From Parasphingopyxis sp. (lineage in GTDB: Bacteria > Pseudomonadota > Alphaproteobacteria > Sphingomonadales > Sphingomonadaceae): a stretch of 64,000 nt of DNA. The notes under the pieces were generated by a model, which ran no database searches, was not told where the DNA came from, and saw only the letters and a program-made list of their open reading frames with translations. Below are positions 1-64,000 of the stretch, piece by piece (within the stretch, counting starts at the first letter, position 1; the number at the start of each line of letters is the position of its first letter). The position numbers and the translations under genes were made by a program. The stretch covers positions 758 to 64,757 of the forward strand of contig NZ_JBQLZN010000056.1 in the NCBI RefSeq assembly GCF_052168295.1, written 5' to 3'.

Positions 1-1
1 G

Positions 2-697
2 CTGCGCTGGACCAATGCGGAGATCGTCTCCGATCCGGTGGCACTGGCGCGCTTCCTGATCGCGCTGCTCTTCCTCGTCGACGTCGCCTTCGCGACGGTC
101 GGTTATGTGCTGACGCTGCGGCCGCTGGATTCGCATATCCGCTCGGCGAATCCCTATGCGCAGGGCTGGGTCGCGGCGCTGATCTGCTACCCGCCCTTCA
201 TCCTGATGAATCCCGGCGGGCCGCTCGATTATCACCAGAATACGGCGGACTGGACGCTCTGGCTCGACGGCTGGCCCGTCGCGCTGGCCGCGATGGGCGC
301 GGTGCTGGTCATCCTCACCGCGATCTATGCCTGGGCGACGGTCGCCTTCGGCATCCGCTTTTCCAACCTCACGCATCGCGGCATCCTGACCCACGGTCCC
401 TTTCGCTGGACGCGCCACCCGGCCTATCTCTCGAAAAACGCATTCTGGTGGCTGGCGACGATGCCGTTCATCGCGACGAGCGGCAATCCGGTCGACATGA
501 TCCGCAACACCATACTCCTCGCGCTCGTCAGCGCCGTCTATTACTGGCGCGCCAAGACCGAAGAAAAGCATCTGATGGCCGATCCGGCCTATCGCGAATA
601 TTGGCACTGGATGGAGCGCAACGCGCCGGTGCCGCGCTTCTTCGCTTGGGCCACGGGCCGCAAGGGCAAGCCGGGCGAGATGGTGCCGGCCGAATAA
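2..697 (+). CDS. Isoprenylcysteine carboxyl methyltransferase (ICMT/DUF1295-like) membrane protein, 5'-truncated by the window edge
   Basis: Frame is open from base 2. Multiple hydrophobic segments and the HG.F..TRHPAYLSK...RAKTEE.HL..DP.Y motif typical of ICMT/PEMT-like proteins. Confidence 0.7.
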   Translation: MRWTNAEIVSDPVALARFLIALLFLVDVAFATVGYVLTLRPLDSHIRSANPYAQGWVAALICYPPFILMNPGGPLDYHQNTADWTLWLDGWPVALAAMGAVLVILTAIYAWATVAFGIRFSNLTHRGILTHGPFRWTRHPAYLSKNAFWWLATMPFIATSGNPVDMIRNTILLALVSAVYYWRAKTEEKHLMADPAYREYWHWMERNAPVPRFFAWATGRKGKPGEMVPAE

Positions 698-832
698 GCG
701 CCTCCCGCCCGTCAATCGCATTTGGACGCGGTTCGAATTCACGGATAGGATCGCCCCGCAACTAGGCGGAGCAGGATAGTGGACGGATCGCAGTCAGTGC
801 GCGCGACAGATGGCGTATCCGGCGGCCGCCCG

Positions 833-1978
833 ATGGATACCGCGCGCGATATCCTTGCAACGCTGATTGCCTTCGACACAACCTCGCGGAACAGCAATCT
901 GGCGATGATCGCGTGGATCGAGGAGCATCTCGCGCATCATAGCGTTCGCGCGACGCGGGTCGCCGATGCGGAGGCGCCCAAGGCCAGCCTCTATGCGACG
1001 GTCGGCCCGCCGGTCGAAGGCGGCGTCATCCTGTCCGGCCATAGCGACGTCGTGCCCGTCGATGGCCAGGATTGGGCGACCGATCCCTGGACGGTGACGG
1101 AACGCGCGGGCCGGCTCCACGGGCGCGGCACCTGCGACATGAAGGGGTTTATCGCGCTCGCCCTGGCGGCGGTGCCGATGTTCAAGCAGGGCAAACGCCC
1201 CGTGCATCTGGCGATCAGCTATGACGAGGAAATCGGCTGCAAGGGCGCGCCCGCGCTCATCGCCGAGATCGCGGACGCGCTTCCCGCGCCCCGCCTCGCC
1301 ATCGTCGGCGAACCCTCGATGATGCGGATCATCAACGGTCACAAGGGCATCTGCGTCTACCAGGTCGATGTCTGGGGCCATGAGGCGCACAGCTCGCAGA
1401 CCCATCTCGGCGTTTCGGCCAATATGGTGGCGGTCGATCTCATGCACGATCTGGCCGAACTCGCGCGGGAGCTCGAAGCGTCGGCCGACCCGGATAACGG
1501 CTTCGATCCACCCCATGCGACGCTGACCATCGGGCGGATGCATGGCGGCACGGCCGACAATATCCTGGCCCGTCACGCCCGCTTCCATTTCGACCTGCGC
1601 TGCCCGCCGGGCGAGGACGCGCGTGTACTGCTGGCGCCATTCGCCGAAAAATGCCAGGCGCTGGACGCGCAGCTCAAGGCCGCATTTCCGGATACAGGCG
1701 TCACGATGACCGAACTCGCCAACGCCCCGCCGATGACGCCGAGCGGCAGCGCCGATGCCGTGGCCTTCGTCCGCAAGCTGACCGGCGACAACCGCCCCGC
1801 TAGCGCCGTCGCCTTTGCCGCCGAGGGCGGCCAGTTCCAGCAGGCCGGTTTCCCGACCGTGATCTGCGGCCCCGGCTCCATAGAGCAGGCGCATCAGCCC
1901 AACGAATATCTGTCGCTCGACCAGTTCCAGCGCGGCGCGGATTTCATGCAGCGGCTGGCGGAGGAGCTTAGGAGGTGA
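833..1978 (+). CDS. argE: Acetylornithine deacetylase (M20 family)
   Basis: GHSDVVP, GRGTCDMKG, YDEEIGC and AHQPNE motifs. Start chosen at ATG 833 (MDTARDIL). Confidence 0.85.
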   Translation: MDTARDILATLIAFDTTSRNSNLAMIAWIEEHLAHHSVRATRVADAEAPKASLYATVGPPVEGGVILSGHSDVVPVDGQDWATDPWTVTERAGRLHGRGTCDMKGFIALALAAVPMFKQGKRPVHLAISYDEEIGCKGAPALIAEIADALPAPRLAIVGEPSMMRIINGHKGICVYQVDVWGHEAHSSQTHLGVSANMVAVDLMHDLAELARELEASADPDNGFDPPHATLTIGRMHGGTADNILARHARFHFDLRCPPGEDARVLLAPFAEKCQALDAQLKAAFPDTGVTMTELANAPPMTPSGSADAVAFVRKLTGDNRPASAVAFAAEGGQFQQAGFPTVICGPGSIEQAHQPNEYLSLDQFQRGADFMQRLAEELRR

Positions 1979-2156
1979 GAGTCAGCGACGCAAAGAGATG
2001 CTAGCAGCGGTACGGGCTATGACTGTTCTCGACCAAATTGCCGACATTGGCAGTCCATCGCATGGCTCTCACAAGCGGAGGATGAGAAAACAGCGACTGA
2101 TTTTGCAGCCGAAATATTCAAGACTGCCGTCTTCGCAGCTGCTTAGGTCGCCGGTC

Positions 2157-2837
2157 ATGATCGATCCGCGCAAGGCATACGAAGATACCGAGACGCCGTT
2201 CACCCCCGCCCTTGGGACGGCCGAGCATACGTCAGACTATGATCGCGTCATTGCTGTCATGACGCGCGAGAGAAAATGGCGCCGGCGGATGCTCGAAGAG
2301 CTGTTGCCCCGCGACGGCCAAACCATCGTTGATCTCGGCGCAGGGACAGGCACCTTCGCGATCATGGTGAAGCGCTTCGAACCCGACGCGCGAGTCATCG
2401 CAATCGACCCCGATCCCGAAGTCCTTGCCATAGCAGAATCAAAAGCTGCCGGTCTCGATATCGTCTTCGAGGAAGTCATGGGCGACCTGCCACCCTCTTC
2501 AGTGGATTGCGGTACGGTCGATATGGTCACCAGTTCCCTCGTTCTGCATCAATGCCCGATGGCGATGAAGAAAGGAATTCTCGCAAACGCCTTCTGCCTT
2601 TTGAAGCCGGGCGGGCGCTTTCTGATCTCCGACTATGGTGAGCAGCGCGATCTCTTAATGCACATCCTCTTTAAGCAGGTGCGCGAACTCGACGGCTACG
2701 AAAACACGAAGGCGAACAAGGATGGCTTGCTTCCGCAACTGATCGAAGAGGCAGGCTTTGTCGACGTTGCCGAACGATATGTGACGAAAACCCCGACCGG
2801 GTCCATTTCACTCTATACCGCCTCGAAGCCCGACTGA
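2157..2837 (+). CDS. Class I SAM-dependent methyltransferase
   Basis: VDLGAGTG motif I and D.V.SSLVLH...LKPGG motifs. Start at ATG 2157 is uncertain. Confidence 0.8.
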   Translation: MIDPRKAYEDTETPFTPALGTAEHTSDYDRVIAVMTRERKWRRRMLEELLPRDGQTIVDLGAGTGTFAIMVKRFEPDARVIAIDPDPEVLAIAESKAAGLDIVFEEVMGDLPPSSVDCGTVDMVTSSLVLHQCPMAMKKGILANAFCLLKPGGRFLISDYGEQRDLLMHILFKQVRELDGYENTKANKDGLLPQLIEEAGFVDVAERYVTKTPTGSISLYTASKPD

Positions 2838-3547
2838 TGCCTTGGTCAGGTCAGTTCGCATTCGGCGAAGCGATCGCCGCATATGTCGGGCTTCCCGACA
2901 GCAACGATCTTCATGCCCATGCGGCGTATCAGCTCGTTATCGGTCATGGGAACGATATCTGCCTGACGGATGAGAGTGGAACAGTCCATCGGGGCCTCGC
3001 CTTCATCATTCGCCCATCGGTGCCACATGCGATAGATAGCGATGGTCCGCTGACAATCGTCTATTTCGATCCGCAGGCGTCTCAGGCGCTCGACCTGGCG
3101 GACCATCTCGGTACTGACGATTTTGTGTGCGTCGATCCGACCGTTTTGCAACTTGCACATTCACAAAGCCCAACCGAACTCGTGTCCGCCCTCGAAGGGC
3201 TTGCGAGGGCTCAATGCCCTATGCTTGACCAAAGACTATTAAAGGCGCTGGACAGATTGCGTGCAGAGCCGGGCGAAGTGACCATCGCACAGGCGGCGCG
3301 CCTTGCCGGCTTATCGGAATCGCGGTTGCGTACCCTCACACGCGAACAGTTCGGCGTGCCGCTGTCGAGTTGGCTGATATGGCGAAAACTCGAAACCGCA
3401 GCGCAGACCCTGGCGCGCGGCGAAGGTCTGGCCGAAGCGGCCTATGCTGGCGGGTTTTCAGATCAGGCCCACTTCTCGCGCGCGATGCGCCGCATGCTCG
3501 GCATCACGCCGAGCGCAGCGGCAAAGTCGCTGGGCAGCCGAAGTTAG
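2837..3547 (+). CDS. AraC family transcriptional regulator
   Basis: N-terminal cupin-like HAH.AYQL and C-terminal double HTH (LSESRL...AA..GGFSDQAHFSR). TGATG coupling to the upstream methyltransferase. Confidence 0.9.
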   Translation: MPWSGQFAFGEAIAAYVGLPDSNDLHAHAAYQLVIGHGNDICLTDESGTVHRGLAFIIRPSVPHAIDSDGPLTIVYFDPQASQALDLADHLGTDDFVCVDPTVLQLAHSQSPTELVSALEGLARAQCPMLDQRLLKALDRLRAEPGEVTIAQAARLAGLSESRLRTLTREQFGVPLSSWLIWRKLETAAQTLARGEGLAEAAYAGGFSDQAHFSRAMRRMLGITPSAAAKSLGSRS

Positions 3548-3613
3548 CAACCGCTTTGTTCAAGAACGGCGTTACGGGACGGAATACATCGCTTCCATCA
3601 CAGGAGGCAGACA

Positions 3614-4495
3614 ATGGATACAATCCAACCGGTCGTTCGCTACGCGTATGCACCGCTTTTCTTCATCTTTTTCATCGGACTTGCACTATCGCTAGTTGGT
3701 GAGGGCTACAGTAAGATTTGGCTTGTCGCCCTGCTGTTTCCGGCGATCGGCCTTTCTTTCCTCGCCGAACGGATCGCGCCGTTTGAGAAGGTCTGGAACA
3801 CATCGAAAGGCGATGTGTGGCGGGACACAATTCATGCCATAGTAAACGAGCTATCCAATATCGTTGCGATCGCGGCCATTCCGGTGCTGGCGGCGCTCAC
3901 CTATGGTTTTGATGTGTGGCCGACAGAATGGCCGCTCTGGGCGCAGCTCGCGATGGCGATCCTCATTGCCGATTTCGGGATCACGATGGCGCATTACGCG
4001 AGCCATAAGATCGAGGCGCTCTGGTGTCTGCATGCCGTGCATCACAGCGTCGAGCGCATGTATGGTTTCAACGGGCTGATGAAGCATCCCCTGCATCAGG
4101 CGATTGAGCTGACAGTTGGGACAACCCCGCTTCTACTGATAGGCATGCCGCTTGAAATAGGTGCGTTGCTAGGCTTCGCCGCGGCTATCCATTTGCTGCT
4201 GCAGCATTCGAATGTCGACATGCGCGTCGGACCGCTAATTTACTTATGGGCGGTCGCGCCGGGTCACCGTCACCACCATCTGGCGCGCAAGGTCGAGGGC
4301 GATGTGAACTTTGGGCTCTTCACGATGATCTGGGACCATATGCTCGGGACTTTCGTGAAGGATCGACCGCAACCCCGCGAAGGCGATCTGGGTGTGGCAG
4401 GGCGGCCCGACTTTCCGGTCGGCTACATGGCGCAGCTGATCGATCCATTCCGCAAGCGGCCAGATAGCTATGGCAACATCGAACCGGCGGAGTGA
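3614..4495 (+). CDS. Sterol desaturase / fatty acid hydroxylase family membrane di-iron enzyme
   Basis: His boxes HYASH, LHAVHHS, QHSN and HRHHH, plus NFG..TMIWDHMLGT. Confidence 0.85.
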   Translation: MDTIQPVVRYAYAPLFFIFFIGLALSLVGEGYSKIWLVALLFPAIGLSFLAERIAPFEKVWNTSKGDVWRDTIHAIVNELSNIVAIAAIPVLAALTYGFDVWPTEWPLWAQLAMAILIADFGITMAHYASHKIEALWCLHAVHHSVERMYGFNGLMKHPLHQAIELTVGTTPLLLIGMPLEIGALLGFAAAIHLLLQHSNVDMRVGPLIYLWAVAPGHRHHHLARKVEGDVNFGLFTMIWDHMLGTFVKDRPQPREGDLGVAGRPDFPVGYMAQLIDPFRKRPDSYGNIEPAE

Positions 4496-4843
4496 CATGC
4501 CATAGACGTCCGTCCTAACGGTAGAGCACCGACCTGCAATATCGTAGGAAATACGATGGAAGCCGCGATAGTCTATAGATCGCTAGATCCTATTTCCTGT
4601 CCTACAGGCGCACGCTTATGATATCGTTATGCCAGCGGTAAAACTGCCGGCTCTTTGACCCCGTCGATTCCCAGGACGGCATGTCCTGTTGCACACGCTA
4701 CTGTCATCTTGTGTGGCGAATAGGACGCAGGTTTTGCCGGGCGTGTGTCAACGAGTGTCAACCGGGACCCGACTGGCCACCGCGCTGCGCGTCTACTTCG
4801 TCAACTTATTCAGCAAGGCCATGCTTTTCCTGAACGCGTGCGC

Positions 4844-6217
4844 CTAAAAACTCTCTTCCGCGTATACCCGCGTCACATCGCCGGCCCATGCGCCGTGATA
4901 GCGCTCGAGCAGCCTCTCCGCCGGCGTCTTGCCGCTGGCGACGATTTCGCGGAGCGGATCGAGGAAGCCGCTTTCATTGTCGCCGCTGCCATTGAGGCGG
5001 GCCCGCGCGCTCAACCCCGCGGTTGCGATATCGAGGATTTCGGGGGCGAGTTCGCCGAGCTGGCGCCCATTGGGCAGCGGCGCCCTGAGGCCGAGTTCGG
5101 GCACCGCGTCGCGCAGCTTCTCCCGGCCTTCAATCGTCCAGTTCTTGACGATATCCCAGGCCGCATCGAGCGCGCTCTGGTCGTAGAGCAGCCCGACCCA
5201 GAGCGCGGGGAGGGCGCAGATCCGGTTCCACGGGCCGCCGTCCGCGCCGCGCATCTCGAGAAAGCTTTTGAGGCGGACCTCGGGGAAGATCGTCGAGAGA
5301 TGGTCGTTCCAGTCGTCCAGCGTCGGCTTTTCGCCGGGCAGGATCGGCAGTTCGCCCTTCAGGAAATCGCGGAAGGAAAGGCCCGAAGCGTCCAGATATT
5401 CGCCGTCGCGATAGGCGAAATACATCGGCACATCGAGCGCATAGTCGAGATAGCGCTCATAGCCGAAACCGTCCTCGAAGACGAAGGGCAGCATGCCCGT
5501 GCGGTCCGGATCGGTGTCCGACCAGATATGGCTGCGGAAGGAGAGGAAGCCGTTGGGCTTGCCTTCGGTGAAAGGCGAATTGGCGAAGAGCGCGGTGGCA
5601 AGCGGCTGGAGCGCAAGTCCGACGCGGAACTTCTGCACCATGTCCGCCTCGCTCGCATAGTCGAGATTGGTCTGGATGGTGCAGGTGCGCAGCATCATGT
5701 CGAGGCCGAGATTGCCTTTTTTGGGCATGTAATCGAGCATGATCTTGTAGCGGCCCTTGGGCATGATCGGCAGCTCGGCGCGCGTCTTGTCCGGCCACAT
5801 GCCAAGGCCAAGAAAGCCCTTGCCGGTCTTTTCGCCGATGGCTTTGACCTGTTCGAGATGCCGTCCCGTTTCGGCGCAGGTTTCGTGCAGATTGTCGAGC
5901 GCGGCGCCGGATAACTCCAACTGCCCGGCCGGTTCGAGACTGACCGTGCCGTCCGCGCCGCGCATTGCAATGACCTTGCCCTTTTCCTCGATCGGCTCCC
6001 AGCCGAACTCGGTCAGTGCGAGGAGGAGGTCCCGGATGCCGCCCGGTTCGTCATAGGAGGGGGCATGCAAATCGTTGCGGCAATAGACGAATTTCTCGTG
6101 CTCGGTGCCGATCTTCCATTTATCGGCGGGCTTTTCGCCCCCCGCAAAGACTTCGAGCAATTGCTGGCGATCCTCGATGACCGGCGCGTCGCCCGCAGAA
6201 GCCGTCTTCGTGCTCAT
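4844..6217 (-). CDS. gshA: Glutamate--cysteine ligase (plant/alphaproteobacterial type)
   Basis: IGTEHEKF, SLEPAGQLELSG, MMLRTCTIQTNLD, IFPEVRLK and LEMRGADGG motifs. Confidence 0.95.
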   Translation of the reverse strand: MSTKTASAGDAPVIEDRQQLLEVFAGGEKPADKWKIGTEHEKFVYCRNDLHAPSYDEPGGIRDLLLALTEFGWEPIEEKGKVIAMRGADGTVSLEPAGQLELSGAALDNLHETCAETGRHLEQVKAIGEKTGKGFLGLGMWPDKTRAELPIMPKGRYKIMLDYMPKKGNLGLDMMLRTCTIQTNLDYASEADMVQKFRVGLALQPLATALFANSPFTEGKPNGFLSFRSHIWSDTDPDRTGMLPFVFEDGFGYERYLDYALDVPMYFAYRDGEYLDASGLSFRDFLKGELPILPGEKPTLDDWNDHLSTIFPEVRLKSFLEMRGADGGPWNRICALPALWVGLLYDQSALDAAWDIVKNWTIEGREKLRDAVPELGLRAPLPNGRQLGELAPEILDIATAGLSARARLNGSGDNESGFLDPLREIVASGKTPAERLLERYHGAWAGDVTRVYAEESF

Positions 6218-6296
6218 GTCCCGCCCTTAGCGGCCTGAGCCGTCCAGCGCCAGTATAGCAGCGCTTGGGGGGCGTGAAGAAATGTGCGGGGGCGGC

Positions 6297-8267
6297 TCAG
6301 TCTACGGTCGTGCGGAATTTGAGCGCGAACGTGTCGGTCGGTCCAAGTGCGGCGGCCGTTGCCGTTATCGTGGTGCCGCTGATCGACGCACCGAACGGAT
6401 CGCTCTCGTCCGCGCCGGCGGCATCGTCGTCTTCGGCAGTCGTGGCGCTGGCGCAATTCGCGCCACTCGTCATGCTGCCGGCACTATAGCTCATATTGGC
6501 CGGAATCGCGTCGGTCGCCGTGATCGACGTCGCCGTGGCCGAACCCGGATTGGAGACGAGGATGCAATATTCGATCACCGCGCCCGGAATCCGGTAGGGA
6601 TCGGTTTCGTCGTTGACCGGATCGCTGATCACCGAGCTGATCTTGGTGACGCTCAACGTCGTTTCCGGGTTGCAGAAGAGGATGTCGTGGATCGAGGCGG
6701 CCTGGCCGTCCGGATCGGCCGGCGCGGTCGTATGGTTGCCATAGACGATCGTCACCGTGTCGACGGGCGAGAGGAAGGTGATCACGACATTGCCGTCGGC
6801 CGACGATCCGCCCGACCCGGCATCGCCGATCGCGACATTGCCGACGACATAGTTCGCAACGCCATTGGTAAGCACGGGCATGACGGTCGCGCCGTTGAAG
6901 CTGCCGGTGATCGTCAGCTTGTCGGCGAAGTCATTGGCGGCGAAGTCGATATCGAAGACACGGAATTGCAGGCCCGGCACGGCGGTCGGCAGGGTCAGCA
7001 CGGTCGTCGCGGCCTGGCTCTGCGTCGTATATTCGAGGAACTGGTAGAGCGCCTGCTCCGTTGATCCGAACCCGCCGGTGTTGTTGGTCGTGTCGTCGGG
7101 TGTGGAGTTGACGAAAGTGCCGTCGGTGCTGATCGCGAAGTTGATCGTGCCGATATTGGTGACGGCATAGCTGGTGTTCAGCGCCCCGGCGGTCCAGGCC
7201 CGGTTGTTCCAGTCGAACAGCGTCTGGTTGATTGCGGGGCAGACCGTCGTGAGGCTGGGCGGCGTGCCGGCGGTGCGGGTGCCCGAGACGCTGAATGTCG
7301 CGCTATCGTAGTCGTCTTCGCCGGCTGCGCCGTTACCGGGCGTGGAATCGGGATCGACGGCCGATGACGTGCTGACCTCGCCGATATTGGTAACCGTCGC
7401 GCCCGCGGTCGCATCGACGGTGGCGGTAATGGTCAGCGTCCGTGTCTGCCCGGGCGAAATCGAGGGAACGGTCCACACGCCGCTGCCGCTATTGTAACTG
7501 CCATCGCCCGAGGCGCTGACGAAGATCGTACCGAGCGGCAGGCTATCCTGCACCGTGACGCCGGTTGCCGTCTGGTTCGAGGCCGCCGAATTGGTCAGCG
7601 AAAGCGTATAGGTGATGCTCGTGCCGTTGGCGGGGCTCGAATTGCTGACGGTCTTGGCGAGCGAGAGATCGGCGAAATTGGCCGGCGTGTCCGTTAGATA
7701 AAGGTCCGCGCGCCGAAAGCTGCCATCGTCCTGCGAAGGGAAGATATCGCAGATTTCGAGCCGCCATGTGCCGGCCGAGTTTTCGCCGTCGAAAGCCGAC
7801 AGCGCGTTGTTCGGCACGAAATCATGCTCATAGGGCGGGGCGGTTGTCGAATGCGTGGCGGTATTGCCGTCGGTATTGACGAACTGCGTGCCTTCGTCGT
7901 TGAGGCGGACGTTGAAATTGTCGCCCGAAACATTGTTGGCGTCGCCATTGACCAGCTGGACCCGCGTTCCAGCGGGCGATTGGAGGGTGAGGCGGATATC
8001 GCCACGCCATGTATGGGTTGCCAGCAGCGCGAGATCGACGTCGGACACGGTGAAGGACGCGCCGACGCTGAAGTTGCGCACGAGCGGGGCCGTACACGTC
8101 GTGCCCGAATTGATGGCGCCGGTCGTCGTGTTCGAGAAGGTCGTGGTGGTCTGGGCAAAAGCGGGCGACGTGCTCAGCATGGCAATGGACGCGACGAAGC
8201 ACGCGCCCACGGCGCGGCATAGCCGTCCGGCCCAACCGGCTTTCGGCAATTCGCCAACCCCACTCAT
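6297..8267 (-). CDS. Secreted protein with a proprotein-convertase P domain and DUF11 (Ig-like) domains
   Basis: Signal peptide ending PAFA-Q. P-domain signature (HTWRGDIRLTLQSP...GTWRLEICD). DUF11 signatures (ADLSLAKTVSN...ITYTL.LTN; TKIS...PGAVIEY.I.VSN). Confidence 0.75.
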   Translation of the reverse strand: MSGVGELPKAGWAGRLCRAVGACFVASIAMLSTSPAFAQTTTTFSNTTTGAINSGTTCTAPLVRNFSVGASFTVSDVDLALLATHTWRGDIRLTLQSPAGTRVQLVNGDANNVSGDNFNVRLNDEGTQFVNTDGNTATHSTTAPPYEHDFVPNNALSAFDGENSAGTWRLEICDIFPSQDDGSFRRADLYLTDTPANFADLSLAKTVSNSSPANGTSITYTLSLTNSAASNQTATGVTVQDSLPLGTIFVSASGDGSYNSGSGVWTVPSISPGQTRTLTITATVDATAGATVTNIGEVSTSSAVDPDSTPGNGAAGEDDYDSATFSVSGTRTAGTPPSLTTVCPAINQTLFDWNNRAWTAGALNTSYAVTNIGTINFAISTDGTFVNSTPDDTTNNTGGFGSTEQALYQFLEYTTQSQAATTVLTLPTAVPGLQFRVFDIDFAANDFADKLTITGSFNGATVMPVLTNGVANYVVGNVAIGDAGSGGSSADGNVVITFLSPVDTVTIVYGNHTTAPADPDGQAASIHDILFCNPETTLSVTKISSVISDPVNDETDPYRIPGAVIEYCILVSNPGSATATSITATDAIPANMSYSAGSMTSGANCASATTAEDDDAAGADESDPFGASISGTTITATAAALGPTDTFALKFRTTVD

Positions 8268-8364
8268 GAGGGAAAGATTAACCAAACACGCTGAATATTT
8301 CGTAAAAGTGGAAGTCCGTTTCGGGACGCCGCCAAGCCCTTGGAAACAATGGCATTGGAGCGGC

Positions 8365-9114
8365 TCAGTCGCCCCAGTCGCCGCGCTCGGCCATCCACAC
8401 GCTGATCGCGGCTATGGCGGCCGTATCGGCGCGCAGAATGCGCGGGCCGAGGGATATCGGCACGGCGTTCGTCATCGCCTGGATCGCCGCGTCCTCGTCT
8501 TCGCTGAACCCGCCTTCGGGCCCGATGAGGATGGCCGCCGGGCCGCCATGATTGGCGAGGGCCGTAGGGAACGCATCGCCGCCGCGCTCGGCGGCATAGA
8601 ATAGCGTGCGATCCGACGGCCATTCCGCCAGCAGCGCGTCGAGCGTTGTAAGCTCGGTCAGTTCAGGCAGAGCGGTGCGTTCGCACTGTTCGGCGGCCTC
8701 GATCATGTGCGCGCGCAGTCGGTCCGGCTTGATCTTGTCGACGATCGTCCGCCGCGTGCGCACAGGCACGAGCCGTGCCACGCCCAGCTCGCATGCCTTC
8801 TCGACAATCCAGTCGATCCGGCCTTTCTTGATCGGCGCGAAACAGAGCCAGAGGTCTGGGACGGCCTCGCGCTCCCTCAGCTGCCCTTCGATTCGCAGCA
8901 CGGCGTCGCGCTTGCCGATATGGGCGAGTTCGGCCAGCCACTCGCCGGTCCGGTCGTCGAACAGCTTGACCTGCGCGCCCGCTTTCAGCCGCAGGACGCG
9001 CACCAGATAATTGGCCTGTGCCGCGTCGATCACGATTTCGTCGTCGGCTTCGAGCCGCGCATCGACGAAGAGGCGCGGCAGGCTGTCGGGCGGCCAGGCG
9101 GGCGTTGCAGGCAT
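8365..9114 (-). CDS. rsmE: 16S rRNA m3U1498 methyltransferase
   Basis: MPATPAWPP start, EKACELG, EAAEQC, LIGPEGGF and SLGPRILRADTA motifs. Confidence 0.95.
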   Translation of the reverse strand: MPATPAWPPDSLPRLFVDARLEADDEIVIDAAQANYLVRVLRLKAGAQVKLFDDRTGEWLAELAHIGKRDAVLRIEGQLREREAVPDLWLCFAPIKKGRIDWIVEKACELGVARLVPVRTRRTIVDKIKPDRLRAHMIEAAEQCERTALPELTELTTLDALLAEWPSDRTLFYAAERGGDAFPTALANHGGPAAILIGPEGGFSEDEDAAIQAMTNAVPISLGPRILRADTAAIAAISVWMAERGDWGD

Positions 9115-9181
9115 AACAGGCTCATATGCCGCTATCGCGGAGCTTGTCCAAGCCCGTATCGAGCGGATAGGGCGGTGCGCG

Positions 9182-10093
9182 ATGGAAGCGCAATCCTCTC
9201 TTCCCGATACCGAGCGGCACTGGCTGATCGCCGCGCTGCCGCCGGCGGCGCGCCCGTTCGGACTGCTCGCCCGGTTCGACCGGCCGATCGGCTGGTGGCT
9301 GCTCTTCTGGCCCTGCGCGTGGAGCGTGGCTCTGGCCGGTGGCGCGGCAGAGCGCTGGGATCTGCTACTCTGGTTCCTGGTCGGTGCGATCGCGATGCGC
9401 GGGGCGGGATGCACCTATAACGATATCGTCGACCGCGATCTCGACCGGAAGGTGGAGCGAACGCGTGGGCGGCCCCTTGCGAGCGGGCGGGTGTCGCTTC
9501 GTGCCGCCTGGATCTGGCTCGTGCTGCAATGCCTGATCGGCCTCGTCGTATTGCTGCAATTGCACTGGGAGGCGCAGCTCGTGGCCCTCGGTAGCCTGGC
9601 TCTCGTCGCGGCCTATCCGTTCATGAAGCGGATTACCTGGTGGCCGCAGGTCTGGCTCGGTCTCGTATTCAGCTGGGGTGTGCCGGTGGGCTGGGTCGCG
9701 ATCACCGGGGAGGCGGCGCCGGCGATGTTCTGGCTGTATGCCGGCGCGGTTTTCTGGGTCATCGGCTATGATACGATCTATGCGCTGCAGGATATCGAGG
9801 ACGATGCGCTCGCCGGCGTGAAGAGCACAGCCCGGCGGCTGGGCACGCATGCGCGGTCGGGTGTGGCAATCTTCTATCTCCTGGCGCTCGCCTGTTGGGG
9901 GATCGCGATCTGGCAGGTCCGGCCGCAATGGCTTGCCGTCGCTGCGTTGATCCCGGCGGCGCTGCATCTTCTCTGGCAGGTTGCGACGCTCAAGCGGGAA
10001 GACGGCGCGGACGCGCTCGCCAAGTTTCGCTCGAACCGCGAAACCGGATTGCTGGTTGCGCTGGCCTGTTTGGTCATTGGTGCCACGGCCTAG
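9182..10093 (+). CDS. ubiA: 4-hydroxybenzoate polyprenyltransferase
   Basis: R.DRPIGWWLL, NDIVDRDLDRKVERT..RPL and YDTIYA.QD..DD motifs. Confidence 0.95.
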   Translation: MEAQSSLPDTERHWLIAALPPAARPFGLLARFDRPIGWWLLFWPCAWSVALAGGAAERWDLLLWFLVGAIAMRGAGCTYNDIVDRDLDRKVERTRGRPLASGRVSLRAAWIWLVLQCLIGLVVLLQLHWEAQLVALGSLALVAAYPFMKRITWWPQVWLGLVFSWGVPVGWVAITGEAAPAMFWLYAGAVFWVIGYDTIYALQDIEDDALAGVKSTARRLGTHARSGVAIFYLLALACWGIAIWQVRPQWLAVAALIPAALHLLWQVATLKREDGADALAKFRSNRETGLLVALACLVIGATA

Positions 10094-10128
10094 GTGACAA
10101 GGCTCGCCCGCGCCCCTAAATCGCCCCC

Positions 10129-11475
10129 ATGCTGACCGTCACCGAAGCGCAGACGCGCGCCGCCGATCTCGTAACCGCCGCAAAGAAAGCCGGAGCAGAT
10201 GCCGCGGACGTCCTCTATTCGGGCGGTGTTTCGACCGAAGTACAGGTCCGGCTCGGCGAACTCGAGGACGTCCAGCGATCCGAAGGCGAGGAAATCGGGC
10301 TGCGCTTCTTCGTCGGAAAGCGCTCTGCCAGCGTCTCCTCGTCCGACCTGTCCGACGACGCACTCGCCACGCTGGTCGAGCGCGCGGCCGCGATGGCGCG
10401 CGAGGCGCCGGAGGACGCCTATGCCGGGCTCGCGCCCGAGGACCGGCTGTTTTCGGGCGACATGCCTGATCTCGATATCGACGATGGCGGCGATGCCGAA
10501 CCCGAAGCGTTGCGCGCCAGCGCGCTCGAAGCCGAAGATGCCGCCCGCGCGGTGGACGGCGTTACGAACAGCGAAGGCGGCGGCGCATCGGCGAGCCGCT
10601 CCATCATGGCGCTTGCCACGAGCCATGGCTTTTGCGGTGGCTATCAGGCGTCGAGCCATGGCGTATCGGCGAGCGTGATCGCGGGCGAGGGCAGCGGTAT
10701 GCAGCGCGACTATGCCTATCGTACCGCCCGCCATCTCGAAGATCTCGACAGTGCGGCCAGCATCGGCCGCCGGGCCGGCGAGCGCACGGTTGCCCGCCTC
10801 AATCCGGCTAAGATCGATAGCGGCGCGATGCCGGTCGTCTTCGATCCGCGTGTATCGGGCGGGCTGCTCGGCCATCTGATCGGCGCGATCACGGGATCGG
10901 CGATCACCCGCGGCACGAGTTTTTTGCGCGATTGCCTGGAGGAGCAAATCTTCGCCGACGGTATAACCGTGCGCGACGATCCCTTGCGCAAACGCGGGCT
11001 GCGCTCCCGCCCGTTCGACGGTGAGGGCCTGCCCATCGCGGAGCGTGCGATCATCGATGACGGCATCCTGACCGGCTGGCTGCTCGACAGCGCGTCGGCA
11101 CGGCAGCTGGGGCTGGAGCCGACCGGCCATGCGAAGCGCGGGATCGGCGGGCCGCCGGGCGCGGGCGCGAGCAATCTGCACCTGGAAGCGGGTGCGCAAT
11201 CGCGCGACGAACTGATCGCGGATATCGATAAGGGTGTGCTCGTCAACGAACTGATCGGCATGGGTGTCAATCCCGTGACCGGCGATTACAGCCGTGGCGC
11301 ATCGGGTTTTCTGATCGAAAACGGCAAGATTGGCGCACCGGTCGCCGAGATCACGATCGCCGGCAATCTCAAGGACATGTTCCGCGCGCTGATGCCGGCA
11401 AGCGATCTTGAATTCATCCGCGGCGTCAACGCACCGACCGTAAGGATTGAGGGCATGACGGTGGCGGGTGCCTGA
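10129..11475 (+). CDS. pmbA: TldD/PmbA family metallopeptidase modulator (PmbA/TldE type)
   Basis: RPFDGEG, GVNPVTGDYSRGASGF and EITIAGNL motifs. Confidence 0.85.
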   Translation: MLTVTEAQTRAADLVTAAKKAGADAADVLYSGGVSTEVQVRLGELEDVQRSEGEEIGLRFFVGKRSASVSSSDLSDDALATLVERAAAMAREAPEDAYAGLAPEDRLFSGDMPDLDIDDGGDAEPEALRASALEAEDAARAVDGVTNSEGGGASASRSIMALATSHGFCGGYQASSHGVSASVIAGEGSGMQRDYAYRTARHLEDLDSAASIGRRAGERTVARLNPAKIDSGAMPVVFDPRVSGGLLGHLIGAITGSAITRGTSFLRDCLEEQIFADGITVRDDPLRKRGLRSRPFDGEGLPIAERAIIDDGILTGWLLDSASARQLGLEPTGHAKRGIGGPPGAGASNLHLEAGAQSRDELIADIDKGVLVNELIGMGVNPVTGDYSRGASGFLIENGKIGAPVAEITIAGNLKDMFRALMPASDLEFIRGVNAPTVRIEGMTVAGA

Positions 11476-12244
11476 CGTCACGCCCGATGCAATCGCCGCG
11501 ATCGCTGCCGAAGCGGCGGAACTGGCGCGCGAGCGCTGGCGCGGCGAGCTCGAAATCTGGGAAAAATCGCCCGATCACCCGGTGTCCGATGTCGATCTGC
11601 TCGTGGACCGGTTCCTGCGCGAACGGCTGACGGCGCTTGATCCCGATGCCGGCTATCTTTCCGAGGAAACGACCGACACCGCCGCCCGGCTCGGCAAAGC
11701 TCGGCTCTGGGTGGTCGATCCCATCGACGGCACGCGCGACTTCATTCGCGAACGCGCAGGCTGGTGCGTATCCGTTGCGCTCGTCGAGGATGGACAACCG
11801 ATTTGCGGCGTGCTCGAAGCGCCTGCCCGCGAAGAACGATGGATGGCCGCCGCCGGCATGGGCGCGACGCGCAACGGTTTGCCGATCGCGGTCAGCGGCC
11901 GGACCGAACTGCCGGGCGCGCGCGTACCATTCGCCAACCTGCCGAAGGATTCCGATCTCGTCGCGGTCGCACAGCCCAATTCGATCGCGCTGCGCATCGC
12001 AATGGTCGCGGCCGGCGAGGCCGATCTCGTCGCAACCTTGCGCTGGGGCCATGAATGGGATGTGGGCGCGGCCGCGCTGATCGCGCGCGAGGCCGGTGCG
12101 ACGGTGACCGATGCGTTGGGCGTGCCCCTGGAATTCAACACGCATGCTGCCGAAGCGTTCGGCGTGCTGATATCCACGCCCGCCATCCATGCTGCCGCGG
12201 TCGAGCGGCTGCGTGAACGCGCGGAGCAGCTATCGGTGCGCTAG
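11468..12244 (+). CDS. Inositol monophosphatase / CysQ family 3'(2'),5'-bisphosphate nucleotidase
   Basis: LSEE, VDPIDGTRDF and EWDVGAA motifs. Confidence 0.85.
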   Translation: MPDVTPDAIAAIAAEAAELARERWRGELEIWEKSPDHPVSDVDLLVDRFLRERLTALDPDAGYLSEETTDTAARLGKARLWVVDPIDGTRDFIRERAGWCVSVALVEDGQPICGVLEAPAREERWMAAAGMGATRNGLPIAVSGRTELPGARVPFANLPKDSDLVAVAQPNSIALRIAMVAAGEADLVATLRWGHEWDVGAAALIAREAGATVTDALGVPLEFNTHAAEAFGVLISTPAIHAAAVERLRERAEQLSVR

Positions 12245-12657
12245 AGGCCGAGCCGCGGCATTTCCTGCGCCGGGCATTTGTCCATCACGACCTTCAGGCC
12301 AGCTTCTTCAGCCCGCTTCGCCGCGTCCTCGTTGATCACGCCGAGCTGCATCCAGACCGATTTCGCGCCGGCGGCAATCGCTTCGTCCACCGCATCGCCT
12401 GCCGCTTCGCTGTTGCGGAAGATGTCGACCATGTCGATCGGCACGTCGATATCGGAGAGCGAGGCACGGACTTCGACGCCGTGAATCGTCTGGCCCGCGA
12501 TGCCGGGATTGACCGGAAACACGGTAAAGCCGCGACCGATCAGAAACTTCGTGACCCCGTTGCTTGCCCGTTCGGGCTTGGCCGAGGCACCGATCACGGC
12601 GATCGTCTTCGTTTCGGTCAGCAGGGTTTCGAGTTCTTCGTCGGTCGTCAGTAGCAT
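12241..12657 (-). CDS. CoA-binding protein (YccU family)
   Basis: IAVIGASAKPERAS, PVNP, DMVDIFR and VWMQLG..MDKC motifs. Confidence 0.9.
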   Translation of the reverse strand: MLLTTDEELETLLTETKTIAVIGASAKPERASNGVTKFLIGRGFTVFPVNPGIAGQTIHGVEVRASLSDIDVPIDMVDIFRNSEAAGDAVDEAIAAGAKSVWMQLGVINEDAAKRAEEAGLKVVMDKCPAQEMPRLGL

Positions 12658-12680
12658 GGATAATTTCCCTCGGCGGCTTC

Positions 12681-13676
12681 TTATCCGCTCATCCAGTCGG
12701 CGAGTTTTCCGGCGACCGCGTTGAAGGCATCTGCGCCGCTGCCATTGCTGGCCGCGGGCGGAATGCCCTCGTCCGACGCCGTCCGGATGCCGAGATCGAG
12801 CGGGATGCGGCCGAGAAAATCGAACCCGAGCTCATTCGCCGCCGCTTCCGCGCCGCCCGTGCCGAACGGGTCGGAAACCGCGCCGCATTCCGGGCATTCA
12901 TAGCCTGCCATATTCTCGACCAGTCCGATGATCGGTACGCCGGCTTCCTCGAACAGGTGGATCGCTCGTTTTGCGTCGATCAGCGACAGGTCCTGCGGCG
13001 TGGAGACGATGACCGCGCCCGCCGGCTTGTATTTCTGCACCATGGTGAGCTGCACATCGCCGGTGCCGGGGGGCAGGTCGATGATCAGCGTTTCGGTATC
13101 GCCCCATTCGGCATCGATCAGCTGGCCGAGCGCCTTGCCGGCCATCGGCCCGCGCCAGGCGATCGCCTGGCCGGGTTTCACCAACTGCCCCATGCTGAGC
13201 ATCCCGATCCCGAAATCGGTCGGCACGGGTACGAGTTTCTTGTGCTCGGTGGCGGTCGGCTTGCGATCCTCCACGCTCAGCAGACGCGGCTGGGACGGCC
13301 CGTAAACATCCGCATCGATCAGTCCGACCCTGAGGCCCCGGCGCGCCAATGCGATGGCGAGATTGGCGGACAGCGTCGACTTGCCGACACCGCCCTTGCC
13401 CGAGCCCACTGCGATGATCCGTCGTGTCGTTCGCTTGCTCGTCATGGCGACACGCACGGTGTCGACGCCTTCGACCGCGCCGAGCGCGCGATTGATATCG
13501 GCTTCGATCAGTGCGCGCTTGTCGGCGTTGATGTCCGTGACATCGAGGATAACGCTCGCAATGCCGTCGGCAAAGCGCGGCGCGGGCGCGCGGCCGGAAT
13601 CGATGAGGCCCTTGCCCGATAGCGGATCGGCAATGGCGTTGAGTCCGGCGGATAGCTGGTCGGCAATATCTGTCAT
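12681..13676 (-). CDS. mrp: Mrp/NBP35 (ApbC) Fe-S cluster carrier ATPase
   Basis: GKGGVGKS Walker A, DADVYGPS, WRGPM, DLPPGTGD and CPEC motifs. Confidence 0.92.
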   Translation of the reverse strand: MTDIADQLSAGLNAIADPLSGKGLIDSGRAPAPRFADGIASVILDVTDINADKRALIEADINRALGAVEGVDTVRVAMTSKRTTRRIIAVGSGKGGVGKSTLSANLAIALARRGLRVGLIDADVYGPSQPRLLSVEDRKPTATEHKKLVPVPTDFGIGMLSMGQLVKPGQAIAWRGPMAGKALGQLIDAEWGDTETLIIDLPPGTGDVQLTMVQKYKPAGAVIVSTPQDLSLIDAKRAIHLFEEAGVPIIGLVENMAGYECPECGAVSDPFGTGGAEAAANELGFDFLGRIPLDLGIRTASDEGIPPAASNGSGADAFNAVAGKLADWMSG

Positions 13677-13746
13677 GACGGTCAAATAGGAAGCCCGACA
13701 CCAAATGACACTGTTTTTCCGGACAAGGCTTCCTATAAAGAGCGGT

Positions 13747-14895
13747 ATGAGCGTTTTTACAGGTCTGGGCGCCAGAATCGGCTCCCTTTTGAAGAGCGAG
13801 GGCCGCGGCCCTTGGGGTGGCCGCGGTGGCGGCGGATCGGGCGGCAACGGCTCCGGCGGTAACGGTTCGGGGGGTGGCGGCAATGACGGCCCGAAAAACC
13901 CCTGGTCCCAACCTCCGCGCAAGCGCCCCTCCGGCGGACAGGGCGGCCCGACCGCACTCGACGAGCTTCTGAAACGCGGCCGCACGCAGTGGGGCGGTGG
14001 CGGGGGCCGCGGTCCGGAACTTCCGACATTCGGCGGCCGGCCGATCTGGTTCTGGGCCATCATCCTGCTCGTGGCGCTGTGGCTGTTCTTCACCTCCTTC
14101 CATCTCGTCGGCCCGCAGGAACGCGGCGTATTGACGCGTTTCGGCAATTATGTCGGCACCTATCAGCCCGGGCCGAACTTCTCCTTCCCGGCGCCGATCG
14201 ACCGGGTGCAGATCATCGATGTCGACAATATCCGCACGATCGATATCGGCGGAACCGGCGCGGACGCGGAAAACCGTGTGCTGACCGGCGACCAGAATAT
14301 TGTCGATCTCGCCTATCAGATTCGCTGGAACATCAAGGAACCGCAGAATTACCTGTTCCAGATCGTCAATCCCGAAGAAACGATCCGCGAAGTTGCGGAG
14401 AGCGCGATGCGCGCCGTGATCGCGCGCGTAACGCTGGATGACGCGATCGGCGCCGGCCGTGGCGAAATCGAGCAGCGGGTGCAGGCGTTGATGCAGGAAT
14501 TGCTCGACGGTTATGGCGCGGGCGTGCTCGTGCAGGGTGTTGCGATCGAAGAGGCTGATCCGCCCTCGGCCGTGGAAGAGAGCTTCCGCCGCGTGTCCGC
14601 CGCGCAGCAAACCGCGCAGACCTATCTCAACAACGCGCGCGCCTATGCGCAGCAGCTGACCGCCCGCGCGCAGGGTGAATCGGCGGCCTTTACGCGGGTC
14701 TACGAGGAATATCGGCTTGCGCCCGAAGTGACGCGGCGCCGCATGTATTATGAAACGATGGAGCGCATCCTGGGCAGCGTGAACATCACCATCGTCGAGG
14801 CGGACGGCGTGACGCCCTATCTGCCGCTGCCTGAAGTCCAGCGCCGGGTACGCCAGCAGGCGACGCCCGCGCCCGAGGCAGGAGAGACGCAATGA
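13747..14895 (+). CDS. hflK: FtsH protease modulator HflK
   Basis: Gly-rich N-terminus with NPW, a TM helix, SPFH domain (LTGDQNIVD) and PEVTRRRMYYETME. Confidence 0.93.
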   Translation: MSVFTGLGARIGSLLKSEGRGPWGGRGGGGSGGNGSGGNGSGGGGNDGPKNPWSQPPRKRPSGGQGGPTALDELLKRGRTQWGGGGGRGPELPTFGGRPIWFWAIILLVALWLFFTSFHLVGPQERGVLTRFGNYVGTYQPGPNFSFPAPIDRVQIIDVDNIRTIDIGGTGADAENRVLTGDQNIVDLAYQIRWNIKEPQNYLFQIVNPEETIREVAESAMRAVIARVTLDDAIGAGRGEIEQRVQALMQELLDGYGAGVLVQGVAIEEADPPSAVEESFRRVSAAQQTAQTYLNNARAYAQQLTARAQGESAAFTRVYEEYRLAPEVTRRRMYYETMERILGSVNITIVEADGVTPYLPLPEVQRRVRQQATPAPEAGETQ

Positions 14896-15764
14896 GCATC
14901 GCAACACGCGTCGCGCGTAATCCCATCGCCTATGCCGTTCTCGGCGTTGTTCTTCTGGTCCTGATCCTGAGCAGCTTCTCGATCGTTCCCGAAACGCGCC
15001 AGGCCGTCATCGTGCGCTTCGGCGAACCCGACCGGATCGTAAACCGCTACCAGCCAGGCGAAACGTTCGGATCGGGCAGCGCGGGCCTCATGGCGCATAT
15101 TCCGTTCGTGGATCAGGTCGTGTGGATCGACCGACGCATCCAGAGCGTCGAGATGGAGCGGCAGCAGGTGCTGTCGACCGATCAGCTCCGGCTGCAGGTC
15201 GATGCGTTCGCGCGCTACCGGATCGTCGATCCGCTGCAGATGTATATCTCCGCGCGGACCGAAGAGCGGGTCAGCGAAGCGCTTCGGCCGATCCTCGCCT
15301 CGTCGCTCAGGAATGAACTCGGCCGGCGGCCCTTCGCGGCGCTGCTGAGCCCCGAACGCGGCCAGGTGATGGACAATATCCAGGAAAGCCTGAACCTCGC
15401 CGCGCGGCAATATGGCGCGGAAATCGTCGATGTGCGGATCAAGCGGGCCGACCTGCCCGAAGGCCAGCCGCTGGAATCGGCCTATCGCCGGATGCGCTCG
15501 GCGCGTGAACAGGAAGCGCTGACCATCGAAGCCCAGGGCGCGAAACAGGCGCAGATCATCCGCGCGGAAGCCGATGCGGAAGCGGCACGGACCTACGCAG
15601 AAGCGTTTGGCGCGGACCCCGATTTCTACGATTTCTACCGGGCGATGGAATCCTATCGCGCGACATTCGGGATCGATCGGCCGGCCGGGCCCGACGATGG
15701 CGAGGCGGCGATCGTGATGTCGCCGGATAACGAATATCTGCGTCAATTCCGTGGACTGCGCTGA
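14892..15764 (+). CDS. hflC: FtsH protease modulator HflC
   Basis: SPFH domain, DVRIKRADLP and DPDFYDFYRAMESY. ATGA overlap with hflK. Confidence 0.93.
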   Translation: MSIATRVARNPIAYAVLGVVLLVLILSSFSIVPETRQAVIVRFGEPDRIVNRYQPGETFGSGSAGLMAHIPFVDQVVWIDRRIQSVEMERQQVLSTDQLRLQVDAFARYRIVDPLQMYISARTEERVSEALRPILASSLRNELGRRPFAALLSPERGQVMDNIQESLNLAARQYGAEIVDVRIKRADLPEGQPLESAYRRMRSAREQEALTIEAQGAKQAQIIRAEADAEAARTYAEAFGADPDFYDFYRAMESYRATFGIDRPAGPDDGEAAIVMSPDNEYLRQFRGLR

Positions 15765-15796
15765 CGGTTCGACCAACGACAGCCAGACACCCTATG

Positions 15797-15811
15797 TTCA
15801 ATATGTGTTAA
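15797..15811. promoter_or_regulatory. Candidate CtrA-like site upstream of the Do protease gene
   Basis: TTCA-N7-TTAA, one mismatch to the TTAA-N7-TTAA consensus. Confidence 0.25.
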
Positions 15812-15873
15812 GGCGCTATTCCGCAGCTCACAGACAGGTGTCGTAAAGGATATAGCGAAGAGATTGGAGAATT

Positions 15874-17433
15874 ATGACCGTGCGTTACGCTTATGCGATC
15901 ACAGGGATTCTTCTGGCCGGCGGAACGGCCGCGACATTGGCGCTGCAACAACCCGTCGGCGCGCAGGTGGCGCAGAACGCGCCGACCACCATGCCGCAGG
16001 TCAGCGCGCCCGGCAGCTTTGCCGACCTGACCGAGCGGCTGGCGCCGGCCGTCGTCAATATCTCGACGACCCAGACGATCGAAGTCCAGCGCCGCAACCC
16101 CTTTGCCGGCAGCCCCTTCGACGATTTCTTCCGGCAGTTCGGCCAACGCGGCAATGACGGCCCAATCACGCGTGAAGCGACGTCTCTCGGCTCGGGTTTC
16201 ATCATTTCGGCCGACGGCTTCGTCGTTACCAACAATCATGTGATTTCCTCGCGCGGCCGCAACGGCCAGCCGGGCTCCGATCCGGTGGATACGATTACCG
16301 TCACCCTGTCGGACCGCACCGAGTATGAGGCGCGGATCGTCGGCCGCGATCCGTCTTCGGACCTCGCGGTGCTGAAAATCGACGGCAACAACCTGCCCTT
16401 CGTTCAGTTCGGCGATTCCGACAATCTACGCGTCGGCGACTGGGTGATCGCGATCGGCAATCCCTTCGGTCTTGGTGGCACCGTGACGGCCGGTATCGTT
16501 TCGGCGCTCCAGCGCACGATCGGGCAGGGCGGGGCCTATGACCGCTACATCCAGACCGACGCGTCGATCAACCAGGGCAATTCCGGCGGCCCGATGTTCG
16601 ATATTCAGGGCAATGTCGTCGGCATCAACAGCGCGATCTTCTCGCCGACCGGTGGCAATGTCGGCATCGGTTTTGCGATCCCGGCAACCGAGGCCCGGCC
16701 CATTGTCGAAACGCTGATGCGCGGCGAACGCGTGCAGCGCGGCTATCTCGGCGTGAGCATTCAGCCGATGACAGATGCGATCGCCGATTCGCTCGGCCTG
16801 CCGGCCAATCGCGGCGAGATCGTAGCGCGGGTCGAACCGGGCGAGGCGGCCGAAGCCGCCGGGATCCGCCGGGGCGATGTGATCGTCAGCGTGAACGGCC
16901 GGGATGTGACGCCGGACGATACGCTCTCCTATATCGTGGCGAACTTGCCGGTCGGATCGCGCGTGCCGATCGTGCTGATCCGCGATGGCGAGCGCATCCG
17001 CGTCACCGCCACTATGGGCGAGCGCCCGAGCGATGAAGAGCTGATCCGCCGCGCCCAGCAGGGCCAAGAGGACGAAGACGTGCTCGAAGAGCCGACCAAG
17101 GAAGAGCCGGGGAGCGACGAGTCCGAAGCGACGATGGAGGCCATCGGCGTCGGCTTCCAGACGCTGACCCCGCAGATCGCCCGCCAGATCGGCGTGCCGA
17201 GCGGCGTGCGCGGTCTGGTGGTCAACCAGGTCGATCCGTCGAGCGATGCGGCCCAGCAGAATATCCGCCGCGGCGACGTGATCCTGTCGATCAACCGCAC
17301 CGCCACGCTGCAGCCTTCCGATGCGGTCCGTATCATTCGGGAGGCCCAGCGGGCCGGGCGGCCTTCGGTGCTGCTGCTGCGCCAGCGCGGCAATACGCCG
17401 CCGGCCTTTATCGGCGTCGATTTCCTCGACTAG
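15874..17433 (+). CDS. Do/DegP (HtrA) family periplasmic serine endoprotease with two PDZ domains
   Basis: Signal peptide, GSGFII..DG.VVTNNHV, DLAVLK and IQTDASINQGNSGGP, followed by two PDZ domains. Confidence 0.93.
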   Translation: MTVRYAYAITGILLAGGTAATLALQQPVGAQVAQNAPTTMPQVSAPGSFADLTERLAPAVVNISTTQTIEVQRRNPFAGSPFDDFFRQFGQRGNDGPITREATSLGSGFIISADGFVVTNNHVISSRGRNGQPGSDPVDTITVTLSDRTEYEARIVGRDPSSDLAVLKIDGNNLPFVQFGDSDNLRVGDWVIAIGNPFGLGGTVTAGIVSALQRTIGQGGAYDRYIQTDASINQGNSGGPMFDIQGNVVGINSAIFSPTGGNVGIGFAIPATEARPIVETLMRGERVQRGYLGVSIQPMTDAIADSLGLPANRGEIVARVEPGEAAEAAGIRRGDVIVSVNGRDVTPDDTLSYIVANLPVGSRVPIVLIRDGERIRVTATMGERPSDEELIRRAQQGQEDEDVLEEPTKEEPGSDESEATMEAIGVGFQTLTPQIARQIGVPSGVRGLVVNQVDPSSDAAQQNIRRGDVILSINRTATLQPSDAVRIIREAQRAGRPSVLLLRQRGNTPPAFIGVDFLD

Positions 17434-17441
17434 CCCATTCC

Positions 17442-17467
17442 GCCCCGCCACCACCGGGTGGCGGGGC
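17442..17467 (+). terminator. Perfect 11-bp GC hairpin after the Do protease gene (possible terminator or RNA stabiliser; no U-tract)
   Basis: GCCCCGCCACC-ACCG-GGTGGCGGGGC, 8 nt after the stop codon. Confidence 0.5.
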
Positions 17468-17533
17468 CGCATAGCCCGCTTGCATCGGCGCTTCCGCCCG
17501 GTATCGTTTTCCCGACTATGAGGGGACGTATCC

Positions 17534-19126
17534 ATGGCTGAATCGGCTGGTATATTTCTGGGCCTAGGCGGCGGCGAAAAGCAGTATCTCAATCTCGCGC
17601 GCACCAATCGGCACGGGCTGATCGCCGGCGCGACGGGCACCGGCAAGACGGTCACCGTGCAGGGCCTGTGCGAGAGTTTCTCCAATGCCGGCGTTCCGGT
17701 GTTCGTCGCGGACGTGAAGGGCGATCTGTCGGGCGTCGCCATGCCCGGGAGCGACAGCTTCAAGCATCACGACAAGCTCGTGGAGCGCGCCGAGACGATC
17801 GGGCTTGAGGACTATCGCTATGCCGATAGCCCGACGATTTTCTGGGACCTGTACGGCAAGAAGGGCCATCCGATCCGCACGACGATCAGCGAGATGGGGC
17901 CGCTGCTGCTCGGTCGCCTCATGGACCTGACGGACGCACAGCAGGGCGTGCTGGAAATCGCGTTCCGCTATGCCGACGATGAAGGGATGCTGCTGCTCGA
18001 CCTCGAAGACCTGCAGGCGATGATGGTCGCGACGTCGGAAAATGCGAAGGACCTGTCCGCGCGCTACGGCAACGTGTCGCGACAGAGCGTCGGCGCGATC
18101 CAGCGCAAGCTGCTGCAGTTCGACAATCAGGGCGCGGCCGAGTTTTTCGGCGAACCCGCGCTCGACATTGATGATTTCTTCCGCACCGACGATCAGGGCC
18201 GCGGTTTCGTCAACATGCTGATGGCGGACAAGCTGATGGAAAATCCCAAGCTCTACGCCACCTTCCTGCTGTGGCTGATGAGCGAATTGTTCGAATCGCT
18301 GCCCGAGGTCGGCGATCCCGATAAGCCGAAGCTCGTCTTCTTCTTCGATGAGGCGCATCTGCTGTTCGACGATGCGCCCGACGCGTTGCAGGACAAGATC
18401 GAGCAGGTCGTCCGCCTGATCCGGTCCAAGGGCATTGGCGTGTTCTTCATCACCCAGAACCCGATCGACATTCCCGAAAAGGTAGCCGGACAGCTCGGCA
18501 ACCGGATCCAGCATGCGCTGCGCGCTTTCACGCCGCGGGACAAGCGGGCGATCAAGGCGGCTGCGGAGACCTTCCGTATCAATCCCGATCTCGACGTCGA
18601 AACGTCGATCACCGAACTCAAGGTCGGTGAGGCGCTGGTTTCGACGCTGATGGAGGATGGCGCACCGTCACCGGTCGAGCGGACGCTGATTCGGCCGCCT
18701 TATTCGCGCATGGGGCCGATATCGACCGGTGAGCGCGCGGCACTCATCGCAGCCTCGCCGGTCGGCGATGTCTATGCCGAGCGCATCGACCGCGAATCAG
18801 CCGCCGAGCTGCTCGAACAGAAGGCGCAGGACGCCGCCGAAACAGCGCAAGAGGCGGAAGAGGAGGGCGAGGAAGCCGTCCGGAAACGCTCGCGCAAGTC
18901 CAAGGGGTTGATCGAACGGATGCGCGACGCGGCCGTGCGCTCGGGCATGTCGTCCGCCGGACGCAAGCTGGGCCGCACGCTGACCGGCCGGTCGAGCCGC
19001 GCCAATCCGACGCGCACGGCGGCGTCGGCGGCGGGCGGCGTGCTCAGCCGGGAGATTGCCGACAAGCTCGGCGTGCCGGGGGCCTCGGGCTTTATTCGGG
19101 GAATATTGGGCGGATTGCTGCGCTAG
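17534..19126 (+). CDS. DUF853 / HerA-like P-loop ATPase (YjgR family)
   Basis: [25 protein letters not shown] and [17 protein letters not shown] motifs. Confidence 0.9.
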
Positions 19127-19539
19127 TCTTCGGATTTGCCGGGCAGGAACAGCGCGGCGATTTCTTCCGCGATGCGGGCGGGGCGCAAAGTTTCGGCGTC
19201 GATGCAGCACCAGCGCGATTTGACCTCGGCCAGCACTTCCTCGCCGCGCTTGATCACTGTGTCGTAGAACGCGCTCGCGCCCTGCACCTTTTCGACCACC
19301 ACCGACGCGATCACCGTATCGTCCAGAAAGGCGGGCTTGCGATAGGTAATCTCGTGCTTCAGCGCGACCCAGAGATGCGCGGCCACGGCCTGGGGCGGGG
19401 CGATCTTCTGCCAATGGGCGAGCACGGCCTCCTGCACCCATTTGAGATAATTGGCATTATTCACATGACCCATGAAATCGATATCGTCGGATTCGACGGC
19501 GATCGGATGGTCGTGGCGGGGCAAAGCGGTGTCTGTCAC
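19123..19539 (-). CDS. Acyl-CoA thioesterase (4-HBT family)
   Basis: [14 protein letters not shown] motif. Confidence 0.9.
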
Positions 19540-19630
19540 GGTTTCGCTACTCGGTTACGCGTATCGCATCATTTATAGTTTACATTCATGTCAGTAAAGC
19601 GACAATGAACGAGTTGCGGCAAGCCGAGCG

Positions 19631-20716
19631 TCAGGCCTGTACGACCCGATGATTTTCGAAACGGACGCGGCGTGCGAGATCGAAATTCTGGAAATCGCCG
19701 CCGTCGACAGAGTCGAGCAGCGCGTTGGCAGCGCTTCGCGACTCGCCCTCCAGACCGCGATAGAAATCGAGCGGTCGTTGCAGCATCCAGAGCGAAAAGG
19801 TGGAGGCGAAACGCTGGCCCACAACGCTCTCGATTTCGTAAGGCGCCATGCCGACGGCGCGCGGGACGTCGGCGTCCGGATTGTCGTTGGCCCAATCGGC
19901 ATAGAGCTTCGCGACCGCCTGCAGGTGCGGGAGCTGCTCGGCCATCATGCGCCGCAGGATCGGGATCAGCGTCTCGGGAATCGCGTCATCGCTCAGAAAC
20001 TCGCCGGACAGCGGCGCGGGCGGATCAATCATGCGCTCGACCCATGATGCGACATTGGGCGCGAGGCGTTTCATCAGCTTGCCGGATTCCGGGTCGCGAT
20101 AGAGATGCGCGTAGAGCGGGCCGATCAGCCCATAATCGCCGATAGAGGGCCGTATGCCGAACAGATAGTCATGGTCCGCGAAATGCGCGTCGAGATCGGC
20201 GAGCAGCGCCTCGTAGCTCTTCTCGATCGCGGGTATCGTCGCGTCGTTGATGCCCAGCATCGGGACGAAGCCTTTGAACCGTTCGCCCGTCTGCCTGCCG
20301 CGCGCGACCTGTTCCTCCGGCGTACCGTCTGGCAGCGCGCTGCGGCCGAACTCGCCGTAGATCCACTCCTCATTGTAATTCCAACGATAATGCATGGCCG
20401 GGATTACCAGCCATTCGTCGCCATAAAGTTCGAAGAGCAAGGCTGCGAGCCTCTGCGCCGGCGTGTCGGGATAGACGGACGGGCCGCCCGCTTCGGCCTC
20501 GAAATGATCGATGATCACCGTCGTATCCTGCAGGATCGTGCCGTCCGATTTCTCGACTACAGGCACGACCGGATAGCCGACATTGGGGATGATGATTTCC
20601 TGCATCACCTTCGGCGAGGGCGGTCGTTCCTCGTAATCGATCCGTTTCCAGTCGAGATAGGCGCGCGCTTTGCCCGAAAAGAGCGACGCCGGTGCGCCGT
20701 AAAGAATATGCGACAT
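19631..20716 (-). CDS. Glutathione S-transferase family protein
   Basis: LYG.PASLFSGKARAYL..K, QDTTVIID and YLFG.RPSIGD.GL motifs. Confidence 0.8.
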   Translation of the reverse strand: MSHILYGAPASLFSGKARAYLDWKRIDYEERPPSPKVMQEIIIPNVGYPVVPVVEKSDGTILQDTTVIIDHFEAEAGGPSVYPDTPAQRLAALLFELYGDEWLVIPAMHYRWNYNEEWIYGEFGRSALPDGTPEEQVARGRQTGERFKGFVPMLGINDATIPAIEKSYEALLADLDAHFADHDYLFGIRPSIGDYGLIGPLYAHLYRDPESGKLMKRLAPNVASWVERMIDPPAPLSGEFLSDDAIPETLIPILRRMMAEQLPHLQAVAKLYADWANDNPDADVPRAVGMAPYEIESVVGQRFASTFSLWMLQRPLDFYRGLEGESRSAANALLDSVDGGDFQNFDLARRVRFENHRVVQA

Positions 20717-20718
20717 GC

Positions 20719-21165
20719 TCAGCCGCGTCCGCGATAGGGGGCGACGCCCTGGTCGGGCAGCCACAGCCCCTCGGGCGGCGGGCCGGATTGCCAGAAGACG
20801 TCGATCGGAATCCCGCCGCGCGGATACCAATAGCCGCCGATGCGCAGCCATTGCGGCTGCATCTCTTCGAACAGGCGTTTGCCGATGCCGACCGTGCAAT
20901 CTTCGTGGAATGCCTGATGGTTACGGAAGCTTCCGAGAAACAGTTTTAAAGATTTGCTCTCAACTATCGTCTCGCCGGGTGCGTAATCGATGACGAGATG
21001 CGCGAAATCGGGCTGGCTCGTAACCGGGCACAGCGAGGTGAATTCCGGCGCGGCGAAGCGCACGAGATAGAGTTCGCCAGCGCGCGGGTTGGGGACATAG
21101 TCGAGCGCTGCCTCTTCGGGAGAAGCGGGCAGCGCGGATGTCTTGCCGAGATGGGTAGGTTCCAT
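20719..21165 (-). CDS. queF: NADPH-dependent preQ0 reductase (type I)
   Basis: [30 protein letters not shown] and PRGGIPI motifs. Confidence 0.96.
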
Positions 21166-21288
21166 GACCGCCCATCTAGGCTATCTGCCGCTTCATGTCA
21201 TTCCTGCTGCACGGTTCATCGGCGATTAACGCAGAGGCGCTTTGATCCGGGTCGCTATCGAGCGGGGAACAGGATAGGGACGCAACCC

Positions 21289-22554
21289 GTGAAACGGTTA
21301 TTGGCATATGGGCTCGGCCTGGCGATCGGCGCGATGACGCCGATGGCGGCGGCCATGGCGCAGGAAGCGGACGACCGGGAGGCTGTTGCGCGTCAGGCGC
21401 CGGTCTTCGATTTGCAGCCCGGCGAGCGCCGCCCGCAGCCGCAACCCGATGTTCAAGGCCCGCGTGCGCCCGGCATGCCCGCGCCCCGGCTGCTGGGCCA
21501 GGAGGAGGATAGGCCGCCGCCGACTACGGCGCGTCCCGCACCCGGTCCCACGCAAGCCGATCCGGTTCGAGAACCGAGCCTGGGCGATCCACGCCCGGTT
21601 GCCGAACGACCGGCGGCTGCGTTGCCTCCGGCTGCCGAGCAAACGGGTTCGGTACCCGCCCAGGCGGCTCCGCAAGAGACAGCCGACCAAGCGACAACCG
21701 ATGCCGTACCGCCCGCTGTTGCCGAAAGCGACGTCGTCCAGCCGGTCGCGCCAACGGAGGCCGCACCCGAATTCGCCGTTACCGCCGCTGAGGAAAGCGG
21801 ATTGCCTTGGTGGATCTGGCTGGCCGGAATGTTGGGTGTGGCGATGCTCGGTGCCGCGGTCATGGCTATCCGCAAACGGTCGGCGCGGATGTCCGGCCAA
21901 GAACGCGCTCTCGAGCCGGCTGGCACGGCGGTACGGGTTCGGCCCGCAGACGATGAGGGCGCACGCCCGGCAACCGCTGTTCCCGCCGCCAAAGGGCCGC
22001 CAACCGTTCTACCGCCAGCCGGTCCGCCGCCGGCGATGCCGGAACCGGCGCCAGCGCAGGGCGATGGCCCGTCCCGGATTGAGATCGATTTCGTGCCGCT
22101 AACCGCACGGCTGTCCACGCTCGGCCTTACGCTCGCCTATCGGCTCGTGCTCACAAATGTCAGCGACGAGACGCTGACCGACATCGCCGTACGGCTGGGC
22201 ATCCGTTCGGCGGACGATGCGGCTATGGAGACTGCGCCGGATACCGGGGAAGCATGCGTCAGCCTCGACAGTCTGGAGCCCGGCAAGACGCATACGCACA
22301 GCGCGCAGATCCGCCTCGATCCGAAGACGTACAAGCCCGTTCAGTCGGATGGGAAGGCCATGCTCGTGCCGATCGTCGACATGATGCCGCGCTATCGCGA
22401 TGCGGACGGCATGGTGCACGAGATGCACGCGACGATGCTGGTCGGGCGAGAGCTCGAACCGCCGCGCCCGAAAATGCAGCCCTTCTGGCTCGAGCGCGGT
22501 TTCGGTCAGTTTCGCGGCATCGGGTGCCGGATGCTCAACGTCCGCACGACATGA
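21289..22554 (+). CDS. Hypothetical single-pass membrane protein (signal peptide, Pro/Ala-rich linkers, C-terminal globular domain)
   Basis: GTG start giving MKRLLAYGLGLAIGA signal peptide. TM segment GLPWWIWLAGMLGVAMLGAAVMAI followed by RKR. Confidence 0.65.
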   Translation: MKRLLAYGLGLAIGAMTPMAAAMAQEADDREAVARQAPVFDLQPGERRPQPQPDVQGPRAPGMPAPRLLGQEEDRPPPTTARPAPGPTQADPVREPSLGDPRPVAERPAAALPPAAEQTGSVPAQAAPQETADQATTDAVPPAVAESDVVQPVAPTEAAPEFAVTAAEESGLPWWIWLAGMLGVAMLGAAVMAIRKRSARMSGQERALEPAGTAVRVRPADDEGARPATAVPAAKGPPTVLPPAGPPPAMPEPAPAQGDGPSRIEIDFVPLTARLSTLGLTLAYRLVLTNVSDETLTDIAVRLGIRSADDAAMETAPDTGEACVSLDSLEPGKTHTHSAQIRLDPKTYKPVQSDGKAMLVPIVDMMPRYRDADGMVHEMHATMLVGRELEPPRPKMQPFWLERGFGQFRGIGCRMLNVRTT

Positions 22555-22602
22555 TCATACGGACGGGTTGATGCACGGGCTCTTCCGCGCGACCCGCTGA
22601 CC

Positions 22603-24138
22603 ATGGCAAACTCCAAGCCCGTCTTGATACCGATCCTCGGCGACCAGTTGAGCCGCGACCTGTCGTCTCTGGCTGGCGTTGACGCCGAGAATGCCGTGTT
22701 GCTCATGATGGAGGTCGACGAAGAGACGACTTATGTGCGGCATCACAAAGCGAAGATCGCCTTCATCCTCGCCGCGATGCGGCATCATGCCGAGGATATG
22801 CAGGATCGCGGCTGGACCGTCGACTATGTGAAGCTCGACGATCCGGACAATAGCGGCAGCTTTTCTGGCGAGATTGCGCGCGCCATCGAACGCCATGATC
22901 CGGCCTCGATCTGCGTGACCGAACCTGGCGAATGGCGCGTCCGCGCGATGATGGAGGAATGGGAAGAGAAGTTCGGCATTAAAGTCGAGATATGCCCGGA
23001 CAGCCGTTTCCTCTGCGATCATGCCGAATTCGAGGAGTGGGCCGAGGGCCGCAAACAGCTGCGCATGGAGTATTTCTACCGCGAGATGCGGCGCAAGACG
23101 GGCCTGCTGATGGACGGCGACGATCCCGAAGGCGGCAAGTGGAACTACGATCAGGACAATCGCAAGCCGGCCGACCAGGACCTGTTCATGCCGAAGCCTA
23201 TCGCCTTTCGGCCCGACGAGACGACGCAGGAAGTACTCGATCTCGTCGCCGACCGGTTCGCCGATCATCCGGGCGGCCTCGACAATTTCCAGTTCGCTAT
23301 CACGCGCGCGGAGGCGCTGCGCGCCCGCCGCCACTTCCTCGACGAGTGTCTGGCGCGTTTCGGCGACTATCAGGACGCGATGCTGACCGGCGAGCCGTTT
23401 CTCTATCACTCGCTGCTTTCGCCATACCTCAACATAGGCCTGCTCGATCCAGTTGATCTGTGCCGCGAGGCGGAGAAGAAATACGCCGAGGGCGACGCGC
23501 CGCTGAACGCGGTCGAGGGTTTTATTCGCCAGATCATCGGCTGGCGCGAATATGTGCGCGGCATCTATTGGCGCGAGGGGCCGGACTATGCGGAGAACAA
23601 CTTCTTCGACGCGGCCCGCGATCTGCCCGATTTCTACTATTCGGGCGATACGGACATGCACTGCCTGTCCCAGGCGATAGGACAGACGCTCGACTATGCC
23701 TATGCGCATCATATCCAGCGCCTGATGATCACGGGCACGTTCGCCCTGCTGGCGGGCGTCGATCCGCACCAGCTCCATATCTGGTATCTGGAGGTCTATG
23801 CCGACGCCTATGAATGGGTGGAAGTGCCCAATACCGTGGGCATGAGCCAGTTCGCCGATGGCGGCCTGCTCGCGTCCAAGCCCTATGCGGCGTCCGGCAA
23901 TTACATCAACAAAATGTCCGACTATTGCAGCCATTGCCGCTATGATGTGAAGGCGAAGACGGGCGAGGATGCCTGCCCGTTCAATGCGCTCTATTGGGAT
24001 TTTCTCGCGCGCAACGAGGAAAAGCTTGGCGACAATCGCCGGCTCGCCATGCCGTACCGGACCTGGGCGAAGAAGGAGAAGGGCGAGAAGATCGCGCTCC
24101 GCAACAGCGCGCGCAGCTTTCTGGAATCACTGGACTAG
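22603..24138 (+). CDS. phrB: Fe-S bacterial cryptochrome/photolyase (PhrB/CryB, FeS-BCP class)
   Basis: LILGDQL, HHKAKI, LRMEYFYR.MR, GG.WNYD.DNR, YAHHIQRLM and C-terminal Cys (YCSHC..ACPF). Confidence 0.88.
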   Translation: MANSKPVLIPILGDQLSRDLSSLAGVDAENAVLLMMEVDEETTYVRHHKAKIAFILAAMRHHAEDMQDRGWTVDYVKLDDPDNSGSFSGEIARAIERHDPASICVTEPGEWRVRAMMEEWEEKFGIKVEICPDSRFLCDHAEFEEWAEGRKQLRMEYFYREMRRKTGLLMDGDDPEGGKWNYDQDNRKPADQDLFMPKPIAFRPDETTQEVLDLVADRFADHPGGLDNFQFAITRAEALRARRHFLDECLARFGDYQDAMLTGEPFLYHSLLSPYLNIGLLDPVDLCREAEKKYAEGDAPLNAVEGFIRQIIGWREYVRGIYWREGPDYAENNFFDAARDLPDFYYSGDTDMHCLSQAIGQTLDYAYAHHIQRLMITGTFALLAGVDPHQLHIWYLEVYADAYEWVEVPNTVGMSQFADGGLLASKPYAASGNYINKMSDYCSHCRYDVKAKTGEDACPFNALYWDFLARNEEKLGDNRRLAMPYRTWAKKEKGEKIALRNSARSFLESLD

Positions 24139-24209
24139 GCGATTGCCCAACGCCGAGGCCAAAGCTAAGGATTGCGGGACTCGACACTCACGGCAGGAAA
24201 TCATCGCCC

Positions 24210-25055
24210 ATGGACATGCTCGTCTCGACCGAATGGCTGGCCGGAGAACTCGGTGCCAGCGATCTGCACATCATCGATGCGACCCAGTTTCTTCCGGATT
24301 CCGGCCGCGATGCGAAGGCCGAATACGGGTTCGAACATATTCCCGGCGCCGTGTTCATGGACCTTGAGGAAATCCGCGACACATCGAATCCCGTACCCGG
24401 CATGCTGCCTTCGGCGGAGAAATTCGCGAGCCGGATGCAGTCGCTCGGCGTCGGCGATGGCAGCCGCATCGTGATCTACGATAATTCACCGCTTCACAGC
24501 GCGGCGCGGGCGTGGTGGATGACGAAGGATGTGTTCGGCGCGCACAATGTTGCCGTACTCGATGGCGGCCTCGCCAAATGGAAGACGGAAGGGAATGCCG
24601 TCGAACAGGGCAAGCAGCAGGTCCGCCACCGCCATTTCACGCCGTTCCATGACGACAGCGCCGTGCGCGATCTTGAGGCGATGAAGGAACTGGCGGGTTC
24701 CGACGAAGTCGAAATCGTCGATGCGCGTCCCGAAGAACGGTTCAAGGGCGAAGGCCCTGAACCGCGGCCGGATATCGCGCCGGGCCACATTCCAGGTTCG
24801 AAAAACGTGCCGCATGCCAATCTGTTCAACGAGGACGGTACCTGGAAGCGCGGCGCGGCGCTGCGCGCGGCTTTCGAGGATGCGGGCGTTGACCTCGACA
24901 AGCCGATGGTGACGACCTGCGGCGGCGGCACGACGGCGGCGGTTCTGCTGTTCGGCGCGAAGCTGCTGGGGAAGACCGACGTCGCGCTCTATGACGGCAG
25001 TTGGGCTGAATGGGGCAGCCAACCCGATACCGAAAAAGCGACGGGAGCCGCGTGA
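24210..25055 (+). CDS. sseA: 3-mercaptopyruvate sulfurtransferase (double rhodanese)
   Basis: LVSTEWL, HIPGA, GHIPGS, active-site TCGGG and LYDGSWAEWG. Confidence 0.9.
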   Translation: MDMLVSTEWLAGELGASDLHIIDATQFLPDSGRDAKAEYGFEHIPGAVFMDLEEIRDTSNPVPGMLPSAEKFASRMQSLGVGDGSRIVIYDNSPLHSAARAWWMTKDVFGAHNVAVLDGGLAKWKTEGNAVEQGKQQVRHRHFTPFHDDSAVRDLEAMKELAGSDEVEIVDARPEERFKGEGPEPRPDIAPGHIPGSKNVPHANLFNEDGTWKRGAALRAAFEDAGVDLDKPMVTTCGGGTTAAVLLFGAKLLGKTDVALYDGSWAEWGSQPDTEKATGAA

Positions 25056-26254
25056 GCGGCGGCTCATCGGATAACAAGCCACCGACCCGCCTCGTAACCG
25101 GCGGTCGGCGTAAGGAATGGACGGGCGCGGTGGTCAATCCGCCGATCTGGCGGGCTAGCACCCATCTCTACGATAACGTTGCCAATCTGCGGGCGGCAAA
25201 GAGATCCAATGAAGATGGCCGCTTCTTTTACGGACGGCGCGGCTCGCCGACCCAATGGGCGCTCGCTGAAGCGCTGACCGAGATGGAGCCCGGCGCGTGC
25301 GGCACCATGCTCTTCCCGTCGGGCGTGGCCGCCATTGCCTGCGCGCTGTTGGCTGTTCTCACGCCGGGCGATGTCCTGCTGATGACCGACAGCAGTTACG
25401 ATCCGACGCGCAGCTATGCCGACGCATTCCTCAAGAAATGGGGCGTCGAGACGCGCTATTACGATCCGCTGGTCGGCGCCGGTATCGCCGATCTTATCTG
25501 CGAAAAAACCCGCGCGATCATGATGGAAAGCCCGGGCAGCCTGACCTTCGAGGTGCAGGATGTGCCGGCGATCTGCAAAATTGCGAAAGAGCGCGAGATA
25601 ACGACGCTGCTCGACAACACCTGGGCCGCTGCCCATTTCTTCCGGGGGATCGAACAGGGCGTCGATATCGCGATCCTTGCCGGCACAAAATATATCGTCG
25701 GGCACAGCGATGTGATGCTCGGCTCGGTTACGACGCATGACAAATATTGGGCGCGTGTGCGCCGGACTGCGCAGCAACTTGGGCAGGTCGTATCGCCGGA
25801 CGATGCCTATCTCGCGCTGCGCGGCTTGCGGACGCTGGACGTGCGCCTGCGCCAGCATGAAGCGGGCGGGTTGAAAGTCGCGCGCTGGCTGGCCGAGCAG
25901 CCGCGGGTCGCCCGGGTCCTGCACCCGGCGCTGCCTGATTGCCCCGGTCACGACATCTGGCAACGCGACTTTTCCGGGGCGGCTGGCCTGTTCTCCTTCG
26001 TCATGGACGGCGGGGGCGAGGAGGCGGTGGCGGCGCTGATCGACGATCTTGCGCTATTCGGTATCGGTTACAGCTGGGGCGGCTATGAAAGCCTCGCACT
26101 GCCCGTCGATCCGACGCCTGACCGTACGGCGACGTCCTGGGACGCTGAAGGCCCGGTCATCCGCCTCAACATCGGTCTCGAAGACCCCGACGATCTGATC
26201 GCCGATCTTGCGAAGGGCCTGGAAAGGTACGAGAAGGCGGCATGCAGGAAGTAA
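25052..26254 (+). CDS. metC: Cystathionine beta-lyase
   Basis: VNPPIWRAST, YGRRG, DNTWA, TKYIVGHSDV (PLP lysine) and GYSWGGYESL. Confidence 0.92.
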   Translation: MSGGSSDNKPPTRLVTGGRRKEWTGAVVNPPIWRASTHLYDNVANLRAAKRSNEDGRFFYGRRGSPTQWALAEALTEMEPGACGTMLFPSGVAAIACALLAVLTPGDVLLMTDSSYDPTRSYADAFLKKWGVETRYYDPLVGAGIADLICEKTRAIMMESPGSLTFEVQDVPAICKIAKEREITTLLDNTWAAAHFFRGIEQGVDIAILAGTKYIVGHSDVMLGSVTTHDKYWARVRRTAQQLGQVVSPDDAYLALRGLRTLDVRLRQHEAGGLKVARWLAEQPRVARVLHPALPDCPGHDIWQRDFSGAAGLFSFVMDGGGEEAVAALIDDLALFGIGYSWGGYESLALPVDPTPDRTATSWDAEGPVIRLNIGLEDPDDLIADLAKGLERYEKAACRK

Positions 26255-27579
26255 TCGCACTGCTGACGCGCGCGGGAATCCCGCTTCCCGCCGACCTCAA
26301 CTGGCTGGCGGCGATACTCGGCTTTGTCATCGTCGGCATCGGTATGGCGCTCGGCTGGGTGATCAGCAGGCTCGCGGGCGCTAACCTGAAAGGCTTCTGG
26401 GAACGCATCGCCGGCGAACGCGCCGAAGGCCTGGCCAGCCGCATGGTCAAGATCATCTATCATGCGTCGGTTTCGATCGTCCTCGCGATCGCCTTTTTCT
26501 CCTTCGATTGGTGGACTTATACGGACCTGATCATCGGTGCGGGCTGGGGGCTTTGTGCGGGCTATCTGGTCTGGCACATCATCCGGGCGACGGGCTTTGC
26601 CCGGTGGATAGCCGTTGCAGCGGGCGTGCTCACCTTCGCCGTTATCCTGTCAAACGCCGTGGGCGGGCTCGAACGCGTTACGCTGGTGCTCGACCGTATC
26701 GGCGTCGATGTGGGCGATACGCGCATCTCGCTCCTGACGTTGCTGACGATTGCGATTACCGGTCTGGTGCTATTCGCGATCGTGCGTATCGTGCGCCGCG
26801 TCATCAGCCATTCGATCCAGCGCTCCTCCGCGCTCGATCCCGCGCAAAAGCTGCTTGCCGACAAGATCGCGATGATCGTCATCATCGTCGTCGCCTTCTT
26901 CGTCGGTATCGATATTCTCGGTATCGACCTGACCGCGCTCGCCTTTTTCGGCGGTGCATTCGGCCTCGCCATCGGCTTCGGCATGCAGAAGACGATCGGC
27001 AACCTGATCGCCGGGATCATTCTGCTCATGGACCGCTCGATCAAGCCGGGCGACGTGATCGCCGTCGGCGACAGTTTCGGCTGGGTCAACAAGATCGGCA
27101 TCCGCGCCGTTTCGATCATCACGCGGGACGGCAAGGAACATCTCATCCCGAACGAAATCCTGATGACCGAAGAGGTCGAGAACTGGTCCTATTCCAGCCT
27201 CGAGGTACGCGTGAACATCCCGATCGGAGTCTCCTACAGCGCCGATCTCGATCTTGCGCACAAGCTGATGCTGGAAACCGCCGACGAGAGCGACCGCGTG
27301 CTCAGCAATCCGAAGCCGCGCTGCTGGATCGTGGAGTTCGGCGATTCATCGGTGAATTTCGAGCTGAGGATCTGGATCAAGGATCCCGAAGGCGGCGTCG
27401 GCAATGTCCGCGGCGATATCTATGCGCGCGTGTGGAACAAGTTCAAGGACAACGATATCGAAATCCCGTTCCCGCAGCGCGACCTGCATATCAAGGAATG
27501 GCCGAAGAACATGCCGGATGCCCCGGAGCCGCAAAGCGCGACGATCAAGACAGCGACAGCTTCGGGAAAACTGGACTAG
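26242..27579 (+). CDS. Small-conductance mechanosensitive channel (MscS family)
   Basis: Multiple TM helices, GAFGLAIGFGMQ..NLIAG, IKPGD and IEIPFPQRDLH. Confidence 0.9.
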   Translation: MQEVIALLTRAGIPLPADLNWLAAILGFVIVGIGMALGWVISRLAGANLKGFWERIAGERAEGLASRMVKIIYHASVSIVLAIAFFSFDWWTYTDLIIGAGWGLCAGYLVWHIIRATGFARWIAVAAGVLTFAVILSNAVGGLERVTLVLDRIGVDVGDTRISLLTLLTIAITGLVLFAIVRIVRRVISHSIQRSSALDPAQKLLADKIAMIVIIVVAFFVGIDILGIDLTALAFFGGAFGLAIGFGMQKTIGNLIAGIILLMDRSIKPGDVIAVGDSFGWVNKIGIRAVSIITRDGKEHLIPNEILMTEEVENWSYSSLEVRVNIPIGVSYSADLDLAHKLMLETADESDRVLSNPKPRCWIVEFGDSSVNFELRIWIKDPEGGVGNVRGDIYARVWNKFKDNDIEIPFPQRDLHIKEWPKNMPDAPEPQSATIKTATASGKLD

Positions 27580-27914
27580 GCATCGAGGATGTCGCCGAGC
27601 AGGGCGAGCCGTTCGCGGAGGTGACGCGCGAGCCGGTCAGCGGCAACAGAGGCGGCCTCGCCTTTACCGAGCAGGACCTGCGCACCGGCACTCGCCGCGA
27701 GCGCTGCATCCGCAGCCACGGCATCGAAACAGCGTCTCGCTATTCCCGATGCTCGCGCATAAGCCGCGTTAAGCGCAGTCTCATCTGCGATCGATGCGGC
27801 GTCGCCTCCGGTTCGCGCCATTTGCTCTATAATTTGCAGAATCGTATAGATTTGCGAAACCTGTCCGGGCTCAGGCGTATCCGGCTCTACGGCGATCTGG
27901 TGCTGCGCGGTCAT
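27576..27914 (-). CDS. Small hypothetical Ala-rich helical protein
   Basis: 112-aa ORF filling the gap, with a GGAGA-type RBS upstream. No family recognised. Confidence 0.55.
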   Translation of the reverse strand: MTAQHQIAVEPDTPEPGQVSQIYTILQIIEQMARTGGDAASIADETALNAAYARASGIARRCFDAVAADAALAASAGAQVLLGKGEAASVAADRLARHLRERLALLGDILDA

Positions 27915-27978
27915 TTCGGTCTTTCTCCGTACGCCCGCGATTCTGGCGCATAGCTGCTAAGAATTGCCTAAACCGCTT

Positions 27979-28008
27979 TGCGGCGCACCAAATTGTTGCA
28001 GTGCAGCA
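27979..28008. promoter_or_regulatory. Tandem PhaR-type boxes
   Basis: TGCGGCGCACCA (27979-27990) and TGCAGTGCAGCA (27997-28008) both fit TGC-R-N-Y-GCA-S-M-A. Confidence 0.55.
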
Positions 28009-28171
28009 ACATACAGTTACGAATTTTCGATAATCTGAGTAATATCGTTGTGTGCAGATGCGAAACTATGCATGATCGCAACCATACGCTTTATCGATCC
28101 GCCATTTCGGGACAGAGATCGGGGAGTGCGCAGGGACGAATGTAGATGCATTCGACTATAAAGGACATATT

Positions 28172-28879
28172 ATGCGCAACTCCATTCTCGGCCTCGCTCT
28201 TCTCGCGTCGACAGCGATAGCGGCGCCCGCTCACGCCAACGACCTGGGCGGCGGCTTCAGCGTCTCCGGCAACGCCGCACTCGTCACCGATTACCGGTTC
28301 CGCGGCGTTTCCTTCTCCGACGAAGATATCGCGATCCAGGGCGGCATCGATATCGAGCATGAGAGCGGATTCTACGTCGGGACATGGGCGTCGTCGATCG
28401 AAGACAGCCCGGTTTTCGGCCACACCGAGCTCGATATCTATGCCGGCTGGTCGGGCGAAATCACGTCCGGTCTCACGCTCGACGTGGGCGTGCTCGCCTA
28501 TATCTACCCGAACGGCAATGTCGGCGATGCCGATTATGTCGAGCCCTATGCGTCGCTCTCCTATGCGATCGGGCCCGCGGAATTCACGACTGGCGTCGCC
28601 TGGGCGCCGAGCCAGCGTTCGATCGGCAATGACGACAACGTCTACGTGTATACGGAGGCCAGTGTCGGCATTCCTGAGACGCCGCTCACCGTCAGCGGGC
28701 ATCTCGGCTACACGAATGGCAGCCTTTCGATCGACAATGACGACGATTATGTCGATTGGTCGCTCGGCGTGGAGGCAGCCTTCGGCATATTGTCGATCGG
28801 CGTCGCCTATGTGGACACGGCAGTGAACAATCCGCTGAGCGACGGCACGGTGGTCGGTACGCTCGGCGTCGCCTTCTAG
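28172..28879 (+). CDS. TorF family putative outer-membrane porin (TIGR02001-like)
   Basis: Signal peptide, TDYRFRGVS, AIQGG.D..H.SGFYVG.W.S, ELDIYAG and a C-terminal Phe. Confidence 0.85.
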   Translation: MRNSILGLALLASTAIAAPAHANDLGGGFSVSGNAALVTDYRFRGVSFSDEDIAIQGGIDIEHESGFYVGTWASSIEDSPVFGHTELDIYAGWSGEITSGLTLDVGVLAYIYPNGNVGDADYVEPYASLSYAIGPAEFTTGVAWAPSQRSIGNDDNVYVYTEASVGIPETPLTVSGHLGYTNGSLSIDNDDDYVDWSLGVEAAFGILSIGVAYVDTAVNNPLSDGTVVGTLGVAF

Positions 28880-30423
28880 GACGCCGCAACCAGTTTTTGT
28901 GTAACCGGATGGGCCGGCGCGGCAATGATCTGCTGCGCCGGCCCTTCTTCGACGATTGCGCCGGCATCCATCACGGCGATCCGATGGCAGAGGCGCCGCG
29001 CCACTGCGAGATCGTGGGTAATGAAAAGAAGCGCAAGATCGCGCTCATTCTGGAGCTTTTCGAGCAGGTCGAGCACGCGGCCCGCAACGAGCACATCGAG
29101 CGCCGAGGTCGCCTCGTCCAGCAGCAGCATTTCGGGCTCGACGGCGAGGGCGCGCGCAATCGCGACGCGCTGCGCCTGACCGCCCGATAGCTCGCGCGGG
29201 AAACGGTCGGCGAAATCCGCGGGCAGGTCGACCTCCTGGAGCAGCTGTTTCACCGTGCCTGCGCGCCCCCATTCCGCAAGATCGGGCCGTAGATGTTTGA
29301 GTGGCTCGGCGATGATGTGGGATACGCGCCATTGCGGATCGAGACTCGCCACCGGGTCCTGAAAGACCGGTTGGATCAACCGGCGATGGCTCGCGGTCAT
29401 GCGCTTGCGCTCGGGCAGCGGCTCGCTCCGCCACGTGACGCTGCCAGCGTCGATCGGGCCGATCCGCGCGATGGCGCGCGCCAGGGTCGATTTGCCCGAA
29501 CCCGATCCGCCGACCAGGGCCAGCGCTTCGCCTTCGGCAATCGACAGGTTCGCGTCGCTGACAGCTTGCACCCGGCCTTTGCGCCAGCCGGGACGCGCAA
29601 ACGATACATCGATGGCGGTGGCGGCCAGCAAGGGCGCGCCGGTTTCCGGCAAATCGGGCGGCGGATCGGAAAGTTTCGGCGTGGCGGCGACCAATGCCCT
29701 TCCATAGTCGCTGCGGGGCGTTGCGAGGATATCCACGGCCGGGCCGCTTTCCGCCACCCGGCCATCGCGCAGCATTACCACGGTATCGGCATGGTCGGCG
29801 ACGGCCGCCAGATCATGGCTCACCAGCAGCAGCGCCATGCCCTGCTCGCGCCGCAGTGTGTCCAGCAGCGCCATGATCTCGGCCCGCAGGCTGGCGTCGA
29901 GCGCGCTCGTCGGTTCGTCGGCGATCAGCAGTTTCGGGCGATGCGCGACGGCCATGGCGATGAGCGCGCGCTGTCGCTGCCCGCCAGAAAGCCGGTGCGG
30001 AAACTGATCGAGACGGTCTTCGGGGGCATCGAGGCCGACACGTCCCAGCGCCGCAATCATATCGGCGCGCGATGGCGCCGCCGCGCCGCCGCGCGCCCAG
30101 CTTTCCGCAAGTTGCGCACCGATGGTGAGATGCGGGGTGAGCGCGGTCAGCGGGTGCTGGAAGACGAACCCGACGTCGCGGCCGCGGATTGTCCGTACTA
30201 CGTCCGGGTCTGCGCCGATAAGCTCGACGCCATCGAGGCGGGCCGAGCCGCTGGGTATCGCCGGCGATAGGCCGAACGGCGCAAGGCACGTCTGGCTTTT
30301 GCCCGATCCCGACGCGCCGACCAGCGCGACGCACTGACCCGCTTCGACCGTGAAAGAGACATCGTCGACGATAACTTTGTCACCGATTCGCGCACTCAGG
30401 CCGTTCACTGCGTAAAGGCTCAT
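28876..30423 (-). CDS. Dipeptide/oligopeptide ABC transporter ATP-binding protein (fused double NBD)
   Basis: Two Walker A motifs (GASGSGKS, GGSGSGKS) and two signatures (LSGGQRQR, LSGGQAQR). Start ATG at 30423. Confidence 0.9.
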   Translation of the reverse strand: MSLYAVNGLSARIGDKVIVDDVSFTVEAGQCVALVGASGSGKSQTCLAPFGLSPAIPSGSARLDGVELIGADPDVVRTIRGRDVGFVFQHPLTALTPHLTIGAQLAESWARGGAAAPSRADMIAALGRVGLDAPEDRLDQFPHRLSGGQRQRALIAMAVAHRPKLLIADEPTSALDASLRAEIMALLDTLRREQGMALLLVSHDLAAVADHADTVVMLRDGRVAESGPAVDILATPRSDYGRALVAATPKLSDPPPDLPETGAPLLAATAIDVSFARPGWRKGRVQAVSDANLSIAEGEALALVGGSGSGKSTLARAIARIGPIDAGSVTWRSEPLPERKRMTASHRRLIQPVFQDPVASLDPQWRVSHIIAEPLKHLRPDLAEWGRAGTVKQLLQEVDLPADFADRFPRELSGGQAQRVAIARALAVEPEMLLLDEATSALDVLVAGRVLDLLEKLQNERDLALLFITHDLAVARRLCHRIAVMDAGAIVEEGPAQQIIAAPAHPVTQKLVAAS

Positions 30424-31211
30424 TGCGAGAGCCTGTCGCGCAGCCGCTCGCCCGCGATGGTGAGGCAGACGATGACCAGCACTAGCACGCCGCCAGGAAT
30501 CAGCAGCGCGTGCGGCTGGATATCCATATCGTCGGCGCCTTCCTTGACGAGGATTCCGAGCGAGGTCAGCGGCTCCTGCACGCCCAAACCCAGAAAGGAG
30601 AGGAAGCTCTCGACCATCACGACCTGCGGCACGGTGAGCAGCAGATAGGCGAGCGCCACGCCCGCGACATTGGGCAGGATATGGCCGGTCAGGATACGGC
30701 TCGGCGGTGCGCCGGCCGCTTCCGCCGCCGTCACGAACGGCCGCTGTTTGAGCGCGATGACCTGCCCGCGCACGACGCGCGCCATCGTCAGCCATTCGAC
30801 CGCGCCGATGCCGATGAAAACCAGCACGATATTGCGGCCGAAGACCACCATCAGCAGGATCACGACGAACATGAAGGGCAGAGCGTAGAGCCCGTCGACG
30901 ATTCGCATCATGATCTCGTCGGTGCGTCCGCCGACCCAGCCGGCGATCGCGCCCCAGGCCGTGCCAATGACGAGCGCGACGAGCGCGGCGGCGAGCGCCA
31001 CGGCCAGCGTGATCCGCGTGCCGACCAGCGTGCGGGCGAGCAGGTCTCGGCCGACAGAGTCGGTGCCGAAGAGATGGCCGGGCGAAAAGAGCGGCGCACG
31101 GACCGCGTCCCAGTCGATCGCGCTGTGCGTCCATGGCAGGAAGGGCGGCACGAACAGCGCGGCGAGCGCGATGATGGCGACGATGCCGAGCGAGATGCGC
31201 GACGCCGTCAT
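30420..31211 (-). CDS. Oligopeptide ABC permease (OppC/DppC type)
   Basis: HLFGTDSVGRDLLAR and the EAA loop FVTAAEAAGA...HILPN. Confidence 0.9.
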   Translation of the reverse strand: MTASRISLGIVAIIALAALFVPPFLPWTHSAIDWDAVRAPLFSPGHLFGTDSVGRDLLARTLVGTRITLAVALAAALVALVIGTAWGAIAGWVGGRTDEIMMRIVDGLYALPFMFVVILLMVVFGRNIVLVFIGIGAVEWLTMARVVRGQVIALKQRPFVTAAEAAGAPPSRILTGHILPNVAGVALAYLLLTVPQVVMVESFLSFLGLGVQEPLTSLGILVKEGADDMDIQPHALLIPGGVLVLVIVCLTIAGERLRDRLSQ

Positions 31212-32131
31212 TCCGCCCGCATCCGCGGATCGAGCCAGCCGTAGATCAGGTCGGCCACGAGATTGAACAGGATGATGAGGCCCGCATAGAGCGTCACCAC
31301 GCCGAGCACGAGCGGATAGTCCCGGTTAAGCGCGCCCTGCACGAAGTAGCGGCCGAGGCCGGGCAGCGCGAAGACGGTTTCGATGATCACCGCGCCGGTG
31401 AGCAGGCCCGCCGCTGCCGGACCCAGATAGCTGGCGACGGGCACCAAGGCGGGCCGCAGGGCGTGGCGCGCGATCACCTGTCGCTCGGCAAGGCCGCGGG
31501 CCCGGGCCGTGCGCACATGATCCTCGTTGAGCGCCCTGGCGAGCCCCGCGCGGGTCAGCTTGGCAATAGCACCGGCGAAGGGCAGGGAAAGCGCCACGAC
31601 GGGCAGCACGAGATGCGACGGGCTACCCGGCTCCCAGCCCGATACCGGCAGCCAGCCGAGACCCAGCGCGAAGATCAACACGAAAAGCGGTCCGGTGACG
31701 AAGACGGGCAGGGCGGTCAGGAGGGTCGCCAGCCCCATGATCACCTCGTCCTGCCAGCGCCCGGCGCGCACGGCGGCCCACAGTCCGCCGCCGATACCGA
31801 GCGCGCAGGCCAAGAGCAGCGCGAGGCCGCCGATCGTCAGCGAAACGGGCAAGCCTTGCGCGATGAGTTCGCTCACGGTGAAGTCCCGATAGACGAGGCT
31901 GGGCCCGAAATCGCCGCGGATCAGCCGGCCAAGATACAGCGCGATCTGTTCGCCGAGCGGGAGGTCCAGCCCATAGGCGGCGTCCAGCGCGGCGCGCGTG
32001 TCTTCGTCGAGCGCGCGCTCGCCATCGAACGGGCCGCCCGGTGCAAGGCGCATTAGCACGAAAGACAGGATCACGACGCCGAGCAGCGTCGGGATCGCGG
32101 TGGCCAGCCGTCTAAGGAGAAGGGCGCCCAC
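31208..32131 (-). CDS. Oligopeptide ABC permease (OppB/DppB type)
   Basis: LAPGGPF, GDFGPS, HVRTARARGL and NRDYPLV motifs. Confidence 0.9.
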   Translation of the reverse strand: MGALLLRRLATAIPTLLGVVILSFVLMRLAPGGPFDGERALDEDTRAALDAAYGLDLPLGEQIALYLGRLIRGDFGPSLVYRDFTVSELIAQGLPVSLTIGGLALLLACALGIGGGLWAAVRAGRWQDEVIMGLATLLTALPVFVTGPLFVLIFALGLGWLPVSGWEPGSPSHLVLPVVALSLPFAGAIAKLTRAGLARALNEDHVRTARARGLAERQVIARHALRPALVPVASYLGPAAAGLLTGAVIIETVFALPGLGRYFVQGALNRDYPLVLGVVTLYAGLIILFNLVADLIYGWLDPRMRAE

Positions 32132-32157
32132 CGCGTGTCCGCCCCGCCGCTATCGCC

Positions 32158-32571
32158 TTATTGCGGCGTAGAGACCGTCGCTTCGGGGGCGTCGCCCTCG
32201 GGCGCGTTCAGGATATCGCGCGTCGTCGAGCCATAATCGACGGCCTGGGTGTCCGGATCGCCGACCGTGCTCCGGATGCCGGCACTGGCCGATTCCGGAT
32301 CGGCCTGGTTGACGAGCGCCGCTTCGGCCGCGCTGCGCGGCGCGGGGCCGCCGAACATCGCCTGCAGCGCCTGGGTGCTCGAATCGGCGCCGCGGGCGGC
32401 CGGTTCGCCGGGGCGCGGCGGGGTCAGGTTGAAATCGGGCGGGATTACGAGCGGTGCGGAGCGCGATACGAGGAATTCGTCGGGCCGGTCCCGCCCGCCG
32501 CCGAAAATGCTGCAGGCCGAAAGGGTTGCCCCCATCACCACGAGGCTCGTCGCCACCATCACTTTACGCAT
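32158..32571 (-). CDS. DUF3035 family lipoprotein
   Basis: Lipobox LSAC and PDEF.V...APLVIPPDFNL.PP.PG. Confidence 0.85.
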   Translation of the reverse strand: MRKVMVATSLVVMGATLSACSIFGGGRDRPDEFLVSRSAPLVIPPDFNLTPPRPGEPAARGADSSTQALQAMFGGPAPRSAAEAALVNQADPESASAGIRSTVGDPDTQAVDYGSTTRDILNAPEGDAPEATVSTPQ

Positions 32572-33086
32572 TACTCTGTCTCCGCCGGTTCAGGCGTGTC
32601 GCGTAGCAGAAAAGCCCGCAACACCAAAATCACGACCCCGATGGTAATCGACGCATCGGCGACATTGAAGACCAAAAAGGGCTGGAAGTCTCCAAAATGC
32701 AGATCGATGAAATCCGCGACATAGCCGAAGCGGATGCGATCCACGATATTGCCGAGCGCCCCGCCCAGCACCATGCCGAGCGCGAATACGTCCCAGCCGC
32801 GTTTTTCGCGCCAGATCCAGATCGCGACGCCCAGCGATATCGCGGCGGTCAGCGCCACGAGCATCCAGCGCTGGCCATCGGAGGTGGCGGCCAGCATGCC
32901 GAGCGATACGCCGCGATTTTCGACCCAGGTGAAGTTGAGGATCGTCAGCAGCTCGATCTGCCCGCGCTGGGGCAACTGGAGCAGGGTGATGATCCAGTAT
33001 TTCGATATCTGATCGACGACGAAGATGGTCGCGGCGAGCAGATAGCCGAGCATCGTGCTGCGGCGTAAGCCCTTGGTTTCGCTCAT
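32571..33086 (-). CDS. lspA: Lipoprotein signal peptidase II
   Basis: DQISK, N.GVS.G, GGALGNIVDR and VFNVAD motifs. Confidence 0.96.
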   Translation of the reverse strand: MSETKGLRRSTMLGYLLAATIFVVDQISKYWIITLLQLPQRGQIELLTILNFTWVENRGVSLGMLAATSDGQRWMLVALTAAISLGVAIWIWREKRGWDVFALGMVLGGALGNIVDRIRFGYVADFIDLHFGDFQPFLVFNVADASITIGVVILVLRAFLLRDTPEPAETE

Positions 33087-33137
33087 GCCGCGACCGTCCG
33101 GTTTACACTGGTTGACACTGGTCCGGGGTAAAGCGCG

Positions 33138-36100
33138 CTATGCACCGATCACCTCCGCACAGCGATCGCACAGCGCCCCGTCCACCGAGACGTCAGGCAG
33201 ATGGCGCCAGCAGCGGCCGCATTTGTGATAGTCGGTCTTCTTTACCGACACTGAGATACCGCGCGGGCCATCGCTGTCTGCCGCTTTACGCGTCTCAAAA
33301 ACAGACGATTTCACTTCAGCCGTTATCGAGATTTCGGCTAAATCGACGTCTTGAATCCGACGCATCAACAATGGGTTGCCCAAATCTACTTCCAGTTCAG
33401 CTTCCAAGCTTGAACGAATTGTCTTCTCCCGGCGAAGTGGCTCGATCGCTTCGTTTATTGTGTCGCGGACAAGTCTCACATCTGACCACTTCTTCGATAG
33501 CTCATCATCGGCCCATGCCGCATCGATCTCCGGCCATTCCTCCAGATGCACCGATCCGGCGTCCGGATAGCGGGTCTGCCACACCTCTTCCGCCGTGAAG
33601 CAGAGGACCGGCGAGGCATAGCGCACCAGCGCGTGGAACAGGGTGTCGAGCACCGTGCGGTACGCCTGCCGTTTCGCTGACCCCGCTGGCAGGGATTCTC
33701 CAACATCGCAATAGAGGCAGTCCTTGCGGATATCGAAGAAGAAGGCGGACAGGTCCTCGTTCGCAAAATCGGTGAGCGCGCGGACATAGCGGTTGAAGGC
33801 GTAGTCGTTCACCGCGTCCTTCAGCGTCGCATCCAACTCGGTGAGCAGGTGGAGCACATAGCGCTCCAGCTCGGGCATATCGGCAACGGCCACACGCTCG
33901 CTCTCGTCGAAATCCGAAAGCGCGCCGAGCATGTAGCGAAAACTGTTCCGCAGCTTGCGGTACATGTCGGTGACGCCCTTGAGGATTTCCGGGCCGATCC
34001 GGTGATCCTCGGTGAAATCGACGGTCGACGCCCAAAGGCGCAGGATATCGGCGCCGTTGACGTCCATGATCTTCTGCGGATCGAGCGTGTTGCCGAGGCT
34101 CTTCGACATCTTCTTGCCGTTGGCGTCGAGCGTCATGCCATGGGTCAGCACTTCCTTGTAGGGCGCCCGCCCGCGCGTGCCGCAGCTCTCGAGCAGGCTC
34201 GACTGGAACCAGCCGCGATGCTGGTCCGAACCTTCGAGATAGAGATCGGCAGGGGATTCAAGATCCGGCCAGTTATCGCTTTCGAGCACGAAGGCATGGG
34301 TCGAGCCGCTGTCGAACCAGACATCGAGAATGTCGGTCACGACCTCATAATCCTCGAGATCGTGGCGATTGCCGAGCAGCGCCTGGTGATCGGCGGCGAA
34401 CCAGGCATCGGCCCCACCTTCGCGCACCGCCTCGACGATGCGGTTATTGACCTCGGCGTCGTTCAGATAATTGCCGGCTTTATCCACGTAGAGCGTGATC
34501 GGCACGCCCCAGGCGCGCTGGCGCGAGAGCACCCAGTCGGGCCGCCCTTCGACCATCGAGCGCAACCGCTTATGCCCGCGTTCCGGGATGAAACGGGTCT
34601 TGTCGATTTCGGACAGGGCGATTTCGCGCAGCGTCGGTCCGATGCCCTTGGCATGGCCCAAATCCTCATCCGTTAGCCCTGGTGTGCGGGCCGCCAAGCC
34701 CCCGGCTTGGCTATCGGTTGCTGGGGGCAACCGATACCCGCTCACTGTCGAAGGGCGTTCTTCGGCCGAGAGACGTGCTTCGACAGGCTCAGCACTAACG
34801 GGTGTGGCGGGATCGATGTCCAACGCCTCATCCATCCGCACAAACCATTGCGGCGTGCAGCGATAGACGACCTTGGCTTTGGAGCGCCAGCTATGCGGAT
34901 AGCTGTGCTCGAAATCGTCGGACGCCGAGAGCAGCGCCCCGGCCTCGCGCAGGTCTGCGCAGATCGGGCCTTCGGCCGAATTGAACCGCTTGTTGATGAC
35001 GCTGCCCGCCCGCTCGTCGCCGCGCGGCAGCCAGAGCCAGTCCTCGCGATAGACGCCGTCATCGTCGACCGCGAAGACCGGGTCGATGCCATGCTCCTTG
35101 CACGCGAAGAAATCCTCCTCGCCATGATCGGGCGCCATATGGACAAGGCCGGTGCCGGCCTCGGTCGTCACATGGTCGGCCGCGATAAAGGGGCGAGGGG
35201 CGGCGAAAAAACCGCCGAGATGATGCATGGGATGGCGGGCGATGGTGCCGGCGAGCTCGGAGCCTTTGAACGACGCAAGGACTTTCAAGCCAACACGCTC
35301 GCCAGCCTGAACATCGCGCTCCAATCTATCTGTAACCGATTTTCGGAGAGCTTCAGCCACCAGCAGCCGTTTGGCCTCAATCGCTACCTTGCTGTGGTGT
35401 TTCAGAACTGAGTCCAATGAAGCATCACCGCCGACCGTCGCACCGAGCTGCACCTCGACAAGAGAGTACTCAACATCCTCGCCAAACGCGATCGCCTGGT
35501 TGACCGGGATCGTCCAGGGTGTCGTCGTCCAGATGACGGCATGCGTGCCGACCAGCTCGTCGATCGGGCTTTCGATGATCTCGAACGCGACATCGATCTG
35601 CGTACTTGTGATATCGGCATATTCGACTTCGGCTTCGGCGAGCGCCGTCTTTTCGACCGGGCTCCACATCACCGGCTTCGCGCCGCGATAGAGCTGGCCG
35701 CTTTCCGCGAATTTCAGGAACTCCGCGACGATCACCGCTTCGGCGTCGAAATCCATTGTCAGATACGGCTTGTCCCATTCGCCGAGCACGCCGAGCCGCT
35801 TGAATTCCTCGCGCTGCACATTGACCCAATGGTCGGCATAATCGCGGCATTCCTTGCGGAACTCCTCGGTGGGTACGTCGTCTTTCGACCGCTTTTTCTT
35901 GCGATACTGTTCCTCGATCTTCCATTCGATCGGCAGGCCGTGGCAATCCCAGCCCGGCACATAGGGCGCGTCCTTGCCGAGCAGCGACTGGCTGCGCACG
36001 ACGAGGTCCTTGAGGATCTTGTTGAGCGAATGGCCGATATGGATAGTGCCGTTCGCATAGGGCGGCCCGTCATGCAGGATGAACTTCTCGCGGCCTTTCC

Positions 36101-36242
36101 GAGCCTTCCGAAGCTTGCCGTACAGGTCCTGCTCTTCCCAGCGCGCGAGGATGCCGGGCTCTTTCTGGGCGAGCCCCGCCTTCATCGGGAAGTCGGTCTT
36201 CGGCAGGAAAACCGTGTCTTTATAGTCGGGCTGTTCGGACAT
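33138..36242 (-). CDS. ileS: Isoleucine--tRNA ligase (bacterial type 1) carrying internal insertions
   Basis: HIGH, GWDCHGLP, WTTTPWT, KMSKS and the C-terminal CGRCW..CDRC zinc finger. 1034 aa. Confidence 0.97.
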   Translation of the reverse strand: MSEQPDYKDTVFLPKTDFPMKAGLAQKEPGILARWEEQDLYGKLRKARKGREKFILHDGPPYANGTIHIGHSLNKILKDLVVRSQSLLGKDAPYVPGWDCHGLPIEWKIEEQYRKKKRSKDDVPTEEFRKECRDYADHWVNVQREEFKRLGVLGEWDKPYLTMDFDAEAVIVAEFLKFAESGQLYRGAKPVMWSPVEKTALAEAEVEYADITSTQIDVAFEIIESPIDELVGTHAVIWTTTPWTIPVNQAIAFGEDVEYSLVEVQLGATVGGDASLDSVLKHHSKVAIEAKRLLVAEALRKSVTDRLERDVQAGERVGLKVLASFKGSELAGTIARHPMHHLGGFFAAPRPFIAADHVTTEAGTGLVHMAPDHGEEDFFACKEHGIDPVFAVDDDGVYREDWLWLPRGDERAGSVINKRFNSAEGPICADLREAGALLSASDDFEHSYPHSWRSKAKVVYRCTPQWFVRMDEALDIDPATPVSAEPVEARLSAEERPSTVSGYRLPPATDSQAGGLAARTPGLTDEDLGHAKGIGPTLREIALSEIDKTRFIPERGHKRLRSMVEGRPDWVLSRQRAWGVPITLYVDKAGNYLNDAEVNNRIVEAVREGGADAWFAADHQALLGNRHDLEDYEVVTDILDVWFDSGSTHAFVLESDNWPDLESPADLYLEGSDQHRGWFQSSLLESCGTRGRAPYKEVLTHGMTLDANGKKMSKSLGNTLDPQKIMDVNGADILRLWASTVDFTEDHRIGPEILKGVTDMYRKLRNSFRYMLGALSDFDESERVAVADMPELERYVLHLLTELDATLKDAVNDYAFNRYVRALTDFANEDLSAFFFDIRKDCLYCDVGESLPAGSAKRQAYRTVLDTLFHALVRYASPVLCFTAEEVWQTRYPDAGSVHLEEWPEIDAAWADDELSKKWSDVRLVRDTINEAIEPLRREKTIRSSLEAELEVDLGNPLLMRRIQDVDLAEISITAEVKSSVFETRKAADSDGPRGISVSVKKTDYHKCGRCWRHLPDVSVDGALCDRCAEVIGA
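34694..34802. repeat. Cluster of three palindromic elements inside ileS (two perfect hairpins plus a REP-like element)
   Basis: CCAAGCC-CCC-GGCTTGG (34694-34710). ATCGGTTGC-TGGGG-GCAACCGAT (34713-34735). REP-like arms ccgctcactgtcgaagggc ... gtgcttcgacaggctcagcactaacgg (34738-34802). Confidence 0.75.
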
Positions 36243-36302
36243 TTGGGGCGATGTAAGGGGGAAGGGCGGGGGCGTCTAGCGGGAAATCGCGCCTTTCGGC
36301 GG

Positions 36303-37271
36303 TCACGACCGGATCGATGGCCCCATGGTGTCGATATCGGCGAGCCAGAGAAGTCCACGAAAGTCCTGCGGCACATCGGTGATCTCGTCGAACGTTGCGA
36401 GCGGGGTCGGCACGCGATCGCCGTCATTGGCGCGCACGATCATCGGTCGGACGTTGGCTGCGTGCATGCGGGCGTTAAACCGGTTGGGCCAACCCCAGAT
36501 CATCCATTGGCGTGTAACTGGGATCGAGATGAAGCCGCCCCTGCATTCCTCGGGCACGCGGCCGAGCCAGCCGATGCGGATATAGCGGTCGTAACAGGCT
36601 TCGGCGGCCGGGACGTCCAGAATATCGGCCTGGGGGAAGCGCGCGGCGATCCGTTCGAGCAGTTCGGGCGCGCCGATCACGATCACATCCTCGCGCATGT
36701 CCATGCCGGCAAGCGCATATTCGGCTGCCAGCATGTCTGCCTGCTCGGGATCGTCTTCGGCGAAATGATAGATGATGCCGCCGTCGCCCGCCTGGTCCAA
36801 CATGGTCGCGACACTCGGCATCAGGCCGACGCCGCGCCCGCGCAGCGCAAAATTTTCGCCGTCATGGGTCAGACCGTAGCCGATATCGAGCTGCTCAAGC
36901 TCTTCGAGGGTGCGATCGGACACCGGGCCCGTGCCGTCGGTGCGGCAATCGAGCGTTTCGTCGCCGAACAGCACGAGACGGCCGTCTGCCGTAGGCCGCA
37001 CCATGACCTCGACAAAGCTTGCGCGGCGCGATCGGGCATAGTTGATGCCGACAACGCTGTTGGCGATAAAACTGTGCGGCTGAAGCGGCGCGATCCGCGC
37101 ACTGGGACAGGGCGTATCGGCATCGATCTCGCCGGGCTTTTGATAGATGCCGCCCTTCGCCACGAGATCGAGCCGGCCCTGAGGCTGGCCCGCGAGCCAC
37201 GATGCGTTGAACAGGCTGAATCCGGCCAGCAAGATTGCGACGACGATAAGAGCGATGTTGAGGACTCTCAT
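36303..37271 (-). CDS. Glycerophosphodiester phosphodiesterase-like protein, catalytic residues degenerate
   Basis: GDPD scaffold (T.DG.LV.F.D.TLDCRT, LDIGYG), but AKGG, EVMV and FGD occur where AHRG, E.DV and FHD are expected. N-terminal TM anchor. Confidence 0.75.
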   Translation of the reverse strand: MRVLNIALIVVAILLAGFSLFNASWLAGQPQGRLDLVAKGGIYQKPGEIDADTPCPSARIAPLQPHSFIANSVVGINYARSRRASFVEVMVRPTADGRLVLFGDETLDCRTDGTGPVSDRTLEELEQLDIGYGLTHDGENFALRGRGVGLMPSVATMLDQAGDGGIIYHFAEDDPEQADMLAAEYALAGMDMREDVIVIGAPELLERIAARFPQADILDVPAAEACYDRYIRIGWLGRVPEECRGGFISIPVTRQWMIWGWPNRFNARMHAANVRPMIVRANDGDRVPTPLATFDEITDVPQDFRGLLWLADIDTMGPSIRS

Positions 37272-37278
37272 CCGCCGA

Positions 37279-38214
37279 TCACAACACGTGCCGCGTCAGG
37301 CGGCGTTCGGCTTCGGCGCAATCCTCGGCCATTTGCGCCTTGAGCGCGTCGAGCGTGTCGAACTTCGCCTCGTCGCGGATGAAGCTCACCAGCTCGACTG
37401 CGATGGTTTCGCCATAGAGGTCGCCGTCAAAATCGAAGAAATGCGGTTCGAGCAGTTCGACGGGCGGATCGAAGCTCGGCCGGATGCCGAGATTGGCCGC
37501 GCCGTTCAGCAGGCGCCCGTCCGGCAGGCGGCCGCGCACCGCGTAAATCCCGTATTTGGGGCGGATATAGCTGCCGAGCCGGATGTTGGCGGTCGGATAA
37601 CCGAGTTCGCGGCCGTTCTTCGCGCCATGCTCGACCATGCCTTCGATGGTGAAAGGCCGGGTGAGCAGATGTGTCGCCGTCTCGCAATCCCCGGCCTTCA
37701 GCGCCTCGCGGATGCGGCTCGACGAAATGATCGCCTCGCCCTCGTTCACCGGCGCGGCGATCTCGGTGAAGAAACCGTGGCTTTTCGCAAACTCGGCGAG
37801 CATCACGACATCGCCCTTGCGGCCCTTGCCGAACACGAAATCGTTGCCGGTTACGACGCCAGCGACGCCGAAGCGGTCGAGCAATATGTCCTCGATGAAG
37901 CTTTCCGCCGCGGTCCCGGCCAGCTCGTCGCCGAATTCGAAGACCATCATCGCGTCCGCGCCCGCCTCACCGAACAGCGCCTCGCGCTGGTCGAGCGTCG
38001 TCAGGCGGAAAGGCGGGGCGTCGGGCTGGAAATGCCGGACCGGGTGCGGATCGAAGGTGGCGACGATAACGGGGCGCTTGTCGTCATGCGCATGATGCAC
38101 GGCGCGGCCGACGACCGCCTGGTGCCCCCGGTGAAAGCCGTCGAAATTGCCGAGCGCGATAACGCCGCCCCGTAGATCTTCGGGCACCGTATCGCGGTGG
38201 AAAAGCCGCTGCAT
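37279..38214 (-). CDS. ribF: Bifunctional riboflavin kinase / FAD synthetase
   Basis: GNFDGFHRGH, TFDPHP, ISSSRIR, GRELGYPTAN and LEPHFFDF.GDLYG motifs. Confidence 0.96.
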   Translation of the reverse strand: MQRLFHRDTVPEDLRGGVIALGNFDGFHRGHQAVVGRAVHHAHDDKRPVIVATFDPHPVRHFQPDAPPFRLTTLDQREALFGEAGADAMMVFEFGDELAGTAAESFIEDILLDRFGVAGVVTGNDFVFGKGRKGDVVMLAEFAKSHGFFTEIAAPVNEGEAIISSSRIREALKAGDCETATHLLTRPFTIEGMVEHGAKNGRELGYPTANIRLGSYIRPKYGIYAVRGRLPDGRLLNGAANLGIRPSFDPPVELLEPHFFDFDGDLYGETIAVELVSFIRDEAKFDTLDALKAQMAEDCAEAERRLTRHVL

Positions 38215-38268
38215 GGCAAGGCCTATAGGCGGGGCGGCCCGGGGCGGCAATGCGCCGTTGCCGTGCGA

Positions 38269-39438
38269 TCAGCGCTCGGGCAGTCCGTCCCGCAACAGCC
38301 GGATGACGTTGCCGCCCATGATCTGCGCGATCTCGCCCTCGCTCAGCCCTTCGTCCATCAAGAGCTGCGTGATGATGGCCAGTTCGCTCGTGTCGAAGCC
38401 GACGGTCGTCGCGCCGTCATAGTCCGACCCCAGTCCGACATGGCGGATGCCGACCAGATCGCGGACGTGGAGGATGGACGCGACGACATCTGCCGGTTCG
38501 TAGGAACAGATCGCCCCGTCCCAATAGCCGATCCCGATCACGCCGTCGGTCGCCGCGACGGCCGTGATCTGCTCGTCGGTGAGGTTGCGATTGACGTCGC
38601 ACACCGCTTGGACGCCGCCATGGCTGGAGACGACGGGCCGCGTCGCCATGGCGAGGATATCGTCGACCATGGCGGGGCTCGCATGCGCGATATCGACGAT
38701 CATGCCGTCCTGCTCCATGCGGCGGACGATCTCGCGGCCGAATTCGGTCAGCCCGCCTTTTTCGATGCCGTGCATCGACCCGCCAAGCTCGTTGTCGAAG
38801 AAATGGGTCGGGCTCGCCATACGGTATCCGGCGTCGAACAACCGGTCGAAATTCGCGGCCTCGCCCTCCAGATTGTGCAGCCCTTCGATCGACAGTAGCG
38901 CGCCGGTCACCGGCTCGCCGCGCTGCCGGTCGGCGAGCAGCGCATCGATATCGGCGCGGGTGCGCACGATGCGCAGTGCGCCCTCGCTGTCGGCTTCGGC
39001 GCGGACGAGGCGGTCGGCATGGTAGAGCGAGCGTTCGAGCAGCGAGAACCAGGTGCGGACCGGCTGGAGCTGGCCGATGGCGAGCCAGATAATCGTGTCG
39101 CTGTCGGACGGGTTGGAATCGTAATTCTGGCCGGATGGCGATTTGGTGACCGAGGAAAAGACCTGCAGCGCGACATTGCCCTCTTCGAGCCGCGGCAGGT
39201 CCATATGCCCGCGGCCCGCGCGGTTCAGCAGGTTGCGGTCCCAGAGCAGGGTGTCGCTGTGCAGATCGGCGACGATCAGCCGCTCGTGCAGCGCCTCGGC
39301 CTGTTCCGAGATCGCCGGCAGCGCGACATCGGCGCGCTTGTTCATGTCCCGCTCGATCCAGATCGGGCCGAGCGTGAAGAAGAGCGCGAGCGCGCCGCCG
39401 ATAAGCAGGATTAGGCCGAACAGGATTTTGCGGATCAT
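38269..39438 (-). CDS. Membrane-anchored dipeptidase (M19 family)
   Basis: DLHSD, SIEG, DIAH, SSHG and GLGSDYDG metal and catalytic motifs. N-terminal TM helix. Confidence 0.88.
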   Translation of the reverse strand: MIRKILFGLILLIGGALALFFTLGPIWIERDMNKRADVALPAISEQAEALHERLIVADLHSDTLLWDRNLLNRAGRGHMDLPRLEEGNVALQVFSSVTKSPSGQNYDSNPSDSDTIIWLAIGQLQPVRTWFSLLERSLYHADRLVRAEADSEGALRIVRTRADIDALLADRQRGEPVTGALLSIEGLHNLEGEAANFDRLFDAGYRMASPTHFFDNELGGSMHGIEKGGLTEFGREIVRRMEQDGMIVDIAHASPAMVDDILAMATRPVVSSHGGVQAVCDVNRNLTDEQITAVAATDGVIGIGYWDGAICSYEPADVVASILHVRDLVGIRHVGLGSDYDGATTVGFDTSELAIITQLLMDEGLSEGEIAQIMGGNVIRLLRDGLPER

Positions 39439-39923
39439 GATTTGCGTTCCAAGGTCACGAAACTATAGGCGGGCCGGTCATTCTCGGCCGGATGGTCTTC
39501 GCGCGCCGTCTCCACCCAGTCGTCCGGGTCGAACGGGTCCATCCGCGTGTCCCCCTCGGCTTCGACATGCACTTCGGTGAGTTCGATCCGGTCGGCATGG
39601 TCGAGGAAAAGCGCGTAAATTTGCGCACCGCCGATAATCGCGATCTCCTCGCTGTCATCGTCAGCCAGTCGCAAGGCCTCTTCGCGCGAACGCGCGATCT
39701 CTGCGCCTTCCGGCGACCAATCTGTGGAGCGTGTGAGCACGATATGCCGGCGGCCGGGCAGGGGTGCGGGAAAGCTTTCGAACGTCCGGCGGCCCATGAT
39801 CATCGGGCGGCCCATTGTGTTCGCCTTGAAGCGCTTTAGATCGGCGGGAATGTGCCAGGGCAGCTTTCCATCCCGCCCGATCACGCCGTTATCGGCGCGC
39901 GCGAGATGGAAGACGATCGTCAC
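39435..39923 (-). CDS. folA: Dihydrofolate reductase
   Basis: [31 protein letters not shown] and IIGGAQIY motifs. Confidence 0.96.
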
Positions 39924-40714
39924 ACCGCCACCGGCGCGGGGATATGCGGGGCGGCCTCGTAACCGACGATCTCGAAATCTTCATATTCATAGCCGTCGAT
40001 ACTGCCCGGGTCGCGCAGGATGTTGAGCGTCGGCAGCGGGCCCGGCGTGCGGCTGAGCTGTTCCTTCACCTGTTCGAGATGGTTGGAATAGAGATGGCAG
40101 TCGCCGCCGGTCCAGATGAAGTCGCCCGGCTCGAGCCCGCATTGCTGGGCGAGCATATGCGTAAGCAGCGCATAGCTGGCGATGTTGAACGGCACGCCGA
40201 GGAAGACGTCGCAGCTGCGCTGGTAGAGCTGGAGCGAGAGCCGGCCGTCCGCGACATGGGTCTGGAACAGGCAATGGCAGGGCGGCAGCGCCATGTTCGG
40301 CACGTCTGCCGGATTCCAGGCCGAGACGATCTGGCGGCGCGAGGCGGGGTTGTTCTGGATCTGCTCGACGAGCCCCGCGATCTGATCGATATGGACGCCG
40401 CCCGGGCCGACCCAGTCGCGCCACTGCTTGCCGTAGACGGGCCCGAGATCGCCATTCTCGTCGGCCCATTCGTCCCAGATGCTTACCTTGCGGTCCTGCA
40501 GCCAGCGGACATTCGTGTCGCCGCGCAAAAACCATAACAATTCTATAATGATAGAGCGGATATGGAGCTTTTTCGTGGTCAGTAGCGGGAAGCCGTCCGA
40601 AAGGTCGAAGCGCATCTGATGGCCGAACACCGAAAGGGTGCCGACGCCGGTCCGGTCGTCCTGCCGCACGCCTTTGTCGAGAATCCGCTGCATGAGATCG
40701 TGATATTGCTGCAT
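39920..40714 (-). CDS. thyA: Thymidylate synthase
   Basis: [30 protein letters not shown] and GDCHLY motifs. Confidence 0.98.
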
Positions 40715-40918
40715 CCTGCGCGCCTTATGGCCGAGCGCGCGATATGCGCCAAGCGATAGAATTCGGTCCGATGTGGAAGTTTCCCACCCTAATCACTGCT
40801 ATCCCCAAATTATCTTGATCCGATATGGACCGGACCGCGTTTTCATCCGATTTCGAGCCTGTATGAATTTGTGTTCGAGAATTCAGGGTCTCGGACAAAT
40901 CGGAAAGGGGGGTGGCGA

Positions 40919-41308
40919 ATGGTCATCCAGGGGTCGCCGATGGTCGGCGGGTTCAGCAATGAGGACTTTTTCGCACCCCTGGTGCTCGGCCGCGACATCG
41001 AACATGCGGTCGTCGCCCATCTCGATGCCGATGGCCGGCTCGTCGCGATCAGTAGCGCCGAAGGCAATCGCGATTGCATCATCCTGCCCTTCCGCCAGAT
41101 CGTGGCCGACGCGCTCTCCCACGAAGGCCATGCCGTGCTGATCGCCCATAACCATCCGAGCGGCGATCCGACTCCGAGCGAAGCCGATATCGAGACGACG
41201 CGGAAGCTCGCGGACCTGCTCCGCCCGTTGAGCATCCGCATCTACGATCACCTGATCCTGACGAGCGCAGGCGATTCCACGAGCTTCCGGAAGCTGGGCT
41301 GGCTTTAG
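40919..41308 (+). CDS. Stand-alone RadC-type JAB domain protein
   Basis: AHNHPSGDPTPSEAD and DHLI...SFR.LG.L motifs. Confidence 0.85.
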   Translation: MVIQGSPMVGGFSNEDFFAPLVLGRDIEHAVVAHLDADGRLVAISSAEGNRDCIILPFRQIVADALSHEGHAVLIAHNHPSGDPTPSEADIETTRKLADLLRPLSIRIYDHLILTSAGDSTSFRKLGWL

Positions 41309-41326
41309 GAAATCAGTCGCCGAAAA

Positions 41327-41342
41327 TTAACAGATTGTTGAC
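41327..41342. promoter_or_regulatory. Candidate CtrA site upstream of the c-di-GMP/BLUF operon
   Basis: TTAA-CAGATTG-TTGAC, one mismatch to TTAA-N7-TTAAC. Confidence 0.35.
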
Positions 41343-41401
41343 GTTCGGATGCCAATCAGCCCCGAGCGGTCGGGGCAGTGTGGGGGACGTGGAGATTATG
41401 C

Positions 41402-43441
41402 GTGCGCGTGCTCACATGTCTGGTCGAGGACCACAATCTGTCGCTGGTGCTGCTGGCCGTGCTGATGTGCCTTGTCGGCTCGTACGTTTCGGTAAGGCTC
41501 TTTCATCGCACGATCGTCGAGAAAGATTCTGCTAGATTCTATTGGTGCTTTCTTTCCGCGCTAACGGCCGGTGCGGCGATTTGGGCGACCCATTTCATCG
41601 CCATGCTCGGTTACAGGCCGAACGCGCCGGTCACCTTCGACGGTCCGCTCACAATCTTCTCGGCCTTGATCGCGGTGGGCGGCACTGCCATCGGGCTTCT
41701 CTTCGCGATGCACCGCAACAGGCGGATTGCCATTTGGTGCGGTGGAGGCACGATCGGATTGGCCATCGCCGCGATGCATTATGTCGGCATGTTCGCCTAT
41801 CGCGTCGATGGCATGGTGAGCTGGATTCCCAGCTATGTATTCACCTCTATCGCGGTCGCCGTTCTTCTGTGCGCGGCACTCGTCGGTCGGTTGAGCAAGA
41901 TGTCCGGGCCGCTGGATGTGATGGCGTCGGTCGCGCTGCTGTCGGCGGCAATTGCGGGCCTGCATTTCACTGGGATGGCGGCCTTCGTCGTAACGCCGCT
42001 AGCGGGGGTCAGTGTTGGTGCGGATAGTGCGGCATTCACGGCGATGGCCACGGCGATAGCGCTTGTCGCTTTTCTCATCGTCGGTGCTGGCATCTCGACG
42101 CATTTGCTCGAGCGCAAAACGCAATCCGACTCGCAGGCGCGGCTGCAGCATATCGCCTTGCACGACGCATTGACCGAGATCGCCAACCGCCGCGGTTTCA
42201 CGGCAGCGTTGGAGGATGAGTGCCAGAAGCTTCGCCGGTATGGCCGGCCGTTCGCCCTGATGCTCATCGATCTCGACCGCTTCAAGCCGATCAACGACAC
42301 GCTGGGCCATCCAGTCGGAGATGAAGTGCTGCGCCGGGTCGCGGCGCGCATCAAAAGGGCTATTCGTCACGGCGATTTCCTGGCCCGTCCCGGCGGCGAT
42401 GAGTTTGCAGTCATCGCCTATGGTATCGGCGAGGAAGCCGATGCAGTTCATATGGCGGAACGGATCGTCGAGATACTCGACCGCCCCTACATCGTCGATG
42501 GCAACGTGGCCGAGCTGGGCGCAAGCGTCGGCATTGCGCTCGCCCCGGACCATGGCTCAACCGCCGATGAGCTTGTGCAGCGGACGGATGTCGCGCTCTA
42601 TACCGCGAAGCAGGAGGGCAAGGGCCGGTCCTGTATTTTCCGGCACGAGCTCAGCGATGCACTCGAACGCCGGCGGTTGATCGAAGCCGATTTGCGGCGC
42701 GCGTGCATGCGCGACGATTTCAACCTCGTCTACCAGCCGATCACCGATACCGCGACCGGGCGTATCACGGGCGCGGAGGCCCTGTTGAGGTGGACCTGCG
42801 CGGATCGCGGCGAGGTTTCGCCTGCGGAATTCATCCCCATCGCCGAAGAGCTTGGCCTGGTTTCGCGGATCGGCGCGGGTGTGCTCAAGCAGGCCTGTCT
42901 CGATGCGGCCGAGTGGCCCGATACGATCGATCTTTCGGTCAATATCTCGCCCGTTCAGCTTCTCGACCCCCGCCTGCCGCAGCTTGTGTCGCAGGCACTG
43001 GACGAATCGGCGCTGGATCCAGCCCGCCTCGAGCTTGAGATCACCGAGACGGCCCTGCTGGGCAATGACGAGATCGCAATGGAGATCCTGCAACAGATCA
43101 GGGATCTCGGCGTGCGTATCTCCCTCGATGATTTCGGGACCGGATACTCGTCGCTCAGCTATCTGCATCGGTTCCCGATCAGCCGCATCAAGATCGACAA
43201 GTCTTTCGTTAGGCAACTGCCGGGCGATCAGAATAGCGTTTCGATCATCCGCGCCATTTCGCAGCTCGGCCGGAGCATGGACTTGAGGATCACCGCTGAA
43301 GGCATCGAGACGCAGGACCAGCTCGACTTCGTGTCGCAGCAGGGTTGCGATAACTTGCAGGGCTTCCTGATCAGCCATCCCATCAGCTCGACCGATCTAG
43401 TGAATATGTTGAATCCCGCCGTCGAAAGATCAGCCGCATGA
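41402..43441 (+). CDS. MHYT-GGDEF-EAL c-di-GMP signalling protein
   Basis: Three MHYT-like repeats (THFIAM, MHYVGM, LHFTGM). RxxD (RHGD) five residues before an intact GGDEF. Intact EAL, DDFGTGYSSL and EGIET. GTG start with GGAG upstream. Confidence 0.92.
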   Translation: MRVLTCLVEDHNLSLVLLAVLMCLVGSYVSVRLFHRTIVEKDSARFYWCFLSALTAGAAIWATHFIAMLGYRPNAPVTFDGPLTIFSALIAVGGTAIGLLFAMHRNRRIAIWCGGGTIGLAIAAMHYVGMFAYRVDGMVSWIPSYVFTSIAVAVLLCAALVGRLSKMSGPLDVMASVALLSAAIAGLHFTGMAAFVVTPLAGVSVGADSAAFTAMATAIALVAFLIVGAGISTHLLERKTQSDSQARLQHIALHDALTEIANRRGFTAALEDECQKLRRYGRPFALMLIDLDRFKPINDTLGHPVGDEVLRRVAARIKRAIRHGDFLARPGGDEFAVIAYGIGEEADAVHMAERIVEILDRPYIVDGNVAELGASVGIALAPDHGSTADELVQRTDVALYTAKQEGKGRSCIFRHELSDALERRRLIEADLRRACMRDDFNLVYQPITDTATGRITGAEALLRWTCADRGEVSPAEFIPIAEELGLVSRIGAGVLKQACLDAAEWPDTIDLSVNISPVQLLDPRLPQLVSQALDESALDPARLELEITETALLGNDEIAMEILQQIRDLGVRISLDDFGTGYSSLSYLHRFPISRIKIDKSFVRQLPGDQNSVSIIRAISQLGRSMDLRITAEGIETQDQLDFVSQQGCDNLQGFLISHPISSTDLVNMLNPAVERSAA

Positions 43442-43890
43442 CCATCGAAACCCAGGACGACACACTGTGCAGATTGCTATATACCAGCCGGCTCGCGGCC
43501 AAGGAGCCCGAGGATGCTGCCGCCACGGTACCGGCAGCAATCGCCGAACACGCCACGCGGCGTAATGCTGCATCCGGCATCACCGGCATCCTGCTTTTTG
43601 TCGACGGGCAGTTCATCCAGATTCTGGAGGGACCGGCCTCGGAAGTCGAGGCCACGTTCGAGAGAATCTGCCAGGATTTTCGGCATGAAGACCTGAAGCT
43701 CATCGATCTGATCAATGTCGACGAGCGCATCTTTCCCGAATGGCATATGGCGTTTCTCGGTACCGATTCGGAAACACGGATCGCGTTGCTGAACGAACTC
43801 GAGGAGATCAAATTTCTCGTGGGGGTCAATGCGCGCCAGGCGGTCGAGCAGATGCGGAACTTGCTGGACGAACAGCTCGAAGCGGCTTGA
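43438..43890 (+). CDS. Stand-alone BLUF blue-light photoreceptor
   Basis: LLYTS (Tyr), RNA..GITG.L, F.Q.LEG (Gln), D.RH and F..W.M. ATGA overlap with the upstream gene. Confidence 0.9.
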   Translation: MTIETQDDTLCRLLYTSRLAAKEPEDAAATVPAAIAEHATRRNAASGITGILLFVDGQFIQILEGPASEVEATFERICQDFRHEDLKLIDLINVDERIFPEWHMAFLGTDSETRIALLNELEEIKFLVGVNARQAVEQMRNLLDEQLEAA

Positions 43891-43927
43891 CAGAATATCG
43901 AAAGACCGGCGCGACCCTCGCTTTGCG

Positions 43928-44623
43928 TCAATCCTGCCCGCAGGGCTCAATATCGCCGGGTTCCGGCCGTTCGCCGACCGTTTCGAACATCGCGAAATAG
44001 CCCCCGATATTGGGCATCGCGCGATAGACGACGCGACGATAGCCGACGGCTTCGAATTCGCAGTTGAGCAGGTCTGGCGGCGTGCCGTGGCGGTTCGTGG
44101 GCCTGTCGGCATCGACAACGACGACGCGGCCGCCGTCGCGCAGCGCGGGGCGCATGTTCCAGAGAAATTCGTACGGGCTTTCGATCTCGTGATACATATG
44201 GACCATGAAGATCCGGTCGAAACTGTCGGGCGGGAGTTTCGGATCGGCGAATTCACCTAGCCGCACGCTGACATTGTCGAGCTGCTCGCGCGTCACGCGT
44301 TCGGCGAGCCGGTCTCGCGTTTCGGGGATGACGTCCTGCGCGAGCACCCGTCCGCTATCGCCGACGCGCGGGGCGAGGCGGATCGTGTAATAGCCATTGC
44401 CCGCGCCGATATCGGCGACGGTCATGCCTTTCTCGATATCGGCCATGTCCATGACGGTTTCGGCCTCGTTCACCCGGTCGCGCGATTCCTCGTCCGAAAA
44501 CTGGCTGGCCGTGATGTCGGAGACCGGCCGGTCGGCAGGCGGGAAGGTCGATTTGTCGTCGCGCGAAACGATATCGCAGGCTCCGACGACCAACAGCAAA
44601 AGACATGCGGCCAAGCGCATCAC
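43928..44623 (-). CDS. Class I SAM-dependent methyltransferase with a lipoprotein-like signal
   Basis: MMRLAACLLLLVVGAC N-terminus, VADIGAGNGYY motif I and MVHMYHE. Confidence 0.8.
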   Translation of the reverse strand: MMRLAACLLLLVVGACDIVSRDDKSTFPPADRPVSDITASQFSDEESRDRVNEAETVMDMADIEKGMTVADIGAGNGYYTIRLAPRVGDSGRVLAQDVIPETRDRLAERVTREQLDNVSVRLGEFADPKLPPDSFDRIFMVHMYHEIESPYEFLWNMRPALRDGGRVVVVDADRPTNRHGTPPDLLNCEFEAVGYRRVVYRAMPNIGGYFAMFETVGERPEPGDIEPCGQD

Positions 44624-45747
44624 TCTATATCCTCGACCTCGACTTGTTCCCCTGTCACGCGCTGGGATAGCGCCGCGGCCATGAACTTGTCGAGTTCCCC
44701 GTCGAGCACGTCGGACGGGGAGGAGGAGGTGACGCCGGTCCGCAGGTCCTTCACCATCTGATACGGCTGGAGGACATAGGAGCGGATCTGGTTGCCCCAG
44801 CCGATATCCGTCTTGCTGGCTTCGACGGCATTCGCTTCTTCCTCGCGACGCCGCAGTTCCGCTTCGTAGAGCCGTGCTTTCAGCATGCTCATCGCTTCGG
44901 CCCGGTTCTTGTGCTGGGAGCGCTGCGATTGCGAGGCGACGACGATGCCTGTCGGTTCGTGCGTGATGCGCACGGCGCTATCGGTCGTATTCACATGCTG
45001 GCCGCCGGCGCCCGAGGCGCGGAACGTATCGACGCGCAGATCGCTCTCGTTGATCTCGATCTCGATATCCTCGTCGATCACCGGATAGACCCAGACGCTC
45101 GAAAAACTCGTATGGCGGCGCGCGGAGCTGTCATAGGGCGAGATGCGGACGAGCCGGTGGACCCCACTCTCGGTCTTCGCATAGCCATAGGCGTTCTCGC
45201 CCTTGAGCAGCAGCGTGACCGCCTTCACGCCCGCCTGTTCGCCCGCATGATAGTCGACGATCTCGACCTTGAAGCCGCGCCGCTCGGCCCAGCGCTGGTA
45301 CATGCGCTGAAGCATTTCGGCCCAGTCCTGGCTTTCGGTGCCGCCGGCGCCCGCGTGAATCTCGAGATATGTGTCATTGCCATCGGCCTCGCCGGCGAGC
45401 AGCGCCTCGGTCTTGTCGCGCTCGGCCCGTTCGGCCAGCGCTGCCAGCGCGGCCACGGCATCGTCGACCAGCCCGTCATCGCCTTCGGCTTCCGCCAGTT
45501 CGATCATCTCGGCGGCATCGTCGCGCTCTTGGCTGATCTTGCGGACGGCCGTCATCGCGGCATCGAGCCGGCCGCGCTCGCGCATCACCTCGCGGGCCGC
45601 CTTGGGATCGTCCCAGAGCGATGCGTCCTCCACCTTGGTATTCAGTTCGTCGAGCCGCTCCTTCGCGACATCCCAGTCGAGAAAGCGGCGGAGCAGGCCG
45701 ACGGCCTGATTGATCTGATCGATATAGGCTTGCGCTTCGGCGCGCAT
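44620..45747 (-). CDS. prfB: Peptide chain release factor 2 (no programmed frameshift)
   Basis: GAGGTE..DWA, SPY..S.RRHTSF, GAGGQHVN and WGNQIRSYVL. Continuous ORF. Confidence 0.96.
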   Translation of the reverse strand: MRAEAQAYIDQINQAVGLLRRFLDWDVAKERLDELNTKVEDASLWDDPKAAREVMRERGRLDAAMTAVRKISQERDDAAEMIELAEAEGDDGLVDDAVAALAALAERAERDKTEALLAGEADGNDTYLEIHAGAGGTESQDWAEMLQRMYQRWAERRGFKVEIVDYHAGEQAGVKAVTLLLKGENAYGYAKTESGVHRLVRISPYDSSARRHTSFSSVWVYPVIDEDIEIEINESDLRVDTFRASGAGGQHVNTTDSAVRITHEPTGIVVASQSQRSQHKNRAEAMSMLKARLYEAELRRREEEANAVEASKTDIGWGNQIRSYVLQPYQMVKDLRTGVTSSSPSDVLDGELDKFMAAALSQRVTGEQVEVEDIE

Positions 45748-45780
45748 GAGATTCTCCGAACTGTGTGGGGGACCCTCTAG

Positions 45781-45853
45781 CCGCTCGCCCTGAGCTTGTC
45801 GAAGGGCGTTTTGCGGCGTGCGGGACGGGCGTCGATACGCTGCGCCCTGACGG
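45781..45853. repeat. REP-like palindromic element between the PBP1A gene and prfB
   Basis: Left arm CCGCTCGCCCTGAGCTTGTCGAAGGGC and degenerate right arm GGGCGTCGATACGCTGCGCCCTGACGG. Shares TGTCGAAGGGCGTT with the ileS element. Confidence 0.7.
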
Positions 45854-45861
45854 TTCAACGG

Positions 45862-48411
45862 CTAATAAATACCGCCTTCGGACTGCAGGAATTCGCTGTC
45901 GTTACGCGGTGCGTCGACTTCGACGGTATTCTGCTCCGCTTCGTTCAAGACCGGACGCGCCGGGCGGCGCGCGAGGACGTCGCGGCGGATCGTGCGCGTC
46001 GGCTCGCTATCGGGCCGGAAGGCCTCCCAGATGATCGCGCTTCGCGGATCCTGGCTCGGCCAGCCACCGAAGACGCGCCGGCCGCTGCGGCGGTCGATAC
46101 GGACCATGCGGATGCCGCGCGGGGCGCGGAACGGGATGACAGCCTGGCCCTCAAGCGTTTCGGCCATGAACTGACGGAAGATCGGCGCGGCGAGCGTGCC
46201 GCCCGCGCCGAAGCCGATACTGCGGGCCTGGCGGTCGTAACCCATATAGACGCCGGCCACGAGGTTCGCCGTGCCGCCGACGAACCATACATTGGTCGGC
46301 CCGGTCGTCGTACCCGTCTTGCCGAAGATCGGATGGCCGAGATCGCGCAGGATCGTCGCCGTGCCGCGCTGGATCACGCCTTCGAGGATGTGCACCATCT
46401 GGAAGGCCGTCATCGGATCGATGACCTGGCGGCCGGGGACGGGCGGGCGCGGCATACGGCCGCCGTCCCAATCGTCGGCGTTGCAGCCTTCGCAGGCGCG
46501 CCAGTTGGCCGGATAGATCACTTCGCCGCGCCGGTCCTGAACGTAATCGATCAGCGAGGGCCCGACATCGCGGCCGTGATTGGCGAGCATGCCATAGGCG
46601 TTGACGAGACGCAGGACCGATGTGTCGCCCGAGCCGAGCGAGGTCGAGAGGAAGGGCTCATGCTCGCCGATACCGGCATTGCGGATCAACTCGACGACAT
46701 TCTCCATGCCGGTTTCGGACGCGGTGCGCACGGTCATCAGGTTGCGCGACTGTTCGAGGCCCCAGCGCAGCGTCTGCGGTCCCGCGACGCCGCCGCCCGA
46801 GTTGCGGAAGCATTTGCGGCCCAGGGTCGCGCCCTGATACACGCAGAAGGGCCCGTCGACGATGATCGATGCCGGCGTCATCCCGTTTTCGAGCGCCGCG
46901 GCATAAACGAAGGGCTTGATGCTCGATCCGGGCTGCCGTTCGGCCTGGGTCGCGCGGTTGAAAGCTTCGAGGCCCGCGCTGAATCCGCCCTGCATGGCGT
47001 AGACGCGGCCCGTCTGGACGTCTTCGACGACCATGCCGCCCGATATGTCCGGCACCTTGGTGAAGGCATAGCCGTTGCCCGAGGGGCGCACGGTGATGAT
47101 GTCGCCGGGCTGCATCGTCGAGAAGGCCGTGCCTCCGCCGCGCCGCGCGACCGAGGCGGAACCGCGCGATAAGGTCGCCGTTTCGCCGTCGGCAAAGCCG
47201 ATCTGCGCGGCGTTCGCGTCTTTCGAGATGACCACCGCGACGCGCCAGTCCTCATAATCGACCGAGAGGTTTGCGCTGGCGAGCCGCGACTGCCATTCGC
47301 CGTCGTCCATCGGGATCGTGGCGACCGGGCCCGCCCAGGGGCGGCCGCGATCGAACCGCAACAGGCCGTCGCGCAACGCGTTTTCGGCGCTCGCCTGCAT
47401 TTCGGGATCGTAGGAGGTGCGGACCCACAGCCCGCCCGAATAAACCCCGTAAGGGCCGTCCTCGGCATCGCTGCCGAAGCTGTCGACCAGGATCCGGCGG
47501 ACTTCTTCCATGTAATAGCCGCCGACATTATCGGTCACCGACTGGGTCGATCGCGTCGTCCCCAGCGGCTCGGCGCGGGCCGCCGTATATTCGGCCTCGG
47601 TGATCCAGTCATTGTCGCGCATCAGATCGAGCACGACATTGCGGCGGCCGATCGCCGCATCCGGATTGCTGATCGGATTATAGCGCGAGGGCGCTTGCGG
47701 CAGGCCGGCGAGGAATGCGGCCTCGTGCAGTTCGAGGTCGGCGACATCCTTGTCAAAATAGGCGCGCGACGCGGCTTGCACGCCATAGGCGTTCCGCCCG
47801 AGGAATATCTGGTTGAGATAGAGTTCGAGGATACGCTGTTTGGTCAGGGCGCCCTCGATCCGGGTGGCGAGGATCGCCTCACGGATCTTGCGGGTGATCG
47901 AATATTCGTCGGTCAGCAGCAGATTCTTCGCGACTTGCTGGGTAATGGTCGATCCGCCCCGGGCGCGCTCCTCGGCACCCGTGACCGCGATGCGCACATA
48001 GTCGATCGCGGCGGCGGCGAGGCCCGGATAGTCGAGCCCGTTATGGGTGAAGAAATCGGCGTCTTCCGCGGCGAGGAAGGCACGGATCAGTTGCGGCGGA
48101 TATTCCTCGAAGGCGAGCTCCACCCGCCGTTCGCGCGCGAAACTCTGCACCGGCTCGCCATTCACGTCGCGTACGAAGGTCGGCAGGGCGGGTTCGTAAT
48201 CGAGCAGCGTATCGGTCGACGGCAGATCGCGCATGAAGGTGAACCAGAAGGCGATCAGGCCGAGTATTGCGATGCCGAGCAGATAGAGCGGCCAGCGGTA
48301 GCGCCGCTTGCTCCATATCCGACGCACGCTCGCGAGAAATCCCGTCGTTTCCCGGCGGAGCTTCACGTCCATGCTGGTTTCGCCAGTATCGTTCTGGGCA
48401 ATGTCCGTCAT
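45862..48411 (-). CDS. mrcA: Penicillin-binding protein 1A (class A PBP)
   Basis: EDADF, GGSTITQQVAKN, RKIRE, YLN.IFLG, transpeptidase SSIK, SRN and KTG motifs. Confidence 0.92.
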   Translation of the reverse strand: MTDIAQNDTGETSMDVKLRRETTGFLASVRRIWSKRRYRWPLYLLGIAILGLIAFWFTFMRDLPSTDTLLDYEPALPTFVRDVNGEPVQSFARERRVELAFEEYPPQLIRAFLAAEDADFFTHNGLDYPGLAAAAIDYVRIAVTGAEERARGGSTITQQVAKNLLLTDEYSITRKIREAILATRIEGALTKQRILELYLNQIFLGRNAYGVQAASRAYFDKDVADLELHEAAFLAGLPQAPSRYNPISNPDAAIGRRNVVLDLMRDNDWITEAEYTAARAEPLGTTRSTQSVTDNVGGYYMEEVRRILVDSFGSDAEDGPYGVYSGGLWVRTSYDPEMQASAENALRDGLLRFDRGRPWAGPVATIPMDDGEWQSRLASANLSVDYEDWRVAVVISKDANAAQIGFADGETATLSRGSASVARRGGGTAFSTMQPGDIITVRPSGNGYAFTKVPDISGGMVVEDVQTGRVYAMQGGFSAGLEAFNRATQAERQPGSSIKPFVYAAALENGMTPASIIVDGPFCVYQGATLGRKCFRNSGGGVAGPQTLRWGLEQSRNLMTVRTASETGMENVVELIRNAGIGEHEPFLSTSLGSGDTSVLRLVNAYGMLANHGRDVGPSLIDYVQDRRGEVIYPANWRACEGCNADDWDGGRMPRPPVPGRQVIDPMTAFQMVHILEGVIQRGTATILRDLGHPIFGKTGTTTGPTNVWFVGGTANLVAGVYMGYDRQARSIGFGAGGTLAAPIFRQFMAETLEGQAVIPFRAPRGIRMVRIDRRSGRRVFGGWPSQDPRSAIIWEAFRPDSEPTRTIRRDVLARRPARPVLNEAEQNTVEVDAPRNDSEFLQSEGGIY

Positions 48412-48506
48412 CGTGCGACGGTTTACCAGCTTTGGTTACCGATGCCAGTCGGTTTTTCCTCTCACGTCGGCGTACGACGCGATTGCTCCAGGCTATATCG
48501 GCGAGG

Positions 48507-49715
48507 TCAGTCGGTGCTGGTCAGGCGGCGCGCGAAATGCGTTTCGATCGCTTCGGCCAGACCGCGGGCGACGGCGCGCTGGCCGTCGCGCGAGAACAGG
48601 CGGCGGGCGTCGGCCGCATTGGTCAGATAGCCGGACTCGAACAGAACCGACGGCATATCGGGCGCCTTGAGCACGGCAAACCCGGCGAAACGGTGATAAT
48701 CGCTGCGGAACGGCATGTCGTCGCCGGCCTCGCGCCGGAGCAGCGAGGCGAACCGTGCGGAGATGTTCATGGTTTCCCGCTGGGTCAGGTCGATCAGGAT
48801 CGAGCGCACATCGTCGTCTTCCCCGCCGAGATTGACGCCGTTGATGATGTCGGCCGCATTTTCGCGCCGTGCGAGGCGCGCGGTTTCGCGGTCGGACGCC
48901 ACTTCGGAAAGCGTATAGATGGTCGCGCCGCGCGCTTCGCTATTCTCCGCGCTATCGGCATGGATGGATATGAACAGTTCGCCGCCGAGGCGCCGGGCGA
49001 TCTCGTAACGCTCGCGCAGCACGAGGAAACGGTCGGTGTCGCGGGTCAGCGCCACGCGGACGCGGCCGGATTCCAGCAACGCGTCGCGGGTTGCCAATGC
49101 GATCGCCAGCACGACGTCCTTCTCGTAGACATTGCCGAAGGGCGAGATCGCGCCCGGATCATGCCCGCCATGCCCGGCGTCGATGACGACGAGCGGGCGG
49201 CCGCGCGGGCCCTGGATTTCCGGCAGCTCCATCTGGCCCGCGGGCGTCGCGCGCGGGAGGCGCACCGTCAATTCGCCCCGGCCACGCGGTGGACGGGCGC
49301 GAAACGCGGCGGGCGGCAGGAAGCTCGCCCGCCCGGCGTCGGCCGCATTGGCGAACTGCACACGGCTCGCAGGCCGGATGTCGAGCGAGAATTCGCGGCC
49401 ATTGTCCGAGAAACGCCCATTCTGGAAGATCGCCGGACGCGCGAGATCCAGCACGAGACGCGCGGTTTGCGGCGTATACTGGCCCTGCCGCACGGCGCGG
49501 ATCGGCCCGGCCTGTCCGGTATCGGTACCGGCGCGCGCACCGTCGATATCGATCGCGATACGATAGGGATCGTCGAGCACGAAGGCGGATGCGTTTTCGA
49601 CCGTGTCGTCGAACTGCACGGTGATGCGTTCAGGCGTGACGTTCACCGCCTGAATGGCGGTCGCCAATGCCGGTTGCCAACCGAAAATCGCGAATATGGC
49701 GAGCAACAGGGACAT
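48507..49715 (-). CDS. amiC: N-acetylmuramoyl-L-alanine amidase (AMIN + Amidase_3)
   Basis: Signal peptide, AMIN domain (RIAID, RLVLDL), IDAGHGGHDPGA, EKD, SIHADS and E.GYLTN. Confidence 0.88.
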   Translation of the reverse strand: MSLLLAIFAIFGWQPALATAIQAVNVTPERITVQFDDTVENASAFVLDDPYRIAIDIDGARAGTDTGQAGPIRAVRQGQYTPQTARLVLDLARPAIFQNGRFSDNGREFSLDIRPASRVQFANAADAGRASFLPPAAFRARPPRGRGELTVRLPRATPAGQMELPEIQGPRGRPLVVIDAGHGGHDPGAISPFGNVYEKDVVLAIALATRDALLESGRVRVALTRDTDRFLVLRERYEIARRLGGELFISIHADSAENSEARGATIYTLSEVASDRETARLARRENAADIINGVNLGGEDDDVRSILIDLTQRETMNISARFASLLRREAGDDMPFRSDYHRFAGFAVLKAPDMPSVLFESGYLTNAADARRLFSRDGQRAVARGLAEAIETHFARRLTSTD

Positions 49716-49841
49716 GGCCCCATATTGCCGCGCTACCCCCCCATAGGTCCAGCGCAAACACATGATTAAGGTTACCCTTGTTCTTTTTCCTTGGGTGCCG
49801 TGGCTAAGGGCTGCGCTTCAAAACGAGGTGAAATAGTCCGG

Positions 49842-49857
49842 TTAACAGCGGCTTCAC
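49842..49857. promoter_or_regulatory. Candidate CtrA site in the amiC/rne divergent region
   Basis: TTAA-CAGCGGC-TTCAC, one mismatch to TTAA-N7-TTAAC. Confidence 0.35.
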
Positions 49858-50110
49858 CATGTTTGTCCGGGCTTTGTCCGCCATGACAGCGCTGCTTTTT
49901 CTTGCTGTTGTCGGGTCGCGATGCTAGCGATTTGGGGTGCAGGGGTTGATTGTGCCGCATGGCATGGCAACTTTAGCTGTCACAGATGGCCGGTGCAGTT
50001 CCGCCCGGCTCACCAGGTTGAAGCTGCATGAGGCATTCACTTCCAGGACATGAGACGATGCGCGGTTCGCGCCGTTCCATGGCCATGGACAGTCGTCCCG
50101 CCCCCGAGGC

Positions 50111-50214
50111 CGGACATGCCGATGCAGCAGACGCAATTTTTTCCAATTCACCGAGAATGGGCGCGACGCCGCACGCGATCGCAATCCGCCCATTCCCATC
50201 AGTTTTCATGTCCG
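50111..50214 (+). promoter_or_regulatory. Structured 5' leader of rne (nested stem-loop)
   Basis: CGGACATG (50111-50118) pairs with CATGTCCG (50207-50214), enclosing GAATGGGCG (50155-50163) paired with CGCCCATTC (50187-50195). Confidence 0.55.
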
Positions 50215-50256
50215 CACCGCCCGCATGGACGGTCCGGCATGATCGGAGACTCATAA

Positions 50257-52638
50257 ATGGCAACGCGTATGTTGATCGATGCGCGCCACCGGGAAGAAAC
50301 CCGTGTGGCCGTCGTCCAAAACAACCGGATCGAGGAATTTGATTTCGAGTCCGAAGAGCACAAGCAGCTCAAGGGCAATATCTATCTAGCCAAGGTTACC
50401 CGCGTCGAACCGTCGCTTCAGGCGGCATTCGTCGATTATGGCGGCAATCGCCACGGCTTTCTCGCCTTTTCGGAAATTCACCCCGACTATTACCAGATTC
50501 CGAAGGAAGATCGCGACAAGCTGCTTGCCGAGGAGGTCGAACAGGCCAAGGAAGAGGCCAAGCTGCGCGAGGACGAAGATGCCGAGCAGGAAAGCGGGGA
50601 TGCCGACGAAGAGGGCGACGAGCCCGAAGTCGAGGAAACGGGCGATGCCGATGCCGATGAAGAGCATCATGACGAGCCCTCGGTAAAGAATATCCGCAAG
50701 CGGCGCATGGACCTGCGCCGCCGCTACAAGATCCAAGACGTCATCAAGCGCCGCCAGGTGCTGCTCGTGCAGGTCGTCAAGGAAGAGCGCGGCAACAAGG
50801 GCGCGGCGCTCACCACCTATCTGTCGCTTGCCGGCCGTTATTGTGTGCTGATGCCGAATACGTCGCATGGCGGCGGGATCAGCCGGAAGATTTCGAACGC
50901 GTCGGACCGCAAGCGGCTGAAATCGGTTATCTCCGAACTCAACCTCCCCGATACGATGGGATGCATCGTCCGCACGGCGGGCATGACGCGCACCAAGACC
51001 GAGATCAAACGCGATTTCACCTATCTGGCCCGGCTGTGGGACGAAATCCGGGACGCGACGCTCAAGGCGACCGCGCCGGAAAAGATCTACACGGATAGCG
51101 ATCTCATCAAGCGCGCGATCCGCGACATCTACAATCGCGATATCAATGAGGTGATCGTCGAGGGCGAGGAGGGCTACAAGGCGGCCAAATCCTTCATGAA
51201 GCTGCTGATGCCGAGCCATGCGCGCCGCGTGCAGCAATATGCGGACGCGACGCCGCTGTTCCAGCGCTACAAGGTCGAAGATCAGCTCGGCGCGATGTAC
51301 CAGCCCCTCGTCCAGCTGAAATCGGGCGGCTATCTCGTCATCAACCCGACCGAGGCGCTGGTGTCGATCGACATCAACTCGGGCCGCTCGACGCGCGAAC
51401 ACAATATCGAGCAGACGGCGCTCAAGACCAATATCGAAGCCGCGCGCGAGATCGCGCGTCAGCTGCGCCTGCGCGACATGGCCGGGCTCGTGGTGATCGA
51501 CTTTATCGACATGGATCACCGTTCGAACAACCGGAAGGTCGAAAGCGCACTTAAGGACGCGCTGAAGAACGATCGCGCGCGCATCCAGGTCGGGCGGATT
51601 TCGTCTTTCGGTCTGCTCGAGATGAGCCGCCAGCGTCTGCGCACCGGCGTGCTTGAAGCCTCCACCGTCGACTGCCCGCATTGCGAGGGCACGGGCCTCA
51701 TGCGCACGGCATCCTCGGCGGGGCTTTCCGCGCTGCGCATGCTCGAAGAGGAAGCGGCCAAGGGCAAGGGCTCGAAATTGTCGCTGACCTGCTCGCGCGA
51801 CGCGGCTGTCTATGTGCTCAACTCCAAGCGCAAGGAGCTGGGCGAGATCGAGGAGCTGTACGGCGTGTCGATCGAAGTCATGCCCGAACGTACGCTCGAA
51901 GGTGCGGCGATGGAGATTTCGGCGTCCGGGCCGGCGCCGACGAAGAAGGTCGAGATCGTTCCGCTCGAACTCGATGATGATGACGATGAAGATATCGTCG
52001 ACGACATCGAGGAGGAAGAGGACGAGAAGCCCAAATCCCGCCGTCGGCGCGGGCGGCGCGGTGGACGCGGTCGGCGCGGCAAGCCCAAGGCGGACGATGC
52101 GAAAAAGGCCGACGATGCGGACGAGAGCGATGCGGACGACGACGAAAAGGATGGCGAACAGGCGGCCGAACCGGAGCAGAAGGCCGATGACGGGGACGAT
52201 GCGCCCGCCAAGAAGACGCGCCGCGGCCGCCGCGGCGGGCGGCGCCGGAAATCCGCCAGCGATGCCCCGCAGTCGGACGGTGCGGACGCCGGTGAAGACA
52301 GCGCAGATGCGGCCGAAGCGGAATCCGCCGATACAGCATCCGACGAGGCCAAGCCGGAAAAGCCCAAACGCCGCCGGACACGGAAGAAAGCGGATGACGA
52401 TGCCAAGGCGGATGCCGAATCGGCAAATGCCGAGAAAGAGGCCGTCGAAGCGCCCGAAGCCACGGAAGCCAAACCCAAACGCGGCAATTCGCGCAAGAAA
52501 GCCGAGCCGGCCGACGCCAATGGCAGTGGAGCGCCGCCAGAGGTTGCGGCGGAAGCCGCCGAACCTGCGGACGATGGCGGTGGCGGAGAGACACAGCCCG
52601 CGCGGCGCGGTTGGTGGCAGCGGACGTTCGGCGAATAG
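50257..52638 (+). CDS. rne: Ribonuclease E (Rne/Rng family)
   Basis: KGNIY..KV.RVEPSLQAAF, RNHGFL.F.EI, DINSG, GLVVIDFIDM, CPHC Zn-link and an acidic/Arg-rich disordered C-tail. Confidence 0.95.
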   Translation: MATRMLIDARHREETRVAVVQNNRIEEFDFESEEHKQLKGNIYLAKVTRVEPSLQAAFVDYGGNRHGFLAFSEIHPDYYQIPKEDRDKLLAEEVEQAKEEAKLREDEDAEQESGDADEEGDEPEVEETGDADADEEHHDEPSVKNIRKRRMDLRRRYKIQDVIKRRQVLLVQVVKEERGNKGAALTTYLSLAGRYCVLMPNTSHGGGISRKISNASDRKRLKSVISELNLPDTMGCIVRTAGMTRTKTEIKRDFTYLARLWDEIRDATLKATAPEKIYTDSDLIKRAIRDIYNRDINEVIVEGEEGYKAAKSFMKLLMPSHARRVQQYADATPLFQRYKVEDQLGAMYQPLVQLKSGGYLVINPTEALVSIDINSGRSTREHNIEQTALKTNIEAAREIARQLRLRDMAGLVVIDFIDMDHRSNNRKVESALKDALKNDRARIQVGRISSFGLLEMSRQRLRTGVLEASTVDCPHCEGTGLMRTASSAGLSALRMLEEEAAKGKGSKLSLTCSRDAAVYVLNSKRKELGEIEELYGVSIEVMPERTLEGAAMEISASGPAPTKKVEIVPLELDDDDDEDIVDDIEEEEDEKPKSRRRRGRRGGRGRRGKPKADDAKKADDADESDADDDEKDGEQAAEPEQKADDGDDAPAKKTRRGRRGGRRRKSASDAPQSDGADAGEDSADAAEAESADTASDEAKPEKPKRRRTRKKADDDAKADAESANAEKEAVEAPEATEAKPKRGNSRKKAEPADANGSGAPPEVAAEAAEPADDGGGGETQPARRGWWQRTFGE

Positions 52639-52681
52639 ACGAATGACGCGTTCCGGCCTCTCTCTTTCATGCCGGGTTCAT

Positions 52682-54109
52682 ATGTCGGACCCGAAAAGAG
52701 ACGGGATGGCCGGTTCCATGCCCCATTCCGGGATTTCGGCGCGCGCCTTGTCGCGCGTGGCGCTCGTGCTGTTGCTGAGCCTGCTGATGGCCGTGCGGCC
52801 GGTCGCGGCGCAGTCGATCTTGCGCGACGCGGAGACCGAAGCCTTGCTCAACGACATGGCCGCGCCGCTGGTCGAGGCGGCTGGACTGGAACCCAACGGT
52901 TTCGAGATCGTGCTGGTCAGCGATACGAGCATCAATGCTTTCGTCGCCGGCGGACAGCGCGTCTTCATCCATTCGGGCCTCATCATGGCCGCGGACAACG
53001 CCAACGAAGTGCAGGGCGTGATCGCGCACGAGATCGGCCATGTGACAGGCGGCCATGTGATCGCGATCCAGGATGCGATGGGTAGTGCGGGCGGGATCAG
53101 CATTCTCTCGCTGATCCTCGGCGCGGCGGCGATCGCCGCGGGGGCAGGCGAGGCGGGTCTTGCGATGCTCTCCGCCGGCTCGCGTGCTGCGATCGGCAAT
53201 TTCCTCGCTTTCAGCCGGACGCAGGAATCGGCGGCCGACCTCGCCGGCGCGCAATATCTTTCGGATGCCGGGATCAGCGGCCGCGGCAGTCTCGCCTTTT
53301 TCCGGCGGCTCCAGAATCTCGAATATCGGCTGAATATCCCGCAGGACAACAGCTACGACCGCACCCATCCGTTGACCGGTGAGCGGCTGGCGATCCTCGA
53401 GGAACTTTATCAGAACGACCCGGCCTGGAATGCCGAAACCGATCCGGCGCTCGAAGCGCGCTTCCAGCGGGCGCGGGCCAAGCTGATCGGTTTCGTTCAG
53501 CAGCCGCAGCAGACATTGATCAACTATCCCGAGAGCGACACGTCGGTACCCGCGCGCTACGCCCGGGCCTATGCCTATCACAAACAGGCCTTTCCGGACC
53601 GCGCGCTGGCCGAGGTGGATTCGCTGCTCGCGGGTGCACCCGACGATCCCTATTTCCTCGAGCTGCGCGGCCAGATCCTCCTTGAGTCCGGGCGGCCCGA
53701 CGAAGCGTTGGCGGATTTGCGGACGGCGCTCGCCAATTCGCGCAACCATCCGCTGATCGCTTCGCTCTTCGGACACGCGCTGATCGCGACCGAGGATGAG
53801 GAACATCTGGCCGAGGCTCGTCGCGTATTGCGGACCGCCGTGCAGCGCGACAATCGGAACCCGTTCGCATGGCGCCGGCTCGGCTATATCTACTCGCAGG
53901 AGGGCGATATCGCGCGTGCCTATCTGGCAACCGCCGAATATGCGACATTGGCGGGGTCGCCGCAGGAAGCGCTGATCAATGCGCGCCAGGCCATGCAGGG
54001 GATTCCGCAGGGGACGCCGGACTGGCTGCGCGCGCAGGATATCGCGTTGATCGCCGAGAATTTCCTTGAAGAGCATGGCGACCGGCGCCGCCGGATTCAG
54101 GCAGAGTAG
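52682..54109 (+). CDS. M48 family metalloprotease with TPR-like C-terminus (BepA/YfgC type)
   Basis: SILRDAETE, INAFVAGG, HEIGH, QESAAD and THPL. Start could be 52682, 52706 or 52718. Confidence 0.88.
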   Translation: MSDPKRDGMAGSMPHSGISARALSRVALVLLLSLLMAVRPVAAQSILRDAETEALLNDMAAPLVEAAGLEPNGFEIVLVSDTSINAFVAGGQRVFIHSGLIMAADNANEVQGVIAHEIGHVTGGHVIAIQDAMGSAGGISILSLILGAAAIAAGAGEAGLAMLSAGSRAAIGNFLAFSRTQESAADLAGAQYLSDAGISGRGSLAFFRRLQNLEYRLNIPQDNSYDRTHPLTGERLAILEELYQNDPAWNAETDPALEARFQRARAKLIGFVQQPQQTLINYPESDTSVPARYARAYAYHKQAFPDRALAEVDSLLAGAPDDPYFLELRGQILLESGRPDEALADLRTALANSRNHPLIASLFGHALIATEDEEHLAEARRVLRTAVQRDNRNPFAWRRLGYIYSQEGDIARAYLATAEYATLAGSPQEALINARQAMQGIPQGTPDWLRAQDIALIAENFLEEHGDRRRRIQAE

Positions 54110-54130
54110 AAACGGATACAGGACAAGAGC

Positions 54131-54892
54131 ATGAACCGCTGGATCATGGCTGGCCTTATCGCGGCAATCGCGGCCGCCGCGGCATTCTTCTTCTTGCGCC
54201 CCGACGGTTCGGCGGCGGCGGATGGACAGACGGAAGTCGATTTGCCCGCCGGGCTTGACCGCGCCGATCTCGAAATCGTGATCCGCGAATATATTCTCGC
54301 CAATCCGGAGATCATTCCAGAGGCGATGGAACGGCTGCAGGAACGCCGCATGGTCCAGATGATCTCATCGGTGCGCGACGAACTCGAAACGCCGTTCGAA
54401 GGCGCATGGATCGGCGCGGCGGACGCCGATGTTACGGTCGTCGAATTCTTCGACTATGCCTGCGGTTTCTGCCGCACGAGCCTCCCCGATATCGAGCGTC
54501 TGGTGGCCGAAGACCCGAACGTCCGTGTCGTGTTTCGCGAGCTGCCGATCCTGAGCGAGGAAAGCGTGGACGCCGCACGGGTCAGCCTGTCCGCGGCCAA
54601 GCAGCGCGAATATTTCGAATTCCATCGGGCGATGTATGCGGCGGGCCGGCCGGGCGCGGCGTCGATCGCCGAAGCGCAACGCAGCGTCGGGCTCGATCCC
54701 GCGCAGGTACGCCGGGATCTCGATGACGCCGCTATCGAAACCGAACTGCGCCGGAACCGCGATCTCGCGGTGCAGCTCGAGGTAAACGGCACGCCGGCCT
54801 TCGTGATCGGCGATCGCATCCTGGCCGGCGCGGTCGGTTACGACCGGCTGCGCGAAGCGGTGGCGGAGGCCAGAGCTTCGTCCGGAGACTAG
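54131..54892 (+). CDS. DsbA family thiol:disulfide oxidoreductase
   Basis: EFFDYACGFC (CxxC) and GTPAF cis-Pro loop. N-terminal TM helix. Confidence 0.9.
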   Translation: MNRWIMAGLIAAIAAAAAFFFLRPDGSAAADGQTEVDLPAGLDRADLEIVIREYILANPEIIPEAMERLQERRMVQMISSVRDELETPFEGAWIGAADADVTVVEFFDYACGFCRTSLPDIERLVAEDPNVRVVFRELPILSEESVDAARVSLSAAKQREYFEFHRAMYAAGRPGAASIAEAQRSVGLDPAQVRRDLDDAAIETELRRNRDLAVQLEVNGTPAFVIGDRILAGAVGYDRLREAVAEARASSGD

Positions 54893-55695
54893 GCCTTCGC
54901 CAGATCGGCGAGCGGGGTCATATCGGCCTCATTGTAATTGTCGGGCATCAGGATCACCGAGCGCGACGGCGGGAGGAACCATAGCACGGCACGGGCGAAA
55001 TTGTCCGCATGCTCGTCGCTGCCGAATGCGTCTCTCGAGACATTGAGGACCAGCGAACGCGTAGGCCGCATCCCGGCCGACATCATGACAGACGCGCGCG
55101 GCACTTCGACCTTCCATATCTCCTTGAGATGGCGATCCAGCGCACGTGCTGCTGCGGGCGAGAGATAATCGGCCGACGGGGCACCCTGCACGATCTTCGT
55201 ACCGGCCTTTACCGTAACGGTACCGCTATCGGCGCCGTCACCGGCTTCATCGCGGTCGATTGGGTCGCCGCGCCAGTCGCGATAGCGCAGCACGCTCTCG
55301 ATCACGCCCATCGGGATCACGTAAATCGGCTCTTCGGCCCGTGCGGCTGCGAAGAGGACGGCACCCGAGCCCGCATCGAGGCAGGACCTTGCCAGTCCCG
55401 CGAAATTATGCGCGACGAATTCGTCCGATGAGGGCATGTCCAGCCGCAGATAGGCGAAGCCGTCCGGCCCGATGAACGGCGTCGAGGACGGGATTTCGAT
55501 CGCGGCCGACCAGAGTGCGGAAAAGAAATCATGCTGCCAGCGCTCGTCGCGCTGCTCGGCGGGCACTCCGGCCAATTGTTCGAGCCGTCGCGTCATGTCC
55601 GGATCGGGCAACAATTCGATTGTCGGGTCGATCGACAGGGGCGGCACAGCGGATGGCGCTTCGTCCTTGCCGAAGAGTTTTCCGAACAGGCCCAT
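54889..55695 (-). CDS. Hypothetical protein, possibly SseB-like
   Basis: MGLFGKLFG amphipathic start. Two-domain layout with a GAP...LSP linker reminiscent of SseB proteins; the assignment is tentative. Confidence 0.5.
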   Translation of the reverse strand: MGLFGKLFGKDEAPSAVPPLSIDPTIELLPDPDMTRRLEQLAGVPAEQRDERWQHDFFSALWSAAIEIPSSTPFIGPDGFAYLRLDMPSSDEFVAHNFAGLARSCLDAGSGAVLFAAARAEEPIYVIPMGVIESVLRYRDWRGDPIDRDEAGDGADSGTVTVKAGTKIVQGAPSADYLSPAAARALDRHLKEIWKVEVPRASVMMSAGMRPTRSLVLNVSRDAFGSDEHADNFARAVLWFLPPSRSVILMPDNYNEADMTPLADLAKA

Positions 55696-55705
55696 TCCTC
55701 CCTCC

Positions 55706-56347
55706 TCAGGGTCGACCCTTAAACCCTTTCGCTATCACATACCATTCGGACGATCCCTTACGGCTGGCCGGCGGCTTGGCGTGTTTGACGCTGGCGAAGT
55801 TTCGCTTGAGCTCGGCGACGAGCCTATTGTCTGCGCCGCCCGCCAGCACTTTGGCGATGAACGTCCCGCCGGGCCGCAGCACTTCGGTTGCAAACAGGGC
55901 GGCCGCCTCGACGAGCGCCATGGTGCGCAGGTGATCGGTCTGTTTGTGGCCGACCGTGTTCGCCGCCATGTCGGACATGACGAGATCGGCCTCGCCGCCG
56001 AGCGCCTCCTCCAGCTTTTCCGGCGCATCGTCGTCGAGAAAATCCATCTCGAAGATGGTCACGCCTTCGATCGGATCGGTCGGGAGCAGGTCGATGCCGA
56101 CGATCTTGGCGTTCGGCGCCCGCTGTCGCGCGACCTGCGACCAGCCGCCCGGCGCAATGCCGAGATCGACGATCCGTTGAGCACCCTTGAGGAGCTCGAA
56201 CCGCTCGTCCAGCTCGATCAGCTTATAGGCCGATCGCGCGCGATAGCCGTCGGCTTGGGCGCGTTTGACATAGGGATCGTTGATCTGCCGCTCGATCCAG
56301 CGGCGCGAAGATTCGGATCGCCCGCGCGCCTTGCGGACTCGTTTCAT
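55706..56347 (-). CDS. rlmE: 23S rRNA Um2552 2'-O-methyltransferase (FtsJ)
   Basis: YRARSAYKL.E.D, VDLGIAPGGWSQ, VMSDMAA and KPPASRKGSSEWY motifs. Confidence 0.95.
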   Translation of the reverse strand: MKRVRKARGRSESSRRWIERQINDPYVKRAQADGYRARSAYKLIELDERFELLKGAQRIVDLGIAPGGWSQVARQRAPNAKIVGIDLLPTDPIEGVTIFEMDFLDDDAPEKLEEALGGEADLVMSDMAANTVGHKQTDHLRTMALVEAAALFATEVLRPGGTFIAKVLAGGADNRLVAELKRNFASVKHAKPPASRKGSSEWYVIAKGFKGRP

Positions 56348-57417
56348 CGGTCGTTCGCCATCATCGAGCGCAGGATGCCCTCGCGGATACCGCGATCGGC
56401 GATCCCGATACGCTCGGCCGGCCAGATATCGAGAATCGCTTCCAGTATCGCGCAGCCGGCGACGACGAGATCGGCGCGCTCCGCACCGATACACGGTATC
56501 TCCGCGCGCTCCGCGACCGACCTATGCGCGAGATCGGTACTCACCGCGCGCAGCGCTTCCGAGGGTAGGACGAGCCCGTCAATCTTGCTGCGATCATAGC
56601 TCGGCAGTTCGAGGTGGACGCTGGCCAGCGTCGTCACCGTGCCGCTGGTGCCGAGCAGGCGCGGCTGGTAGCCGATGGTTGGCAGGGTGGATGCGAAATC
56701 GGCGAAGCTCTTCGCGACCCGGTTGCGCATCCGTTGGTAGGTATCGAGCCGGTCCTCGAGCGTGGTGAGATCGTTGAACTCCTTCTCCGCCAGGCTGACC
56801 ACGCCCCAGGGCGCGCTGTACCAGGAGAGGATCTGCGGCTCGCCTTCGCGTTCACCGAGGCCGTTCGGCTCGATCAATACGAGCTCTGTCGAGCCGCCGC
56901 CGATATCGAAGATCAGCGCCGGGCCGTCGCCCGGTTCCAGAAGGATATGGCAGCCCAGTACCGCTAGCCGGGCTTCCTCGCGCGGGCTGATGATGTCGAG
57001 CGCGATGCCGGTTTCCTCACGGACCCGGCGGACGAAATAGCGGCCATTGGCGGCCCGCCGGCAGGCTTCGGTAGCGACCGAGCGCGCGAGACTCACATGG
57101 CGGCGGCGCAGCTTGTCCGCGCAGATCGAGAGCGCGGCGATCGATCGGTCGATCGCGGCATCGCTGAGCCGGCCCGTTTTGGAGAGGCCTTCGCCGAGCC
57201 GCACGATACGCGAAAAGGCGTCGATCACGGTGAAGCCGTCTTCGGCCGGCCGCGCGATCAGCAGGCGGCAGTTGTTGGTGCCGAGGTCGAGCGCGCCATA
57301 GCTCCGGCGGCTGTGATAGACGTGTCCGTTGCGATGATGCGGTTTGGGCTGCCGGTCAGTGGCGGCGCGCGGCCGGGCGCCGGTATCTGGTCTGGGGCTG
57401 GCGAATTTGTCGTCCAC
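56344..57417 (-). CDS. Ppx/GppA family phosphatase
   Basis: ALDLGTNNCRL, RLGEG, ATEACR, DIGGGSTE and GIREG motifs. Confidence 0.9.
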   Translation of the reverse strand: MDDKFASPRPDTGARPRAATDRQPKPHHRNGHVYHSRRSYGALDLGTNNCRLLIARPAEDGFTVIDAFSRIVRLGEGLSKTGRLSDAAIDRSIAALSICADKLRRRHVSLARSVATEACRRAANGRYFVRRVREETGIALDIISPREEARLAVLGCHILLEPGDGPALIFDIGGGSTELVLIEPNGLGEREGEPQILSWYSAPWGVVSLAEKEFNDLTTLEDRLDTYQRMRNRVAKSFADFASTLPTIGYQPRLLGTSGTVTTLASVHLELPSYDRSKIDGLVLPSEALRAVSTDLAHRSVAERAEIPCIGAERADLVVAGCAILEAILDIWPAERIGIADRGIREGILRSMMANDR

Positions 57418-57520
57418 GCCGGTTACTTCTTCTAATGCTTATGTTTTCCGAAACGGCTTGTGCCGCCGGTACTTGCGCACAGCCTAGCGCAAAGCCCGGC
57501 AAAAGAGCAAGCAGCCCGGA

Positions 57521-57549
57521 TTGACAGGATTTGCAGCGCTGCCTATGTC
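57521..57549 (+). promoter_or_regulatory. Probable sigma70 promoter of tRNA-Gln
   Basis: TTGACA-N17-TATGTC followed by a GC-rich discriminator, 13 nt before the tRNA. Confidence 0.55.
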
Positions 57550-57562
57550 GCCGCCTCCCGGT

Positions 57563-57636
57563 TGCCCCGTCGTCTAATGGTAAGACTACGGACTCTGACT
57601 CCGTCAATCGTGGTTCGAATCCACGCGGGGCATCCA
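57563..57636 (+). tRNA. tRNA-Gln (anticodon CTG)
   Basis: TGCCCCG acceptor stem paired with CGGGGCA, anticodon arm ACGGA-CTCTGAC-TCCGT, T-loop GGTTCGAATCC and an encoded CCA. Confidence 0.96.
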
Positions 57637-57685
57637 GCCTTTCTGCCATGATTAGTCGAAGCCGCACCCGGCGGTGTTCCGTCAT

Positions 57686-58318
57686 CTATTGTTTGCCGGC
57701 AAACAGCGCGGCCGCGGGTCCCCGACATGGCAGCCGGCAGGTCGTGAACTCGCCGGTCCGTGCGATCGTTTCCTCCACCGTCTCGGACGACAGGAAAGTG
57801 CCGGTCTTTCGACCTTCGACGATGCGGCGCAGCAGCCAAGGCGCAAAACCGCCTGCATCACGGTCCGAACAGAATGCGATACAAAGCGCACCACCTTTCT
57901 TCACGACGCGGCACATCTCCGCGATGGCGCATTTCGGGTCGATCGTCGTTTCCAGGGCCCAGGCGCAGGTTACGATGTCGAAAGCCCCGTCAGGAAGCGG
58001 GAGCGTTTCGAGATGGCCGCATATCTGGCGAGCGCGGATGTCGCCGCACCGGGCGAGCATCGCCGGGCTAGGGTCAAGCAACGTCAGTTCGATTTCCCCG
58101 TCGCTCTGTTGGAGGAGCCGGCGGGCGAACGCCCCGGTGCCGCACCCGGCATCGAGAAGACGCATGCCCGGGCGCAGCGCGACCCGGATCGCGGCCTCCA
58201 GCGCGCTCTGCGCTTCGCCGCCCGCATGGCGTAACCATAGGGCGTGCGACCGGTCGTAGCGCGGCGCCAACCGGTCATAGATTGCGACGGTGGCGCGCGA
58301 TGGTGCAGATTCCGTCAT
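57686..58318 (-). CDS. Class I SAM-dependent methyltransferase (UbiE-like)
   Basis: LLDAGCGTG, LP.PDGAFDIVTC and VKKGG motifs. ATGA overlap with the upstream gene. Confidence 0.82.
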   Translation of the reverse strand: MTESAPSRATVAIYDRLAPRYDRSHALWLRHAGGEAQSALEAAIRVALRPGMRLLDAGCGTGAFARRLLQQSDGEIELTLLDPSPAMLARCGDIRARQICGHLETLPLPDGAFDIVTCAWALETTIDPKCAIAEMCRVVKKGGALCIAFCSDRDAGGFAPWLLRRIVEGRKTGTFLSSETVEETIARTGEFTTCRLPCRGPAAALFAGKQ

Positions 58319-58962
58319 CGCTTGCGCCGGGCAATCAGAAACAGACTGACGCCCTTGTCCGGTTTCCAACGATGGTCGATCTTGAAGCCGCGCGTTTCGA
58401 TGTCCCGTTCCAGTTCACGGGCCTTTATCATTTCCACATGAGGGATCAGGCCCGCCAGCCGTCCGGCCGGTGCAAACAGACCAAACCATGCCATCGTGTC
58501 GGCCAGGCAGGCCGTACTGGTCACAAAAAGGCCACCAGGGGTCAGCATCCGGTGAACCTTGTCGATAATGCCGTTGCGGTCCTTCAGGAGATGCAAAACG
58601 TTCAATCCCAATATGGCGTCGAAGCTGCCGTCTGGCGCCTCAAAATCTGCGATGTCGGCTCGCGAGAAAGTGACGTTGTCAACGCCCGTGCTCCGTTGTT
58701 TCGCGCGAGCAATTTCGATCATTCGTTCAGAGATATCCGTCGCGAGTACATGGCGGACATGAGGCGCATGTTCGAGCGCGGTAGACCCTGTTCCGCAACC
58801 GAACTCCAAGATTTTCGTCTCCGGCGCAAAATTGGTCTGTGTGAGCCAGAGCTTGGTGCGATAGCTCGCTTCGTCGGCGACCGGCTTTTGCGCGTAGCGA
58901 TCGGCCACCTTGTCCCAGAATCGCGCTTCGGCAGATGGTTTCTTCATTGTCAGGTCGGTCAT
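58315..58962 (-). CDS. Class I SAM-dependent methyltransferase
   Basis: FWDKVADRYA, ILEFGCGTGS, DIS.RMIEIA and L.PGGLFV motifs. Confidence 0.88.
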   Translation of the reverse strand: MTDLTMKKPSAEARFWDKVADRYAQKPVADEASYRTKLWLTQTNFAPETKILEFGCGTGSTALEHAPHVRHVLATDISERMIEIARAKQRSTGVDNVTFSRADIADFEAPDGSFDAILGLNVLHLLKDRNGIIDKVHRMLTPGGLFVTSTACLADTMAWFGLFAPAGRLAGLIPHVEMIKARELERDIETRGFKIDHRWKPDKGVSLFLIARRKR

Positions 58963-59052
58963 TATGCTTCGTCCGCAATGTGTTCCATAATTCGCGGACC
59001 GAAATAGCTGTACGTTTTCGTCTGATAAATTGACTAAAAATGCGGGTTGTTT

Positions 59053-59066
59053 ATGCAATAATGCAT
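59053..59066. promoter_or_regulatory. Palindrome overlapping the LysR start codon (candidate autoregulatory operator)
   Basis: ATGCA-ATAA-TGCAT. Confidence 0.45.
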
Positions 59067-59955
59067 GGATTGGCGCTCGGTGAAGTTCGACTGGAACCGC
59101 GCACGAGCGTTTCTCGTGACGGCTGAAGAGGGGTCGCTTTCGGCAGCCGCACGAGCGCTTGGCATGTCCCAGCCGACGCTTGGCCGGCAGGTTAGCGCGC
59201 TTGAGCAGGAACTTGGCGTGGTGCTTTTCGAACGGATCGGTCGCAGCCTGTCGCTGACCCCGAGCGGACTGGAGCTTGTCGATCATGTACGCGCGATGGG
59301 AGAAGCCGCCACCCGCTTTTCGCTCGGCGCGTCCGGCCAGTCGCAAGCGATCGAAGGGAAGGTGACGATCACCGCAACCGAGATCGCGGCGGCTTTTGCG
59401 CTACCGCGGATGATTCACGATCTGCGCCGGGCGGAACCCGGGATTCAGATAGAAATCGTGGCGTCGAACAGCATCAGTGATCTGCGCCGAAGAGAAGCCG
59501 ATATTGCCATACGGGGATTGCGGCCTACCGATCCGGAACTCATTGCGCGCAAGGTCCGCGAGGATACGGCTTTCCCGTACGCGGCAGAAAGCTACATCGC
59601 CGACAACGGCGAATTAGCGACTCCAGAAGAATTCTCACGCGCGGAATTCATCGGCTTTCAGGACAACAAACCGTTTCTGGAGGGATTGAAGGCAATGGGA
59701 CTGACGGTCACCCGAGATAACTTTCCGGTCATCTGCGAGACCCATCTGGTGCAGTGGGAGTTGTTGAAGGAAGGGCTCGGGGTAGTGTTCATGCCCCGCT
59801 ACATTGGCGATCGCGAACCCGGTATTCGCCGGGTTGCGAATTGGATGCCCCCGTTCGAGTTCGAAATATGGCTCGTTGCGCATCGCGAGCTGAACACCAG
59901 CCGCAGGATCAGGCTCGTTTTCGACTGGCTCGTCGACGCTTGGAAGAAACTGTAG
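59065..59955 (+). CDS. LysR family transcriptional regulator
   Basis: AEEGSLSAAARALGMSQPTLGRQV..LE..LG..LF.R HTH and READIAIR substrate domain. Confidence 0.95.
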   Translation: MDWRSVKFDWNRARAFLVTAEEGSLSAAARALGMSQPTLGRQVSALEQELGVVLFERIGRSLSLTPSGLELVDHVRAMGEAATRFSLGASGQSQAIEGKVTITATEIAAAFALPRMIHDLRRAEPGIQIEIVASNSISDLRRREADIAIRGLRPTDPELIARKVREDTAFPYAAESYIADNGELATPEEFSRAEFIGFQDNKPFLEGLKAMGLTVTRDNFPVICETHLVQWELLKEGLGVVFMPRYIGDREPGIRRVANWMPPFEFEIWLVAHRELNTSRRIRLVFDWLVDAWKKL

Positions 59956-60073
59956 CGCTTGAAGCGCGGCGGGTAAGAAGCGCCTATCGTCGTCTCATTA
60001 TTGTCGAAGCCTGTAACGTCATCGCCATCGTGCGCGAATGGGCGTATGGATGGCTTTGAAAAAGGGGCAGGAA

Positions 60074-60955
60074 ATGGCGAGAGACGATGTAGAGGCGGCC
60101 GAGCCGCAACCGGGCGAGCTGGTAAAGCGGCACAGGATTTCCACCCGTCTTTGGCACTGGACCAATGCCGTCGCGATCATCGTCCTGCTGATGAGCGGCC
60201 TCTCCATCTTCAACGCGCATCCGCGGCTCTATTGGGGCAGCTATGGCGCGAATTTCGACGAGGCCTGGCTCGAAATCTACAGCGAGGACGATCGCGGTTA
60301 TCTCGAAATCGGCGACTGGCGCTGGGACACCACCGGCGTGCTCGGCCGCTGGACCGAACCCGACGGCGATATTTCGACCCGGGCCTTTCCGCACTGGTCG
60401 ACCATTCCTGGTTATTACAGCCTCGCGACTGGCCGGCTCTGGCACTTTTTCTTCGCCTGGATCCTCGTGCTGGGCGGGCTCGCTTACTGGTTCTGGAGTT
60501 TCGGCAACCGCCATGTGCAGCGCGATCTCACGCCCAAGCGCAAGGAATTATCGGTCAAACATATCTGGCACGACATCAAGGATCACGCGCGGCTGCGCTT
60601 TCCGACCGGGGCCGAGGCGTTGAAGTACAATATCCTGCAAAAGCTCAGTTATCTGATCGTGCTGTTCGTGCTGCTGCCGCTGATCGTGCTGACGGGGCTC
60701 ACCATGTCGCCGACGATGAATGCGGCCTGGCCCTGGTTGCTCGATATATTCGGCGGGCGGCAATCGGCGCGGTCGATCCATTTCATCGTCGCGTTCCTGA
60801 TCGTCGGCTTCATCGCCGTGCACCTGATCATGGTGGTGCTCGCGGGGCCCTATAACGAGATCCGCTCGATGATCACGGGCCGCTTCCGCCTGCCCAAGGA
60901 GAAGGCGCCGAAAGCCGCACCCGCCACCGACACGCCCGCCGAGGAGTCCGCATAA
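60074..60955 (+). CDS. Cytochrome b/b6 domain membrane protein (YdhU/MsrQ-like partner)
   Basis: RLWHW.NA...L.SG..IFNAHP, WHFFFAW, YN.LQK..Y and RSIHF...HL heme ligands. Confidence 0.85.
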   Translation: MARDDVEAAEPQPGELVKRHRISTRLWHWTNAVAIIVLLMSGLSIFNAHPRLYWGSYGANFDEAWLEIYSEDDRGYLEIGDWRWDTTGVLGRWTEPDGDISTRAFPHWSTIPGYYSLATGRLWHFFFAWILVLGGLAYWFWSFGNRHVQRDLTPKRKELSVKHIWHDIKDHARLRFPTGAEALKYNILQKLSYLIVLFVLLPLIVLTGLTMSPTMNAAWPWLLDIFGGRQSARSIHFIVAFLIVGFIAVHLIMVVLAGPYNEIRSMITGRFRLPKEKAPKAAPATDTPAEESA

Positions 60956-61725
60956 TGGCCATCATGACGAACCGCCGCAAACTTCTCGCCGGGCTGGGTA
61001 GTTCTGTGCTGCTCGCGGGATGCGACAGCTGGAGCCGCAGCGAGCGCGTCAGAAACGTCCTCGCTTCGGCCGAGGGGCTGACTATGCGCGCCCAGCGGCT
61101 GATCACGGACCGCGAGGCGCTGGCGCGCGAGTTCACGCTGGCCGAGATTTCGCCGCGCTTCCGCGCCAATGGCAGCCGCACCGCCGAGACGGCGCAGGGC
61201 CGGGACTATCAGGAGATGCTCGCGAACAATTTCGCCGATTTCCGGCTGCAGGTGGACGGGCTGGTGCAGCGCCCGCTGTCGCTGTCACTGGCCGACCTGC
61301 GCGCCATGCCGAGCCGGACGCAGATCACGCGGCACGATTGCGTCGAAGGCTGGAGCGCGATCGGGCAATGGCGCGGCACGCCGCTCTCCCGTATCCTCGA
61401 TCTGGCCGGATTGCGCGACAATGCCAATTACATCGTCTTCCACTGCGCGGACACCTATGGCGCGCAAAACCGACCCTACTATGAAAGCATCGACCTGATT
61501 GACGCCTTCCACCCGCAGACGATCCTTGCCTACGATATGAACGGTGACGTGTTGCCCGAAGCCCATGGCGCACCCCTGCGTGCCCGGATCGAACGGCAGC
61601 TCGGCTACAAGCACGCCAAATTCGTGATGCGGCTGGAGGCCGTCGAGAGCTTCGACGACATCTACGGCGGCAAGGGCGGCTATTGGGAGGATGTCGGCGG
61701 CTATGCCTGGTATGCGGGGATTTGA
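60955..61725 (+). CDS. Molybdopterin-dependent oxidoreductase (sulfite oxidase / MsrP-like), Tat-exported
   Basis: NRRKLL twin-arginine motif, LAGC, HDCVEGWS, HGAPLR and GYK..K motifs. Confidence 0.88.
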   Translation: MAIMTNRRKLLAGLGSSVLLAGCDSWSRSERVRNVLASAEGLTMRAQRLITDREALAREFTLAEISPRFRANGSRTAETAQGRDYQEMLANNFADFRLQVDGLVQRPLSLSLADLRAMPSRTQITRHDCVEGWSAIGQWRGTPLSRILDLAGLRDNANYIVFHCADTYGAQNRPYYESIDLIDAFHPQTILAYDMNGDVLPEAHGAPLRARIERQLGYKHAKFVMRLEAVESFDDIYGGKGGYWEDVGGYAWYAGI

Positions 61726-61727
61726 AA

Positions 61728-61898
61728 CCTTCTCCCCTTGTGGGAGAAGGATACGAAGCTTTGGGAGCGAAGCGAGCTAAGCGTAGTTGGATGAGGGGTT
61801 GGGCCTATCGAGAGGGCATTACCCCTCACCCAGCTCCGACTATGTCCGCGCCACGCGCAGACCAAGTCTGCACATCCCTCTCCCACAAGGGGAGAGGA
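61728..61898. repeat. About 170-bp MITE/REP-like element with roughly 22-bp terminal inverted repeats
   Basis: Left CCTTCTCCCCTTGTGGGAGAAGG and right CCCTCTCCCACAAGGGGAGAGG are near reverse complements. Inner GAGGGG/CCCCTC inverted repeat. No ORF. Confidence 0.75.
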
Positions 61899-61899
61899 T

Positions 61900-62631
61900 T
61901 TAGCCGGTTTCCTCATCCCGCATATCCTCATCGCCACGATATTTGAGCTTGAGGAACGTTTTCTGCGTCGCCAGCGCATCGAGCTCGCCGCTGGCGAGCT
62001 GACGGGTCATGCGGCTGATCTCGTCATTAACGATGTCCAGACCTTCGACGAGCTGCTTTTCGGGCGTGCGGCCGCCATGGCTTTCCTCACGGCGCAGGTG
62101 ATCGGGCACGCGTTTATAGCCTTCGACGAGTTCGGGAAGCTCCACGCCGACGAGGCGGCGCACCTCGACGGCCGCCGGCTCGCGCGGGTCGAGATTGGCG
62201 AGCTGCGGGCGCAGTTCCTCGAGCCGCACGGCGATCTGGTCGAGCTTGCGATTGGCGGGCGCGGGCAGGGCGAGGCGCTGTTTGGCCAGCCAGTTTTCGG
62301 TGTTGGAGGGCAGGGCGGGCAGCTCGCTCTCCATCAGTTTTTCCTGCGTCACGTCAGGCTCGCGGCTGCCCGCGATCAGCACCGTCAGCATCACGAAAAA
62401 GGTGACGAGCACGGTCAGCATCATCCAGGCGAAACCGAAGCTGCCGATCAGGAGGCCGGTGGCCGTCATCCCGATAATCGCGGCGAGCGCGAACAGCACG
62501 CCGCGCCGCAGCCGTCGTACGAACGCTTGCTGGCGGCGCTGGCGCTGGCGGCGTGCCAGCTCGCGCGCCTGTGGCGATACGCGGCGGAGCAGTTCGTCAG
62601 CCTGGGCGAGGATACGGTCGCTGGTAGTCAC
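61900..62631 (-). CDS. Membrane protein, possibly XpaC-like (5-bromo-4-chloroindolyl phosphate hydrolysis family)
   Basis: Two TM helices followed by a helical domain (ELPELVEGY). Immediately downstream of a telA-like gene; tentative. Confidence 0.55.
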   Translation of the reverse strand: MTTSDRILAQADELLRRVSPQARELARRQRQRRQQAFVRRLRRGVLFALAAIIGMTATGLLIGSFGFAWMMLTVLVTFFVMLTVLIAGSREPDVTQEKLMESELPALPSNTENWLAKQRLALPAPANRKLDQIAVRLEELRPQLANLDPREPAAVEVRRLVGVELPELVEGYKRVPDHLRREESHGGRTPEKQLVEGLDIVNDEISRMTRQLASGELDALATQKTFLKLKYRGDEDMRDEETG

Positions 62632-62639
62632 TTAGGTCT

Positions 62640-63851
62640 TTATCCCTCCAGCGCTTCGAACGGGGTAGCCTGGCTTTTTGATGCACCTTCGGCCCGCGCG
62701 ATATAGCCTTTCGACTTTTCCACCTCGTCGGAGAGGACGGTCACCGTCTGCTTCATCGAGCCGAGTGCTTCGAGCTTGAACCGGTCGATCTCGTCCATCG
62801 TATCGTAGATATTCTGGAAGGCGCGTTGCAGCGTTTCGAGCGGGATCGTCGAAGAGGCGGCCTGCTGGTGCACGTCCGCGGTGGTCGTGCGCAGCATCTC
62901 GCCGGTCGAATCGATCATGTTCGCGGTCGTCTCGTTGAGTGCGGTAATCTGGCCGAGGACGAGCTTCTGGTTGGTCATCGCCTGGGCGACGGTGACCGCC
63001 GTGCGCAGCGCGCCGACAGTGGTCGTCGAGGCACGGTCGACGCCCTTGATCAGCTCGACATTGTTCTTCTTGACGAGATCGAGCGCGAGATAGCCCTGCA
63101 CCGATACCGCCATTTGCGTCAGCAGATCCTGCGTCCGCTGGCGGATATAGAAGAGCGCGGTTTCCTTGATTGCCTTCGATTTTTCCGGGTCGGTGACTTC
63201 GAGCTCGACCGCTTTCTCCTCGAGCTTCGCATCGAGCGCCTTGGCGACATAGATCATCTGCTCGAGCCGGCCCATCGCGTCCCACAGCTTCTGCCGCTCG
63301 ACCGAGATCGCCGCATTGTCCTTGATCAGCTCGTCCTTGCCTGAGGCGAGGCGCTTGAGGATCGCCGCGATATGGCTCTGTGCCGATTTGTAGGAATCGA
63401 AATAGTTGCGGAGCTTGCTGCCCCAGGGGATGATCCCGAAAATCTTGCGCTTCGACGTCAGGTCGCCGCGCGAGCCCGGATCGAGGTCTTCGACCGTGCG
63501 GCGCAGCTCGGACAGGTCGGTCCCGATCGCGCTATTCTCGTCCATCGAGCGGACGGGCCGGTCGAGGAAGCGGTTGGACTGGCCGGCCGCATCGGCGATT
63601 TCCTTGCGGCCCATATTGGTGATCTGATCGACCTTCTCGCCGAATTCTGGGCTGTTCGCATCGAGTTCGATCAATTCGCCGACAAAGCCGTTGACCTTCT
63701 CGTCGAGCTTCGCCTGCTTTTCGGGTTCCACGGGCACAAGCCCGGCCGCCTTTTCCGCCGTGACCGCGGGCACCGGATCGGGTGCGTCGAGCGTGAGGCC
63801 CGTATCGACCTTGGTGGCTGTTGTGGTTTCATTTGCCGGTGTCGTGGCCAT
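62640..63851 (-). CDS. Toxic anion resistance protein (TelA/KlaA family)
   Basis: Coiled-coil protein with KIFG.IP, L.KDN, DL.TQ.AV..QG..A...V..NN..L and AQA...QKLV motifs. Confidence 0.85.
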   Translation of the reverse strand: MATTPANETTTATKVDTGLTLDAPDPVPAVTAEKAAGLVPVEPEKQAKLDEKVNGFVGELIELDANSPEFGEKVDQITNMGRKEIADAAGQSNRFLDRPVRSMDENSAIGTDLSELRRTVEDLDPGSRGDLTSKRKIFGIIPWGSKLRNYFDSYKSAQSHIAAILKRLASGKDELIKDNAAISVERQKLWDAMGRLEQMIYVAKALDAKLEEKAVELEVTDPEKSKAIKETALFYIRQRTQDLLTQMAVSVQGYLALDLVKKNNVELIKGVDRASTTTVGALRTAVTVAQAMTNQKLVLGQITALNETTANMIDSTGEMLRTTTADVHQQAASSTIPLETLQRAFQNIYDTMDEIDRFKLEALGSMKQTVTVLSDEVEKSKGYIARAEGASKSQATPFEALEG

Positions 63852-64000
63852 GCCTGTTTCCCTTCTCCTCGGACTGCCTCCTAAATGCCGTCCAAGCGTG
63901 ACTTTTTCAAGGTGCGTATTACAGATATAATACACTTGATCCGATATGTCACCTAGCCGTTGATAATCCGTGGCTTTTGGCCGGATTTACCGGCATGAGG

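Follow-up and report, generated by a model that had tools for sequence, protein, structure and literature searches.

The ileS locus

The window analysed here, a 64,000-nucleotide stretch of DNA from Parasphingopyxis sp. (genome G000), contains the isoleucyl-tRNA synthetase (IleRS) gene, its downstream neighbour and members of a dispersed palindromic repeat family, one of them inside the gene:

33138..36242, minus strand: ileS, encoding an IleRS of 1034 aa (ORF list and translation; PDB IleRS matches, E = 1e-211)
32571..33086, minus strand: lspA (signal peptidase II), downstream of ileS (Pfam Peptidase_A8, E = 4e-37)
34635..34820, minus strand: extra segment of IleRS, D475-P536, 62 codons (protein and DNA site alignments, 14 relatives)
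34670..34801, no strand: composite palindromic element, CCGTTAG...CTAACGG, 132 nt or 44 codons (blastn and nhmmer on own genome, copy alignment)
34682..34744, no strand: 63-nt branch standing where the simple element has only 'AGC' (3 nt), a net gain of 60 nt (simple versus composite alignments)
34676..34756, no strand: left unit hairpin, GCCC...GGGC stem (RNAalifold consensus, pairs 9-13 with 88-92)
34775..34795, no strand: right unit hairpin, GTGC stem, conserved 13-nt loop TTCGACAGGCTCA, GCAC stem (sequence reading)
45782..45852, no strand: decayed intergenic copy, left arm intact, right arm degenerate (nhmmer C56:46539-46609, 26 bits)

The ileS-lspA gene order was correctly given in a preliminary description of this DNA. 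The ileS reading frame is intact, with both the HIGH and KMSKS motifs present in its translation, and it is the only ileS of the genome (one E = 0 match). Between PQWFVRMD and TLRE the G000 enzyme has 62 residues where five congeners have 4 (ESGK), a net gain of 58 codons over the empty allele MDEALESGKTLRE. Fourteen codons of the extra segment, comprising a DLxxGHAKGIGP tail and DIDPAT, lie outside the 132-nt element, which does not account for them. Tryptic peptides inside residues 475-536 include LSAEERPSTVSGYR, LPPATDSQAGGLAAR and TPGLTDEDLGHAK.

The insert seems to be accommodated without cost to the fold. An AlphaFold2 (AF2) model of IleRS is confident overall (mean pLDDT 88.4, pTM 0.83), also at the flanks of the insert, and residues 483-531, between a strand at 459-468 and a helix at 538-548, fall below a pLDDT of 50. 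In the solved IleRS structures 8c9e and 1ffy the insertion point is a turn of 2-3 residues, the residue numbering jumping from 415 to 418. The insert is thus predicted to be a disordered surface loop that leaves the fold intact, a model-based answer in favour of the surface location about which the preliminary description had asked.

Architecture of the composite element

The basic repeat is a pair of inverted unit hairpins, each with a variable stem of 4-5 bp and a conserved 13-nt loop, TGAGCYTGTCGAA; the stems covary among copies, the loop is invariant, and every arm retains a local hairpin with its own stem sequence. The ileS element (34670-34801) belongs to this dispersed 72-nt palindromic family. 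Its left outer arm, 34670-34681, pairs with 34790-34801, and its core arms are 34745-34765 paired with 34766-34786. With its GCCC stem the unit hairpin reads GCCC-TGAGCCTGTCGAA-GGGC; in the ileS element the left unit hairpin carries the branch in its loop, as TG-[branch]-CACTGTCGAA. The branch consists of a closing stem (34686-34690 with 34737-34741), hairpin 1 (34693-34711; an 8 bp stem of 34693-34700 with 34704-34711) and hairpin 2 (34712-34736; a 10 bp stem of 34712-34721 with 34727-34736), and compensatory changes across 6 copies support it.

This arrangement changes how the palindromes are to be read. The preliminary description recognised them, with slightly displaced coordinates and with stems of 7 and 9 bp instead of 8 and 10, but took them for three adjacent, independent palindromes, two hairpins beside a 65-nt REP-like element. 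It had missed the left outer arm; because that arm pairs with the right end, the two small hairpins are nested in a single 132-nt element, within the loop of its left arm.

As sense-strand RNA, the insert folds with -75.7 kcal/mol (z = -4.47), a stability reached by none of 200 shuffles. An Rfam search of 34400-35000, introns included, matched no family at E <= 1, and a known RNA family finds no support there.

The repeat family in the genome

In the G000 genome nhmmer finds 34 loci of the family, and the tip motif TGAGCYTGTCGAA has 57 matches against 1 for the reversed control, far beyond chance. The decayed copy at 45782..45852 includes 45797-45810, where a 14-nt identity with the ileS insert had been reported; that identity is exact. 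In each orientation, a canonical 72-nt copy can be read without a stop in one frame alone (VSPEPVEGR..PSTGSGLT); this is the frame that IleRS uses, reading PVSAEPVEARLSAEERPSTVSG. The insert probably survives because its length is a multiple of three and because it lies in that stop-free frame. Both its membership of the family and its frame are direct observations, and they bear out the earlier suggestion that a dispersed palindromic repeat has entered an essential gene and been kept in frame as in Rickettsia. The ileS copy is exactly 132 nt long while intergenic copies measure 69, 71, 72 and 73 nt.

No other of the 34 loci lies in a credible gene. Open reading frames that span copies at C5, C40, C45 and C59 are arginine-rich, resemble antisense frames and are probably spurious. 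When four hairpin families of the genome, with about 100 loci in all, are taken together, ileS holds the only in-frame genic copy, and it alone passes GC3 filters on spanning ORFs; a hit at C54:4451 precedes what is probably the real start codon. One intergenic copy, C30:4074, is a presence/absence polymorphism against the empty sites of relatives, in a spacer too diverged for its boundaries to be placed.

The branched form recurs. An intergenic composite at C11:58906-59038 is 85% identical to the ileS copy, and congener G008 has four composites; the apparent stack is therefore a pre-existing subtype of the element. Within the genus the branch is found only in G000 and G008 and always inside composite elements, which rules it out as an independent repeat, and a search of 200 other genomes of the order returned none. 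At least two steps are nevertheless indicated by the plain element found in a relative (below).

The same loop in related bacteria

The presence/absence pattern at this site was read directly from alignments. Five congeners (G017, G016, G014, G004, G007) and the outgroup G018 have the empty site MDEALESGKTLRE. At the same ileS position and in the same frame, congener G013 carries the plain element of 72 nt, and in G010, whose ileS is nearest to that of G000, an unrelated palindromic element occupies the site. The three closest relatives between them show three different states, and the alignment across relatives as a whole yields empty, simple, composite and unrelated-element alleles. With at least two repeat families at the site within the genus and more across the order, the tolerant hotspot envisaged in the preliminary description is borne out. 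The IleRS tree of the genus is only partly resolved (4 of 13 inner branches starred).

The element core is identical at 57 of 58 bases between G000 and G013, versus 84.5% nucleotide identity for the whole ileS gene and 71% at third positions. The greater conservation of the core hints at hairpin constraint or recent exchange, not at simple drift. In G006 and G008, ileS is split between contigs exactly at the insert site; the junctions in G006 are unlike those in G013, and no target-site duplication or conserved target sequence was found at ileS junctions. Relatives have palindromic dimers at two further ileS sites.

The loop is also occupied beyond the genus. A scan of genomes outside the window's own genus gave 38 named loci, 34 of them from Sphingomonadales or co-scoring MAGs, and the best named matches there are Sphingomonadales sequences 60-63% identical. 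The loop DNA folds at z <= -3.9 in 17 of these 38 loci, with at least three peptide types. Across the order the inserts are unrelated at the peptide level, rather than conserved as protein in distant relatives, the pattern that the preliminary description had set against its own reading. Motif TGAGCYTGTCGAA occurs in 8-134 copies per genome versus 0-1 for the control, with 8-25 copies where the ileS site is empty versus 45-134 where the family is present in ileS.

A nuclease cassette with family ends

In eight congeners (G013, G010, G002, G012, G015, G016, G008 and G011; loci L137, L139, L140, L142-L145, L154 and L159) arms of the family bracket a gene of about 100 aa for a predicted single-domain GIY-YIG nuclease, an architecture that is directly observed. 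Pfam gives GIY-YIG alone for this protein, NCBIfam gives no match, and among solved structures the UPF0213 protein 1zg2 comes closest (E = 1e-15). A literature search on UPF0213, YhbQ and GIY-YIG for a name for the nuclease found nothing. In the 92-contig draft of G000, no GIY-YIG gene is flanked by the ileS-type family, and tblastn found no close homologue of the cassette nuclease (best match 35% identical). The family copies of G000 may be immobile orphans, or the cassette may be missing from the draft.

Origin of the insert and rival explanations

We favour, with a probability of about 85%, the explanation that a selfish dispersed repeat able to form hairpins entered a permissive loop on the surface of IleRS, gave rise to the extra segment and persists there, translated and harmless. 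The plain 72-nt element would have entered the loop first, the state still seen in G013, and the 60-nt two-hairpin branch would have come second, either inserted directly or transferred through gene conversion by a further composite element. The ileS insertion itself could likewise be due to gene conversion between copies and not to transposition. The repeat itself would be MITE-like, two inverted unit hairpins without a nuclease gene, and by analogy with Ssn nucleases and with RAYT/REPINs the GIY-YIG nuclease may recognise the hairpins as single-stranded DNA and drive their spread. The insert is most likely translated; its roughly 60 residues would then form a disordered loop, presumably harmless to the enzyme.

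The stability of the sense-strand fold raises the question of whether the insert has been recruited, either as an mRNA hairpin regulating the ileS-lspA operon through pausing, RNase processing or stability, or as a disordered peptide that provides IleRS with a new interaction. The near-identity of the core in G000 and G013 in a much more diverged gene, and the retention in each arm of a local hairpin with its own stem sequence, point the same way. However, the same features are conserved in intergenic copies, so the constraint is the element's and not that of ileS. An insert that is absent from five congeners and the outgroup, replaced by an unrelated element in the closest ileS relative and unrelated in peptide sequence across the order is also not what recruitment would lead one to expect, and we consider it highly unlikely. 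It is scarcely credible that the segment is excised from the transcript or the protein like an intron or an intein, leaving the mature enzyme without it. Its 58 codons contain no nuclease or splicing domain and are far below intein size, the Rfam search with introns was blank, and the maintenance of a stop-free frame, in a copy of exactly 132 nt while intergenic copies vary in length, is not needed for splicing.

The concentration of events in one loop could reflect active targeting, by site-specific insertion or by recombination between resident copies, and not only tolerance. It is in keeping with targeting that ileS is the sole in-frame genic site among the hairpin loci of G000, that the loop is occupied in many genera by several families, that the three closest relatives differ in state and that the G006 and G013 junctions differ. 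Yet the junctions have neither a conserved target sequence nor a duplication, the palindromic dimers at two other ileS sites of relatives fit several permissive loops, and since an essential gene loses every insertion that it does not tolerate, survivorship by itself can make events accumulate in a single loop. Targeting is judged unlikely, and tolerance of a selfish repeat remains the preferred explanation.

A wider proposal, which we offer tentatively and regard as rather unlikely, is that the TGAGCYTGTCGAA hairpins and the UPF0213-like GIY-YIG gene form a second, undescribed nuclease/hairpin mobile system parallel to Ssn/SRM. Its nuclease-less derivatives, with their built-in stop-free frame, would repeatedly enter, replace and perhaps leave one IleRS loop across Sphingomonadales, making that loop a landing pad and the elements a continuing source of new loop sequence.

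Comparison with known systems

The kind of event described here is already known. Rickettsia palindromic elements (RPEs) are dispersed palindromic repeats that have inserted into essential genes without shifting the frame and are decoded there as additional loop residues (Ogata et al. 2000, as cited in PMC3733652), and a REP dimer, CGTC-1, lies at residues 467-488 of the Erythrobacter litoralis IleRS (ELI_13550; Additional file 3 of Di Nocera, De Gregorio and Rocco 2013, PMC3733652). The E. litoralis dimer occupies the same IleRS loop, in the same bacterial order as G000. In contrast to these elements, the ileS repeat has the loop TGAGCYTGTCGAA without the GTAG or CGTC-1 signature, its ileS copy is a branched 132-nt composite, and which element occupies the site changes from one close relative to the next. 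In the present case the repeat also matches the ends of a GIY-YIG cassette, and insertions have recurred at this IleRS loop among related bacteria. The empty, simple, branched and other-family-replaced alleles form an unusually complete record of how, among bacteria that are evolutionarily close, small hairpin repeats reshape one loop of an essential enzyme. For annotation, the loop inserts should not be taken for lineage-specific domains, and they disrupt short-read assemblies, as in G006 and G008.

Of the two marks of a classical MITE, terminal inverted repeats and a target-site duplication, the ileS element has inverted termini (CCGTTAG/CTAACGG), and no duplication is visible at ileS. As in REPINs (Bertels and Rainey 2011; Nunvar 2010; Ton-Hoang 2012, as cited in PMC11893778), two short inverted hairpins form a longer palindrome, and the non-autonomous copies show a relationship to the sequences on either side of a single-copy enzyme gene. 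However, a search of G000 for PF01797 (Y1/RAYT transposase) gave 0 hits while positive controls worked, which rules out the RAYT/REPIN model, and the linked enzyme is instead a GIY-YIG nuclease.

A further parallel is the system of Ssn single-stranded-DNA nucleases and Ssn-related hairpin motifs (NTS/SRM), where the hairpin-ssnA-hairpin arrangement looks insertion-sequence-like and where Sphingomonas, Rickettsia, Wolbachia and Devosia are SRM-rich (Chenal et al. 2025, PMC11893778). Both systems have a single-domain GIY-YIG gene of about 100 aa flanked on both sides by a hairpin repeat scattered through the genome. G000 has a canonical NTS/SRM example, a GIY-YIG gene at C9:7206-7427 flanked by CGTCATTCCAGCGAAAGCTGGAATC hairpins. 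The published SRM pattern, HGTCWYN(0-2)YYVSBRHN(0-5)WNVSBRGN(0-2)RNCYNB, matches 52 other sites in G000, those flanking that gene among them, against 12 in the control, but none of 22 loci of the ileS family, and the canonical Ssn-related motif is thus ruled out as the ileS repeat. The nucleases differ as well, that of the ileS family being only 35% identical to its NTS-flanked paralogue and having a UPF0213 protein as its nearest PDB entry. The present results tie a 'hypothetical peptide' repeat that is very common in alphaproteobacteria, PFDKLRANG / AEPVEG...PSTSSG, to the ends of GIY-YIG cassettes. If the nuclease does mobilise these hairpins, the Ssn/SRM idea would extend to a second nuclease clade and a second type of hairpin.

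An in-frame repeat in ileS

The preliminary description read the extra segment of isoleucyl-tRNA synthetase (IleRS) as a dispersed repeat kept in frame within an essential gene at a tolerant hotspot, and that reading, which likened it to the Rickettsia palindromic elements, is right in kind, the repeat being a selfish one. The gene is the only ileS in the assembly (3.29 Mb, 92 contigs), the remaining matches being ValRS- and LeuRS-type paralogues.

33138-36242, minus strand: ileS, intact isoleucyl-tRNA synthetase gene, 1034 aa
32571-33086: lspA, downstream of ileS
34635-34820: extra IleRS residues D475-P536 (62 residues), between strand PQWFVRMD and helix TLREIALSEID
34670-34681 with 34790-34801: outer arms of the element
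34693-34711: hairpin 1, 8 bp
34712-34736: hairpin 2, 10 bp
34745-34786: arm pair, 21 nt
45782-45852: decayed copy of the same family

A blastn search of the ileS segment against its own genome returned many palindrome copies of about 72 nt and one composite copy (contig C11, 58906-59035; 130 nt, 85% identity), and an HMM built from six copies found 34 family loci. Among these is the decayed copy, which contains the 14-nt identity (45797-45810) on which the proposal of a dispersed repeat had been based. The region 34400-35000 has no Rfam match. The genome has no RAYT gene, and a RAYT/REPIN source is rejected on that ground.

The inverted repeats reported earlier exist, but they are not three neighbouring palindromes. 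Since the outer arms, which had been overlooked, enclose them all, they belong to one branched unit of 132 nt. In the alignment of copies the plain element is CCGTTAGCCCTGAGCCTGTCGAAGGGCG-(loop)-CGTCCTTCGACAGGCTCAGGACTAACGG, and in the ileS and C11 composites 63 nt replaces ‘AGC’ in the left arm. This 63-nt piece occurs nowhere else in the genome; the congener G008 holds four further composite copies, and 200 other genomes of the order hold none. Comparison of six composites shows pairs with both sides changed at 6/11 positions of hairpin 2, and compensated pairs also in hairpin 1 and the closing stem, and the two arms each fold separately into a short hairpin whose 4-5 bp stem covaries and whose 13-nt loop is invariant. 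The sense-strand RNA folds as a four-way junction (-75.7 kcal/mol, z = -4.47).

In either orientation a canonical 72-nt copy can be read without a stop codon in just one frame, VSPEPVEGR...PSTGSGLT, the remaining two being interrupted by TAG, TGA or TAA. IleRS reads PVSAEPVEARLSAEERPSTVSG, the stop-free frame of the family, and both the 72-nt core and the net addition of 60 nt are multiples of three. Across about 100 loci in this genome (F1, two G/C-rich families and NTS-like hairpins), ileS is the sole credible in-frame genic case. AlphaFold2, given a 64-sequence alignment, predicts a confident enzyme (mean pLDDT 88.4, pTM 0.83) in which pLDDT falls below 50 only at residues 483-531, between strand 459-468 and helix 538-548. 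For the solved IleRS structures 8c9e and 1ffy the alignment runs as far as residue 470 and picks up again at 538, and the structures have 2-3 residues in this gap. We infer that the insert is translated and that it is neutral.

Turnover at the site within the genus

Among 18 genomes of the genus, five, as well as the next genus, have the empty site, MDEALESGKTLRE. G013 carries the plain 72-nt element just where the window’s genome has its composite, read in the same frame and with a core identical at 57/58 positions, as against 84.5% identity for the whole of ileS. The same family is found in ileS of G011 and G012 with a different central loop, and of G006 with different junctions, the contig there breaking within the insert. 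Five others (G010, G015, G002, G008 and G005) have an unrelated G/C-rich palindromic element, SPLPPAGGGQGVG...PTPNPSRKREG. In an IleRS tree computed with the insert masked, our gene groups with that of G010 and then G013 (support 96/94), resolution being poor over much of the remaining tree; thus the three closest alleles show three states of the site.

The ileS genes of G008 (L031 and L032, at the end of C5 and start of C40) and G006 (L033 and L034) are split across contigs exactly at the insert, and the G008 contig ends enter long poly-G/poly-C tracts, apparently assembly artefacts.

Between the element and TLRE lies a tail, (D)LV(K/R)GH(A/G)(K/E)G(I/T)(G/P)(P/A), at 34641-34669. DLV-type tails occur at the same site in G010, G015, G011, G013, G012 and G008, and are absent from G002 and G006; they are thus common to carriers of two unrelated element families, and may derive from an earlier insertion or have come with a transferred allele. 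ATTTGG also lies 0-6 nt past several element copies (C30:4146, C63:71532 and C7:8179, and ileS of G013, G011 and our genome, here at 34656-34663 on the sense strand), so the mobile unit may reach a few bases past the palindrome, which would explain how the DL..GHAKG tail begins.

A GIY-YIG cassette as the possible source

The genus was searched with PF01541, followed by a motif scan and direct sequence reading. In eight congeners (G013, G010, G002, G012, G015, G016, G008 and G011) a GIY-YIG gene of about 100 aa lies between CCGTTAGCCCTGAGCCTGTCGAAGGGCG and CGTCCTTCGACAAGCTCAGGACTAACGG. Since this flanking pair corresponds exactly to the arms of the 72-nt element, the element amounts to a cassette that lacks its gene. 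The bracketed nucleases all fall in a single clade (M[TP]FWTYML.C..G.FY.GHTDDL.RR), and the small GIY-YIG genes that make up the other clade have different flanking hairpins. None of the three small GIY-YIG genes in our genome is flanked by the ileS-insert family, and the closest match that this genome offers to the G013 nuclease has 35% identity. Copies of the tip motif number 8-134 per genome against 0-1 in the control, with 8-25 in empty-site genomes and 45-134 in those with the family in ileS, genomes that are not phylogenetically independent. Movement of the element may be driven by the nuclease.

Open reading frames of the cassette-nuclease clade are fused in one frame (368-411 aa) with a downstream gene at L138 (G017 C1:1227347) and L153 (G001 C130:2162). 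Our genome carries this downstream gene on its own, lacking the nuclease (C89:128834-129535; 85% identical across 234 aa), and the fusions may reflect cassette insertion at the gene start.

Reuse of IleRS sites

Two further ileS sites in relatives, neither occupied in our genome, carry in-frame palindromic dimers: one after HPMH (LRHSREGGNP...DSRLRGxD, NTS-like family in another frame; G015, G012 and G005) and one near the C-terminal domain (LRHPREGGDP...DSRLRGND; G002 and G012), read at L006 (G015), L007 (G012), L010 (G005) and L005 (G002). The original loop was surveyed in 38 genomes of other genera, 34 of them Sphingomonadales or co-scoring MAGs, with Tianweitania, Devosia, Bosea and others. 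It exceeds a baseline of about 40-45 residues by 0-50 residues, its DNA folds at z <= -3.9 in 17/38 genomes, and its peptide signatures include SPSPxGEGLGxG...PNPSPEGEG, ASPEPVEGR...PSTSSG and PAKAGIS...PASAGVT. Order-wide reuse of one loop and turnover among close relatives uphold the proposed tolerant hotspot.

Altererythrobacter, Novosphingobium, Erythrobacter and others share a conserved loop version of 33 residues, ..P.K...E..WEGEGGAIDP.[DE]E.... (L059, L064, L074, L115 and L128), that is no longer hairpin-forming (z about 0) and may be an old, fixed insertion remnant.

Comparison with known systems

The kind of event is already known. Rickettsia is the classic case of in-frame palindromic repeats, as cited by Di Nocera et al. 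2013 (PMC3733652), who describe intragenic REPs in many species, including a CGTC-1 dimer in IleRS of Erythrobacter litoralis (residues 467-488) that occupies the same loop as the insert here. Modestly new are the link to a GIY-YIG cassette, the single stop-free frame, the turnover among close relatives and the order-wide reuse of the loop.

Single-domain GIY-YIG Ssn nucleases (cd10448) cut single-stranded DNA beside hairpin repeats that flank their own genes, an architecture likened to an insertion sequence, and Sphingomonas is among the repeat-rich genera (Chenal et al. 2025, PMC11893778). A small GIY-YIG gene in our genome (C9:7206-7427) has CGTCATTCCAGCGAAAGCTGGAATC-type hairpins on both sides that match the published NTS/SRM pattern, and looks like a canonical Ssn/SRM system; the pattern has 52 matches in this genome against 12 in the control. 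It matches 0/22 loci of the ileS-insert family. Against the UPF0213 structure 1zg2 the cassette nuclease scores E = 1e-15 and the NTS-flanked paralogue E = 4e-4. The cassette of the ileS-insert family would thus resemble Ssn/SRM in its working, as at most a putative member of that system.
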